Of a stretch of DNA of 64,000 nt, positions 1-64,000 are shown in pieces. Positions within the stretch are counted from its first letter, which is position 1. Each line of letters starts with the position of its first letter. Below the pieces are notes generated by a model. It saw nothing but the letters and a program-made list of their open reading frames with translations. It was not told the origin of the DNA and ran no database searches. The translations under genes were made by a program, and so were the position numbers. This DNA is from Vitrella brassicaformis CCMP3155 (Eukaryota > Protista > Chromerida), in contig CDMY01000592.1 in assembly GCA_001179505.1 (NCBI GenBank), positions 248,001-312,000 on the forward strand, given 5' to 3'.

Positions 1-137
1 CACTCCAAACAGAGAGAAGGAAGCAGTGCCTCCCTCTTCTATGTACAGTTCATAACCCCGACAGACATACGAGAGGTATAAACAGGCCGCGATGTCCGTG
101 TCTCACTCGGTTTTTCCCTTTACATGTACAGTTCTAT

Positions 138-620
138 TTGATGTTTCAAAGGAGGAAAAGCAAGCGGCTGTGGGCCTCTCGCACCATCCAAAACGCGTGG
201 CGGGCATACAGAAGACGCAAATTCTTGAAGCGCTTCAGGACTAGTGTGGAGCTCTCCAGACGGAAGATGCAGGAGAAAGCCGGACAAAAACTGTCTGATG
301 CAGAAGCAAGACTGATTGAACAAAGGCGCTCGACAGCAGCTACTGGGCCTGAAAATCGATCTCAATCCACGTCATCAATCAACAGCTCTCGAAGAGACAC
401 ACGTCAGCAACAACAGCGAACAAGAAAGCCGGCACAACGCGAGAGCATCATACATGCTAGGTCTCTTCGTCACAGCCAGGCCGTTGCCGCGTATGAGCCT
501 GAATATGAAAGTGCCTCGGAGGAACTGACCTCATTCGAGGGGTCTATGTCTGGTGGAGGCGACGGCGAAGCCGTGCTGGACGACTGGGATGAAGCAGAAC
601 ATGCTAGGCATCGTAAGTAG
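138..620 (+). CDS. 3' part of an IQ-motif protein (probably terminal exon)
   Basis: ORF contains IQ-like TIQNAWRAYRRRKFL followed by low-complexity S/R/Q and acidic tail, ending in TAG; 5' part not resolved. Confidence 0.4.
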   Translation: MMFQRRKSKRLWASRTIQNAWRAYRRRKFLKRFRTSVELSRRKMQEKAGQKLSDAEARLIEQRRSTAATGPENRSQSTSSINSSRRDTRQQQQRTRKPAQRESIIHARSLRHSQAVAAYEPEYESASEELTSFEGSMSGGGDGEAVLDDWDEAEHARHRK

Positions 621-806
621 CATATGGTAGGGAAGAGGGAAAGAATGACGCAGTGCTTGCGTTGATGTGAACAGAGAATGACGTCTTTGAGTGCGTGTGA
701 TTTACGAGGGTCCAGTAGAGACAATTGAGTCGCTTGAGATGATTTCACGTATCCATACAAAAGTGACGCCACACACAATGGTGGCTTCCCAACGAATACA
801 GCAGTC

Positions 807-1665
807 TCAGTCGCAAGTAATCATCAACATACACACAGACAGTAGACTATTCGACTGTGTGCTCAAATAAGATCTTGCACACACGCGGGTCTCGATGCAT
901 GCCCTGTATAAACGGACGCAATCATGCGAGTCCAAGAATGTCTCTATCAGCAATAGCCGTACCAATTGCACTGTTCTCCCCATGAATTGAATGCATTCGA
1001 AGTCCACCAGCGCATTATACAGAGCCTCGTGTTTGCTCTTGACAATTACGCACTCATTGTCGCCGAGATGGCCTTGATATGGACTGGAAGGAATCCCATA
1101 CATCTCATTCGTGATGCCTTGTGCGTCCTCCTCTGCCGTATCTGGATCGAAACAGAAGAACTTCTGCACACACACTCACTCGTTCAGAAACGCTCCATTC
1201 ATTTGGTCCTACTGAACTTGCCTGCAGCACAGGGATAAGCGCCTCACGGCCCAAGAAGGCGTCATACCTGTTTCACAAGTAAAATTCACGTGACTCGATT
1301 GTTACTGTCAATGTAAGGCATGTAACTGTACATTAGCCGGATGCCTTTGTGACCATATCCATAAGACCAACACTGCACAACACAATACAATACATAGTGC
1401 AGTGAGCATCGCGCAACCGCTGGCCTCTCACTCTCACCTGCACCTTAAAGGCAGCGGTATTATCGGCAGTCCCGGGAAGCGTCATGATGAGAGCTGAGGA
1501 TGGGACTCGACGAAGCTTCTCCGGCAGTACGCATATCGGGCCAGGACTAAGGGACCGCGCTTTGTGACCTGAGATGGAACGCACGTGCTCACAAAGGGCA
1601 GAAAGTGGTTTACATGCTCTGCGTCCACTGACCGAGCAGTCGAACTTTCCATCGCCCCTCCTCAT
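807..1665 (-). CDS. hypothetical multi-exon protein, divergent from the permease
   Basis: ATG at 1665; GT-AG bounded open segments (..AAFKVQ | CWSYGYGHKGIRLMY.. | ASSVGPNEWSVSER | KFFCFDPD..FECIQFMGR..) can be joined in frame only if a 16-nt segment is spliced out. Confidence 0.3.
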
Positions 1666-1782
1666 TCAGAAACTCCACAAGCACGCACAAGTTGTTGTTG
1701 AGCTCTGGCCGCCTTGCAAGTCTCACCAGCAGCGCTCGTGACCCGGGCGACAGATCACCCGTCATGGTGGGATGGGGAGATC

Positions 1783-1790
1783 TGCGAGCT
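1783..1790 (+). promoter_or_regulatory. TGCGAGCT motif copy 1
   Basis: exact 8-mer between divergent starts 1665(-) and 1914(+). Confidence 0.55.
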
Positions 1791-1913
1791 CACTGGCGAG
1801 GACCTGCAGACAATCAGCACACACACCCGCAGAGGAAGAGCAATGTGATAGTTCAGCCGTTGCTCGGGAGATACCTTTTGGGGCCCCGAGATCTTGAGAT
1901 TTCCTGGCGATTG

Positions 1914-4259
1914 ATGTCCGACTCGTTGTGGCACGGGGATGCTGATTCCCGCGGCCATTCGGACGAGGAACAGCCCGCTCACGCACCGATGACGGAACCA
2001 GTGCGAAAGCTTAGCCTGGTGAGCGCCAGATCACTACTCATAGACTGACTGATAGAGATGCCTGTGTCTAGGTATGCACTGGCTGTGCGTTCATTGACAG
2101 GCGGGGCTGATAGGTCTATCGTTCTTCAGTGTGAGTGGCGGTGTGTACGGCTCAGAGCTGATGGTCCGCGCACTCGGCATGCGGCTGGCAGTTCTGGGAC
2201 AGCTCTTCATGTGTGTCGCGTATGCATTCCCATACAGCCTCATATGCCTCGAACAATCGGTGAGCGAGCGACACAAACACGTAGAATGGCAGGCAGGCGC
2301 ATTGGGTCGTGGTTGTGTGTCAAATGCAGTTGTTGTTGCCCGTTAATGGAGGTCCGGCACACCTACCAAAGACCTAACCTGACACGCGTACTCTGTATAT
2401 CTTTCCATGTGATCCACAGGCCAAATGGTGTGGGCGAGAGCGGCTTATGGACCGTTCTTCGGCATGGTTGCCGGCAGCATCTATCTATGCTACGAGTTCT
2501 CGATCCTCGGTGCGTGACCACACAAACACGGACTTCTCTCGTGCAGCTGAAGCAACTCGTCTGTGTGCGGACAGGCAGCTACACGGCCCTGTCGGTCGAC
2601 TACCTGTCCCGGTTCTTCCCGTCGATTCGCGCCAGATGGGCGGAGCTGACCTTGAACTTGGGGATACTGCTGCTTGGACTTGTAACCTGCTGGGCCAGCA
2701 TCGACAGAGTGGGGAGGCTGTTCACCCTGCTGATGGTCGGCACTCTGGTGCCCTCGCTCGTGCTCATCGTGTGGACGCTCTGTGTGGTGCCTTGGCGCGC
2801 TTTCTTTGCCCTACGGCCCTTCCCCGCCCGATTCGACTGGTTCCAGGTGGGTGGGCTCGGGGAGGGCAGGCAGGACACGGATGCCATTTGTCTGTGTGTC
2901 CCCCTTTGCCTGTCTTGTGTTGTGCTATCCTGTCATGCAGGGAGTGTCTGTGTTATTCTGGTCCAACACGGGTTATGGGTCTGCCTTCATCAGAGTGGCT
3001 GATAACAAGCAGCTGGCAAATGTGCCGGTGGCGGCCTTGGTGAACTGCGTCATCGTGTCGTTGTCTTACCTACTGCCTTTCTGGGCAGGTGAGGACAAAT
3101 GACCGACATACGCACACCGACAGACAAACACACACTCGGTCGGCTTCTTCTGTGCGCCCCGCCCCGCCACGTGTGTCGTGTAGCTGCGGCGGTGGATGAC
3201 GACTACTCGTCATGGAGCGACGGCCACTTTGTCGAGGTGGCGGCCAAAATCGGTGCTCCATCTGCAGTGGGCTTGAGCCTTGCTCTTGGATCGTTATGCT
3301 CTGCTCTTGGGCAGCTGGTCGGCGACTTGACCACAGCGTGCGAATTTGCTGCGTGTATGAGTGGGTTTGGGTATCTGCCCAAGTGCCTCGGTCAGTCAAT
3401 TGGGTGGGTCAAGAGGGGAACAGAGCTGCCTATGTATGCATCAACACGGTGTGTTGTGTGTTCAGCCACTCGCAACAAGAGTGATCAGCCGGTGATGGCC
3501 CTGCTGCTCATGTTCTCTTTGGCGTTGGTCTCTTCGTCTCTTCTCGACTTCTCTTCGCTGGCCGGTCTGTCGGCCGTTTTCTACTCCCTGGGTGTATTCA
3601 TCAAGTTCAGCTGCTTCCTCTACTTCAGAAGGACGTACCCCCATACACCCGCCCGGCGATGGAAGCTGCCCATCCGATCATTCTGGGGCTGTGTCGCCTT
3701 CTGCACGCCCGCCATGCTGTTATCGCTGCTGCCCGTGACTCTCTCTGTGGGGTGGTCGTCGCTGCTGGCCGTGTTGCTCGTTGTGGGGCTGCTTATGTCC
3801 TATCCGATCTATCAAGCGGCCTACAAGGGTGTCCTGCCCTCTTATGCCGACAAGGACGCCGCTCTTGACCTACCATCGGCAGACAGCGAAGACGAGACAC
3901 TGGTGGCCCGTCCGCCTGTCAGGCCGGACGCCGAGACAGCCACTGGAGCCGCAAGTGAGACGACGGAGCGATCCGACTCCCAAGAGATGCTGCTCATCTC
4001 ATCCGACGATTCGCCATCGGCTGATGGTTGTGATGACGACGTCACCATGGCCTTCGACGGCCGAGAAATGACGCGGGTGGGCTCCCGGAAGTCCGGTGGT
4101 CATTCTCGTGGGTTGGAGGTGTCCAGTGGTGGTGTTGGAAATGCAGTGGTGGAGGTGGAATTATCTGTTTGTGTGTCGTCAGCCGAGAGCTCACCTAGTG
4201 AGGGAGAGAGGCTGGCTGGCGACAGAAGAGACAGAGACGCACTTCGGGGGCCAGCGTGA
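1914..4259 (+). CDS. APC-superfamily permease, plant PUT/LAT (polyamine/amino acid transporter)-like
   Basis: spliced KLSL|AGLIGLSFFSVSGGVYGSE, LLLPVNGG|QMVWARAAYGPFFG, WSDGHFVEVAAKIG, FLYFRRTYPHTPARRWKLP match the PUT/RMV1 layout; about 12 hydrophobic segments; includes 22-nt exon 2330-2351. Confidence 0.85.
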
Positions 4260-5213
4260 GAGTGAGGTACTGTCTGCAGATGATGCGAACTGTGAGGATT
4301 CTCTTCGTGTTGCGACATGAATTCGATTGGCGTTCTGTGTCGTGAAGTCGCATATGTGCGTGAGTGTACAGCTAGCCAGTGAGACGCACCTATTTGTCGG
4401 ACAGAGTGGTGTATATCATCAGTCAATGGCTATTTGCGAAGAAGCGTCTTGCCCCCCAAGTCCCCTGCATCATGTGCACGCATGTACGTCTATCATCACG
4501 CACACACATCTCAGAAAGCACAACAGTGCCGCCACCATGCGGCCATCTTTTGTCAGTCGAGACGTCCTCAACGTAGCGAGGCGATGACAAAAAAAGGCGC
4601 CATCACCTCGTCGGCAACGCACCACATCAGCCTACAACCATCGTAATGCCGTCGACAAGTGCACCAGGGCTGAAAAACAGACAAGTTGTTAGCCATGCAG
4701 CTGCTGAGCGGCCTACATAGGCCTCTCTCATCATTCATGCTCTCTCAGGCCTCGCGCACACCGTGACAAAGAAGCCTTAAAACCCACACACGCATCCGAC
4801 AGCCAGGGAGGGGCCACTCTCCCCTTGACTGCACGTACGTATGTAATATGCATGTTAACATGCATCGGAAAAAACGTGACGGCCGCCCACACATGAATGC
4901 AAGTCGGTGAGGCGTGCCTGAAGCAGCATTGTGGACGATTGTGGACGAAAAATAGGCAGACAGCGGGACGCTCGTGCTGAATTACCCTGCCCCCCCACGC
5001 AACACGATTTATGAATGGCAGAACGAGACCGCGGTGGAAAAAGGCCGCGAAAAATCCCGCGTGTGAACGACCCACCTCCCCCCCTCTCCCGGCTTCATCT
5101 GACAAGACACAACGGGTCATGTGTATGTCGAGGTGACATACATACAAACACAAAAACATGCACAAACACGATCCGATGCCCATCTTGTCTGTCTCCATCC
5201 AGGCATCGATCCT

Positions 5214-7696
5214 TCACACCTCCACCTTCTCCTCGTCGATCCTGTCTGCCTTCTGCGCTCCATTGACGCCCTTGGGTGAGGTGCCCCTGGGTGAGTTGCC
5301 CCAGCTGTGCTTTGGGCTATTGCCCCGAGAGCTGCTGAACGACAAGACGCGGTCGGGGATCTCACACACATCCAGAGTCTTTTTGCTGGGCTTGGGCTTG
5401 TTCGCTGTGAGGCGCTTGGTGGCGGTGGTGTTGGAGATGATCTTGGGGCTGCCGAAGGGCGATCCGGATGGCGAACTCGTGCCGTACGCGACCTCCCCGA
5501 ACTCCGCCTGATCGAGTTCACACTCGGGGCCGCCGTGAATGACAGTCACGGGGAAGATCCTGCAGCACACAGAGGGAGGGGAAGAACAGGAATGTGCGTG
5601 TGTGTACGAATGATGTCAGTGCGTTCTGCCCACATGTCAATGATCCACAGGCCCCCGTATGTGAAAACAAAGGAGTGGAAGGATGCGAAGAGCACCGCCA
5701 CGATCTGCTTGCCGAATAGAGCCCCTCCTCCGCCGTAGAATGCGCCGTCCGCACCGCTGGGGTTCACCTTGGCCGTGGCAAAAAGGCCCAGCAAGATGGA
5801 CCCCAGCACGCCGCCAACACCATGGACGCCGAACACATCCTGAGAATGAGATGCAACCAAGAAGGCACTCAAACGGTTTATCTCTCTCTCCCCCACTCTC
5901 TCTCTGCGTGTGTGTGTGTGTGTGTGTGGCCCACCAGAGCGTCGTCGAAATCCCATCGGTTCTTGAGCCACACCGCCAGCCAGCAGACGGCACCGGCAAG
6001 ACACCCAATCACAATGGCTGCATACGCTTCCACGAAGCCAGCAGCAGGGGTAATGGTGGCCAGGCCGGCAATTGCGCCAGTCTGGTGTGGGCACACGACA
6101 TTTTGATATCGCGGTGTGTGTTTATATCTGTGCTCGCTCACCAGAAATCCCGTCAGCTTGGGCCTGCCGTCGATGGTCCAGTCCAGCAGCATCCACACGA
6201 GCGCAGCTATGCTCGCGCTGATCTCCGTGTTGACAAACGCGAGAGCGCACACCGAGTAATCGATGCCGTCGATCTCCGTGGCCACACTGAGGGCAGAGCC
6301 GGCATTGAAACCGAACCAGCCGAACCACAGGAGGGCTGTGCCGATGGCCATGAGGGGAATGCTGTGGGGGGTGGCCTCGGGGTTGGGTCGCGACCCGACA
6401 TACATGACAGACGCTACAGCAGCCATACCAGCAGTCGCGTGCACAACAATGCCACCTGCACACACAACACAAGCAACCCAACACACACGTGCGGCCGGCC
6501 CTTCTGTGCGCGTCAACACAAAAATGTCAATGCATACCAGCCTGCACCAGTTCACACAACGCCAGAGAGAAAGAGAGAATGTATGTGGGCGGCCACATCG
6601 CATCGCATGGCATCTGTGTGTGTTGTGTTGTAGGCTCACGAAGTCCAGGACGCCCCATGCGCTAAGGAAGCCTCCACCCCACACCCAGTGAACCCACGGC
6701 ACGTACACTGCATACACCAGTTCACACGATTCGATTCATGTGTAAAGTAGACATACGTACGTATTGGATTGGCGTGGCGTGTTCTGTCTGTGTTGAGGCC
6801 AGGCCCACCTACTTACCCAGGAGTAGCCAGTAGGGCAGGAACATGCAGTACGCATGGAACCTCACGCGATCCGCCCACGCCCTGCATTGCAATGCATGTT
6901 TGTATTAACTAACCATGTGCAAACCGACCGGCTCACTTATCATGTCGCTGGCTGCCATGACCTACCCGGTGATCAGAGCAGGCGTGATGATGGCAAACAT
7001 CATCTAACGGCGGCAACATACAAACACAGAGAGGAAGAGAGAGCGTGTGGGTGCGCTTGTGGCATCCTTGCGTGCACTGCGTGCCTGATAGACGAAGAAG
7101 ACCATCTCAGGGATGGTGCCTGAGATGCTCGTGTCGTCCACGCCGATGAGCTGACCACAGAACCCACACACCACAATGCGTTGACACACACAAATGACGT
7201 CCTTGTGCACGTGCACATGCCTGCCTTCTCTGCGTGCACTCACTTACAAATGCCTTTTCGGCATCCCCTATGATGCCCAGGTTGTTTTCCCCGCCTGAGA
7301 AGGCCTGAAAAGCACCAAACACATACCAAACGTCCTCTCTCTCCCTCTCTCGCAATTCCGGCCCCGCCCATTCGCACCATGCTGTAGCCGATGACATACC
7401 ACACTACGTCCACGATGGCCTGCAGCAAGCAACACAGACAGACATACCGACCGGTGAGTGAGATGTATGTAGACCATGCCGATCGGTGCAGCCGCCTCCA
7501 ACCCCCCCTCACCATAGACACGAAGGACTGGAAAACAATGAGCAATGTGCTGTTGTGGTGAACGAGTCCACCTGTTAGCACACACATGCAGCCATGTGCC
7601 TGTCGACGACACTGTCTGTCGGCAAATAGCATACCATAGAAGAATGCCAGCCCTGGCGTCATGAGGCACACCAGTGCTGCACTCATGAGCATCCTG

Positions 7697-7735
<39 letters not shown>

Positions 7736-7817
7736 GCGCACACACATACACATTCCGCATTCGTGTGCAAATGCGAGATCTCTCGTACCAAGCGGTGTCG
7801 CCAGTGTCGAACGCCAT
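5214..7817 (-). CDS. amt: ammonium transporter (AmtB/Amt2/Mep type)
   Basis: MAFDTGDTAW|MLMSAALVCLMTPGLAFFYG, MMFAIITPALITG, DFAGGIVVHATAG, LLWFGWFGFNAGS, DDAL|DVFGVHGVGG; both pore histidines present. Confidence 0.95.
6538..6541 (-). other. 4-nt microexon (GCTG) of the ammonium transporter
   Basis: gtgcag|GCTG|gtatgc; supplies the A-G of DF-AG-GIVVH and restores frame between flanking exons. Confidence 0.85.
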
Positions 7818-7974
7818 GATTGTGCAGGAGGGTGAGATCTGTCGAATCAATGAATCAGTGTCGTAAACGGATGCTGGATGATGAAATGCTCGAGCTGTTT
7901 GTCTGCTGCGGCTAAGAAGGATGGCGTATCCTCCGTCCCAAAAGGGAGACTGGGATCGCCCGTGTCGCCCCCCA

Positions 7975-7982
7975 AGCTCGCA
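7975..7982 (-). promoter_or_regulatory. TGCGAGCT motif copy 2
   Basis: AGCTCGCA on + strand between starts 7817(-) and 8029(+). Confidence 0.55.
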
Positions 7983-8028
7983 CAAAGGGGGCAAAGGGAA
8001 GGAAGCAGAACGCATCGCCGACCACACG

Positions 8029-9868
8029 ATGGCAGATACCGGGCCGCCTGTTGACCGTGACCGTCTGTTTCAAGAGAATGAGGATCTGAAGCAGCGCATC
8101 GAGGGTCTGCAGAAGGGATGCGAGGACCTGCGGATGGAGAACGCCATGCTGGCGGACCACCTCCAGCGGCTCACGGAGCTGCACCCATTGGAGGAACACG
8201 AAGACGACACGTCATCCATCAGCTCCACCAAGTCCAAAACCAGACTCAGAAGCAGCCAACAACTCGGTCAGTCAGACACCCAGGGACGCATGGAAACGAA
8301 CAGACCATGCATGTCTTGTCTTTGATTGTCTGTGTCTGTATGGACGGGGTGCCGGTGCAGGAAAGATGAAGGACCGTGCCCCATTGGTGCTGACTTTGGA
8401 GCAGCGTTACGGGATAGCCAACAGCGAGGTGGAGGCGCTGACCAAGGACATCGACCAGACCAAAAAGACGTCAGAGAAAAACCTCGAAATACTCAAGGTG
8501 ACCTGCCGACAGACACGACTCACAAAGGGCAGCCACAAACGAACGAACCAGAGAGAGACACGAAAGAGAGACACAAACATGATCCGTACATCTCTCTGTC
8601 TGCGTATGTGTGTCGTCCCTTCCCTCCCTCCCTCCCTCCCTCCCTTGTTTCAGGCACTAATGGAGGAAACGGACGTCAGGACAGCCGAGGTAAGCCAGCA
8701 ATGCCAATTTGCAAACACATGTACATCTGTGTGCCGATCGGGACGGATTCGTATGTTCGGTCAGATCAAGAAGGAGGCGTATGAGTTTCGGCGTGACATT
8801 GTCGTTGGTGCTGAGAACGCCCGTACGGGCAAGACCGTGGCAGAGAAGGTGCTCAAGTGGCTGGAGGACCACCTCACGGCCAAAGACCTCCTCATCAACA
8901 AGCTGCTCATGAAGAACCACTCATTCAAAGTCCAGATCCGAAAGACAGAAAAACAGCTCAAAGCCAAACAGGTGGGTGCTGGCCGGGCAGCTTGATGGGC
9001 GGGTATCTGACTGATCAGTGGACGCACTGTATGTATATTTGATGTGTCTTTGGTGTTGTGTGTGCAGGAGACGGGGGAGGATTTGCAGTACATCGACTTC
9101 CATCAGCTGCAGATCGAAAACCAGCAGTTCGTTGTCAAGATAGAGGAGGCAAACCAGGAGCTGCTCAAACTCAAGAGGACTGCCGGTGAGTCCGCGCAGC
9201 CACATACCGAAACCAGAGCCATGGACACATGAAGGATTACTTTGTACGGATGCGACTCAGCTCGTACGGTCAAGACGCTCAACGGTATGAAGAAGCGGCT
9301 GGGTCAGCTGGGTGTGGAGGCGCGCAACCTCCGCGGGGCCATCACCAGCAGCAAGATGCAGCTCGCCAAGACAGAGAACGACATACAGAAGGTCGTCGAC
9401 GAGAAGGAAGTCGCAAGAAAAGACAACAAAAGGTGGGAGACACGCTCGACAAATCTGCACATGAAGCATGGATGGATCATGTATGTCCGACACACACACG
9501 TTGATGCCTGGTTTGCAGGTTGCGTGTGCAGAGCAGGATATCGCCCGACATGCCCCAGATTGTCGACTATGTCAACCAGAAAGCCGACCAGTATGAGCTC
9601 GACTCACAGCTTCGCAACTGGCAGAGAAAAGTCGAAATCGCAGAAATGGGCGCAAAAAAGGTCAGAAAGATCCACGAGGCACAATGTGTCAGCATATATG
9701 TGTCTCCCCGTGCAGACGAAGGGGCAGCTGAAGACTGCCCAAAAGCACCTGTCGTATTTCGGCACTGCACCAGCCATTATGGCTGGTGGTGGTGGTGGCG
9801 CTGGTGGCGCTCGGCCACCGCAGAGCGACCTCGGTATGAGGACCTTCGCTTTCACGCCACTCACATGA
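8029..9868 (+). CDS. CCDC113: coiled-coil ciliary protein CCDC113/CFAP263 (DUF4201 family)
   Basis: ENAMLADHLQR, LTLEQRYGIANSEVE, AEIKKEAYEFRRDIV, GEDLQYIDFHQLQIENQQ, PQIVDYVNQKA..WQRKVEIAEM; start could alternatively be 7921. Confidence 0.8.
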
Positions 9869-10870
9869 TCTCTGCCTGTGCTTGAGGGGGTCGCACATTG
9901 TTTGCTGCTGCTGTTGGTGGGTGGGAGGGTGGGGGCTACTTTAATTGGCGCGTGAGTGAGTGGACGAGGAATTCTTTGCGCAAGGGAGAGTGCGTATCCG
10001 GCCGATGCTCAATGTTCAGTAAACTGTCCCGTGTGTATATGGATGTGATGTGTCAAACAAGCGTCTGCACCGTGCACGAATGCACACACACATGTGACTG
10101 CCGGCCAGCTGTGTTACATCCTCGCGCCTCCGTGGCATGCACGGCACCCGCCTGTGTCAGTGCGTGCACAGAGGCAAGATGATGGAATGCAGACAGCCAG
10201 CCAGCAGACATGTGCAGGCAGGCAGCATAAAAAGACACAGACAGACAGACAGACAGACAGCCAAAGAAAGGACGACAGCAAAACACAGACGACCCCTTTT
10301 CTCCACACACGACAGCCGCCCCTATGACACAAGCACAACCTGTACACCCATCCATCCATCCATCCATCCATTCATTGACCCGTCCGTCTATCTGCCCGCC
10401 CAGCCAATCGCGCTACGTGTGTGTCCTCTATGGTCTGTGTTGTGTGGTGGTGTTGTGTGGTTTATGAAAAGTCCATGTCTTCCTCCTCTATGACCTCGGC
10501 GGTTCCTCCTCGTCTTCCTCCTCATTTAAGATGTAGGTGTCACCCACTGCAGACAGGCCACCCATGGACCGCATGTATGCACACACGCACACACGCACAG
10601 AGAGAGAGAGACACATGAATCAATGAATGCAGGAAAGCCAACGTGTGTCCGAGCGTGTCGTTCACGTACGGCCAGGTCGGTGCGCTGCTGTTGCTCGTCC
10701 GCGACTGCGCCTCGTCTCCCTCGCGCGCTCGCCCCGCCCTGCATTGCAGTGGAGCCATCCCCGCACACAGGCACACATGCATGGATACACGCAGAGCGCA
10801 GGGACTGGCCTGTCTGTCTGTGTATCTGTCTGTCTGTGTATCTGTCTGTTTGTTTTTGTGGTTGCCTCGC

Positions 10871-13800
10871 TTACTCCTCTCTCCGGTCCTCAGTGGTAGT
10901 TATCGTGTATTTGCCCTTCCCGCGCCCGCGCCCGCGCCCGCGCTTGTGCTTCGGCTTCACCTCCTCCTCTTCTTCTTCCTCTTCCTCCGCGTGCTCCTTC
11001 CCGGGCTCCGTCTCCGTCACCTCCGGCTTGCGCTCTGTCTCGGCCATGTGCTCGATGTACAGGACATCCTCGCAATCAGGCGCCTTGTCCTCCACCCCGC
11101 ATTCCTTGGGCGGCTCCGCGGCAGCGGGGGCGGCAGGCGCCTCTCCGCCCAGCGGGTACGGCTGGCGCTGCCCCTTGGGGTAGTTGACGGTGTACTCATC
11201 CTCCTCGTAGAGTGGGTCGATCTCGGCGTCGATCTCGGCGAGCTTTTGGTTCCTGTCAATGCCTTGCAGACTGGAGTGGAAGAGGCTGCGGACCTCCGGG
11301 TTCTCCTTGTTGTACGGCTGTTTCTCCATGTACTTGTTGAACTCAACCGAGGGCTTCACAACGGGCGCGTTCGCATCGCAAACCGGCAGGTCATTCTGCA
11401 CCACTCACATCGCACGCAGAAACGCGTGACGTGAATACATCCACGTCGGTGCCTCTGTGTGGAGTCTTTTGAAGGAATGGCTGACTGACTGACTGACTGA
11501 CCGGATTCTGGGGTCTGAGCGGGTAGAATGCGGGCATCTTGGGCTTCTGCATAGCACATCGCACCACACGGGCCGCACGAAATACACACGTGTCTGTGTG
11601 TATTGGGCTGAGCGTACCGGCTGCTGTTTGTTGTATGGCTTTCCTCTGAGGTTGCGCAGCCAGTCGACATTGATGACCATCTGCCGTCCATCCACCCATC
11701 CATCCATCCATCCATTGCAGCACAAACAGGCAAGCAAGCGAGCAGTGTGTTTCTCACCTTGACGCCGAAGTGATCGGTGCAGCGGCCCCTGTCATGTCAG
11801 TTACACATGTACAGTTGTGTGCGTTGATTCATTTAGTTGGTTGATTCAGTCAGTCACTGACCCGCCGACCGGCCGATATGTGCTGACTACTTCCACCGAC
11901 CGTATGGCCCTGACACACACAGACAGACGCAATCAATCAAAGATGGAGAGCACATGATTGTCTGTCGACTGAATGAGTGGGTGGCACCTATGTGTGCATA
12001 CGCACATACTTGTATAGGTTCTTGGTGACCAGGATGTGGTCGAGTGGGCCGCCGTCTTGGAAGTGGGTAGGCTTGTCAGCCCACATCTCCTCATCGCTAA
12101 CTGATTGACACCACGCCAACCAATGAAACAAGATGGATGGATGGATGGACAGACAGCATGACATTCATTCATCGGTGTAGGTCTTTGTGTGGTGTGAGAT
12201 GAGGTGCGTACGGACCGTCCCAGTAGCTGGTGCCGCGGTAATTCCGGGGCACTTTCCAGCCCGCATTGGCCAAACGATACTTCAGCGGCCTACACACATG
12301 CACAGACACCACAGACACAGATCCGTCGATGGATATGTGAACTGATGGCATGTGTCCATCTGGCGGCCGTGGGTGCGGGGAAGGAGATACACACCTGGTG
12401 CCCGTGCCCTGGCGCAGAATCGGCAGCGTACGACTGCACGAATGCAGACATACAGCTTGACATGCATAGGTGGATTCAGTCACGAATGGTCTGCCTGACC
12501 TGTTTGGAACGTAGTAGTCCTTTGCCTTCCCAGGTGACGTGTAGAAGGGCTCCCCAGTCTTGGGGTGCGGCGTCTCGTAATCCTGCAGACAGACAGACAG
12601 ACAGATCGATAGGACGATGGACGCACACACCTCACACCCACACAACACAGCCGCCTGCCCTCCTGCCCGATCGTTGTGGGTCAGCTGACGTACGTTGAAG
12701 TCTCCAATGATGATGAGCTCGTCGGGAGGATAGCCACTGCTTTTCGTCTTCTTCGCCATGTGATTCTCGATGAAATCAGACACGGCTATGGCCTGCAGAC
12801 ATGCAAACAAACCAACAAATGACATGTACATGTACGTGTAAGAATGCGTACACGCATGCAGTATGTGTACATATATGTTACTGTACATGTGCGTGCGCGT
12901 GCGTACCTCTGCCTCCCGCTGTGAGCATTCGTGTGCGGGTGGGTCGGGTTTGGGGATGGCCTTGAGGTGCAGCCCGATCATCCCCACCTTGATGTCATCC
13001 AGGTTGAACCGAGCGTACCAGAAACGGTACTGCAGGAGTCAGACATCCATCCATTTATCCATCCATCCATCCATCCGTGTCAAGCTGGGTGGCTTGGTGA
13101 GATGGGTGAGGTCTTTGTCTCACCGGTTCCGCTATTTTGTCATTGGGACTGGGTTTGTGGCCGCACCCAGACATAGCATCGGGGAGACGATCGCCCTGCA
13201 TACGCAAATGCAGGGGCGCAGGGGAAGCGCAAACACACCCACATATGCATTTCCGCTCGCTGGCTGGCTTGGCGGCCTTGCTTTGGTGATGGCGTGCTTA
13301 CCGGTCCATCGAATGGCCTGATCATTGTCTTCTTCGCCCACAGATTCACCTTGGACAACACACCACTGCACAGAACCACGTTCACAGGAGGACACACGGA
13401 CAGGCAGGCAGGCAGACAGACAGACCAATCCACGTACGTAGTACATCAATGGGTGGACGTGGGGTGCGTCTGTGCGTGCATACCAGTGGTGGTTGCCGAA
13501 AGGGGGAAACCTTTCTTTACCCCCGGGGTTGGGTCCTGGTTTGAGCCCTCCCTTCATGAACTGTTGGACCATGAAGGGCCTGTACTGCGCCTTGCTCTCC
13601 TCGGTCATCGCGTCACGGATGTCATACAACGTGTTGCAGTCACCCAGCTGACACACACACAGATACCCATACACACACACACACGCAGACACACACACAC
13701 ACACACACACAGAGAGCGAGACAGGGGGGCGAGTCCGTCGGTTCGTCGAATCGTGTGATGTCGGACAAAAGTATGTGGTGTGAATGTGTGGCCTGGGTGT

Positions 13801-15204
13801 TGGTTCGGTGGTACCTCGACGAGGTGAACGATGTCCGGGTTGTGCTCTTCGATGACGCGGGCGATGTTCTTGTAGTGGTCCTTGATGGCCGTGTCGTAGT
13901 TGGGCTGGCCGGGCTTGTCGTACCACGCACACTCACTGGATCCAGGCGCATGGATGGATGGATGGATGGATGGGTGAATTGGACACACACAGACAGAAAA
14001 TGCGTATATCCAACCAACGAACGAACGGTTGAGGTGCCGTGTAGTGTCATGTCGCTCACAGTTTGTCTTTTTTGGAGTTTCTTCGCCTTGTGTTTCTCTG
14101 TGTTCCCGACTCTCGCCCACCAGCTGTCTTCGGACATCCATTTGGGGCGGTACTTCTTGGGATCGCTGCAGATCTGCTTGTAGTACTCAATTGGCCATGT
14201 CCACTCAGCGTTCTGTCGAGGACCGACCGACCCACACAGACGTGCCCACACGGACAACAAGACAGACAGACGGAGAGATGGACGGATGTGTGTATGTGTC
14301 CGTGTGTGTGATGTTGTGTTGTGTTGTGTTGTGTTGCGGGCGTCAGCTCAATCACTCACCAGTTGCATGATGACGATGTGGCTCTCTTGCCAGACTTTCG
14401 TGGGCAGCCTGAAGTCGCCTTCGTCCGTGATGTTTTGTCTGCCAATTGCGACTTTGTTGAGAAGCTTTTCCGGCGCAGGAATCGGGCAGTACTGCAGCCC
14501 CGCCCAACACAAACGCACCACACGTAGACAAATCAGCGCATCGCATCGAGTCCCAACCCCCAATCTGCTGACCAACTTGTCGTATTGAAATTTGTGTTGT
14601 TTCGGGTTGTGGAGGTAGGGGTCGTACTGCATGGGCCAGTCAGGCCCATAGCCCTGATGCGACTCGGACTCCACCAAGGAAGCCGCCGCTGCATGGTAAC
14701 CATACACACAGGCCACATGGCATTCCATCCATCCCCCATATCCATAGATGCATCCATCCGTCCGTCCGTCCATCCATCCATCCATCCCACCATCCCTTCT
14801 GTGTCGTCACATACCGGCAAGTCGCTGTGCGGTGTCATTTATAGACCGGCTGCTGCCGTGGATGGACCTGACACCCTCATCGATGAGCCGCCGGGTCGCC
14901 TCGATGTCATCCGCCAGCCGCCTGAGCTGCTCCGCCGCTCCTGCGCCCTCACCCTCCTCCAGAAAAGATAACGATCCGCCTGCACCCGCCACACACACAA
15001 CATGGCTAGATTCACCCATCCCCAGACCCCCCATCGTGACCGCCGATGTATCTGTGGTGCATTACCGCTCTGGTCTGTCCATTCTCCGCTGTCCACGGGG
15101 CAGTCTGCGCCTTCGCACTCGATGGAGGCGGGTGCGACGGGAGGAGTGAACAAACACACAGCGGATACCACAGCAGCTAACGAAAGGAGCAACGGACGCG
15201 CCAT
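10871..15204 (-). CDS. secreted endonuclease/exonuclease/phosphatase (EEP) family protein with acidic and RG-repeat tail
   Basis: signal peptide MARPLLLSLAAVVSAVCLF; EEP motifs MQL|NAEW, PDIVHLVE, GLHLKA, IIIGDFN, LDHILV, TDH reconstructed across about 17 exons in consistent phase. Confidence 0.8.
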
Positions 15205-15238
15205 CTTTGGCGAACGGCCGGATCCCTCAGGACAGGAT

Positions 15239-15246
15239 TGCGAGCT
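15239..15246 (+). promoter_or_regulatory. TGCGAGCT motif copy 3
   Basis: in the 66-nt gap between ATGs 15204(-) and 15271(+). Confidence 0.6.
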
Positions 15247-15270
15247 TGACCCTCGCGGCGCAGTTGATTC

Positions 15271-18200
15271 ATGGCTGAAAACGAAGCAGTTGACGAACCC
15301 CCTGTGGCTGAAAACGAGCCGACTGAGGAGGGTGACCATCCGTCTGCCGATGTGGGGCATGGAGATGAGGACACCGGAGGCGGGGGGGAGAGGAAGGTCG
15401 ACGAGGAGGCTGGGGGGGACGAGGGAGCCGATGAAGGCAGCCCGGAAGGAGCAGAAGCTGAAGGTCTGGCTGGTGAAGAGGCCCGTGAAGAACCGCCTGT
15501 AGTTGGGGAGGAGACCGGTGCGGATCAGGAGGGCGAGGCTGAGGGGAAGGCTGAGGGAGAGGCCGAGGGGGAGGCTGAGGGTGAGGCTGAGGGTGGGGCC
15601 GATGAGACCAAGGAGGACACGACACACCAAGAGCAGGACCAGGGCCAGAAGCAACCTGCCGCCGACCAAGAGGAGGTACCCTGTCGCCCCTCCCCACACA
15701 TGATGATGATCCATCTCTCTATCTCTGTTGTCTCCTGAACAGGCGCCCCCAGAACCAGAGCATCATGCAGACAAGCCGGCGGCTGATGAGGCACATGGTG
15801 AGCAGCCCGCGGAGCGTGGCGAGGCCGAGATTGAAGACCGACAGCCTGGGGACCATGCGGAAGCGCCCCAGTCGCCGGAGGCGCAGGATAAGACAGTCCA
15901 CCAAGACAAGCATGAGGCGAAGGCTGCTGTCATGGGCAAGGTGGGCCATGGCGTGACCGACAAACCACAGCTGCAACAGCCAACCGTAGACAAGAAAAAG
16001 GTCAGGACGGAAGGAGGAGCCCGACACAATGACAATTCCAGTCTCGTTGTATCTCTTTGCAACCCTCCCATGATGCAGCAGCCCGAGAAGCAGCCCGTGC
16101 AGCAGTCGGCCAAGGAGGCCAGTGGTGCGACGGCGGAGAGGGGCAAGATGGATAGGACCGACACCGACGACCGCATGGACGAGGTGGCCGAGCCGCTCGA
16201 GGGCTTCAGCGGCCCATCACTCAAGCTCCGCACAACCGTCATCCACAGCATCCAGCAGTACAGCGAGATCATTTCCAAGACACGCAACCAACTCGACATA
16301 CAGCTCATCATGTATGTGGCCGAAGGGAAGACATACGTGGGATGCACTGTATCCCTCATCTGTTTTGCCCGCGCCTTGTTTAGGCCAATTCTGCGGACTT
16401 TGGAGGTCCAGTTGCGAGCCATCGAGGCGGGCGCTCAGGCACAGGACACCCATACTGGCAAGCTGCACAGAAACACTCGCTAAATCGATGGCTCCATATG
16501 TTTTGTTGGGTCAGAATTCCGTCGTAAGGAGCACCACCGCCCTGCTGTTGGCATAGAGGGCGCGGCCATGATCAGTGGGCGGCAGCTCAAAGCCTTGCAA
16601 GAGATTTTCCTCTTCTACTCCAGACAACAGGTACACTCACACACATACAGAGGGAGAGAGACAAGGGTATCTATCCGTGGGTATGGCTGACTGCCATGTG
16701 CGTACATTGCAGGGTCACAAGGATGCAGTTGGTGCCAACTTCAGGGTGCAGGGCACCTTTGACGTCATAGCGCGCCAAACGACATCACTCAGCCTCTCGG
16801 AGTTCATCAAGCTGCTCAAGGTCAGACAGACACCGCAAGCCAGCCAGCCTTCCATACATGCACAACAGCATGTGTGTGTGGTGCATGTCAGGACTTCGCT
16901 TTGTATGAGACGGTGCTCAACAAAGAGGAGGCCACGGGGGCGTTCCACAGCGCATCCAAGGGCAACAAATACCTCGACTTCCAACAGTTCAAGGTAGGTG
17001 GATGCGTATCCATATCCGCCGTCGGCTCTCGGCCCTCACGCACACATGGCTGTTTTTGTCTCTTCTCTCGTACACAGGCGTGTCTGTTGAAGTGTGCGAG
17101 TGTCGGCTTCACCAGGCCCCCACACAACATCCCACCCAACGGTCGGTGACGAGACATCAACCAAACACGCCAACACTACCTGCTCGCCATGTCATGCCTC
17201 AATCTCTCCGGTGTTCCTTCATGCAGATGAGGCCAAGGTACGCCTCCGCCTCTTCAAATGGATGGACGTGAATGACCCTGACTCCTACCGGTCGGTATGC
17301 ACGTGGCTGGCTGGCTGGCTGCCAAGCTGGCTGCTCGCCTTCATCATCCGTATGTGTCTCCTTATCCGTCCGTCTGTCTGTGCAATGCAGTGCCAAGATG
17401 AGGCCATTCGGTCAGGCGTTCGGCGGCGTGGGCCCCAGCAGATCGCCGAAATACGCCCCAGCTGCGGGCTTCTCTCCTGGCAAAGCGCCTTTCGTGTAGG
17501 CCAACACCACACACACACATCTCCCTGTGTGTGTGTGTGTGCATGAGACGTATGTATGTATGCAGCCATTCGAGTGCGTCAATGCCCGGCCCGCCTTCGT
17601 TTTTGTCGCGCGAGGCCAACAAAGCTCACAGCCAGAGCCCCACAGCAGGTAGCTAGCTCATGACAATGGGACATCCTGCCAACGAACCACGTGGCAAATT
17701 AATAGGTTTGTGACCCCTTCCTTTGTGTGTCGTGTGGTTCCTCCCTCCCTCCCTCCTTTCCGTTCCTCCGTTTCTTCCTTGCTGTTAGGTGGTCGTAAGT
17801 TGCTGCGTCCTTTGAGCCACAAGCTCTACGACAACAGCCCGCTCCAACTCGAACACGACGACCCCATACGGTCAGTGGATGGCATGTGACGCTGAGCAAA
17901 CACACACCGCATCCACATGACATGACACTCCCCTATTCCATTCCTCGTTTCATGCATTCGTTCATGGATCAGTGGCACTCCGTTGACTGATGGTGGCGCC
18001 GGTGCCCCCCGCCGTGTGCTCAAGAAAAAGCAGCAGCAGCGCCCCCGGCAGGACATGAGCCTCCCCCCGGCTGCACGAGACCCAGCCGCGTATGCGCAGA
18101 ACCGCCGGCAGTCAGATGAGTACGGCTATGGCGGCTCGGGCGAGGAGGGGGAGACCGGCCGACATGGACAGCAGCAGTACCACCACCATAACCATGACGA

Positions 18201-18531
18201 AATGGCGACCAATGAGGAGATTCAGTCGATGTTCAGCCCCCCGGCATCCACTGTGCAAGGTGACTCCTGAGACACCCACCACACGGAGCCAGCCAGCCAG
18301 CCATCCATGGATGCATCTATGTGTGTCGTTCCCGTATCCATACTGAATCCAGGCGGCCATCAGCACCCAGGCTACAGCCAGGAGGAACAACGCGTAAGAG
18401 ACACACGTGACACGATATGATCTGTCTCTGACGGCTGGATTGTGTCTGTCTTTGTCCCTACGCAGGCTTTGCAGATGATGGATCGTCAGGCGGAAAGAAA
18501 CGACGCCATTGCTGCCAAGTATAAGGCGTGA
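15271..18531 (+). CDS. protein with long acidic N-terminus (GEAE repeats) and a p25alpha/EF-hand-like helical domain
   Basis: spliced SLSEFIKLLK|DFALYETVLNKEEATGAFHSASKGNKYLDFQQFK|ACLLKCA resembles TPPP/p25alpha-type folds; last exon ..DAIAAKYKA*. Confidence 0.55.
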
Positions 18532-18595
18532 TCGAGACACGCATGCCTCCGTATTGTATTGTTGCCCCTATAATTGTATCCACCCACCCACACAC

Positions 18596-19556
18596 TCATA
18601 CACACATTCCGGCCCGGCTGACTGATGCGACCTGTTGCAAGGGAGGGAGGGACGGAGAGGGAAAGGGGGCATCTGCATATTTTTGCTGTCCGCAATAGAA
18701 GGAAGGCTCATCTACGTCAGTCATCATTTTCTCGCTGTCTTGCTGTTGTTCTGGCATGTATGTCATGGATGGCTGGCCCCTTATCCGTCTTGCTATTTCC
18801 GGCGTAAGTATGCTAATCAAACACAGCCCATAGATAGCCGTAATACCTACATAAGTGAGTACGTACGCCCCCGCGGCCCGTGCGACTTCCCGACTGACTT
18901 GCCTGGTGATGGACTTGGCGGGCGATGAATCGACACAACAAGGTGCGTGCGCGTGGCAGTGGGGCACACAAGGAGGGGGGAGGGAGGGCGACCTTCCATG
19001 ATAGCCGTGGTATCCCCGATAGCCGACTGTCTGCTCGGGCAGAGAGCTTCCGCCCGAGGTGCCCTCCCCGGCCTCATCTTTGCCCCACAGTCCGGTCTGA
19101 TAGATGGAGGCAAACTTGCTGCCGAGAGCCGATATGTCTTCGACTGTGCCGTCGTCCTCCGCAGAGCCACTGTCTCCGCCCTTGGGTGAGTCGCCAGCGG
19201 CGCCCCCCGCAGCTGTACCATGCTCATGAAAGCTGCTGTCAGTGCCGTTTCCTTGACCATGACAAGTCTGACGGCCTGCACATCACATCAAGGCAAGGAA
19301 GACGAAGACAATCGGACCACCACCATTTATCCGTTTCCTCACCTGTCCGAGGGTGTCCGCCATTTCTGCGTGTTGCTTTCCTTCGCATTCTCTTCCACCC
19401 AGAGGGCCTCTCCAGTTTGCGGAGCATTGTCTCGGTGCTGTTTGCAGAGGAGGGGGCGAGGGAGCGATGTGGCGAGCAGCTCCCCCACACATGAGCGGCC
19501 AACAGGAGCCATAGAACTGAGCTCTGGGCTGTAAAGGGGGGCCACGTTAGCACCAT
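18596..19556 (-). CDS. hypothetical protein with signal peptide and a methyltransferase-N-terminus-like motif
   Basis: MVLTWPP..VLWLLLAAHVWG; GT-AG intron 19276-19345 leads into open frame KFASIYQTGLWGKDEAGEGTSGGSSLPEQTVGYR, which is absent from the ORF track. Confidence 0.4.
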
Positions 19557-19900
19557 CTCTGGGCGCAGCAGTTGGACGTGTGCAGCTGCGCAGTCAGTTG
19601 CGACAGTCGAGCCACAAGTTGATACAGTGCAGATGGCGGCGTGCTCCCAACGCTCCGCCCCACCTGGAAGCAAATTTCAGGAAGGTCGCGACCGGCGTGA
19701 GACGACCCCCACCGGCTCGTCTCCCCCCCCCCTGGACTCCGTGAGAATGATATGTATGAATATGTGCCGCCATTCCAGGCAGGGTCGTATGTACACCTTT
19801 GGTCCGCATACACATACACACCAACACATGTCAACTTCATCCACAAACCACTCAACAAACATATCTATCTACCCATCCACGGATCTCGTCATCGTCAGCA

Positions 19901-22465
19901 TCAAAATCTGGGGATCAGGTTGGGCAGGGGGCTGGGCGGCGGCCTCCCGAGCACTGTCGAGTAGGTGTTCCTCAAACCCTTCAGCACCCTCTTGCCAAGC
20001 TGCACCTGCACCTCGTCCTCCTCGGTGTCGAGAATCTACACACCACACACACGAGGGATGGCTGTGGGTCTCGAGTTTGTGTCACTCATTGCTTACGGTT
20101 GCCGTCTTGCCCTGGCCGAGTGCCGTGACGGCCAGGTTGGCGGCGGCGAGGCCACTCACGTAAGCGCGCTCTTGCGACAGACCCTGAGTAGGTGTCCATG
20201 TGTGTGTGTGCATCTCTCTGTGTGTGTGTGTACCTGTGCGCCGTGTTTGAGCCTGACCCAGTCGCCCGCAAGGAAGAGGTTGTTGATGGAGGTCGTCTGT
20301 GTGGGCCTGTTGGCGTAGGTTCCTGGCGCAAACGCTGTCACTGCTTGGGGGAAGCGAAGGACAGCAGAGTCCACAACTTTCGCGGAAGACACCTCAGGCT
20401 TCACAGTGGACAGCATGGAGAAGATCTGGCAAAGCGAGCAACAAAGACACAGCAGGGGGATTCATTCACTCAATCGCACACACATTCACACACCTTTCCG
20501 ACGATCTGCTCATCCGAAAGGGGCAGCAGCTCGGCGGCATGGTAGAAGTCACACGCCACCACGGAGCCCTCGGCATCCCGATACTCGTCCTGCAAATCGT
20601 TTAGGTGGAAGAACGTCCCGCCAACCGTCTCGTCAAAGCCTGCATGAAAAGGAGGGGTCGTGACAATCATACGTACACCGAGGGCTGCTGTGCATCCATG
20701 TTGGTCACCTGAGAAGACATTTGACGGATATTCGAAATCGATCTTTTTGTCCAGCCACACCCGCGTCGAGATGACGTCGAGCGACTTCAGATTCATCACC
20801 TGCACAGACAGACGCGACGAAAACATGGCAACCATTACTTGCACCTTCTCTCTTGTCTGCGACCTACCTTTCTGAACTCTGGCCGCTTAAGCGACGGCGA
20901 CTGAGTCACCAGCTGCAGCAAAGCACAGCATAGAACATCAGCTGACAGAGACGCCGTGTGTGAAAGCACATACACACCTTTTTCATGGCGTTTATCCCCA
21001 CAGCCATGACGACGGCATCCGTTTCGAACACCCTTTCCTCGCCACTGGCGGCATCCTTCGCCATCACACGACGAACCGCACCACTGAAGAAAACAAAAAG
21101 AGAGGCGAAGCGAGCAAATCCGTTGAGATCGACGGCTTTCTTGCACGTGGCTGACGTTTGTTCGTCGACGTCGATGCTGGTGACGAACTGGCCGCCCTTG
21201 ACAGTGCCCCCCGAGCTTTCAATGCGGGACACCAATGGCATGAAGATCCGCTCGCTGAGTGTGCCGCGGCACCACGCGACGTCAAAGTCATATTGGTGCC
21301 CCAACACATAAAAGTATAGCATCCCCAGCGTCACTGATGACCACACGTGGATGCCGAGAAGGTCGTTCCATGAATCCTGTCCGTGCGCCCCTACCTGCTG
21401 CTGACAGCTCTTCAGGCGGCGCAAACAGGCCGACAAGGAGGATGGGTCGCAGGAACTCCTCGTATAACCTGCAGGCACACACAAATACGGAGAGGGGTTC
21501 GAACACTACATTTCCTAGACGCCACGAACAATTCACCTGTCAGAGACGCCGAATCGCCGGAAAAGCTCATGGGCGCTGAGCTTGTCGTATTCCCTGTAGG
21601 CGTCGTCGTCAATATCATGCTCTAGGACAGCAGTCAGCAGTGGGAGCATCGAGGCTCGGTCAGCCAAGGGGAGGTTCCGGAACCGATAATCGCCAAATGA
21701 CGTATAGTACATGAGTCCGAGCGGCGAGGGAAACCGCTGTCTGTTCTGCATCACGGGGGCGACACATTGCAGGCCAGATGGGGACCAGAGGCCGCTCTGT
21801 AAATATTTCAAGGCACATACGCACAAGGCACATCAGAAGACCCGCTCTGCATCCATTCGGTTCGGTGTCTGCAGCCCACCTCAGTGCATTCGGTGAGAGG
21901 CCAGGGTGTGATCTTGAGGTCGTCATGTATCAGGGAGAAGATATTTGGATACTGGTACCTGGCAGACAGTCACATTTCCTTATTTCCTTTTCTTCCTTTC
22001 TCTCTCTCTCCCTCTTGGTCCATACCAGAATCCTTTGATGCCCGCTTCCACAGTCCGCCCCTCCTTGGTCCTCCAGCCACTCGACAGCCCCCCGGGATTT
22101 GGACTCGCGTCTAACAAAGTCACATCATATCCTTCTTCTGCCAGATGCTTCGCAGCACCGAACCCTGCCCACCCGCCGCCAACCACGACAACTCGCTTCC
22201 TCTTATCTGTCGGGCTTTCCATCGGTGGCCTTGGCCCCTCTGTTTCCGGCACTTGCGTTGATGCGTCATCAGCAGCAGCTGAAAGCCGCCTCAGTGCATG
22301 ACGGGATGTGCGCTGGAGGGAGGGAAGGGGAGCAATGAAGGCAGCGGGCGCACGCTGGTCACAGGCGAGAATGGATTGGGTGACCTGAACGACGAGAGAG
22401 ATGAGAATGGCTGGCAGGGCTGTCCATCTGCATTGCAGTTGGCACGAGATCTGACACGTCAGCAT
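19901..22465 (-). CDS. plastid-targeted FAD-dependent oxidoreductase (amine oxidase / zeta-carotene desaturase / HpnE-like, cyanobacterial-algal subfamily)
   Basis: VVVVGGGWAG Rossmann motif, EAGIKGFW|YQYPNIF, ILLVGLFAPPEELSAA, FDVAWCRGT, LFLAGDWV, SQERAYVSGLAAAN; leader = hydrophobic signal + AAF-IAP + basic transit region. Confidence 0.9.
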
Positions 22466-22513
22466 CGTCCAATGGCCTTTGCCGAACAGAAGTGCTCAGG
22501 GAGGGCCTTCTTC

Positions 22514-22521
22514 TGCGAGCT
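22514..22521 (+). promoter_or_regulatory. TGCGAGCT motif copy 4
   Basis: in the 111-nt gap between ATGs 22465(-) and 22577(+). Confidence 0.6.
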
Positions 22522-22576
22522 AATGTGTAGGGCATTCATGAAACCGCCAATGCGGAAGGCAACAAAAGCGACAGAG

Positions 22577-23563
22577 ATGGCACTAGCAGTCGAGACCCCT
22601 ATCGTCCCTCCTGATCACTTCTTTGTGAGCGCATATTCGCCCTACAGTCCTCAGCCAGACTCAGACTCGGCCAAGTTTCTCTCCTTCAGTGCTGGCGACC
22701 TCATCAAGGTGACACACACACACATACACAACACCGCACGCAACACAGACGTGCCAACAAGGTCAATCCTTCGTCCCTCCTTGTTTTGTGTTGTGTTGTG
22801 TTGCGTTGTGTTTGTTGCTTCATTCAGGTGACATGGTGGAACAAGACTGGGTGGTGGTGGGGCGAGTGCAAGGACCGCAAGGGCTGGTTCCCGTCCAACT
22901 ACACGCAGCCGGCGCCCGCGGGTGCATCATCGTACTCTCAGGCGGCTGTCGCGGCAGGTGGTCAACCTGTGCAGCCTCCGGCGGCCAAGACGGAGCAGCG
23001 GATAGTCAAGAGCAAGGCTAAGGCCAAGGCGAAAGGTGCGGCGGGTGCAGCGGTGGGCGGCAAGCGGAAGTTTTGGAACGACGCACCCGCCATCGAGGAG
23101 CAACCTGCCGTCCCCGAGCAACAGGTGAGAAATGGTCGCACGGATGCATCTGATGGCACTCTTGTGTATGAGGGGTGTGTGTGTGTGTGTGTGTGTGTGT
23201 GTAGGGTCCTGGCTCCGAGTATGCACAGGCGGCATTCTTCAACATCTACTCGGGGAGGGCATCGAACGTCAGCCAATGCGCAGACACACACACAGACTTC
23301 TCAAACATACTCATCATTCATCTGAGTTGCTCTCCCCGCGCGTGTGTGTGTGTGCAGAAGCCGGCACTGGGCCAGAGCATGGCGGACAGGGTACGTGAGC
23401 CACACACACAAGGGCGGGACTCGGTGATGCATGCATGCATGTGTTTCTGTGTGTCATGTGTGAGCAGGCGTGCCGTCAGATGGGTGCGTATTTCGACTAT
23501 GACAAGTGGAACGAGGAGAGGAACAGACAGGCACGCGCCAAGGAGGCCGCCAAAAGACGATGA
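22577..23563 (+). CDS. small SH3-domain protein
   Basis: FVSAYSPY..FLSFSAGDLIK|VTWWNKTGWWWGECKDRKGWFPSNY is a clear SH3; C-terminal RQMGAYFDYDKW motif. Confidence 0.8.
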
Positions 23564-23886
23564 ATGAATGAGATGCATGGCCACCAGGGGCGTATGCATG
23601 TATCGACGCACGGCACGGCGGGCCATTTCTTTTCTCCCGCCGTCTGTCTGTGTCTTTTGGCCATGAGTGACGCTTTGGCCAGCCGATGGATGGATGTGTG
23701 GTACCTACCGTAGCGATTCGTGTGTGTACAGAGAGAGGAAAGACAACGAACTCACCACATGGATGCATGCGTGATCTGAACCAACCATTCCACCCACCCA
23801 CCCACCCCGTATATGCGATGCGACTGACCCCTCAGGTGATGGGGAGTACAGACTTCATTCGTTCGTCCACTTCTTTCTTTCTTGGT

Positions 23887-24690
23887 CTACTGTTTGACCT
23901 GCCTCTTGACAAGCATCTCTGGCAGCAGTATGAGTGACAGCGGCATTCGCGGGATGTCCATGACCTCAATCAACTGAAGCTTCTTCTTGCCCTTCTTGCC
24001 CTTCTTGCCACCCTTACCACCTGACACACAGGCACCACACACACACACTACAGGGCTGCGCGCACTGTGCTGCCAATCAGGTCTCCCACCTTTGATTTTC
24101 TTCTGGGACGCGTCTCTGCCGACCTCCCAAACCTTGCGATCGTCACTTATTGATGCCTGCTTTAGCCTGAGACATAGAGGGCTGATGGATGGCTGGATGG
24201 GCCCTGTCTTTCCCTATACTTGTAATCTTCACTGTCGAAGTCGATGGGTGGCAGCAGTGGGGCCTCTTCAGGTCCCTCCTCCTCGCCCTCCTCCCTCTCC
24301 TCCAACTCATCCTCGTCGCCCTCGCGCTCCTCGTCGTCACCTGCACCAAAGGGCGACCAACAACACACACACACAGGCACACCTACGTGTCATGTCATGT
24401 GTCTGTCTGTGGTTGTGTGAATGTGTGTGGTCTGCTTGCCCCTTTGGCGCATGGTGGATATCGACTCGAGCCTCGACTCGGCCAGCGCCCCACCGCCCTG
24501 CAGCCATATGCGACGCGCGACATTCACACGGACGACACCGCGAGACAAAACACGAGACAGCGACAAAGGCAATGGTGGTGCGTGGCTGCTGTACGTATCC
24601 GTGGCTCACGGGTGTGGTGGGTGACTTGTCGAAGTCCGAGAGGGCGTCCTCATCGTCGGCCCCCGATGTGTCTATCGTCAGGTTTGCCAT
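23887..24690 (-). CDS. hypothetical acidic/basic low-complexity protein
   Basis: GT-AG bounded exons: MANLTIDTSGADDED.., poly-E stretch, GGKGGKKGKKGKKK..VKRQVKQ*. Confidence 0.45.
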
Positions 24691-25009
24691 CTGTCTGTGG
24701 ATGCACAGCACGGCTCGGCTCAACCAACACCTTACCTGAATCAACAGAGAGAGAGAGCAGTGCAAATCAAAGCGGCATAACTAACGGGAAGCCACCTGCC
24801 TGACCCACCTCCACGCACAAAGGTCGCCTCAACTCACCGTGGGGGAAAGGGAATCTGCGGCCAAATTCTGCCGATTTGGGATTCCTGCTTATCTGCCACA
24901 CCAGGCCCCTCCTCACAATCGTCCGGAATCAGGAGAAATAAGGAATGCAGCTAGGCTGACCGATCCTCTTAGAGTAGGGTTTCTTGGGTTCAGGGTTTCT
25001 TGGATTCTA

Positions 25010-25017
25010 AGCTCGCA
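25010..25017 (-). promoter_or_regulatory. TGCGAGCT motif copy 5
   Basis: AGCTCGCA 105 nt upstream of ATG 25123, in a divergent gap. Confidence 0.55.
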
Positions 25018-25122
25018 TTTCCACGTGTGAACCAAGTGAGTCATCTGCGCCAACAAGTGGACGAGTACATACAGTACCGTGCAGCAACTGCATTGGCACG
25101 TGTTGGGCGTCCGTCTCGCGTC

Positions 25123-27401
25123 ATGAGGCAAGTGCTGTTCTTGGCCTTGTGCGGCGTGTTATGGAGGCGGAGCAGCGGGCAGGCCAAGGAGTTCATCGAC
25201 ACCATGGAACACGACATACAGCCCGTCACGGGACAAACATTCGACGGCGTGAGCTGACAGCACACAGAGAAAGACCGAATCTGGCCACTGCTCCGCCTGC
25301 CTGCCTTTGTGCAAAGATGAGGGAGGGTAGCGACGCTTGAGAAGCACTCTTTCATGTGCTTTCGCTTTGTGTGCGTGTGTGTGTCAGGCGATTCGGAAGT
25401 TTCGTGACAGGAAGGTGTCGGCCGTGCTTTTCTACACCAAGAACAACGAGTGCAAGAAATTCATCGACGGGCCTTACAATGAGCTGGCCAAAGAGCTGAA
25501 AGGTCAGCACATGCACCTACCTCACCTGCGCACACACGCAAACATGGCAGGCAGATCAGATGGATCATCCTGTCTGTCTGTGTGCTCATCATTGTAGGGA
25601 TGATCAAGATAGCAGCGGTTGACTGCGACGACTGGCCGGTGCTGTGCAAGGACAGCAATGTGGACAAGCACCCCACAGTGGTCGTCTACCCGCCAAACCC
25701 CATACCAGCATACCCCTACACGGTCAGTCAGTCAGATGGATGCACACACAACACAACAAACACCACACACCAAGACAGCGGATGGACACTTTGTGTGCGT
25801 GTTGGTGTGTGAACGATATATCGGTCCATCAGGGCTCGTTGACCAAGAAGGATTTGGCGGGGCACCTGACGCGTCACATCCCCAGTAATGTGGTGGTGAT
25901 CGAGCCGGCCAAGATGGACGAGTTCCTCACCACCCACATTGCCGTCCCCAAGGTGCTCCTCTTCTCCAACAAACAGAAGCCGCCAGTGCTCTTCAACGCG
26001 CTGTCAAACGAATTCAAGGCAAGCATGAACATGAGCATGCGCCCGATTTGATTGACACACGGACACACTCGGACGTGCCGATCAGGACAAGTTGGACTTC
26101 GGGTTCATCAGTCAAGAGCACACGGAGCTGGTCAAGAAGTTCAAAGTGACGACCTTCCCCAAGCTGCTGGTCAAGCGTGTGGACAAGAAGGACGAGCACT
26201 ACAAGGGCGACATGAAATTCACGCCCATGTTCGAGTGGCTCAACGTCTTCTCAGAGACGTTCGTCAAGGGCGGCGGCTTCGCCGACCATGGGCCGGCCGG
26301 AGAGGCGGGCGCCGCGGGCGGAGCTGACGCCAAACCATGGTATGTATGTATGGATGCGTGAGTGGATGGACCGATGGATGTCGGGAGGGAAGCGTGTGGC
26401 TGGTGTGTGGTGGATGGGATGCAGGCTGGTTCAGAGCATCCCCGAGCTCACCAAGGCGTCGCAACACGATGTCTGCTTCAAGGTGAGGTCACGACAGTCA
26501 CCGGAGGGATACAAAACAAACACCAACACGAAAACGAGTTGAAGTGCTTGTGGCTGTGCTGTGCTGTGCTGTGTGTGTCATGTATGTATTACATATGCAT
26601 GCAGCAAAAGGGTCTGTGTGTGATATATCTGAAGAGGGGCGACACGTTGGCGGCCGACGAGGAGAAGATGCTCGAAGACCTCAAGGCCAAATTCGTCTCA
26701 CACTTGGCTGACAGGTGAGTGAGGTGAATGCCCTGCCCACTATAGATGACTTAGCCAATCCAATGAGCATCTATCTCCTGTCTGTCTGTCTGTGTGATGT
26801 GAAGGGGTGTGACGTTTTATTGGATGTGGATGAACATGGACGTCGAAAAAGAGTTCCACACGGTGAGCGCTTTTCCCTACCCCCAACACCCCACACCACA
26901 CCCCACACACACCATCTCCTTCATGGATGGATGGCCTTTCTGGTCTGCCCCTCTCTCTGTGTGTGCGTGTGCAGTTGTTTGAGGTAGAGAAGTATCCTTC
27001 AGTGGTGGTCTTCAACAACAAGAAGGACCGGAAAAGGTTCACCAAAATGGGAGACGACAAGGCAAGAAAAAACGACACTCACACACCTCTTTCTTCTCGA
27101 TCCACGAGACGAGCAACGTCCATAGTGCGTGTCCGTCGTGGTGTGTGTTGCATTGCGTTGCATTGCAGGATGCGACATCGGATAACATCAAGGATCTGCT
27201 CGACAAGATCCTGGGCGGCGATGCACGCTTCAAGAACGTCCCGGACATGCCCAAATGGGCCGGTACGCATGGATGCATACGTGTGCTGTGCGAGCGGCCA
27301 GCCAGCACCTGGAAAGGGGTGCGTACGATTGGCTATGCATGCATGTGTGTGTGTGTGTGTGTGCAGACCGAGCGCAGAAGAAGGAGAAGGACGAGCTGTG
27401 A
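25123..27401 (+). CDS. ER-resident multi-thioredoxin-fold (PDI-like) protein lacking CxxC, ending KDEL
   Basis: signal peptide MRQVLFLALCGVLW; IKIAAVDCD..PTVVVYP, PKVLLFS, FKVTTFPKLLV, YPSVVVFN Trx-fold strands; last exon ..KKEKDEL*. Confidence 0.85.
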
Positions 27402-28269
27402 GCGAATCAGTCCATGCGATGCGCGTGTTGTGTTGTCCTCACCGTACGTACGTGCAGCCCCTGATCAGTCAGTCGAGTCACCGGACACAGGCCTGCCTGC
27501 CTGCCTCTCTATTTATCTATCTATAGCTAGCTGAGGCGATCGATCGAGCGGACCACAGCGCAGCACCACCATCGAGTGGGTGAGTTGCAGTGTCAGCTCT
27601 TTCTTTCCCTGCCCGCCTGTCTGTCTGTCTGTCTTGTGGTGTGGGTGACGGACTACTCCTTCCTTTCTTGCCTCTATCTGCGTGTGACCGCCCCACATGG
27701 GACGACAAATGAAGGAGGAAGGTGTCTGCTCAGTCACAGCTTCTTCCCTCTCTCTGTGTGTGTGGCCTTCCTCCCTCCCCTCTACTAATCTCTCTCTCTC
27801 TAGCTCTTTCTGCGTAATTAATCGTGGTCCAGTTTTCCCTCTCTCCCTCCCTCGTGTGTGTGTGTGTGTGTGAGGTGGGTGCGTGGGCAGAGGCTGCGTG
27901 CGTGATGGCACGCTGCTGTGGTGTGGTGTGGTTGGCTAGCTGGTGACTTACCGACCGTCGAGCAGGTGTCGTGTTGTCAGGTGTGCTGTTGTTTGAGGCG
28001 AGTACATCCAGTCTATGATTGATTACTCTGGAGTTCGATCTGTGTAGATAAGAAAGATAGTGTGTGCGGCTCAAACAGACAGACAGACAGACAGACGGAC
28101 AGATGGACAGACGGTCAGATGGACAGACTTGCTGCCTGGCCGATGGCGTAATGCAGACAGACATCATGTGGTTATGTGATTACTGCATGATTGATCGCAC
28201 CCCTTGTGGGCGGTTTGTGTGTGCCTGCACGGCACGGCACCAACTGCATATCTATACCCCCCCCCCCCC

Positions 28270-28570
28270 NNNNNNNNNNNNNNNNNNNNNNNNNNNNNNN
28301 NNNNNNNNNNNNNNNNNNNNNNNNNNNNNNNNNNNNNNNNNNNNNNNNNNNNNNNNNNNNNNNNNNNNNNNNNNNNNNNNNNNNNNNNNNNNNNNNNNNN
28401 NNNNNNNNNNNNNNNNNNNNNNNNNNNNNNNNNNNNNNNNNNNNNNNNNNNNNNNNNNNNNNNNNNNNNNNNNNNNNNNNNNNNNNNNNNNNNNNNNNNN
28501 NNNNNNNNNNNNNNNNNNNNNNNNNNNNNNNNNNNNNNNNNNNNNNNNNNNNNNNNNNNNNNNNNNNNNT
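28270..28570. other. assembly gap (301 N)
   Basis: run of n; ATCTATA(C)n present on both flanks. Confidence 1.
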
Positions 28571-28751
28571 ATCTATACCCCCCCCCCCCCAACACGCACA
28601 CACACTCGCGCACTGATATCCGCACACACACGTGTTGAAGGTATGAAAGCATCGAGCAGCAACAGGGGCATGCAGGGCACCGCGAGCAGCAGCAAGGGAA
28701 CAGCAAACAGCACACACAAACCGAGCAAGGCCGGCCCATCTGTTCTTTCAC

Positions 28752-31700
28752 TCATGGCGGTGAGTACTCATCGTCCATCGGGGGCGGCTGCACCATCCAT
28801 GTGAATGGTTGTGCTTGTGTCTCCATGACGGCCTCCTCATCTGCCGACGGGCCGTCCATGGGGCGTGGGGGCATTGCAAGAGGCACCAGCTGCTGCATGG
28901 AGGCGGGCGGCAGAGGCACGGACAGACCGCCGAGATGACCTCTGACACAGAGGGAGACATGGGATGAGGTAATAGCTAACGCTGTCCGTCCGCTAGGTAG
29001 TACGTACCTCTTGATGAGGAAGTCCAGTTCGCTCTGCATCGCACGCCGACGGGCCATCTCTGACACCCACCAAACACAGACACATCCATCCCCTCGTCTG
29101 TCTCTAGCTGTGTGCCCAATCCACCCCACCCCACCCCACCCCACCTATCATGATGTCATTGGACTGGAATCTCGCCGAAGCTGACGCGAAGGAGTCCGGC
29201 GGGCTGGTGTCGGTGAACACGCCCTTGCTCCCGGGCAACAGCCGGCTCTGCTTCAGCGGGGGCAGCTTTCCCGGCGGCCGATGTGTCTCTCTCCCCATCC
29301 CATCTCCCCTGTTGATGTGTGTGGAGTATGCCGACCCAGTGGCCGCCAGCAGCGGGTGCAGCTCCACCAGATGCATTGGTGTGCGGGGCGGGGGCAGGTA
29401 GAGAGATGCCAGTGGGGGCGGCTCCTCCATCACCGATGCAGCCTGCAGGGGTGTGAGTAATCCTCTTCGCCCGCTGCTGCCGTCTTCTGCGCGTCGGGTG
29501 GTGAGCGGCTTGCTGACGTCATGGTGCAGGTGCTGGTGCACATACACGGGCTGCTGGGTGGACCTGCCTTCCAGCACGCTTGTGTAGCTCTCTGTCGCGT
29601 GCACCTGGTGGTCATTATCATAGCTGTAATCGTTTTCATCGCCGCCGAGCAGCCGAGGTGAGCGCAGCACATTCACTGCGTCGCCTCTCTTGATGGAGCC
29701 GACGAGAGGTGACTTGAGCAGCCGTGACTCGAGAGCATTGGGCGGCCCTCTCTTCGGCAGGCACAGCTGCCTCGGCGGTCTCGGCTTCTTTGGCTTCTTC
29801 GGCAGCTCCTCAACTGGCGGGGGGACGGGAATCGGCGGCGGCAGAGGGTGTGGGTGGGGCTGCCTCCGTCCGGTGTGGTAGACGTGGACGTGGTGCGACA
29901 CCGTGTACTGGTCCAGCACACACAGCGTCTGTTGGTCCCCCTCCTCATCTCCTTTCTTGTCCCTGAGGTGGGCGGCTTTGGATGACTCCCCATGATGCTT
30001 GGGGCTCTTCTGTGGCCGCCCGCCGCTCTCTCGCGTTCGTTTCGGTGGCCGGGGGTGGCTGGGTGCCTTCTCCACGGGGGCCAGCCTTCCCTTCGGTCGC
30101 GCCTTTCCTCCAGTGACAGTCACGTCATCAGCTGCTGCTGCTGCTGCTGGTCTGTAGGCGGCATTGGACGGGACAGGGAAGACGTCCTTGACGGCCTCTC
30201 TGATGCGCCGGGCGGTCTCGAGCTCCTGCCGAGTCTTCTTGCCTTTCCATGCTGCCTGAATCTTCACTGCAGCATCGTCGGCCTGCCTCTGTCTCAGCTC
30301 GTCTGCGGCATGATCTTCCTCTTGAAGCGGCTCGCCTTTGTCAGTGTCCGCAGCCTCTGGAACGGCGGCTTCTTCTGGTGCCTTTTGTTCTGGCTGTTGA
30401 TCCGCCTTGCGCCTCGTGTCGTCAAGTGTGTCCACCTCGGCCTCAAGAAACAGTGTGTCTGCCTGGTGGATCGGTCCTACCGCATAGTATGTGTCTCGCC
30501 CTTGTTCTGCCGTGTGCATGGCTGAGACGGTTGACAGGCTCTTGGTGAGGTCGCTGACATAGGCGCGTGCAGCCGCACCAGGAGCCACGCTGTCGCCAGC
30601 GGTCTTGTGCGCGGCTTCTTGTGGCTGTCTTGCAGACATGTCTCGCCGGCATTGTCTCCCCCTCCACACCTTCTGGATGGTCACGGCAGCTGAGGCCTCA
30701 CGCCCATCGGCAGCCGGCCTCGCCGTCTCATCAGCAGCATCCACCTGTGGCGGGGCTGCCTCATGGACCTGGCTCTCCTCTGGAGGCTGGTCATCCACCA
30801 GGGCTTCTCTCAGCAGCTCTGTGGCCTCCTCTGCTTGTGGTGGTGCTGGTGCAGTGAGAGTGGCGTCAAGAGGTGGAGAGGTAGAGGAAAGGGGCCGGGG
30901 GGAGAGGACCTTGCGGACCTCGTAGCCCCTGAATGTTCGCTGAATGTCCTTGGCCGCCTGCTGCTGCCGCGGCTGCAGTTCCCTCAATGTCTGTTCGGGC
31001 GCTGTGGGGTCGATCAGCTCGGTAGTCAGCAGAGGCAGACTCTTCGCGAACATCTCTTTCTGCCCCCTCAGTCTGGCCACCCGCTGCCGGCCCTTGAAGC
31101 CCCTGTAGCTGCGCTGAATCGTGACGGCGCTTTCCTGCCGCCTTTGCTCCTCCAACCGAGGCAGGCTCACGCTGAGGCTGAGGTTGGACGGTCCTCTCAG
31201 CGGGGCCCAGTCGATGTCGATCTGCGGCTCGTCCCGCTCCTCGTCCTCAACACTCGAAACGACGTCGAGGCCGTCCTCCTCGCCACCATCATGTGAGCGG
31301 GGCCTTGGCTCGGCTCGCCGGGCCTTCTCGGTGACGCGTGAGCATGACGATGGCGTGTCTCGCGCCAGGCAGGTGCGCACCCGCTCCAACGTGGGGATGT
31401 CGACCGTGATGCCGAGAGAGCAGTAGAGACCTACACATAACAAAACAGAGGGAGGGGGGGAGGGAGGAATATGCAGTGGGTTGGTTAATCGAGCATGGTC
31501 TGCCTGTGTTCTGCTCTCTGACCGACCAGTGCCGTCATCTTTCTGCATGGCGCAGTATTCGATGACCGTGGGCAGCCGCAGCAAAGCCATGGCCTCAACG
31601 TCGTCACTCGGCAGCGGCCACACCCTCCCCACATTTCGCCTCGTGGCCTCAAAGCGCGGCCGGAACGAGAACAGCAGCCTCGCCCTTGCCTCCTCCTGTT

Positions 31701-34700
31701 GTCCTTGGTAAGCTTCCCTCGCCGTGTCTCGCGCCGCCACCGTGCGTGGCGATGCTCGCTGAAATCCCACATCCAGCGTGCTGACCACCATGGGCTGTGC
31801 GGACTCCCTGTCTCTTGACGAGGCCGGCACTGACGTGGGCGACTCCATAGTGGTCCTGACGACCGTCCGTCTGGCCCGCGACGGCGATGTAGGCGATCGC
31901 GGCTTGGCTTCGGCGACTCTCGGCCTCTCAGGCGATGTGCGCGGTGGCGAGACTGTCCGGTCGCTGTCGCGAGGGGAGGTGGAGCTGTCCCGACCCTGCC
32001 GCTCACGCACCCGTCGGTGCCGCTCCGCCCGCCGCAGGAGGTTTTCTTTGTCGCGGAGGTGTTTCTCGAGCTGCCGGATGATCTGTGACTGCAGGGGGAG
32101 GTCGAGGGGTGGCAGGGAGGGGGGCAGGTACTTGAGAATGCGCGGCGACCGAAGAGACTCTGTATGCATGACATGCATGAGGCGACAACACACATGACGG
32201 ATGAACATCACCAGTCAGCCAGTGATGGTCGTGTATCGTCTGACTGACCAAGGACCAATCCCTCCTCGCTTGTTGGCTGCTGGCCCTGTTGGCTGGCTGG
32301 TGCATGCTGTACGCCATCGGGGGCAGCCGATGTCGCCGTGTGGCCCTTGCCGTCGGCTTCGTCATCATCTGGCAACATGGATGGCGGCGGGGCTCCTACG
32401 ATAGGCTCGGTCACCTTAGTGCGATTGTTGGAGGAAGCCAATTTGCTGTCCAACGTCTGAGTATGACAGACACATAGGTGAAGGCTGGATGGATGTGGGT
32501 CGTCTGTAGGTCCATCCATACCAGCGCGACGTCAGGAGCCAGCTGTGGTGGTGTAGGGGGTGGCCTTTCCACCACACCCATAGAGGGGATCTGCAGCTGA
32601 CGACTTGCAGGAACTGACAGACAGACACATACGAGAGAACGGAGGGAGGGAGGGACACAGGGCGATGGTCCGTGCCATACAGACAGGGCGGCTCCAGCAA
32701 GCTTAGCGTACCATCATGGTGTGTCGATGTGGTGCGCTGCATGCCCGGCACGACGAATCGGGTACCCGTGGCGGCGTGCTGGGCAGGCAAGGACGACTGA
32801 TGGCAAAACGGACGGACAGAAGAAAACGCATCAACCAAAATGTCGATATATGCGTGTTCTGGACGGTTGGCTTACGAGTATGTCCTGCAGGTCCTCTTCA
32901 GGCGGCGCGGGGCATTCCTCACCGAACACCTTCTCGCGCGTCTTGAAGTTGTACCTGCAGCCAGCCAGCCATCCACTCACCAACCCACCCACCCACCCAT
33001 ATGTGTATGTATGTCATTCATCGGAGAGAAAGGGAGTGGCAGCCAAAGACTCCACTTACTCACTCCCTGCCTCACCCACCAGTAGGGTACGAGTCCCCCC
33101 TCATAGAATTTGAGCCATGGGGAGAGGGGGTATGAGTGCTGGATGCTCTGGTGCCACACCTTGAGCACCGTGTCGAGGTTCTTCGCAAACAACTTGGGCG
33201 TGTACAACGTCTGAATATGGGCAGACACACCGGCAAGGTCAAGGCATCGCAGGTGCCATGCCGCTGAGCTGAGCTGAGCTGAGCTGAGCTGAGCTGAGGT
33301 GAGCTGAGGGAGACACTACCCACCCCACCCACTCGCACACACCCTCCCGGCCCACCTTCTTGACTCCGTATTGTTTGTGGTTCTGCCGTGCGCCCTTCCG
33401 GTGGATCTGACGACTGCACAACACAACCAATAGTCACAATGTGTGCCTCCCGTGCCTCTCTCTTGTTGCTTTGTCTTTCTGATTGCCTGCCTGCAGGTCG
33501 GGCAGAGTGCGTCCCCGCAGTCCTCACAGATGTAGGCGGACTCCTTTTCGTCGCATTGGAAACAATGCATCTTCTGAACACACACAACACAAACCACAAC
33601 TCACTCGTCCCCCCACAAGAAGATATATGTCCCCTCAATGAGATGAGTGAATGCTACTTACTGACCGATGCGAGTATGACGCCGTGCTGCTGCCTCTTGC
33701 CCTTCCTGTGGGTCTGCTCGAAACACGGCAGGCAAAACAGATCGGCGCAGTCTTCACACCTGCACACACACCACACCAGACCAGACCAATCCAATCAACA
33801 GTCCAGCGACAGACAGACACCTTCCTGGTCCAATTCACCCACTCACCGGACGACGGCAGCGTTTCCCTGGCACTCTGAGCAGACGAACTGCTCCATGAAC
33901 ACTGCAGGATGGTCTCGCCGACGGCCTGCAGACAGACAGACAGACAGACCCAGGCAGATAGCGACACAGAGACACACAGGGGGAGTCAGTCTGTGTGTCT
34001 GTGTGCCTACCTACCTTGTAAGTGTGTGGCGAAGAAGCAGAAGTTGCAGAGTGTATCGTGGCACACCGCACAGCTGAAGTCAGCCAGCGCAGACTCGCAC
34101 TCCACACATATCAGCAGCCCTGTCGGCGATATCTAAAAGCCCCACAAACAAAACACCACACGCCCATCCATCCATCCATCCATCCATCCATCCATTGCCT
34201 CTCTCTGTCCACTTTGCGAGTGACGTGCATACATACTTTCTTGAGGAATCCGATTCGGTCGAGCTCTAGGTGGACGAACAGCTTCTGCGGGTCCACACAG
34301 TTGTAGAGTGTCACCGTCTCGGGATCGTCCCTTTTCCGAAAGTATGCCTGTTCAATGGCCGCCTTGACGCGCGGCAGCAGGTAGGGCTCATACAGCGGGC
34401 TCACATCCAGCAGCGGGAGCAGGCTCTCAATGGTGCGTGCCTGTGCAACCGCCCGAGCGCCGCCTCCCCCATAGGAAGTAGCCCGCTCGACGGCGTCGAA
34501 TATGATCTCCTGCGCTCGGAACAGCCGGTTGGTCCGCCTGCGGTCCAGCTCGGCCTTCTCGATGGCAATGCGGTGGGCCAGCAGCCGGTATTCTTCCAGC
34601 GTAGGGAGCGTGCTGCAGTGCAATGAACGAACCGTGGTTTGGAGGAAAATGGGGAATGAGTGCACTCCACGTGTGGGTCGATTGGTTTGTTTGTTTGTCG

Positions 34701-35241
34701 ATATCTCACCTTTGTACGACGCCTGTGTGGTCGTTGACGAATACGGCGTCCCTCTCCTGCAGCCGCAGGAGCCAGCCCTCGTTCTGCAGGGCCAGCAGAC
34801 AGTCCCGGATGATCCACAGCAACTCGGTCTCCATGGAAGGGTCAATCGACAACAGCCTGCACACACACACATAGGGGAGGCAGCCAGGCCAGACAAACAC
34901 AAACACACATTCACCGCGCCCCTAGCTGCCCTCTCCCGCCAGCATTTTGCATTGAACACACGGCACCCCCACCCATCAGACTGCCTGTGTGTGCCGTGGT
35001 GCTTCCCTCACTTGGACATGGCCTGGACCACTTCAATGGGGAACTGGGGCTCCTCCTTCTCGTCCAGCACCGGTGGCCGGTGATAGGATGAGTGCGGCCG
35101 CAGCGGCAGGGGGATGAGGTCAGGAACCTCAGGGTGCGAGTGGAACCGGGGACGGTGGCGCTCGTAATGCATGCCACCAGTGCCATCCTCTGCTTGCGGG
35201 CCTCCCTGCCGCCCTGTCAGCGGACCGTCGCTGCTCGTCAT
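28752..35241 (-). CDS. large protein: CEP164-like N-terminal WW region, three B-box zinc fingers, WW domain, four IQ motifs
   Basis: SIDPSMETELLWIIRDCLL..GW; CVECES..C..C...CNFC...H, CSEC..C EDC..FC..C..TH, CFQC..CEDC..LC..C..IH; PWLKFYEGGLVPYW|YNFKT; IQ motifs IQRSYRG, IQRTFRG, IQKVWRG, IQAAWKG. Confidence 0.75.
33264..33308 (+). repeat. (CTGAG)n pentanucleotide microsatellite, intronic
   Basis: about 9 units with one variant. Confidence 0.9.
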
Positions 35242-35258
35242 GCGAGGAAAATGAAGAC

Positions 35259-35266
35259 TGCGAGCT
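35259..35266 (+). promoter_or_regulatory. TGCGAGCT motif copy 6
   Basis: in the 104-nt gap between 35241(-) and 35346(+). Confidence 0.6.
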
Positions 35267-35345
35267 TGGCCCCCATGTGGCCCCCGTCTTTCTCCCTTTT
35301 CTCCCCTCCCCTCTCTGGTTTATTGAACGCTGCTAGACAGACAAG

Positions 35346-37179
35346 ATGGTGCAGCCGCTGTCACGTGCCGACAGGATGAGCTACCTTCACGCCTCACATC
35401 AGGTGGGCGGCCGTGCACAGACAGACGTGCAGACGGAGCAGTCAGGCTGAGTCTGCGGATGTTCTATGTATGTGCTATCAGTAAGTACAGTACATCATGC
35501 CTGTGTGTGTTTGGTGTGGTGATGTGCTCCAGCTCATCCTGCCCGCCTACCTCAAGGCGGTGGAAGAACAGGTACATCTGTGGCAGCACGTGTGGCAGCA
35601 GCAGCAGCAGCACAGGACATTTGATGTCATCCTGCGTGCGGGCGTTGGCGTTGCATGATGATGGATTTGCACTGACATGGCCACAGATGGAGGTGTTGGA
35701 TCTTCAGCTGCCGCCGTTCCCATGGCGAGTCGGCTCACCTGCAATGGACCGGTTCCCCGAGTACTTCAGGGCAGATCCCGCCGGACTCGCACAGAGCAAA
35801 GTCCTCACAGAGTCCACACTCGCGGCAGCCACCATCATCCCGGCAGACAAGGCCGCCCTCCCGCCACTCTTTCCCCCGCCCCTGTTCCTCGAGGCGCTGC
35901 GGCTGGAAACGACAGAGACGCTCACAAGCCAGGTGTTCCGCTTCCACCCCTCCCTGCTGAGAGCGAGGGACGTGTTGGTCTACAGATACAAGGCCCTGCA
36001 CCCCCACCTGAGGAACCTGTTGTCCAAGCAGCGAGCTGCGTTGCCTCGTGCGGCAGTGGAGGCCTTCTACAATGCGTGGAAGGAGTTTGAGCAGAAGTTT
36101 CTCGAGGAGAAGGAGACACATGCTGTGGTCAGTCTGTCGGGCGGCAGCAAGCTTGTCGAAGCTTGTACTTTGACTGACGTACTCTCTCTCTGTCGCGATT
36201 TTCAGGAGGCGCTCATGCCGTTGGCGGACTGTCTTCTGCAGCTGGAGCCGCTTCTCGTGTCCAAGAAGAAAGAAGGTGCACGCGACTGACTCCAATGGGC
36301 TGGCTTATGGGTGACAGACAGTGGATGTGATGTCGGTGTCTCTTCGCGTGCAGCCATTTTGCCATGGCCTCGGGTGCAGCACCAGCGCATCTCCACACTG
36401 AGATGTCAGCCACCATGGCAACACACACGGCACAGCTCAAAAGAGACAGACATGCTGTGATGTCTCAACCCTCCCATCCATCCATCAGGTCTGGAAGGCT
36501 TCTGCAAGACGGTGGAGGTGCTGGTGGTGTACATCCTCGGCACGTCCAAGGGGAAGCAGCCCACTGACCAGGACCCCAAACTCATCGTAAAGATGCACAC
36601 ACCACACCATAAGCAGGGATACCCACCTACTTTATCCTCGATCGTCAGGTCATGACAGAGGCGATTGTTCAGCATGCGAAGCGAGTAGAGACAGAGGGCG
36701 CTGGACCGCACGGCAGTCCCTCTGCGGATGCCACATCCTCGTCTGATGCAGCCTCGTACGCGGACATCATTAAGATGCCCGCAGACAGGCTCAAAATGCT
36801 CGCGGAAAACCCCAAAGTGGACACGACACGAGACACACACCAACCAGTGAGAATTGAGATACACACATGTTGGTTTGTTTGGTTCATTCAGTCGTTGGCG
36901 TTGGCTGAGGAGATGGTTCGTGTGTTCAATCTGCTGATCAACCACTTCCTCGCCTGCAGAGACCAGCTGGAGAAAATGAACCCAAACCTGGTCGGTCTGT
37001 CTGTCTACTACATCAATTACCCTCTCACTCACGTCATGTGGCCACACACTCCTCGTGTGCTGGTGTTGGTGTGGGGTGTTCAGGAGCAGAACGAGGATTT
37101 GGTTCGTGTGTTGCGGCGGTACCACGTCACGTTTGCCAAGTGCCAGAGGTCATTCCTCGAGCCATTCAACCTTGTCTGA
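35346..37179 (+). CDS. hypothetical alpha-helical protein
   Basis: consistent GT-AG exon chain: FYNAWKEFEQKFLEEKE, SLALAEEMVRVF, KMNPNL|EQNEDLVRVL..EPFNLV*. Confidence 0.6.
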
Positions 37180-37353
37180 GTCAGTGTGTGCACTCATTTT
37201 GACCATTCATTCGTTACACGTACGTACATACAAAATGTATGTCCTGTTGACGTCCCGTATGTATGCCTCACAAGCCGACCCTCACAGCACACAGACATAC
37301 ACGATCTATTGACTGACTGACAAATGCATGCTGCCCTGCCCCCACTCCGTCCG

Positions 37354-39183
37354 TCATCCACTGCGGCTCGCTTCGTCCAGCTCGGCAACTTCATCCTCAG
37401 TCAGCGACCAGGACGAACACACAATGACCTGCACGATGGATGCACACAACACAACAGATCGTCCCACCATCGCGGCACCGGCATCTCCTAGGTACCTCCT
37501 TGGCTTGTTGTACATTCTTGACCCCCGGAATGGGAGCAGCCCCTTTGCTGCGGCACCAGTTCAGCGCCACCTGGGTCGGCGTTACAATGCTCCCATCGTT
37601 TGCACCTCCCGCCCCCTCTCCCCGGCGCTCATCGGCTGTTGCGGTCTGGAAGGCCCCCACCAGCCAGTCGACGGGCGATGCCGCTGACGCTCCGCCGGCC
37701 GACGCTGACCTCTGCCGTTCCTCCACTACACGAGCGTTGATCTGAGGGGTCAGCCGTTGCAAGGCGGCCTGAATGCGGGATAGCCGTCCTCCGTCCTTGC
37801 CTCTGGGTGACGCATCCGCTGTACTGGCCTCAACGGCTCTGCAGACAGACAGGCAGGGCAGATGGGGAAAATTCCCAACCATGTCGGTGGCGGTGTTGCT
37901 GACCTGGTTGTGAGTTTGCCCTGCGCCAGAGGCGAGTGTGCGATGGGGGTGATGCCCCGCTCAAAGCAATACTCCAGCGAGCCATCGACAAGGTACCGCT
38001 GAACACGCACGACACACAACACACAACACACATTTCCGCAGACCACGACAGCCACATGCCATGCAGCGGGAGTGCACTCAGCACACACCACCCTCCCTCT
38101 CCTTGCCTGATCGATGAGCGACAGCGGGATCTGGTTGGACACGGTCGGCGTATTCCATTTGCTCAGCTCCCTCTCCATCTGCGGCAGCTCCTTGATGTCG
38201 AAATTAGACACACCAATGTGCTGACACTTGCCGTCCAGCCTGGCCTTCGCCAGCCCCTCGGCCAACGCAGGATAACCACCAATATAGGGGAATGGAAAAT
38301 GCAGCTGGAAGAGCGCGATCGGCACTCCGTCGAGCCGAGCCAGCGAGTTGTCGATAGCTCGTGACACGGCCTCGCTGCCCCATCGAAAGCCGCCCCCGAC
38401 ACCGAGAGCGTTGGTCCTACGAAGACAATTGCGCCACACCCCACACACTGAGGCTGTCTCCCAGTCAAGAGAAAATGAGGGCATTCCGTGCCTTCGTCCC
38501 CTCAATACCAGAGAAGCGGGAAGAATTTGGTTGCCACACGCACAGATGGCCGTTTTTTGCCGAGTTTGCCTAGCAGCTGCTCCGACTGATAGCCGTTTGG
38601 GATGTTCTGGTAGCCGTAGACCTCTGCTGTGTCAAAGAAGGTGATGCCGGCATCCACCAACATCGATCCTGACATCTGCAGACGAGAGAGAAAGAAAGAA
38701 AGGAAACAAACACACATGCGGTCCTAGTGGATGCAGCGATCGATGGCATCTATCTGTACCTCAACATCATCAGGTCCAAATGGCCTCGACTCACTGGATG
38801 GCTCCGCGCTCACTGCACCCTCAGCGACAAACCCCCTCTTGGGATCACCCCTGCAGCACACACACACAACCAAGCAGTCACACAGGTCATGCTGCAGACA
38901 CACACACACAGAGAGAGAGAGATGCATTCATCGTCTGTCCTTCTCACCATGCGAGCGTGCCGACACCGATAGGGCCGATGTCATACGTCGATGTGACGTC
39001 GGCCGCCACTTCGGGGACCGTCCTCACTGCAAAGATCCCATCGCGCCTCGGTCGTGGGAGGGCAGATAGAGGGCGGGCAGTGAATGCGGCTGCTCTCGCG
39101 TCTGTCAGCGTGCCACAGTCGACGTAGTGAGCTGCCTGACAGGCCAGAAGGAAGAGGCAACGCGGCAAAATACTCCTCATCAT
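37354..39183 (-). CDS. aldo/keto reductase, pyridoxal reductase (PLR1)-like, bipartite plastid leader
   Basis: IGVGTLAW|GD, FFDTAEVYG, VATKF, LFQLHFP, IGVSNF, AHSPLAQG, TPTQVALNW..PIPGVKN; Asp/Tyr/Lys/His tetrad intact; leader MMRSILPRCLFLLACQ..AAAF. Confidence 0.9.
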
Positions 39184-39475
39184 CCGACTCGGAATGCAGA
39201 TTTCATCAAATTGTCATTCCATCGCACCACCGTCGAACGAACGTCGCTCCGACAGTCGCGAAGCGCGCAATAAGCGATCGCGTTCGCCTCCAGAAAAATC
39301 TTAGCTTGGCGTCTTCTTCAGGCTGCCAGCAAGACTCCAGCACTTGGGCTCCAGCAAGGACGGGCCTCAGCATCGGCGCGGACCCTGCCGCCATGACCAT
39401 CCTCAGCCGCATCACCGTGCTGTGCAGCTCGGGGCACCGCCCAAGTACACGTGGCAGCAGCTCGACGGTGGCGGC

Positions 39476-40578
39476 ATGGGCAGGGGATTTGTCACCGGCA
39501 CGACCACGGTAAGGACACAATTCATGCATGCATGGGTGAAGATGGGATGGGTGCACGTGTGAGAGGCCTGGGTGACGGGCGCGATGAGATCGGTGCACAC
39601 TCTGTCTGTACTGCACACTCGGTGTTCTCATTTCTTTGGACGTGTCGTTATGTGTTGGTGCAGAGTGGCACGTTTGGGTACGAGGGATGTGACAACCGCA
39701 CCCTGACGACCACAACTGGGTATGCGGCACTATCGTCAGTGGCGCTACATGTGTAACGTGCATCTGTCTGTCAGGGATTCGTCGCCAACGTCGCCCACGA
39801 GCACATCGAACTCGGCGGCTTCGGCCAACAACGTAGGCACCCACACACAAACCCACGGAAACACCGACCCGAGATGCATGGAGGGATGGAGGGATGGATT
39901 CATTGGTGTTGGTTATATTGATTGCAATGCAGGCCAAACCCACCGTGAATGAGCTCATCTGCACCCACGACATGGCCCTCGTGAAGGACCAGGGCATCTA
40001 CCGCTGCTTCACGTTCGCCGCCGACCTGTCGGCCAAGGGCACCAACCTCAGCGAGGGCACGCTGATACGGGGATATTATGCGTCCAAGGAGGACAGCACC
40101 ATAGCAGGCATGGCACTGACCGGCCCGCATCAGGGGAAGTACGGCGTGTGGAGCGGCCACCACGGCGCCGTCAAGAGGGTGGCGCTGTACACCACCGTGA
40201 CGGCCCAGGACAAGACGACGGCCAAGGGCACACTCACGGCCTACCTGGCTGTCGAGGCGGGTGTGTGTTCGGGGGCCGGGCCAACTGCCGGTGCTGTCAA
40301 CCTCACGCCTGTGGATGTGGCGCCGGTGCCGCCGTCGGTGGCGCGCAAGTGGCGGCCCGCTCGCTCCACACACGTTCGGGGGGCGGGGCGGGGGAGGGGT
40401 GGGGCGCCGCGCCGTGGCCGTGTGCCGAGGCAGCCGCGTGATTGAGACCATCACGATGACGACCCGCAGCATCCACGAGGAGATCGCCATGCTGCGTGAC
40501 AGCATTGGCGACGAGTTCCTGACGTGGTTTCTCAAGGGCATCATGGCGGGCACTCAGAGGGTGGGCTATTATGAGTAG
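39476..40578 (+). CDS. hypothetical protein, possibly frameshifted in a G-run
   Basis: exons join in phase (MGRGFVTGTTT|SGTFGY..|DSSPT..|AKPTVNELICTH..); downstream protein-like text (IHEEIAMLRDSIGDEFLTWF) is in +1 frame; start uncertain. Confidence 0.45.
40378..40404 (+). other. G-quadruplex-forming tract G6-C-G4-C-G5-A-G4-T-G4
   Basis: five G-runs with 1-nt loops. Confidence 0.7.
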
Positions 40579-41257
40579 GGAGGGGCACAGCGCACAAGAC
40601 ACAGCAGTGCCTGTCGGTCGGATGCTTGCATTTGTCGACTGCCTGTTGGTCTGCCTGTCCGTCCGGTTTATGATGTCCTCACTGATCTTCTGTCCATTCG
40701 TCTGGCTGCTGTCCAAATGAATGGCCTCTCTCCTTAGTTTTTCCTTTTGTCGTCGTTTGGCGTAGGGGGTGAGGAGGGAGGGTAATTAAAGCAAAGCCAT
40801 CGAACTAGCCTCTAATTAAGTACAGGCGTACAGGCGTTTCCCCACACGAACAGGTAGAGATAGACGTGTGGTGAGACGAACGCCGCTTCTTCCCTTCGGC
40901 CAGCGAAAGATGCTGGCTGGTGTTTTGTAATTGAGTGCATTTGTCGTGTGTGTAGTCCGCTGCTCTTTTCTTTTCAATGTTGGTGTGGTTCATTGGCCGA
41001 TGGTCGACTGGGTGGGGAGCGGTGTGCACTTGGTGTGTGTTTGCGTTGCGTTGGTGCATTGATGCAGGGATGACTCGTGAGTGTGTGGAGACCTTACGTA
41101 TGAATGAATGCTACCTGCCAAACCAAGGTCAGGGGCGATGTCCTTACCCTGTTCCGCACAGAAAACGCCGACGCTCAATTTCGGAGATTTGATCATAATT
41201 TTCTTCCGGATTGTCTCGTGGAACCGAGGGCGGCAGGGGAGATGCCGCTGACCCTGT

Positions 41258-42348
41258 ATGGGCCTTGACCGCCTCCGCCTCCGCTCGCTAACCTCTGCCT
41301 CCTCTCGACTTTTCTGCCAGAGCGCCGCAGCGGCCCGTCTGCTGCCCGCCGACCATCATCTGCCTTTGATTGCAGCCATGGGTGACCAGGAGATGCCCGT
41401 AGGCAAGCACACGGGCAAGAAGTTCTCGGAGATCCTCGTACAAGACCCGTCATTCTGCGACTTCGCCCTCTCTCTGCCGGGTCAGTTATTGTAGTCGACA
41501 CCGACAGCACCATGACACTCGTGTCATGCCTCATGGCATTCGGCTGGCTCGTGCACCCGTCCGTGTGTTTGTGTCCATCCATCCATCGTGTGTGCTGTGC
41601 TTTCTGTTCTGTCTGTGTGATGTGATGCGTTCCCTCAGGACCGAAGGGTGCGCTGTTGGCGTTCAAGCAGTACGTGCAGAACGCTCGTGGCCTCTCACAG
41701 GACGCACCAGGAGCGGCGGCAACAGCCTCTCAGCCCAGCCCTCCCCCTCCCCCTCCCCCCTGCCCACCCGTCCCCCGGCCGCCACGGTTCTCCCCATCTG
41801 CTCAGAGACTCTCGCCACCCCACCACCAAAACCAGCAGCAAGGCAACCACCACTACAGCCCTCCAAATGATGACTTTCAGCGGTTTGCGTACAATGGCAG
41901 CGGTGCTGGTGCTGCTGCTGCTGGTAGTGGTGCGAGCACGGGGGTGGGTGGCGCTAGTGGTTCGGGTGCGGGAGTGGGAGTGGGTGTGGGTATGGGTGTG
42001 GGTATGGGGAATCGCACGCAGGCGTCGCAGGCGTCTCAGTGGAGTGCGCCTGCTGTCAAGGAGAAGATTGACCCCATAGCGTTGGAGCTCTACCAACATG
42101 ACTATTTCAGGGTGAGGTGGGGTCGCTGGTGTGTCCGCACGCCGTGTGCGTGTGCCTGTGTTGACATTATATATCCTATCCGTGTTGTTTGTGTTGTTTG
42201 TGTTGTGTGTGTGCGTGCAGATAGCCCAGGTGCGTCAGAGTGGCCGTGCCGAGTCGTTCATCGACCGTTCCCTCTGGACCAGACTCAGAGTGGGTCATAC
42301 CCTCCACCCACTCACAACCACGAGGACGACATCCCTCACTCATTCCCT

Positions 42349-42388
<40 letters not shown>

Positions 42389-45300
42389 GTGTGTTCAGAG
42401 TTTGGGCCCCGACAGCAGCACGCGTGACGCCGGTCCCGGGTTTCGTAGCGGGGGTGAGGTGATGCTGTTCCACTGCTCGAGGTACAACGACATCAAGGAG
42501 GCCATCCGGGAGGCCTTCGACACCAAGTTCGAGGACATACCGCGGTTCGTCATGTGGCAGAGCCAACAGCTACTCACCTTCGCACCCAAAGCTGCGGTAT
42601 GTCATGTCAAACAGACAGACAGAGAGCCGGGGAATGGGCACATTGCTCGTGTGTGACGGCGTCAGTTTCCGAAGTTCGTAGCTCGCTGTCTGCTGCCGAT
42701 TGACAACGAGAAGGAGCGGCAGCACTGCGAGAAGGTCGAGCAATTCCTCGCGGAGCTGGACACGCTCATCCCCAACATACGACCCTTCCAGGTGCACTGC
42801 AGGAGGGAGGGAGGCAATACACAACACAGCGCAGGACAGCAGCATGTGTGTCACCCACCGGTGTGTGGTGTCTGTCTGTGATGTGTGTGTGCAGCGTGAT
42901 GGCATAGCGTTTGCGTTGAGGAAAGGCGGCCGTGCGCTCATCGGGGACGAAATGGTCCGTACTCACATCGCATCCATGGCCGGCTGCATGGCATGGCATG
43001 ATGATACATACGCCGACTTATTTCTTCCTGTCGTGTGTGGTTCGTGTCTGTGTGTCTGTGTGTCTGTCTGTCTGTCGGATGTGATTGATGCCGTCTGACA
43101 GGGCTTGGGCAAGACCCTGCAGGCGTTGGCTGTCGCGGCGTTCTACTCCAATCAGTGGCCGCTGCTCGTCATCTGCCCGTCATCCATGTATGTCAGCAAA
43201 CCACCCACCCCCTACCACACCCACCATTTCTGTCTGTCTGTCTGTCTTATGTGTATGTGGTTGGTGTTTGTTATTGTCCTTCCTGCCTGCCTGCCTGCCT
43301 GCCTGCAGTCGTTTCCAGTGGCGCGACCAGGCCTCCCAGTGGCTCAAACACTTAGTCAGAGAATGCGACGTACGTACGTCAGTCAATCAGCACCTCATTA
43401 AACACATATATTGCGGAAAAGAACACACTAGCTCAGCTCAGCTGCTTTGTGTGTGGCCCCCACCACTCCTCCCCCCCTCCCTCCCTGTCTGTCTGTCTGT
43501 CTGCGTGTGTGTCTGTCAGGTATGTTTGGTGAAGAATAGCAAGACGGTTGTGCCGGACGATGCCAAGATCGTCGTCATCTCGTACGACCTCATCTCGCGC
43601 GACAACAACGACCCCCTCAGGACCAGACCCAACGGCGAGAAATACAAGGTGTGTGCAGTGCAGTGCAGTGCAGCGAGGGGGACCCCGAGCCACACACGCC
43701 ATCCATGCAGCATGACAGCTGACTGACCTGTGTGAACATCAGGTGGTGATAGCTGACGAGTGTCACTACCTGAAGGACCGCAACTCCAAGCGCAGCAGAG
43801 TGGTGCGCAGCGCACGGCAAACACTCATTCATACGAAGCCGTGCCGTGGATGGAATGCAATACATCGTTGCTCTCTCTCTCCCTTTCTCTGTATGTGTGT
43901 GGTGTGTGTCAGGTGGTGGAGATCTGCCAGAATGCCCGTCACGCGCTGCTGCTGTCGGGGACGCCGGCACTCAACAAACCTATAGAACTCTTCCCGCAGC
44001 TGTCCGCACTCGTAAGTCGGCAAGCCACATCACCCATCACACATCACACATCACATCACATGCCCCACCCACTCACCATGACATGAATGACCACATCCCA
44101 TCTGTCCGTCCACACATCCATCTCATCTGTCTGTCTGTCTGTGTGTGTGTGTGTGTGTGTGTGCAGCTTCCGAATTTCTCGACCTACAACGAGTTTGGCG
44201 ACCGGTACTGCATGAAGGAGCAGAACAGGTGGTCCCGCCGCATCGAGTACACCAGGTCCAAACACACCACAGAACTCAACCTCTTCCTCACTAACACGGT
44301 AGGTCAGCCAGCCAGCCAGACACACACACACCCGCACACAAAGTGACCACCAGAAGCGATGAGAATGGATGGACACGTGTGTGTGTGTGTGGTTGTGCAG
44401 GTGATGATTCGCCGCCTCAAGAAGGACGTGCAGAAGGAGCTGCCGGACAAACTCAGAACCAAAGTGCCCTGCGAGGTGTGGAGGACAATCTGCCAAAGAA
44501 TCACAGATAAACAGACACGCAGGCATCCACCTGTGTCTGTGTGTGTCGTCAGATTGACGCCAAGTCGCTGCGGAACATCCAGATGGCCATGAGGGAGGCC
44601 AACATAGAGGACGAGCTGCGCGCCGCCGGAGACTTAGACGACCCTGAAATGTCCAACAAGGTCAGTGTGCAGGCCACCCAGCCACACCACACCACACCAC
44701 ACCATGGCCAGCAACCTCCCTCCTCTATGTGTGTGCAGATGGGCAATCCGGCGATGGCTGAGATGTATCGCATGACGGGCGAGGCCAAGATCAAGGCCGC
44801 GGAGGACTACATCGACATGCTGCTCGAGGGCGAGTGCGAGAAGCTCATTGTCTTCGGACACCACCACGCTGTCCTCGACGGCATAGAGAAGAAATGCATC
44901 AAAACTCTCAAAATGGTCTGCACACACCCACACACATGGCACGTACACACACGCACTGAGTGTGTGGCGTGTCGTGTGTAGGAGGGGTACATTCGTGTGG
45001 ACGGGACGGTGTCGAGCAAGGCGCGAGAGGACCGCATCAAGAAGTTCAGGACAGACAGCAAGTGCAAGGTAGGTACCTCGTCAACACAACACATCCCTCT
45101 CCTCCCGCCCCTCAATCAACACACTCACCCCATCCATCCATCCATCCATGTGTGTGTGTGTTGGTGCAGGTGGCGCTGCTGTCGATGACGGCGTGTGGCA
45201 CCGGCCTCAACTTGACTGAGGCGGGCACGGTGGTGTTTGCGGAGCTGTACTGGGTGCCGGGGACCATCCTGCAGGCCGAGGACAGGTCACACAGGATGGG

Positions 45301-45923
45301 CTCCGAACACACCACCATCTCCGTCTACTACCTCATCGCTGAGGTAGGTACCTACCTGCACATCACATGAATGTGGAGGGATAGGGACAGACAGGGCGGA
45401 AGAGAAAGATATGGATTGGATTGGATGTGATGTGTGTGTTTGGTCGCTGATGGATGGATCAATCAGCACACGATGGACGAGGCCATTTGGGAGGTGCTGC
45501 AGAAGAAGTGGCAAACCGTCACCTCAACACTCGATGGAAGGGTACGCGACAGACAGACCAGAAGGAAGGACACACCACACCACACCACACCCGCCTGTTG
45601 TGTTGATGAATCCAATCGATGCGCACACACAGGCCGAGACCATCGAGGCCCGTGTGGGTGAGACAGTCAAGGCCAGGCAACCGTCCCGCGGACCAGCTGC
45701 CGCTGCTGCTGGTGGTGGTGCTGCTGGTGGTGGTGATGGCGGTGACCAGATCATGCAAGACCCCTACGATGACGACGCGAATGACGCGGACATGGGGTTC
45801 TCGAGCAACTCGCAGCCGGCCAAGTCGCCCCCTGCCAAGAAGGCGGGTGGCAAGAGGTCGGAGCCGCCCAAGAACGTGCCCGACATCCGGTCGTTCTTCA
45901 CCAAGAAGGCCAGGAACGAGTGA
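41258..45923 (+). CDS. SMARCAL1: SMARCAL1/HARP-like SNF2 annealing helicase
   Basis: RPFQ|[14 protein letters not shown]|[69 protein letters not shown]; start 41258 or 41378. Confidence 0.9.
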
Positions 45924-46307
45924 CTGACTACTTACAGCCGTAGACACACCTTTGGGGGGCAGGAGGGACAAGTGGATGGATGGCATGCGTGTGTTGGTAG
46001 CAGCCAGCTGTTAGTAGAGAAAGGTATGATGCATTGCGTTGAAACGTGCAATGCGTCCGGGTGTGTGTGTGTGTGTGTGTGAATGGGTGTGCACGATACA
46101 TAATGGTGTGGTGTGGTGTGGATGCACCTGGCTGGCAGTTTGGACAATGGCGACTCGCTGATTCAATGCCTGGCAACATCAGTTTCCAAGTGATAGCCAT
46201 GACACACGTCTTGAGATCTGGCGTCGGGACGCCTTTTTGGCTGGAGCCGTCCTGTCGCCCTCCAGGAAGTTCTAGGGCAAGATCTCCCCCGCCCTAGAGA
46301 AAAGCTA

Positions 46308-46315
46308 AGCTCGCA
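46308..46315 (-). promoter_or_regulatory. TGCGAGCT motif copy 7
   Basis: AGCTCGCA about 95 nt upstream of ATG 46410. Confidence 0.55.
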
Positions 46316-46409
46316 GACTCGAGGAGCAAGTGGTACCCACACGTGACCTTTGTCTGTTGGTGCTTTCCTCTCTCTCGTGTGGCGATGAGTTGATTTCAAG
46401 GACGAATCG

Positions 46410-48057
46410 ATGCAGCGGGCACGGTGGTATTACATCTACCCGCCTTTTAGGCGCTTCATCGTCGCTCACAGCATACCCAGGCCATCGACGGCGGCGTCGT
46501 CAGCATGCGGCTCTCCTGACATCGAGTCAACAGCCCGTCGGCCGTCTTGCCGCGGCTTCTCATCAACCACAGCAGCAGCAGCTTCACAATCACAGCCGGC
46601 ACACCCCGAGTCGCTCATCGCGCAGACTCTCGAGGAGATGGCTGAAAACAAGGAGTATCAGGCAACGCTTGACGACCTCAAGAAGTTTGGTCAGAAGCGG
46701 CTGTCGCTCGAGGAGAAGAAGAAGCGGCGGCGGGCGCTGCACCACCTGGGGCTGCCGGGGTTCGATGACTTCCTCCGGCAGAGGAACATCCCTCTGCTCA
46801 AGCGCGACACCGTCACCACCCTGCAGGTACTTACCTGCACGCAAGAACGGACAGGACACATCACTATACTCTCTACTCTGCTGTGCCCATCAATTCCGTT
46901 TTCTCTTCGTGTGTGTCATGCCATTCAGGTGAACATCGGTCTGTACTGCAACCAGGCCTGCACTCACTGCCACGTGGAGGCGTCCCCCCTCCGCAAGGCC
47001 GACATGATGACGCCAGACATCGCGGCGCGGCTCATCGAGGTGCTCGACAACACCCCCACCGTCACCACACTCGACATCACCGGCGGCGCGCCGGAGATGA
47101 ACCCCGTCTTTCGCACACTCGTCAAGGAGGGCCGCGCGCGCAACCTCGACGTCATCGACCGGTGCAACCTGACGGTGCTGCTCGAGCCCGGCCAGGAGGA
47201 CCTCAGTGCCTTCCTGGCTGCCCACCAGGTGCACGTCATCGCCTCGCTGCCCTGCTACAGCCAGAAGAATGTCGATTCGCAGAGGGGGCGGAAGGTGTTC
47301 GAGCGGTCCATCCAGGCGCTGCAGGAGCTCAACGGCAAGGGGTACGGCCGGCCGGGGACGTCCCTGGTGCTGGACCTGGTGTACAACCCTGGAGGGGCGT
47401 TCTTGCCACCCGACCAGGCGACGCTCGAGGCCAGGTACCGAGAGGAGCTTGAGCGCGACTACGGGATCGTATTCAACCGCCTGTACTGCATGACCAACAT
47501 GCCGATAAAGCGGTTCGCCGACTTCCTGTACAAGCAGGGGAAGCTGGGCGAGTACATGGAGCTGCTGGTCAACAACTTCAACCCCACCACGGTCGACACC
47601 GTCATGTGCAAGTCGCTCGTCAGCGTCAGATGGGACGGACGGTGAGTGAGCTGATGGGATGGGACCTGAGAAACCAACACGCACTTTGTGTGAATGTGTG
47701 TGTGTATGCAGCCTTCACGATTGTGACTTCAATCTGGCGCTAGACATGGACCTGCTCCCAGCAGACGGCGCCCCCTCCCAGAGTGACGAGGCGGACCGAC
47801 CCCTCCCCCGGTCGGTGCTGTCATCTCCACCCCCCTCCTCCACCACACTGTGGGACATATCATCGCTCAATGACCTCGTCAACAGGTCAGCACGGGCGCC
47901 AAGGACACGGCAAGGCGGCAGATGGAGTGTGGATGTCTGTGTATTTCTGTGTGTGTGTGTCTTCAATCCAATCAGGCGTATAGCGAGTGACACGCACTGC
48001 TTCGGCTGCACGGCTGGTGCCGGGAGCTCTTGACAGGGGGAGACCGTGAAGAGCTAG
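46410..48057 (+). CDS. arsS: radical SAM/Cys-rich (DUF3641) protein, ArsS arsenosugar-biosynthesis family; probable selenoprotein
   Basis: LQ|VNIGLYCNQACTHCHVE (CX3CX2C), LDITGGAPEMN, IASLPCY, LVYNPGGAFLPP, VMCKSLVSVRWDG, DCDFN, HCFGCTAGAGSS-TGA-QG then TAG at 48055-48057. Confidence 0.9.
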
Positions 48058-48664
48058 ACACACACGGTGCGGCCCTTCACGGTGGGGTGCTTGGGAATCT
48101 CGTGGATCCACACATGCCTAGAGAGGGGAGGGGAGAGGGGAGGTCTGCACCATCCATCATGACGTGGTGGCGTGGTCTGCGTGTGTGTCATTGTTTCGTG
48201 CCCGCGAGTGAGTCTGCCCCTCATCACCCCAGGCAGCTGGGATGGGGGCGGGTGATAGCAGGGAGGCGACGGACACACACTCACGCCACGGCCACGTACA
48301 CAACCAGATGGATCCATCGCATCATTGCGGCGGACAGGAAGGCAGGGAATGGGCGAGCGGTTTTGCGAGGGGGTCATCACTGGTTCACTGGTGTGACAGA
48401 CAGTCATTTTGGCATCTTGCATGGTCATCCGTGCGTTGACATCGCATTCGTCATGAAGATTCTGTATCTTACCTGGTTCACATCTCGGCCGGCCATATCA
48501 ACCGCCACAGGCGAAGGGCGCCATGTCCGTTGGACAACCAACTGGTGCCACGGTGCCCTTCCAGAGTGGTGATGTTTGTGGCCGGCCGGGGAAACCGGGC
48601 TTTCACTGGATGGATGGATGGATGCTTGTTGCGTCAGCTTTTGAGTTTGTTGGGCTGGCTGGCT

Positions 48665-48724
48665 GTACACACGAATTGAATGAGTGCGTTCGTATCATAC
48701 ATACGGATCACGATATCACTGTAC
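48665..48724 (+). ncRNA. candidate non-canonical SECIS element
   Basis: AUGAG..CGAU core (U.U, G.A, A.G), 11-nt helix II arm, lower GUACA/UGUAC pairing; apical AA missing. Confidence 0.25.
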
Positions 48725-49724
48725 GCGTGTGTGTCGACGAATGGACTGTCCCAAAAGAGAGAGTGTGTCCTTGTGTGCGTGACGTTATCAGCCGTTCAAG
48801 ACTGCAAGGCATCTCTTTTTCATTTTATTTTTCACGACTGCATGGTGCGGGTGAGGGTTTAAATTGTGTGTGTGAATCTATAAGTATGGCTCGAGAGGGG
48901 TCATCCGGGGAGACACTACTGCAATCTGTCTATCTGTCTGTCAGTACAAGGGGGGAGGGAGCTCACAGACAGCACGTGCGTGTCCTAGCGTGTCGCTTGT
49001 ACACAGACCCCATCCATGCCGGGATGAAGAGACGAACTGACTATGAGGTAGTGTCCAAAGTGACGAATTTCCGTGAAATGTGTTGGATTCGAAACCTCTG
49101 TTCTACCTGTTCTGCCTCGCGCCGCGCCATGTGTGGGAAGTACTTCCCCCGGTAGGTCTGCCCTGCCAGTGGCAGCTGAAGATCTTTCCTGTTGGCTGTT
49201 GACAGCGACGCGCTCGACGACACCGATGCCCTCCCGGCATCAGCAACAGCTCCACCATGAAGACCTGTCACCGATCTGCTGGACTGCCTGACGCACCACC
49301 ACCAACGCCAATGGCACCACCTTCAACCACCAATGACGGCCGCTTCGCTGTTTCCGACCACCCGCCGCCGCCTGTTGGCGACCAGGGCCCCAGCCCAAGC
49401 GCCTCTGCCTGTGTGCACGATGATGGTGATATGGATGCGGATGAGGAGGTCGGCAGACGGCTCCCTGGCAAGCACCTGGTGATGGATCTTGCGGCCGTGG
49501 TGTGAGGGAAGCGGCGCCAGATGAGGCTCTATCTCCCGGGCGTGGTCAAGATGCGCTTCTGTTGGGCCCTCCTGTGTAGGAGAGACAAGAAAAAGCAAAC
49601 AAGGAGGGAGGGAGGGAGGGAGTGCATCATTGCCAACCAAATGGTTTGTTTGTTGTGTTTAGGTTCCTCTCTTCGAAACTTGCGGCATTTTCCGGCTGTG
49701 ATGCGAGATCCAGGGCACTTGCAC

Positions 49725-52591
49725 ATGCCGACGATGACGCCCCGCTTGGTGCTCCTGCTGGCTGCATGTTTAGTGGCATGCACGTGCGTGTCGGGTCAGA
49801 AGGTGAGCGTGACGGAAGTGTCGGTGGACAGCGCTGTGGAGGACATCAAGTGGGGCGGTGCGGATCACAGCGTGGTGCTTCTCAAGACGATCAAGGGACG
49901 GCTGTACCGCAGCACCGACTCGGGCAAGCAATGGTACGACATTACCAACAGCCTCGTCCTGTCCGAGACAGAGCCTGGTGCGCCAGCCACGGCCATCACC
50001 GTCGACAGCATGCTAATCAACCCCGTCGACAAGAACATTGTGCTCGTCGTCGGCACCAAACACAGCCACTTCATCTCCAACGACGCGGGACGCACCTGGA
50101 GGAGACTCAAGCAGCGGGTGCCGATCCACTCGTGGCAGTTCCACCCCACCCAGCCGCACTGGGCGCTGCTGAGCGCGTGGAGTGACCAGTGCCACACGGC
50201 GAGCGAGCCGGCCAAGACGGCTGCCGGAGGTGCGGTGACGGACAAGGCGTGCAACCACATGCTGTATGTGACCAAGGATCTGGGTGTGTACTTCCACCTC
50301 GTGTCGAGCTACGTGGTTCAGTTCTCGTAGGGCGACGTCAAGCACAACCAGCAGAACTGGATCTACTTCACCCACCACCGCACCAAGGAGGGCGGTCAGC
50401 CCAAGTACGGCGGCTAGACGAAGAACGTCGACTTCGCCGTCACCGAGGACTTCGGCCGCTCCCACCGGGTCCTCATCCACCATACCAACAAGTTCCTCAT
50501 CTCTAATGGGTACACCTTTGTGACCAAGTCGGAGGACGAGGCCAAGCAGACGGTCGCTCTGATGGTCTCAACCGACGGCGGCAAGACCTTCGAGAAGGCC
50601 AAGCTGCCCTTCGAGCTGTCCGAGAAGTCCTACACGGTCCTGGACACATCTGAGGGGGCCGTGATGCTGCACGTCAACCACGGCGACGAGGGCCGCTCGG
50701 GCAGCGGCGACGTGTACATCTCTGACCACAAGGGCCTCAGGTACTCCCTCTCTCTCCCCAGCAACGTCCGCACCACCACAGGCGAGACCGAATTCGACCG
50801 CGTTCTCTCACTCGAGGGCGTGTATCTGGCCAATTTCAAGGACGACCCAGAGGCCGAGGGCGCGCTGTTTACTGCGGCGGTCGAGAAGAAGACCGAGGAC
50901 AAGGCGGCCGAGCATCAGGAGGAGGAGGTCAGCCAGACGGCGGTCTACTAGCGGCACAAACCCAAGCGGCGGTCGAACGCCGAGGATGTCGTCAAAACGG
51001 TCATCTCGTTCGAGAAGGGGGCCGTGTGGTCGTACCTGAGGGCGCCCAAAATCGATTCCATCGGCAAGAGGATCGAGTGCCCCCCCCCACAGATGCTGGC
51101 TGCACCTACATGGTGTGGCGAATTTCCACAACTACGCGCCCTTCTACTCGGTGGAGAACGCCGTGGGCATCATCATGGGCACGGGCAACGTGGGCCCCCA
51201 CCTGCGATACGAGGCCGACGAAGTCAACACCTACCTCTCGCGCGACGGCGGGCTCTCGTGGGTGGAAGCCCACAAGGGCGCCTTCATCTACGAGTTCGGC
51301 GACCACGGGGGGCTGATCGTCATGGCCGACGACCTGCACAAGACCAACCAGGTGGTCTTCTCGTGGAACGAGGGCCAGTCCTGGTACGACTTCGAGCTGG
51401 GCACCTACCCTGTGGAGGTCGACAATGTGGTCATCGAGCCCAACTCGTCGAGCGTCGAGTTCCTCCTCTACGGCACCAGGGGGGACAACGGCGTGGTCTA
51501 CCACCTGGACTTCAACGCGCTGGGGCAGCCTGCGTGTCAGGGGGTATATGCCGCCGACTCTGTGTCCTCCGACTATGAGACCTGGACGCCCTCTGACGGG
51601 CGGTCGACGGAAACGTGCATACTCGGTCAGTGAGTGAATGAGGCAGATAGACAACACACACAACAGAGGGCATGTTCTCTCTCTCTCTCTCTCTGTGCGT
51701 GTGTGCCTGAGTGCAGGTCGTCAGCTGACGTACACGCGCCGCAAGCAGACGTCCGAGTGCTTCAACGGCCGGGATTTCTCCCGCCCCCTGGCGCGCAAGA
51801 ACTGTGTCTGCACCGAGGAGGACTACGAGTGCGAGTTTGGCTTCACGCGCAAGATCGGCTCACTCGAGTGCCAGCCGGAGGACCCCAAGCTCACCGCCCC
51901 TCACTGCACCTCCGGCAACTTCTTCTACATGGACGCCTACCGACGAGTGCCCGGGGACACGTGCGAGGGCGGCTGGGCGCCCCAGAAGGTGGCGGTGCCG
52001 TGCCCACACAACTCGCCCTTCAGCCGCGGGGCATACAGCGTCCTCTTGGTGCTCTTCCTCTTGTGTGTCCTGCTGGGCGGCATCACCTTCCTCTCCAAGA
52101 CCGATCGGCTCAAGGGCCTCCCAGCGATCTCCTTCCTCAGCCAGGCGGGCTTCGACACCTTCGGGGGCGTCAAGTACGCTCGGCTGGGCAAGGGCAGCCA
52201 CCGGGACGACGACCACCACGACATGGGCTTCATCGACAACGAACACGACGCATACGAGGAGGACGCCCCCAGCCTCATGACATACACCACAACCGAGTCG
52301 CGGCATCGGCTCAATGTCAACCACCACGCACACGACGAAGACGAGCACGAGACGACCACACACATGAATGCGAAGCGGGAGGGGGAGGGGCTGGCCGATG
52401 ACGACACCAACCGGCAGCAGCAGCAGGAGTCGTTGATGGATCTGGAGGGCGGGGGCGGGGCGGGGGGTGCGACAGAGGGTGAGAGGCGGGTGGCCAAGAG
52501 GGCGGCGCTCGAGGCGGCCACCGAGGAGGTACCCAAGTTAGCTCCACCAGCCAATAGCAAAGGCGGCGCCACAGGCAGCGAACTCATATGA
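49725..52591 (+). CDS. SORTLR: sortilin/VPS10 receptor (TgSORTLR-like), disrupted as written by 3 TAG codons and a +1 frameshift
   Basis: signal peptide, Asp-box repeats (RSTDSGKQW, STDGGKTF, SRDGGLSW), 10CC cysteines (TYTRRKQTSECFNG..DYECEFGF), TM and acidic tail; one intron 51626-51716. Confidence 0.85.
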
Positions 52592-53446
52592 CGATGTTGC
52601 CAACGAGATTTGTCAAGGGATGGGTGTGGTGTGGGTGTCGATATGGATGGATCGGTGGATGGATGGGTGGCTACGTACCTAGCTAGGCGTTTCAAACATC
52701 GTGATATCATCACGTCACGTCTATAGAGTGAGTGTACTTGTGTACGGCACGGCACGCCTGTGTGAGATGCGACAGATAGAGATGAGACAGACGGGAGAGA
52801 TGGGACATCCAGGCAGGCAGGCAGGGAATGATCAGAATGATCCCTAGATGTCGAAGATTTGCGACGGCAAGAAACCTCTAGATGTCATGTGTGATGTGAC
52901 GTCCTTTCTTTGATGTTTTGTGCGTACGCGTGAGTTGGCTGGAGGGCGGGTGGCCATTCCTCCCTCCCTCTGCCTGCCTGCAAACAACACTCATTGCATT
53001 TTTTCGGGGTCGTTCGGTCCATTCGCTGTGATGTGATTGATGTGCGTGTCCATAAATCTGCATAAGCAAGCTCTCTCTGCGACCGTCTCCTTTCGCCTTG
53101 GCGTGTGCGTGTGGCCGGCCATGTCATGATGTGACTTGTGTGTGCATGCCATGCCTGACTCCCTCGCTCATGCTCATGCACTACACTGATGATGATTTCA
53201 TGGTGTGGTTCCCATCATCTCGTTCGACCTCACAGCATTACAAAAAGAACAAAGGAGCAGAGCAGAAAAGTCCTTATGTGCACACGCACACACAACCATC
53301 ACTCAGAATCCACACGCACCAAAGCGCACACAACACCGATGACACCGAACCGAACTATCCACAAAACGACACACCACCACATACACCAAGAACTATGTCT
53401 CTACCCCCCTCCCCCGTTGTGTCCTGTCGCACTCATCATCAGTTAG

Positions 53447-55417
53447 TTAGTCCTTCTGGTCCCTCACAATGAACACGATGAAGAGCGCAATCATAAAGGC
53501 GAAGGCCGCGAGCAGCAGCACAATCGACACCTGCACACACACCTGCCCCCCTACCTCGTGGTCAGCCTCGCTGTCCGTCCAGTGAAACACCAGCCGACCC
53601 AACGCCGTGTAGAATGCACGCCATGGCGGCTTGTCCACAGCCGCGGTCGGGGTCGTCTGCTGCTGCGCCGCAGACTTCGTGGTGGCCCCCGGCTCATCCT
53701 CTTCACGTGGGGTGGCGGTGGGCTTCACTTTCTCGGCTGGTCTGCTCCCGTTTGACCGATCGTCGGTGCGCACCCTGATGACCACCTGGTGCTCCCTCTC
53801 GATGTGGCGGTGGTCAGCAATGGCAATGGGGTGGTCGTCGATATCCTGGTCTTGCTGCTCGAGCACGTCCACGTGTGTGCCATACATGGCCTGATCCGAC
53901 AGCCCCGAGATCGGGCTCACGCCGTCCGACCGAGCAGCGGCAGCCCTTCCCCTGTCCGTCCACTGCGCGGCTTTGCGCCCGAGATGGTGGTGGTAGGACA
54001 CGTAGTTGGGACTGCCTTGGGCGTCGTCGTGACGGCGGTGGTAGTGCGGCACGTGTGAGGGCGATGGTGAGTGCTGGCGGGACTGGGGTGTGGGGGAGTG
54101 GGAAGAGCCGGACAGGGGGTAGGCGCCGGAGACGGGGTAGGGCAGTTCTCGGGGGGACGGGTCGTAGAGGGCACTGATCACCTTGGCGGCGTTGTGGACG
54201 CCCGCACGCTCCATCAACCTGCACGCATCGCATACATGCATCGACGGCTTCTGTGTCTCGACGTGCACAGCGCCTTCCTCCGCACCTGAGTTTCATGGTC
54301 GACAGCCGCGGCTTCTCAAGGTCCCTCCTATCCCTATGCGGCTCATCCCTCTCCCGCACCGCAGGCAGCCTCTCCTTGCCCCTGCCGACGTGACTCAGGC
54401 CCTCCATCTGTCGGCCGATCGGACCTGTCGACGCTCTCGTGGTCGGCGTGGCCCGGCTGCTCACCTTGCTCACATAGCTCACGTGTGAGGGACCGCTGAC
54501 GCGTTCGCCCATCATCTGCCTCCGCTCGCCATACACGACGGGCGCGGGGGAGGGGGAGGGGGAGGGGGGAGAGGGGGGTCGCTGGGGCGGGGGGCGGGGT
54601 CGTCTTGTGGCCGGGATTCTGTACGGCTGCGGCGACCGATCCTGCGCCGGCGACTCGACGTCCGAACGGTCGTAGTGACTCGAGTGTGGGGAGGGCGAGT
54701 TGAGGTCGTCTTGGTCATCCCCACCCATCACCCGGCGCATCTGTGTGCCGGTTGGTGGCGGCGCCTTGGGGCCCTTCTTTGCGGACTGCTGGCTGACACG
54801 ACTGACGTGAGACGACTGGTAGGTCGACGCCAGCTGCTGCCCGCCACCAAAGGCCTCGAAGGACTCGTCCAGTGGCGGCCCCCGAGCAGGCGAGTGGCTG
54901 CGCCGCTCCTCCCTCACTTCCCGGCCCTCATGTCTACGAGGAGGATGGTACCGCCTCGAGTGCGAGGTGTATCGAGAGTCAGGAGGCGCCCGCACAGGGT
55001 CGCGTTCCTCAGAGTAGGCGTGGTCGCTGCCGTGCCACGGCCTGTCGTCCCTCGCCTCCCTCCTGCTTGGGTAATCCCTCGGTCGGCTGAAGTCCGAGTG
55101 ATTCCGCCGGGGCACATGTGGCACGTGTGGCGCCTGTGCGTAAGGGGACACCGGCCGGGGCGGTGGCGACACGCTGGAGACTTGTGAGCGCTGGGCGGCC
55201 CGCTCCGCCAGCTGCACCTGCATCCGCCGGACCCGCTCCTTCAGCCTGCACGTTCACACACAGCACAGACGCGATGTGAACTTGCGAAGGTTTGTGTGCA
55301 GTAGCATTCTCCTTGTCGTGTTGAGTGTTACTCGAGGAGCTGCTCGGATGTGGACGGAGCGCCGCGATGGCCGCCGAGGCCTCGGGAGGCATGAGTACCG
55401 TCGAAGTGGGCGCACAT
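53447..55417 (-). CDS. hypothetical R/S/P-rich protein with single C-terminal TM (tail-anchored)
   Basis: long low-complexity ORFs joined by GT-AG introns, ending VSIVLLLAAFAFMIALFIVFIVRDQKD*; start uncertain. Confidence 0.5.
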
Positions 55418-55568
55418 GACGGACGAGGACCAAAAGAAAAAAGAGTCACCGAATCGATGGCCTGGGCATCTCACAGCTTTGGCGGACCGCCCAAGCCCTT
55501 CTACGGGGCGCAATTCCGACAAATGGCTTTCTAACGGTTTGTGTACGTGGGGGCGAGACTGTGGGCCA

Positions 55569-55576
55569 AGCTCGCA
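55569..55576 (-). promoter_or_regulatory. TGCGAGCT motif copy 8
   Basis: AGCTCGCA 38 nt upstream of ATG 55615, in a divergent gap. Confidence 0.6.
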
Positions 55577-55614
55577 GTCTTCCGCTTGTGAAACCGCTTG
55601 CTTTTTGCTTCACC

Positions 55615-58600
55615 ATGAGTGCAAGAGGCAGCCACGGCGGCGGTAAAGAGCAAGGGGACGAGCGCCGCCCGGCGCAAGAAGCGGGCGAGGCCACCATGAA
55701 GACAACAGACCACGATGAGCAACTGTCCGCCGCACAAAAGAGCAGCAAGATAGAGACCGAAAACTTCAGGGCGGCAGAAATCCGCTTCCTGCAGGAGCAA
55801 AACAAGCAGGTGAGGGCTGCTTTTAAAGGAAAAACCACGGGACAGAGAAGCCCCACGTGTGTGTGCGGTGTGTGTGTGTCAGGTGTTGTCCGCCTTGGAG
55901 CGGGCCGAGGAGGAGCGTGAGGATGCCCTTGTGACGGTCAAGGAGTGGGAGGGGCGGGCGCTGGAGATGCAGAGCGACATGGAGGCACTGCAGAAGAAAA
56001 TGGAGGTAGGGAGAGACGTGCGTGTGGGTGCATATGGATGGATGGATGGATGTGTTGCTTGTGTTTGAAGGCGATTGAGCGCCAGTCGAATCAGAGCATC
56101 ACAGATGTGGCGACCAAGGAGGAGCACATCAAAGTCCTCTCTGAGCAGGCATGCAGTGCAGCAGTGAAGAGACAGACAGACAGACCAGATGGGATCATGC
56201 CGCATCCCTTCTCTCCTTTGGTTGTGTCAGAATCGTCAGCTCCTGCAGCTGCTAGAGCAAGAGGAGGGCAGGCACCGAGAGAAGGCTGTCATGGCCGAAA
56301 AGCTCACGGTCGGTCTGTGGGCCAACCAGTGTTGGCTCACCAAACTGATCTCTTTTCATATCTTTCGCTTTCTGTTGTCTGTCAGATCGACAACGAGCGG
56401 ATGACAGTGCAGCTGCAGGAGCTGCAGAAGCGACAGGAGTCAGGCGATGAGGCACTGGGCAAATGGTGAGGCACATGCACACATAGACAGCCCCACTTAG
56501 GCGTCTGTGTTGGGTGCAGGCAGGAGGAAGTGGATCGTCTGTCGACGGGCATGAGGACCGCTCAGGCAGAGGCGGACCACCTGCGGGCCGCACTCACAGC
56601 CCTCGAGGCACAAAGCAAAGTCGACCTGGAAGGTCGGGGTCAGGGAGTCAGGGAGTGAGTGGGCCACACGACACACACATCCATCTATCTTTGGTACTGT
56701 TGGTTGGCTGCAGCGATGGAGCAGGCCCTGTCAGTGGCCAAGAAGAAGAACGTGCAGTACCTGCAGCAGGTCCAGTCACACGAGGTGGCACAACGACGAC
56801 TCCAAACAGACCTAAACCGACTGCTCGTAAGCCAACATTCCTCCCAACGGCACACCCTCTACACACAACACGATGCAACTGCAGGAGGAGAAGCTGCGGA
56901 TCGAGCGTGAGAAGAAGGAGCTCTTCGACCAGCTGCAGGCGGCCACTGCCGGCAGAGAGCAGGATGGCAGGCGCGCCACCAGCCGAGGGGGCAAGAGCGG
57001 CGAGGGCGATGGCGGCGCCCGTCTTCAGCAGCAGGTGGACATGCTCAAGAAGGCACTGCACAACGTTGAGAGGGCCAACGAGAAGCTGCAGGAGGAAAAC
57101 AAATCGGCGGCAGAGAAACACCGCGAAATGACCGATAAGGTGAGATGAGAGGCATCCACATCCTCGTGTGTGTGTGCATGTCTCGTCATTGGCCTTGGTG
57201 TGTGCAGGTGTATTCGTTGATGGACAGCCTGCGGCTGAATCAGCTGGAGCACAAGAAAGTGGAAGCCGACAACAACAACAAGACCAAAAAGGTCCTTTAA
57301 GCTCGCCGTGTATGCATCAATGACATAATGTCTCTCTCTCCCGCTGCCTCCCTCCCTCCCAGGTGCTGTCAGTCGAGAAGCAGCTGCAGGGCGTGCAAAG
57401 CCGACTCAACGCCGAAATCGATGCGAAACAAGTCAGCAGGGCAGCCATCGATAGGCCACACCTGTGTCTCTGTGTCTGTCCTTTCTGTCAGGCTGCCGAG
57501 CAGTCAGCCCGAGAAGCCATCCAGGAGAAGAACCTCACGGACAAGCGGATGAAGCAGATCGAAGAGGTACCACCTGACGTCTCACGTGTAGATGTTCGTG
57601 TGCATATGTCGCTCTTCTTGCCGGGCAGGAGAGTGCAGCGTGCCGTAAGGAGCTGCAGGGTGTCGAGCAGAAGCTGCAAGAGCTGATCGAGCGCAACAGG
57701 GCGCTCGACTCACAGGTAGGTGTGCGGTGGGTGAATGGGGCAGACATCGGTGTGACCCACGGTCGGTTCGTGCAGGTCCATTATTTGTCGGCTCGTGTCG
57801 AGGGTCAGGAAGAGGACAAAGCGCAGCTCAGAGTCGAGAGCCGAAAGTACACACACACACGCACACCCAGGACAGCAGTTTACTGGCATGTCTTGGCTGG
57901 TTTAGACTGGAGGCCTCGATGAAGGAGATGGGGAAGGAGCGCACGTCATACCAGGACCGGATCGGTGTCCTGGAAGAGAGGCTGCACCAGACCGCTGTCG
58001 AGAAGGTGAGCTCCAGACGCAGCGACTCGCTCGACAGAGACACAGATGCATGGGTGCATTTGTTCTGTGTCTGTGTGTCAGGACCAGCTTCGCTCTGAGC
58101 TGGACTACATCAAGCGGGAGGACTTCCTCGACGAAACAGGTCCGTCGACGGGATTTCTGAGCGCCTCTGTCGATTCATGTGTGTGTGTGTGTGTGTGTTT
58201 GTCTGTCTGTCTGTCTGCAGGTCGCACGCGGCCTCTGTTGATTCACAGCACGGAGTCCACACTCGTCGACAGACTCAAGCTCAACGAATTCCTCTACAGA
58301 GTGGGCAGGGCAGGCACGTCACACACACAAGGTGCAGTGCAGTGGATGCCGTGTCTCTCACAGGCCCAGCAAGGTCCCAATCCAGTGCCCGTGTTGGTCG
58401 AGAAGATCGCCCAGCTGCTGGAGATGCTCCACGTCGCACAGACACAGGCCGACCAGTATCTGACGGACCTGGCCCGCGCCAACCAGACGGCGGCTGCGAT
58501 GCGTCAGAAGAACCTGGTGCTGTATGAGAAGTACCAGTGGCTGGAGGACTTCCGCACCAAGGTGGTCTCGCAGGTCATCGCCAACATACTCGACTCGACC

Positions 58601-60214
58601 GACGGATCGCACGTCAACCTCGCCGGGCTGCAGCTCGATGAAAAGATGCTCGGTGAGGCGACCGATCGGCGTGTGTGGATTATGGGGCGTTGTGTGGATC
58701 TGTGTGTGTGTGTGTGTGGTCGTGACAGAGACGTTGCTTGAGTTGTCTGACCGAGAGAGGGTGAGCGAGGTTGCCGACCGGCTGCAGAAGCTGAACCTCT
58801 CACGGAACGGACTCCTGGACCAACACATACCCCCCATCATCCAGGTAGGTGGACACCCGCTAATGCAATGCACCTATGCCACACCCTTTTCCCTCCACGG
58901 CTTTGTCGCGGTGCAGCTGTTGATGCGTTTCCCGTACCTCCGCCGGCTGGACCTTAGCGGCAACTGCCTGTCGTACGAGGGCATCAAGCGCCTCGAGGAT
59001 GCTGTGGGGGCCATCAGCGGAATCACCCTCACACAACGAATCGCCAACCCCCTGGTGCGGACAGACGAATCGGCAAGACACAGAAGGACGCAATGAGACG
59101 CTCGTGTGCATGCGCGTATGATCGTGCAGCGCATCGAGGCTCACAGCGGCCACCAGTTGCGGCTGTGTATCCTCACCGAAGGGCAGGAGGCGCCCCCTCC
59201 CCAATCGCAAATCCCTCTCGACGACGTGGTCAGCCCCCACTACTGACCTCTCCTTCACTCACATGTGCAGCACCCATCCGTGTCTCTGTTTGCCCTCGCT
59301 AGACATCCCCTGACGGTGTGCCCATGGCCTCTCCTGCCGTCGAGGACAAGGATATGGGCCCTGAGCTCAGCAGCTCCTCCATCATGTTGCCCAGCACAGA
59401 CGACCCCACCACTGGCAAACCTCGCCCGCCCCACCACACCACCGTCAAGCTCGCTCGCAGCCAGACACGGCGAATTACACAGGCAGGAGCCGACAAGGCG
59501 CCCTTTCAGCGCTCATCGACGTACCACCACCAGGCCGGCGCCGCACCCCAGGCGGCAGCACCAGCGAGAGGCTCTGCGGTGTCTCTGCCAAAAGTGACGT
59601 CTCTCAAGCCACATGGCCCGCTGAGACACGGGAAATCTATCGATATGGGCAAGCAGAGGAGTGGAGACGACGTTGGCCCCACCACCAAGGGCGACAAAGG
59701 TGACCATGCGTTGCCGAAGCTGATGAGCGCCTCCGGTGGTGGTGGTGGTGGTGGTGGTGGCGGCACGCTGATGCAGTCGAGCGGGTGGGGTGGGGGACCC
59801 CCGCCGCCTTCGAGGAGTAAGGTGAACCGGCCCGTGCCACTCGCACAGGCGGTCAAGGGTAGGTCATTCGACATGTCTGCGGGGCCTGCCCCGTCCACAC
59901 CCGGTAAGAGAGTCACTTGAAGAAGACAAGATTGAGCCATGGATGTGATGTCTCCCTACCTGTCTGCTTGCGCTCGCATCCATCGCTCTCATGCAGATGT
60001 TGGCAGTGTGGCACGAACGAAGTCGTTTGCTCACCCGAAGGACGAGACGGCGTCCTCTCATTCTCAGGTGGGGAGAAAGAGCCCCTACATCACGTCGCAG
60101 ATGTCATCCATCGGTGCGGCGGCCAAGAAGTCCTCATCGCACAAGAAGCGGGAGGCAGCCAAGCCGCCGACTCCCCCGCCCTCCCACGCTCCCCCGCCGA
60201 GGCCACACCCATAG
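55615..60214 (+). CDS. long coiled-coil protein with C-terminal leucine-rich repeats
   Basis: heptad-rich exons; LQKLNLSRNGL and LRRLDLSGNCL LRRs; low-complexity C-terminus. Confidence 0.7.
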
Positions 60215-60362
60215 ACACACCCACAGCCACACCCACCGTCGCCCGGAGCGCTGGAGGAGGATCTCATGTCTCCCTCTTCGTCTATGCCCCAGCTGCCCTC
60301 CAAGACTGTCATGATCCCCATCGACAGCCCAACTTAGTGCGTGAGGGTTGCTATCTGTCTAT

Positions 60363-60820
60363 CTATCGCATATCTGTTGCTGGCTTCTTGCTGCTGCTCT
60401 TGCCGCTGCTGGCGTTTTGTGAAGGGGTGTCTGTGGTCCGTGAGTGAGTGGGTGAGTACACGAGAGCGTCACCGTTTTGTGCGTCAGACAATGTCGCTGT
60501 GCACGCAATGATATAACGAACGTCTTGAAGAGATCAACACATGACGAACACAGTCACGACTTCCACCGACTTGGCACACCCACCGTCCAACACAACACCA
60601 TCAAATCGTCTTGGTTCTGTAGACCGGCCTACGTGTGATGTGCGCCCGTATGGGACGCGACCAGTCGCACCAAAACACTAAGCCCGCCAGGGGAATGAAC
60701 AATGCGCCGATAGTTTCGAAGGCCAGGTCGTATCGGAAGTGCGCTATTTGGATGAGCGATGCCGCAATGGCCGGGCCAAACAATAGCCCCAAATTGAAGA
60801 ACTGACCCATCTGCACACAG

Positions 60821-60858
<38 letters not shown>

Positions 60859-62472
60859 CATACACACTGTCTGCGTCAGATGTGTTATGATTGGCTCACA
60901 ATAGCGAAGGCCTTTCCCTCTCCGCGGACCACCACTTGTTCGTCCATCCACTGACCTGAACGAGCACACCACACGGACGTGACACATCCCCCTCTGCCCC
61001 TCCCTGTCTCTCTGTTGGTTCCCTGCCTGCGGCAGCTGTCGTGATTGTGTCGAGTGCGCCGAAGGGGACGCCGTAGATGGAGAGGGCGGCCACCTGGGAG
61101 GCCGGCAGGGCAGCCGCCCCGAGTGTGCTGCCCAGCCACACTAAAGTGCCCGCACACCACAGCACCATCATGCCTATCAGCAGCAGCGGGCGGACGCCAC
61201 AACGATCGACCAAATATCCCGCAGAAGGCCCCGAGACCGCCTTGAGGACTAGCATCGGGACAAACAGCTCGCCCATCCTGCTGGCAGAGAGCTGGTATTT
61301 CTTGCTCCACAGCAAAGGCAGCAGGGCGGTGCATGCGGACGCGCCCATCCAGCCAGAGGCGAGACTGAGTAAGATGGTGAGGAACGAGGGGTAGGTCAGG
61401 AGGTAGTAGCCTTCTCCAGCTTGGCTGGCGTCGCCGTCGGGGGGTGATTCTTCCTGCTGATCAACGCTAGCCGGCAAAGGCAGATCGACACTCTGCCTGC
61501 GTGGCAGACACACACAGATGGTTTAAAATCAGGACAGGACATGCCCACTCACGAGAAGCATGCCCACCCTCTCGGCCTTCCGGCCTCGTCTCTGGCCGGT
61601 CGTGGTGTGGGGGGCGGGAGGCCGCAATACCCCAACACCGCCACGACCAGCACGGAGATGACAGATGCGATCAGACATACGGACCACGCCAATTTCGACC
61701 CGCCGTAGTCATAAAGGACGCCCCCTATTGCCGGCCCAGCGAGACCACCAGCCTCTGCACAGAACAGAAAGGAGGAAGAGGCAAAGCAGGAAGATTGCTG
61801 TGTGTGTCGTGGCTGTGTGTACCTAACCTACCCCCTAGAAATGCGAGGCCGACAGCTCGTGCTCTGGTGAAGTCGTCGTGTGTTTTCACCAGCCCTCCGA
61901 CGCTCGCTGGAAAGAACAAAGACGATGCGAAGCCCTGAAGGAATGGATGAATGACACAAATAAATGGCCACAAAGATCTCACGATTCCTGATGAATGGCG
62001 GCCGCCGCCGCCGCCATGTTGCACATTTGGATACCTCGACCAGTCTGGATGAGAGGTAGAGGGAAGCGAATCCTGCATGGACGGGGCGAATCAAGGCAAG
62101 GCACCCCAACCAACCAACCAGCCATTGCAAATGGACCAGACAGGCTATTCCGCCCCTGTCTGTGTGTGTCCCTCCACCCAATGGCATGTGATGTGTGCTG
62201 ACTTGGATGATTACGAGGGTGCAGGAGACCACATAGCAGCCGCTAGCAATCACCATCCCAAACCACCAAGACGTTTTGTCCACCAGTATCCCGGCCACAG
62301 GGCACAGGACAAGTGCCACGATGGGCCTCGCCACCAGGACCGAAGAGTGCGTGACGGGGCTGAGGTGCGCAAGGGTCTTGGGCAGCAATATCACCATGAC
62401 GGACTGCAAGAGAATGTCCACCAGGCATAGCAGTGCCACAGAGAAGACCAATCCCAGATGCAGCACCGCCAT
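60363..62472 (-). CDS. MFS transporter (DHA1/SLC18-like), copy A
   Basis: LCPVAGILVDKTSW, GFASSLFFPA..RARAVGLAFL, AGPAIGGVLYDYGG, SGPSAGYLVDRCGVRP, LLFGPAIAASL; 3' end approximate. Confidence 0.8.
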
Positions 62473-62615
62473 CGCCTGTCGCCTGCGAGAGCAGAAAATC
62501 ACAAACCGATTCATCAAATATCATTGCAAATGGGTGCAGTATGTGTCGTCGCATATGGTGCACTAGATCTCAAGGTCTTTACCTTTCCTCCCCGTCGTGC
62601 GATCTTTCGTCGCAC

Positions 62616-62623
62616 AGCTCGCA
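62616..62623 (-). promoter_or_regulatory. TGCGAGCT motif copy 9
   Basis: AGCTCGCA between the two divergent MFS genes. Confidence 0.5.
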
Positions 62624-62978
62624 GGTGCAGATCTGCACCTGTACCTCAAAGCCGGGCGGGGCTTTCTTGCCAGGCACTCGTCGTGTGCTTCCCTCAGGTA
62701 CGTCAGTGGCTCGCGCAATTCGCTGAAAGAAAGGCAGTCAGGATGTGATGTACAGAAAACACCGTGCGCCGCTGTGTATGTGCCTTGGTTTGTGCCGCAT
62801 AAAGGAACCCCAGAAGCTGCAAGAACGACGACCTCCCGTCCTAGACCCGTAGCTAGATCTTTGGTCACCTTGTGATCTGTTTGGGGTTCGGCGCGTGTAG
62901 TGGCTTTATCGGCTGGTGCCCTTGGACGCAGAGGCTTGGCTTCCCGGAGGTAGCTGGCGCATGGTATTGTAGCATTGG

Positions 62979-63680
62979 ATGGTAAGCCACAGAGTCTGAC
63001 GCATATCGGAATCACTCTAGCTTCGTCATTGTCCTTTTCGTTGCTGGCTTTGCTTGCAGGGTCTTCGTCCCGGGCTGATAACTGCGGTGGCTCTGATGTG
63101 CCTTATGGATGTGTTTTCCTACAGCATCATGGTGGTCATCCTGCCCAAGACGCTGCCCACACTCAGCCCCATCACACACTCGTCCTGCCTCACCATCCGG
63201 CAGCTGGTGGCGCTTCTGGCTTGCCCCCTAGGGGGCATCCTGGTGGACAATACGAGCTTCTGGTTTGGGATGGTCGTCAGCTCGCTGTGCTATGTCGTGG
63301 CATGCTCACTGCTGCTTGTCGAGGTCGGTGGGTGGGGGAAGACCTCTGTGTTTGTGTTTGTGCTCGTGTGTGGATATATGTGTGTGTGGTGCGTTGCTGG
63401 TGTGTGTGCAGGACTCCCTTAATATCTACTTCGCGTCAAGAGTCATACAGGTAGGTAGATCGATGGATGGGCTGGGGGGGCTAGTGCGGGCTGGTGGGAA
63501 CACATGGCACACGTGATCGTTCCCCGTGGTTACTCCTCTGCTTGTTCCCCCTCTCTCAGGGGTTTGCGTCGTCTTTGTTCTACCCCGCTGCTCTCAACGG
63601 CATCGTCAGCACCCATGACGACTCGTCCAGAGGCAGAGCTATCGGACTCGCATTCCTGGGAGGTACTCCACACCCAGCCA

Positions 63681-63720
<40 letters not shown>

Positions 63721-64000
63721 CAGACGGTTGGTACTCATTGTCTGTGTGTGTCTATGCGGTGCGTGTGTGCAGAGGTTGGGGGCCTTGCCGGACTAGCAGT
63801 GGGGGGCTTTCTCTACGACTATGGCGGCTCCAAGCTGGCCTGGTTCTTCAACCTCATCATATCCCTCTACGCCTTTCTCGTAGTCGTCGGCCTGGGGTGG
63901 CTGGGCCTGCCGGGCCCCAACCCATCTCACTTTATCGTTCAACGCACGGCGGGCGCCGCTTCTGCGGCTGCGCAGGGCAGCCTGGGTCGGCCGCTGACGT
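62979..64000 (+). CDS. MFS transporter copy B (runs off window end)
   Basis: ATG|gtaagc then GLRPGLITAVALMCLMD..ACPLGGILVDNTSFW, GFASSLFYPA, GGFLYDYGGSKLAW; clear paralog of copy A. Confidence 0.8.

What the first reader, a model, noticed from the sequence alone, without database searches (positions are those of the whole stretch)
50328..51080. Sortilin interrupted by three in-frame TAGs (two at conserved Trp) and a poly-C +1 frameshift
TAG at 50328 (VVQFS*GD) and 50415 (KYGG*TKNVD) occupy positions that are Trp in apicomplexan sortilins; a third is at 50949. A 9-C run at 51080-51088 has one C too many (should read CPPHRCWLHLHG). The signal peptide, 5' 600 nt and 3' 1.5 kb are clean. Sortilin is central to rhoptry/microneme biogenesis in Toxoplasma, so loss would be surprising. 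Options: (a) UAG-to-UIG A-to-I mRNA editing, as in ascomycete sexual-stage 'pseudogenes'; (b) TpG-to-TpA (RIP-like) decay of a spare copy, supported by an Asp-box D-to-E change in SFEKGAVW and by near absence of introns; (c) a local low-quality assembly patch. Global TAG reassignment is unlikely because several neighbours end in TAG.
Basis: partly seen in the sequence, partly recalled or inferred. Interest (0 to 1): 0.75.

Follow-up and report, generated by a model that had tools for sequence, protein, structure and literature searches.

The report
Decayed sortilin duplicate, probably misjoined
The three TAG stops and the extra C are ordinary damage in the front half of a spare, decaying copy of the sortilin gene of the alga Vitrella brassicaformis, whose genome also holds an undamaged twin of that half and a third, intron-rich sortilin gene, so nothing needs RNA editing or a changed genetic code.

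Summary
There are TAGs at 50328, 50415 and 50949 in one frame, and a run of nine C at 51080-51088 that shifts the frame by +1. They sit in a gene that matches the Sortilin-Vps10 and Sortilin_C profiles in order along its whole length.

The genome is Vitrella brassicaformis CCMP3155. It holds a 94%-identical twin (end of contig C219, continued in the 1082-base contig C191). The twin reads TGG, TGG and TCG at the three sites and has seven C then G at the run. A third copy on C752 has at least 15 exons, is 62% identical and keeps both Trp.

The window's 5' half also has eight replacements at strongly conserved positions, including an invariant Gly and the Asp-box Asp, and a drift towards A/T. It is a decaying duplicate. 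TAG at Trp is what G-to-A decay gives by chance, and I found no RIP-like context and no genome-wide TAG pattern.

All window damage lies upstream of a 148-base stretch (51161-51308) that is identical in both copies, and all the twin's damage lies downstream. This is the only shared stretch longer than the assembler's 75-base word, and the twin's contigs break exactly there. The window gene therefore looks like a dead 5' half joined to a live 3' half. That is probably an assembly misjoin, less likely a recent real exchange.

An overlapping window of this scan noted the same stretch (s1-215980).

The parts
49725..52591 (+). Sortilin-type gene as assembled: signal peptide, Vps10 beta-propeller, 10CC module, membrane span, cytosolic tail, TGA stop at 52589-52591
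   Evidence: Pfam matches run in order over six pieces. Alignment to Eimeria, Cladocopium and a EukProt sortilin.
49725..50327 (+). Open N-terminal piece (201 codons) with the signal peptide. Homology to the C219 twin starts at 49699.
50328..50330 (+). TAG 1. The twin and the C752 copy have TGG, and Trp is conserved in outgroups (YVVQFSWGD).
   Evidence: Polarised as G-to-A on the window lineage.
50415..50417 (+). TAG 2. The twin has TGG, and Trp is conserved (GGW[ST]xNVD).
50949..50951 (+). TAG 3. The twin has TCG (Ser). It lies in a variable acidic linker, and the neighbouring codon also changed (TAC against GAC).
51012..51014 (+). GAG (Glu) at the Asp-box Asp. The twin has GAC, and Asp is found in 91% of 66 outgroups.
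51080..51088 (+). Run of nine C that shifts the frame by +1. The twin has seven C then G (CPPDRCW).
51109..51110 (+). Site where the C219 twin carries a 72-nt GT..AG intron. The window copy and the C752 copy lack it.
   Evidence: annotators spliced it in P0001; unique in the genome.
51161..51308 (+). 148-nt stretch identical in both copies, the only shared run of 75 nt or more. The twin's contigs break at 51234/51235, exactly the last and first unique 75-mers. Proposed junction between the decayed 5' half and the conserved 3' half.
   Evidence: Velvet k=75 is stated in PMC4501334.
51354..51770 (+). Stretch deleted in the twin (C191). Present only here among copies of this type.
51626..51716 (+). 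91-nt GT..AG intron at CILG|RQ. The C752 copy has an intron at the same position.
   Evidence: Reading..
51717..52591 (+). Last exon: rest of the 10CC module, membrane span, tail with EDAPxLM and VPxLAPP motifs. It has no replacement at conserved columns.

Best explanation
The window's sortilin gene is not an edited or recoded gene. Its 5' half, from the start codon to about 51160, is a decaying duplicate of a Vitrella sortilin gene. Two Trp codons mutated G-to-A to TAG, one Ser codon mutated C-to-A to TAG, and a C run gained a base. These sit among many other changes typical of relaxed constraint.

Shown here: the changes are specific to this copy. A 94%-identical twin and a third intron-rich paralog keep the ancestral codons.

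Inferred: the 3' half, from about 51309, belongs to a copy that is still under constraint. The two halves meet in the only stretch where the two copies are identical for longer than the assembler's 75-base word. The assembled gene therefore most likely joins a pseudogene's front to a live gene's back. On that reading the true live gene is the C219 front plus the window's back, and the true pseudogene is the window's front plus C191, with its deletion and transposon.

Less likely, a very recent real exchange between the two loci made the same hybrid. Either way, at least the C752 gene can supply sortilin function.
For: Copy-specific lesions:
- The twin on C219/C191 has TGG, TGG, TCG and seven C plus G at the four lesions, and is open for 535 codons.
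- The C752 copy keeps both Trp and CPPDRCWLHLHG, with no stop in any exon-level match.

Decay of the window 5' half:
- Derived changes polarised with C752 are 28 on the window lineage against 15 on the twin.
- Changes towards A/T are 38 against 14.
- At columns conserved in 66 outgroups the window has eight replacements, among them Gly (100%) to Thr, Ala (97%) to Thr, Asn (91%) to Asp, Lys (91%) to Asn and the Asp-box Asp (91%) to Glu. The twin has two.

Switch at the junction:
- Downstream, changes towards A/T are 4 against 11 (Fisher p=0.002).
- Downstream, conserved-column replacements are 0 against 3 (p=0.035).
- All four window lesions lie upstream. All three twin lesions lie downstream: a 417-bp deletion that breaks the frame, a 6-bp insertion, and a break into an integrase (rve) fragment. 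The joint chance is 0.008.

Assembly context:
- 51161-51308 is the only identical run of 75 nt or more; the next longest is 68.
- C219 ends and C191 starts exactly at the last and first unique 75-mers.
- The genome was assembled with Velvet at k=75 (PMC4501334).

Other support:
- No second copy of 51354-51770 exists in the assembly.
- No database protein corresponds to the window copy.
Against: - dN/dS between the two copies is only 0.20 over the 5' 1.6 kb. On polarised sites the window lineage shows about 13 nonsynonymous against 15 synonymous changes, so the neutral phase was short or the polarisation is biased.
- Three stops are slightly more than expected if only the window's excess changes were neutral: P(3 or more) is about 0.02-0.06 for 20-30 substitutions and 0.19 for 50.
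- The pipeline used paired reads and broke suspect joins with REAPR and mate pairs. That argues against a surviving misjoin inside a scaffold of more than 300 kb. I cannot explain mechanically how the window 5' and 3' halves were joined if they are not adjacent.
- The C219 front carries one derived Ala-to-Ser at a 98%-conserved column, right beside the junction.
- No reads or RNA data could be examined.
- I did not build a joined model of the C752 gene, so its integrity is judged exon by exon only.
Confidence: 0.72

Rival explanations
1. The assembly is right and the hybrid is real. A very recent reciprocal exchange in the 148-nt identical stretch swapped the back halves of a live sortilin gene and its pseudogene. 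Both loci are now broken in this strain, and only the C752 gene works.
For: The same switch of lesions, A/T drift and conserved-site replacements at 51161-51308. The region 51110-51353 is more alike (6 differences in 244 nt) than the rest, which hints at past recombination between the loci. REAPR and mate-pair checks in the pipeline make a surviving misjoin less likely.
Against: It needs a rare rearrangement to be fixed, and the loss of a gene type that was kept under constraint since an old duplication (62% identity to C752). The junction falls exactly where a k=75 graph is ambiguous, and the twin's contigs stop at the unique 75-mers, which an assembly cause predicts without further assumption.
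Confidence: 0.12
2. There is no hybrid. Both copies are correctly assembled, independent pseudogenes. The window copy happens to be hit only in front and the twin only behind.
For: It is the simplest reading of the assembly as deposited. Clustering of the four window lesions within 760 of 2775 nt is not significant on its own (about 0.065, my own calculation).
Against: The joint chance of the lesion partition is 0.008. Independent tests show the same switch: A/T drift p=0.002 and conserved-site replacements p=0.035. A dead gene should decay along its whole length, yet the twin's front stays open for 535 codons and the window's back for 461.
Confidence: 0.08
3. Base-level sequencing or polishing errors. 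The real locus reads TGG, TGG, TCG with a shorter C run, and is an intact gene.
For: Homopolymer length is a classic error class. The gene sits next to a repeat-affected part of the assembly.
Against: The data are Illumina reads corrected with SGA and three rounds of ICORN. Mis-mapped paralog reads could only introduce the twin's bases, which are the intact ones. The 5' half carries dozens of other copy-specific changes, including eight at conserved residues. The C-run change is a substitution plus an insertion.
Confidence: 0.04
4. The gene is functional and is rescued at the RNA or translation level. UAG-to-UIG A-to-I editing, or readthrough, restores Trp, and slippage on the C run restores the frame.
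For: Two of the three TAGs sit at invariant Trp. The frame is otherwise open, and pairwise dN/dS is 0.20.
Against: TAG at Trp is expected by chance from G-to-A decay. The third TAG was Ser. Editing cannot mend the +1 shift. The 5' half has lost an invariant Gly and the Asp-box Asp. Intact relatives exist. Stops inside kinase exon matches across the genome are mostly TGA, with no TAG-only pattern. As far as I know, this kind of editing is described only in filamentous ascomycetes (my own knowledge, not checked here).
Confidence: 0.02
5. A RIP-like, duplication-triggered C-to-T hypermutation inactivated the spare copy.
For: There is an excess of G/C-to-A/T transitions on the window lineage: 14 of 28 polarised changes. 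Both Trp stops are TpG-to-TpA.
Against: Only 7 of 32 such transitions are in a CpA/TpG context. Ten are in CpG and fifteen elsewhere. Nine of the 28 polarised changes are G/C transversions. The twin's front is not affected.
Confidence: 0.02

Closest known systems
Duplicated-gene pseudogene (non-processed or partly intron-less duplicate that decays by nonsense and frameshift mutations)
   Same: A young paralog pair at 94% nt identity. One member shows copy-specific stops, a homopolymer frameshift, drift towards A/T and replacements at conserved residues, while relatives stay intact.
   Different: Only the 5' half shows decay. The 3' half looks constrained, which an ordinary pseudogene should not.
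Repeat-induced chimeric contig at a de Bruijn-graph junction (short-read assembly artefact)
   Same: The switch lies in the only run of identity longer than k=75. The twin's contigs end at the last and first unique 75-mers.
   Different: Not proven. The pipeline included paired-read scaffolding and REAPR, which should catch such joins, and no reads were available here.
Apicomplexan sortilin (TgSORTLR of Toxoplasma and the Plasmodium and Eimeria sortilins)
   Same: Same architecture: one Vps10 propeller, 10CC, a membrane span and a tail with conserved motifs. Identity is 55-57% to Eimeria stiedai sortilin.
   Different: Vitrella has two diverged gene types (this one and C752, 62% identical), plus the extra young duplicate. 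Chromera also has two (P0140 and P0142, 69% identical). No function was tested.
Sexual-stage A-to-I mRNA editing of premature UAG codons in filamentous ascomycetes
   Same: TAG in DNA at positions that are Trp in homologs.
   Different: A different lineage. The third TAG is at an ancestral Ser. A frameshift remains that editing cannot mend. Other conserved residues are lost. No RNA evidence.

Membership tests
Sortilin / Vps10-domain receptor family | Vps10 ten-bladed propeller domain (Pfam PF15902) over its full length | tested here: met
   Pieces match profile positions 2-119, 149-290, 291-323 and 330-445 in order, with E from 1e-14 to 1e-36.
Sortilin / Vps10-domain receptor family | 10CC module (PF15901), followed by one membrane span and a cytosolic sorting tail | tested here: met
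   PF15901 positions 2-60 and 63-167. A hydrophobic span and the tail motifs EDAPxLM and VPxLAPP align with Eimeria and dinoflagellate sortilins.
Sortilin / Vps10-domain receptor family | Uninterrupted reading frame (a functional member) | tested here: not met
   Three in-frame TAGs and a +1 shift. An invariant Gly and the Asp-box Asp are replaced.
Duplicated-gene pseudogene | Disabling mutations specific to this copy, with intact paralogs in the same genome | tested here: met
   The twin has TGG, TGG, TCG and seven C plus G. The C752 exons are open.
Duplicated-gene pseudogene | Relaxed constraint along the whole copy | tested here: not met
   Met for 49725-51160 only. Downstream of 51309 the window copy has no conserved-site replacement and the lower A/T drift.
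Duplicated-gene pseudogene | No functional transcript or protein | not testable with these tools
   No RNA data could be reached. No database protein corresponds to this copy.
A-to-I (UAG to UGG) restorative mRNA editing | A in DNA and G in RNA at the stop | not testable with these tools
   No reads or transcripts of Vitrella could be retrieved.
A-to-I (UAG to UGG) restorative mRNA editing | Editing of the TAGs alone restores a complete, conserved protein | tested here: not met
   The +1 shift at 51080-51088 remains. The third TAG was Ser. Eight conserved residues are replaced.
Reassigned TAG codon (variant genetic code) | In-frame TAG at sense positions in many genes, and TAG not used as a stop | tested here: not met
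   Both paralogs use TGG at these sites. Stops inside kinase-domain exon matches are mostly TGA with some TAG and TAA, as expected for read-through of introns.
RIP-type repeat-induced point mutation | C-to-T transitions almost only, with a CpA context preference, on both repeat copies | tested here: not met
   7 of 32 transitions are in a CpA/TpG context and 10 in CpG. There are many transversions. The twin's front is spared.

The most novel reading that the evidence does not exclude
The window copy is expressed and rescued at the RNA level in a chromerid alga. UAG-to-UGG editing would restore the two Trp codons, and polymerase or ribosome slippage on the C run would restore the frame. That would extend restorative stop-codon editing beyond fungi.
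Probability: 0.02. Interest if true: 0.85.

Novelty: new member of a known kind. Interest (0 to 1): 0.12.

Why it matters
The finding matters mainly as a caution.

- Sortilin is not lost in Vitrella, and there is no case here for stop-codon editing or recoding in chromerids.
- The locus is a concrete candidate misjoin in the reference assembly: the scaffold holding this window, at window 51161-51308. If confirmed, the true gene is the front on C219 joined to this window's back. The deposited proteome would then lack a full-length model of one of the alga's two sortilin types.
- The paralog set may interest people who study intron turnover. One copy has at least 15 exons and another has one or two introns. 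A 72-nt intron is present in only one of two 94%-identical copies.

Tried and rejected
Searches that gave nothing useful:
- Three protein word searches looked for an annotated or transcript-derived Vitrella protein of this gene. The queries were the C219 open frame, the window's last exon, and a profile with a full-length first row so that proteins of 508-1615 aa were eligible. Only the partial C219 model P0001 appeared. There was no transcript-derived sequence, so editing and the linkage of the halves could not be tested.
- A literature search for Vitrella plus sortilin gave nothing specific.
- The PDB sequence search with the first piece was too weak to align the Trp sites. The alignment replaced it.

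Ideas tested and rejected:
- The TAGs lie in introns. Rejected, because the twin is colinear and open there and the Pfam matches run in order.
- The 72-nt intron of the twin is an introner-like mobile element. Rejected, because it is unique in the genome.
- A second copy of the stretch deleted in C191 exists elsewhere. None was found.
- The flanks of the two loci share sequence, or the C191 transposon lies near the window gene. No match.
- RIP context.
- A genome-wide TAG-only pattern.

Checks that did not work or were not done:
- A GC3 comparison of the 3' segments was made in the wrong frame for the window segment, so that one number should be ignored.

How the pieces were handled:
- Inside my own scripts the window pieces were concatenated for codon alignment. 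Stops were shown as X or left out of the counts, and one C of the run was skipped.

Full report
**What is there**

The window is part of a scaffold of Vitrella brassicaformis CCMP3155. The genome has 72.7 Mb in 1064 pieces. The closest database protein is an NCBI Vitrella entry that lies on the twin's contig.

On the + strand a sortilin-type gene starts at ATG 49725 and ends at TGA 52589-52591. It has one 91-nt GT..AG intron at 51626-51716.

In its frame there are TAG codons at 50328, 50415 and 50949. A run of nine C at 51080-51088 shifts the frame by +1.

The pieces between the breaks match Pfam Sortilin-Vps10 and Sortilin_C one after another, with nothing missing. The breaks therefore lie inside the coding sequence.

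**Relatives in the same genome**

A search of the genome with the Vps10 profile found two more loci.

The first is a twin at the very end of contig C219, and it continues without gap or overlap in the 1082-base contig C191.
- It is 94% identical in DNA over window 49699-51109, and 97-98% identical over 51110-51355.
- It reads TGG, TGG and TCG at the three TAG sites. It has seven C plus G at the run, giving CPPDRCW. It is open for 535 codons.
- It carries a 72-nt GT..AG intron at window position 51109/51110 that the window copy lacks. The NCBI model P0001 splices this intron out, and the intron is unique in the genome.
- Downstream the twin is damaged. It lacks window 51354-51770, which breaks the frame, and it has a 6-bp insertion. 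After window 52090 it diverges into sequence with an integrase-core fragment (rve, E=9e-6).

The second locus, on C752, is a 62%-identical copy with at least 15 exons.
- It keeps both Trp and the CPPDRCWLHLHG motif.
- It shows no stop in any exon-level match from the signal-peptide region to the tail.
- It shares the intron position at CILG|RQ with the window copy.
- I compared it exon by exon only. I did not build a joined model.

**Is TAG at Trp special?**

No. I took the twin's 459 codons as a stand-in for the ancestor. They hold 38 G/C-to-A/T transition sites that create a stop. Of these, 22 are in Trp codons and 26 give TAG. The third TAG arose from Ser by a transversion, in a variable linker.

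Fourteen of the 28 polarised changes on the window lineage are G/C-to-A/T transitions. Their contexts show no CpA/TpG preference, so RIP is not indicated.

Across the genome, stops inside kinase-domain exon matches are mostly TGA, with some TAG and TAA. There is no sign of TAG used as a sense codon.

**The 5' half is decaying**

I polarised the differences with the C752 copy. Upstream of 51110, 28 changes fall on the window lineage and 15 on the twin. The window has A/T where the twin has G/C 38 times, against 14 the other way.

Against 66 outgroup sortilins, the window copy has replaced eight residues at columns where one residue holds 70% or more. Five of the eight are:
- Gly (100%) to Thr
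- Ala (97%) to Thr
- Asn (91%) to Asp
- Lys (91%) to Asn
- the Asp-box Asp (91%) to Glu

The twin has two such changes.

The pairwise dN/dS of 0.20 (dS 0.13) shows that both copies were constrained for most of the time since the duplication. The decay is therefore fairly recent. Three stops are somewhat more than the small number of other changes would predict, but not significantly so.

**The unexpected part: the gene looks like two halves with different histories**

Downstream of 51309 the picture reverses.
- A/T drift is 4 (window) against 11 (twin). Fisher p=0.002 against the upstream ratio.
- Conserved-column replacements are 0 against 3, p=0.035.
- All four window lesions lie upstream and all three twin lesions lie downstream. 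The joint chance is 0.008.

The switch falls in 51161-51308. This 148-nt stretch is identical in both copies and is the only shared run of 75 nt or more; the next longest is 68.

The genome paper states that Vitrella was assembled with Velvet at k=75. Scaffolding with SSPACE, gap filling with GapFiller and IMAGE, polishing with ICORN and breaks by REAPR followed (PMC4501334).

C219 ends at 51160+74 and C191 starts at 51309-74. These are exactly the last and first 75-mers that contain a twin-specific base. This is the signature of a de Bruijn-graph junction in which the shared node was used for one path only.

The simplest reading has two true genes. The live gene would be the C219 front plus the window's back: a complete frame with two introns. 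The dead gene would be the window's front plus C191. On this reading the scaffold joins the wrong pair.

I cannot show this. Paired reads and REAPR should have opposed such a join, and I see no simple way for the tools to make it. A recent real exchange in the same stretch would give the same sequence picture.

Gene conversion cannot explain the picture. It would leave donor and recipient nearly identical, which they are not.

**Comparison with what is known**

The protein type is the single-propeller sortilin of apicomplexans and dinoflagellates, 55-57% identical to Eimeria stiedai sortilin. Chromera velia has two such proteins, 69% identical to each other. Vitrella also has two diverged types, plus this young extra copy.

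The fungal UAG-editing model fails on three counts tested here:
- the frameshift remains;
- the third TAG was Ser;
- conserved residues are lost.

Its defining test, A in DNA and G in RNA, could not be run.

**Verdict**

This is an ordinary decaying duplicate, at least in its 5' half, with intact relatives in the genome. It is probably combined with a repeat-induced misjoin in the reference assembly. Interest is low, apart from the assembly correction and a minor note on intron turnover.

An overlapping window of this scan noted the same stretch (s1-215980). Another note reports a TAG-broken frame elsewhere in this genome (s1-246606), and I did not examine that locus.

Noticed in passing
L010:9804-9875 (C219), equivalent to window 51109/51110: A 72-nt GT..AG intron is present in one of two 94%-identical paralogs. 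It is absent from the other and from the C752 copy, and it is unique in the genome. This is a recent intron gain, or a precise loss that happened twice.
   Followed up: partly
L011 (C752:12000-21999), minus strand, about L011 8722 to 3895: A third sortilin gene with at least 15 exons, against one or two introns in the window/C219 type. The intron at CILG|RQ is shared. This implies large-scale intron loss in one paralog lineage.
   Followed up: partly
L005:119-120 (C191), equivalent to window 51353-51771: The 417-bp deletion in the twin starts 2 nt after the position where the C752 copy has a 66-nt intron (KYTKQ|VVFSW). This may be coincidence or a trace of how the deletion arose.
   Followed up: no
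L005:861-1010 (C191): An integrase-core (rve) fragment follows directly after the truncated sortilin copy. It marks a retrotransposon at the end of the small contig.
   Followed up: partly
window 51110-51353: The two copies differ at only 6 of 244 positions here, against 6-9% elsewhere, with fewer synonymous differences than expected. This may be a past gene-conversion tract.
   Followed up: no
I did not locate or examine it. My kinase tally shows no genome-wide TAG-only pattern.
   Followed up: no
window 49597-49622 and 28270-28569: A (GGGA)n microsatellite lies about 100 nt upstream of the gene's start. A 300-N scaffold gap lies at 28270-28569, and there is no gap near the gene.
   Followed up: no
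P0140 and P0142 (Chromera velia): Chromera has two VPS10-domain proteins that are 69% identical to each other. Each is about equally distant from both Vitrella types, which suggests separate duplications in the two chromerids.
   Followed up: partly
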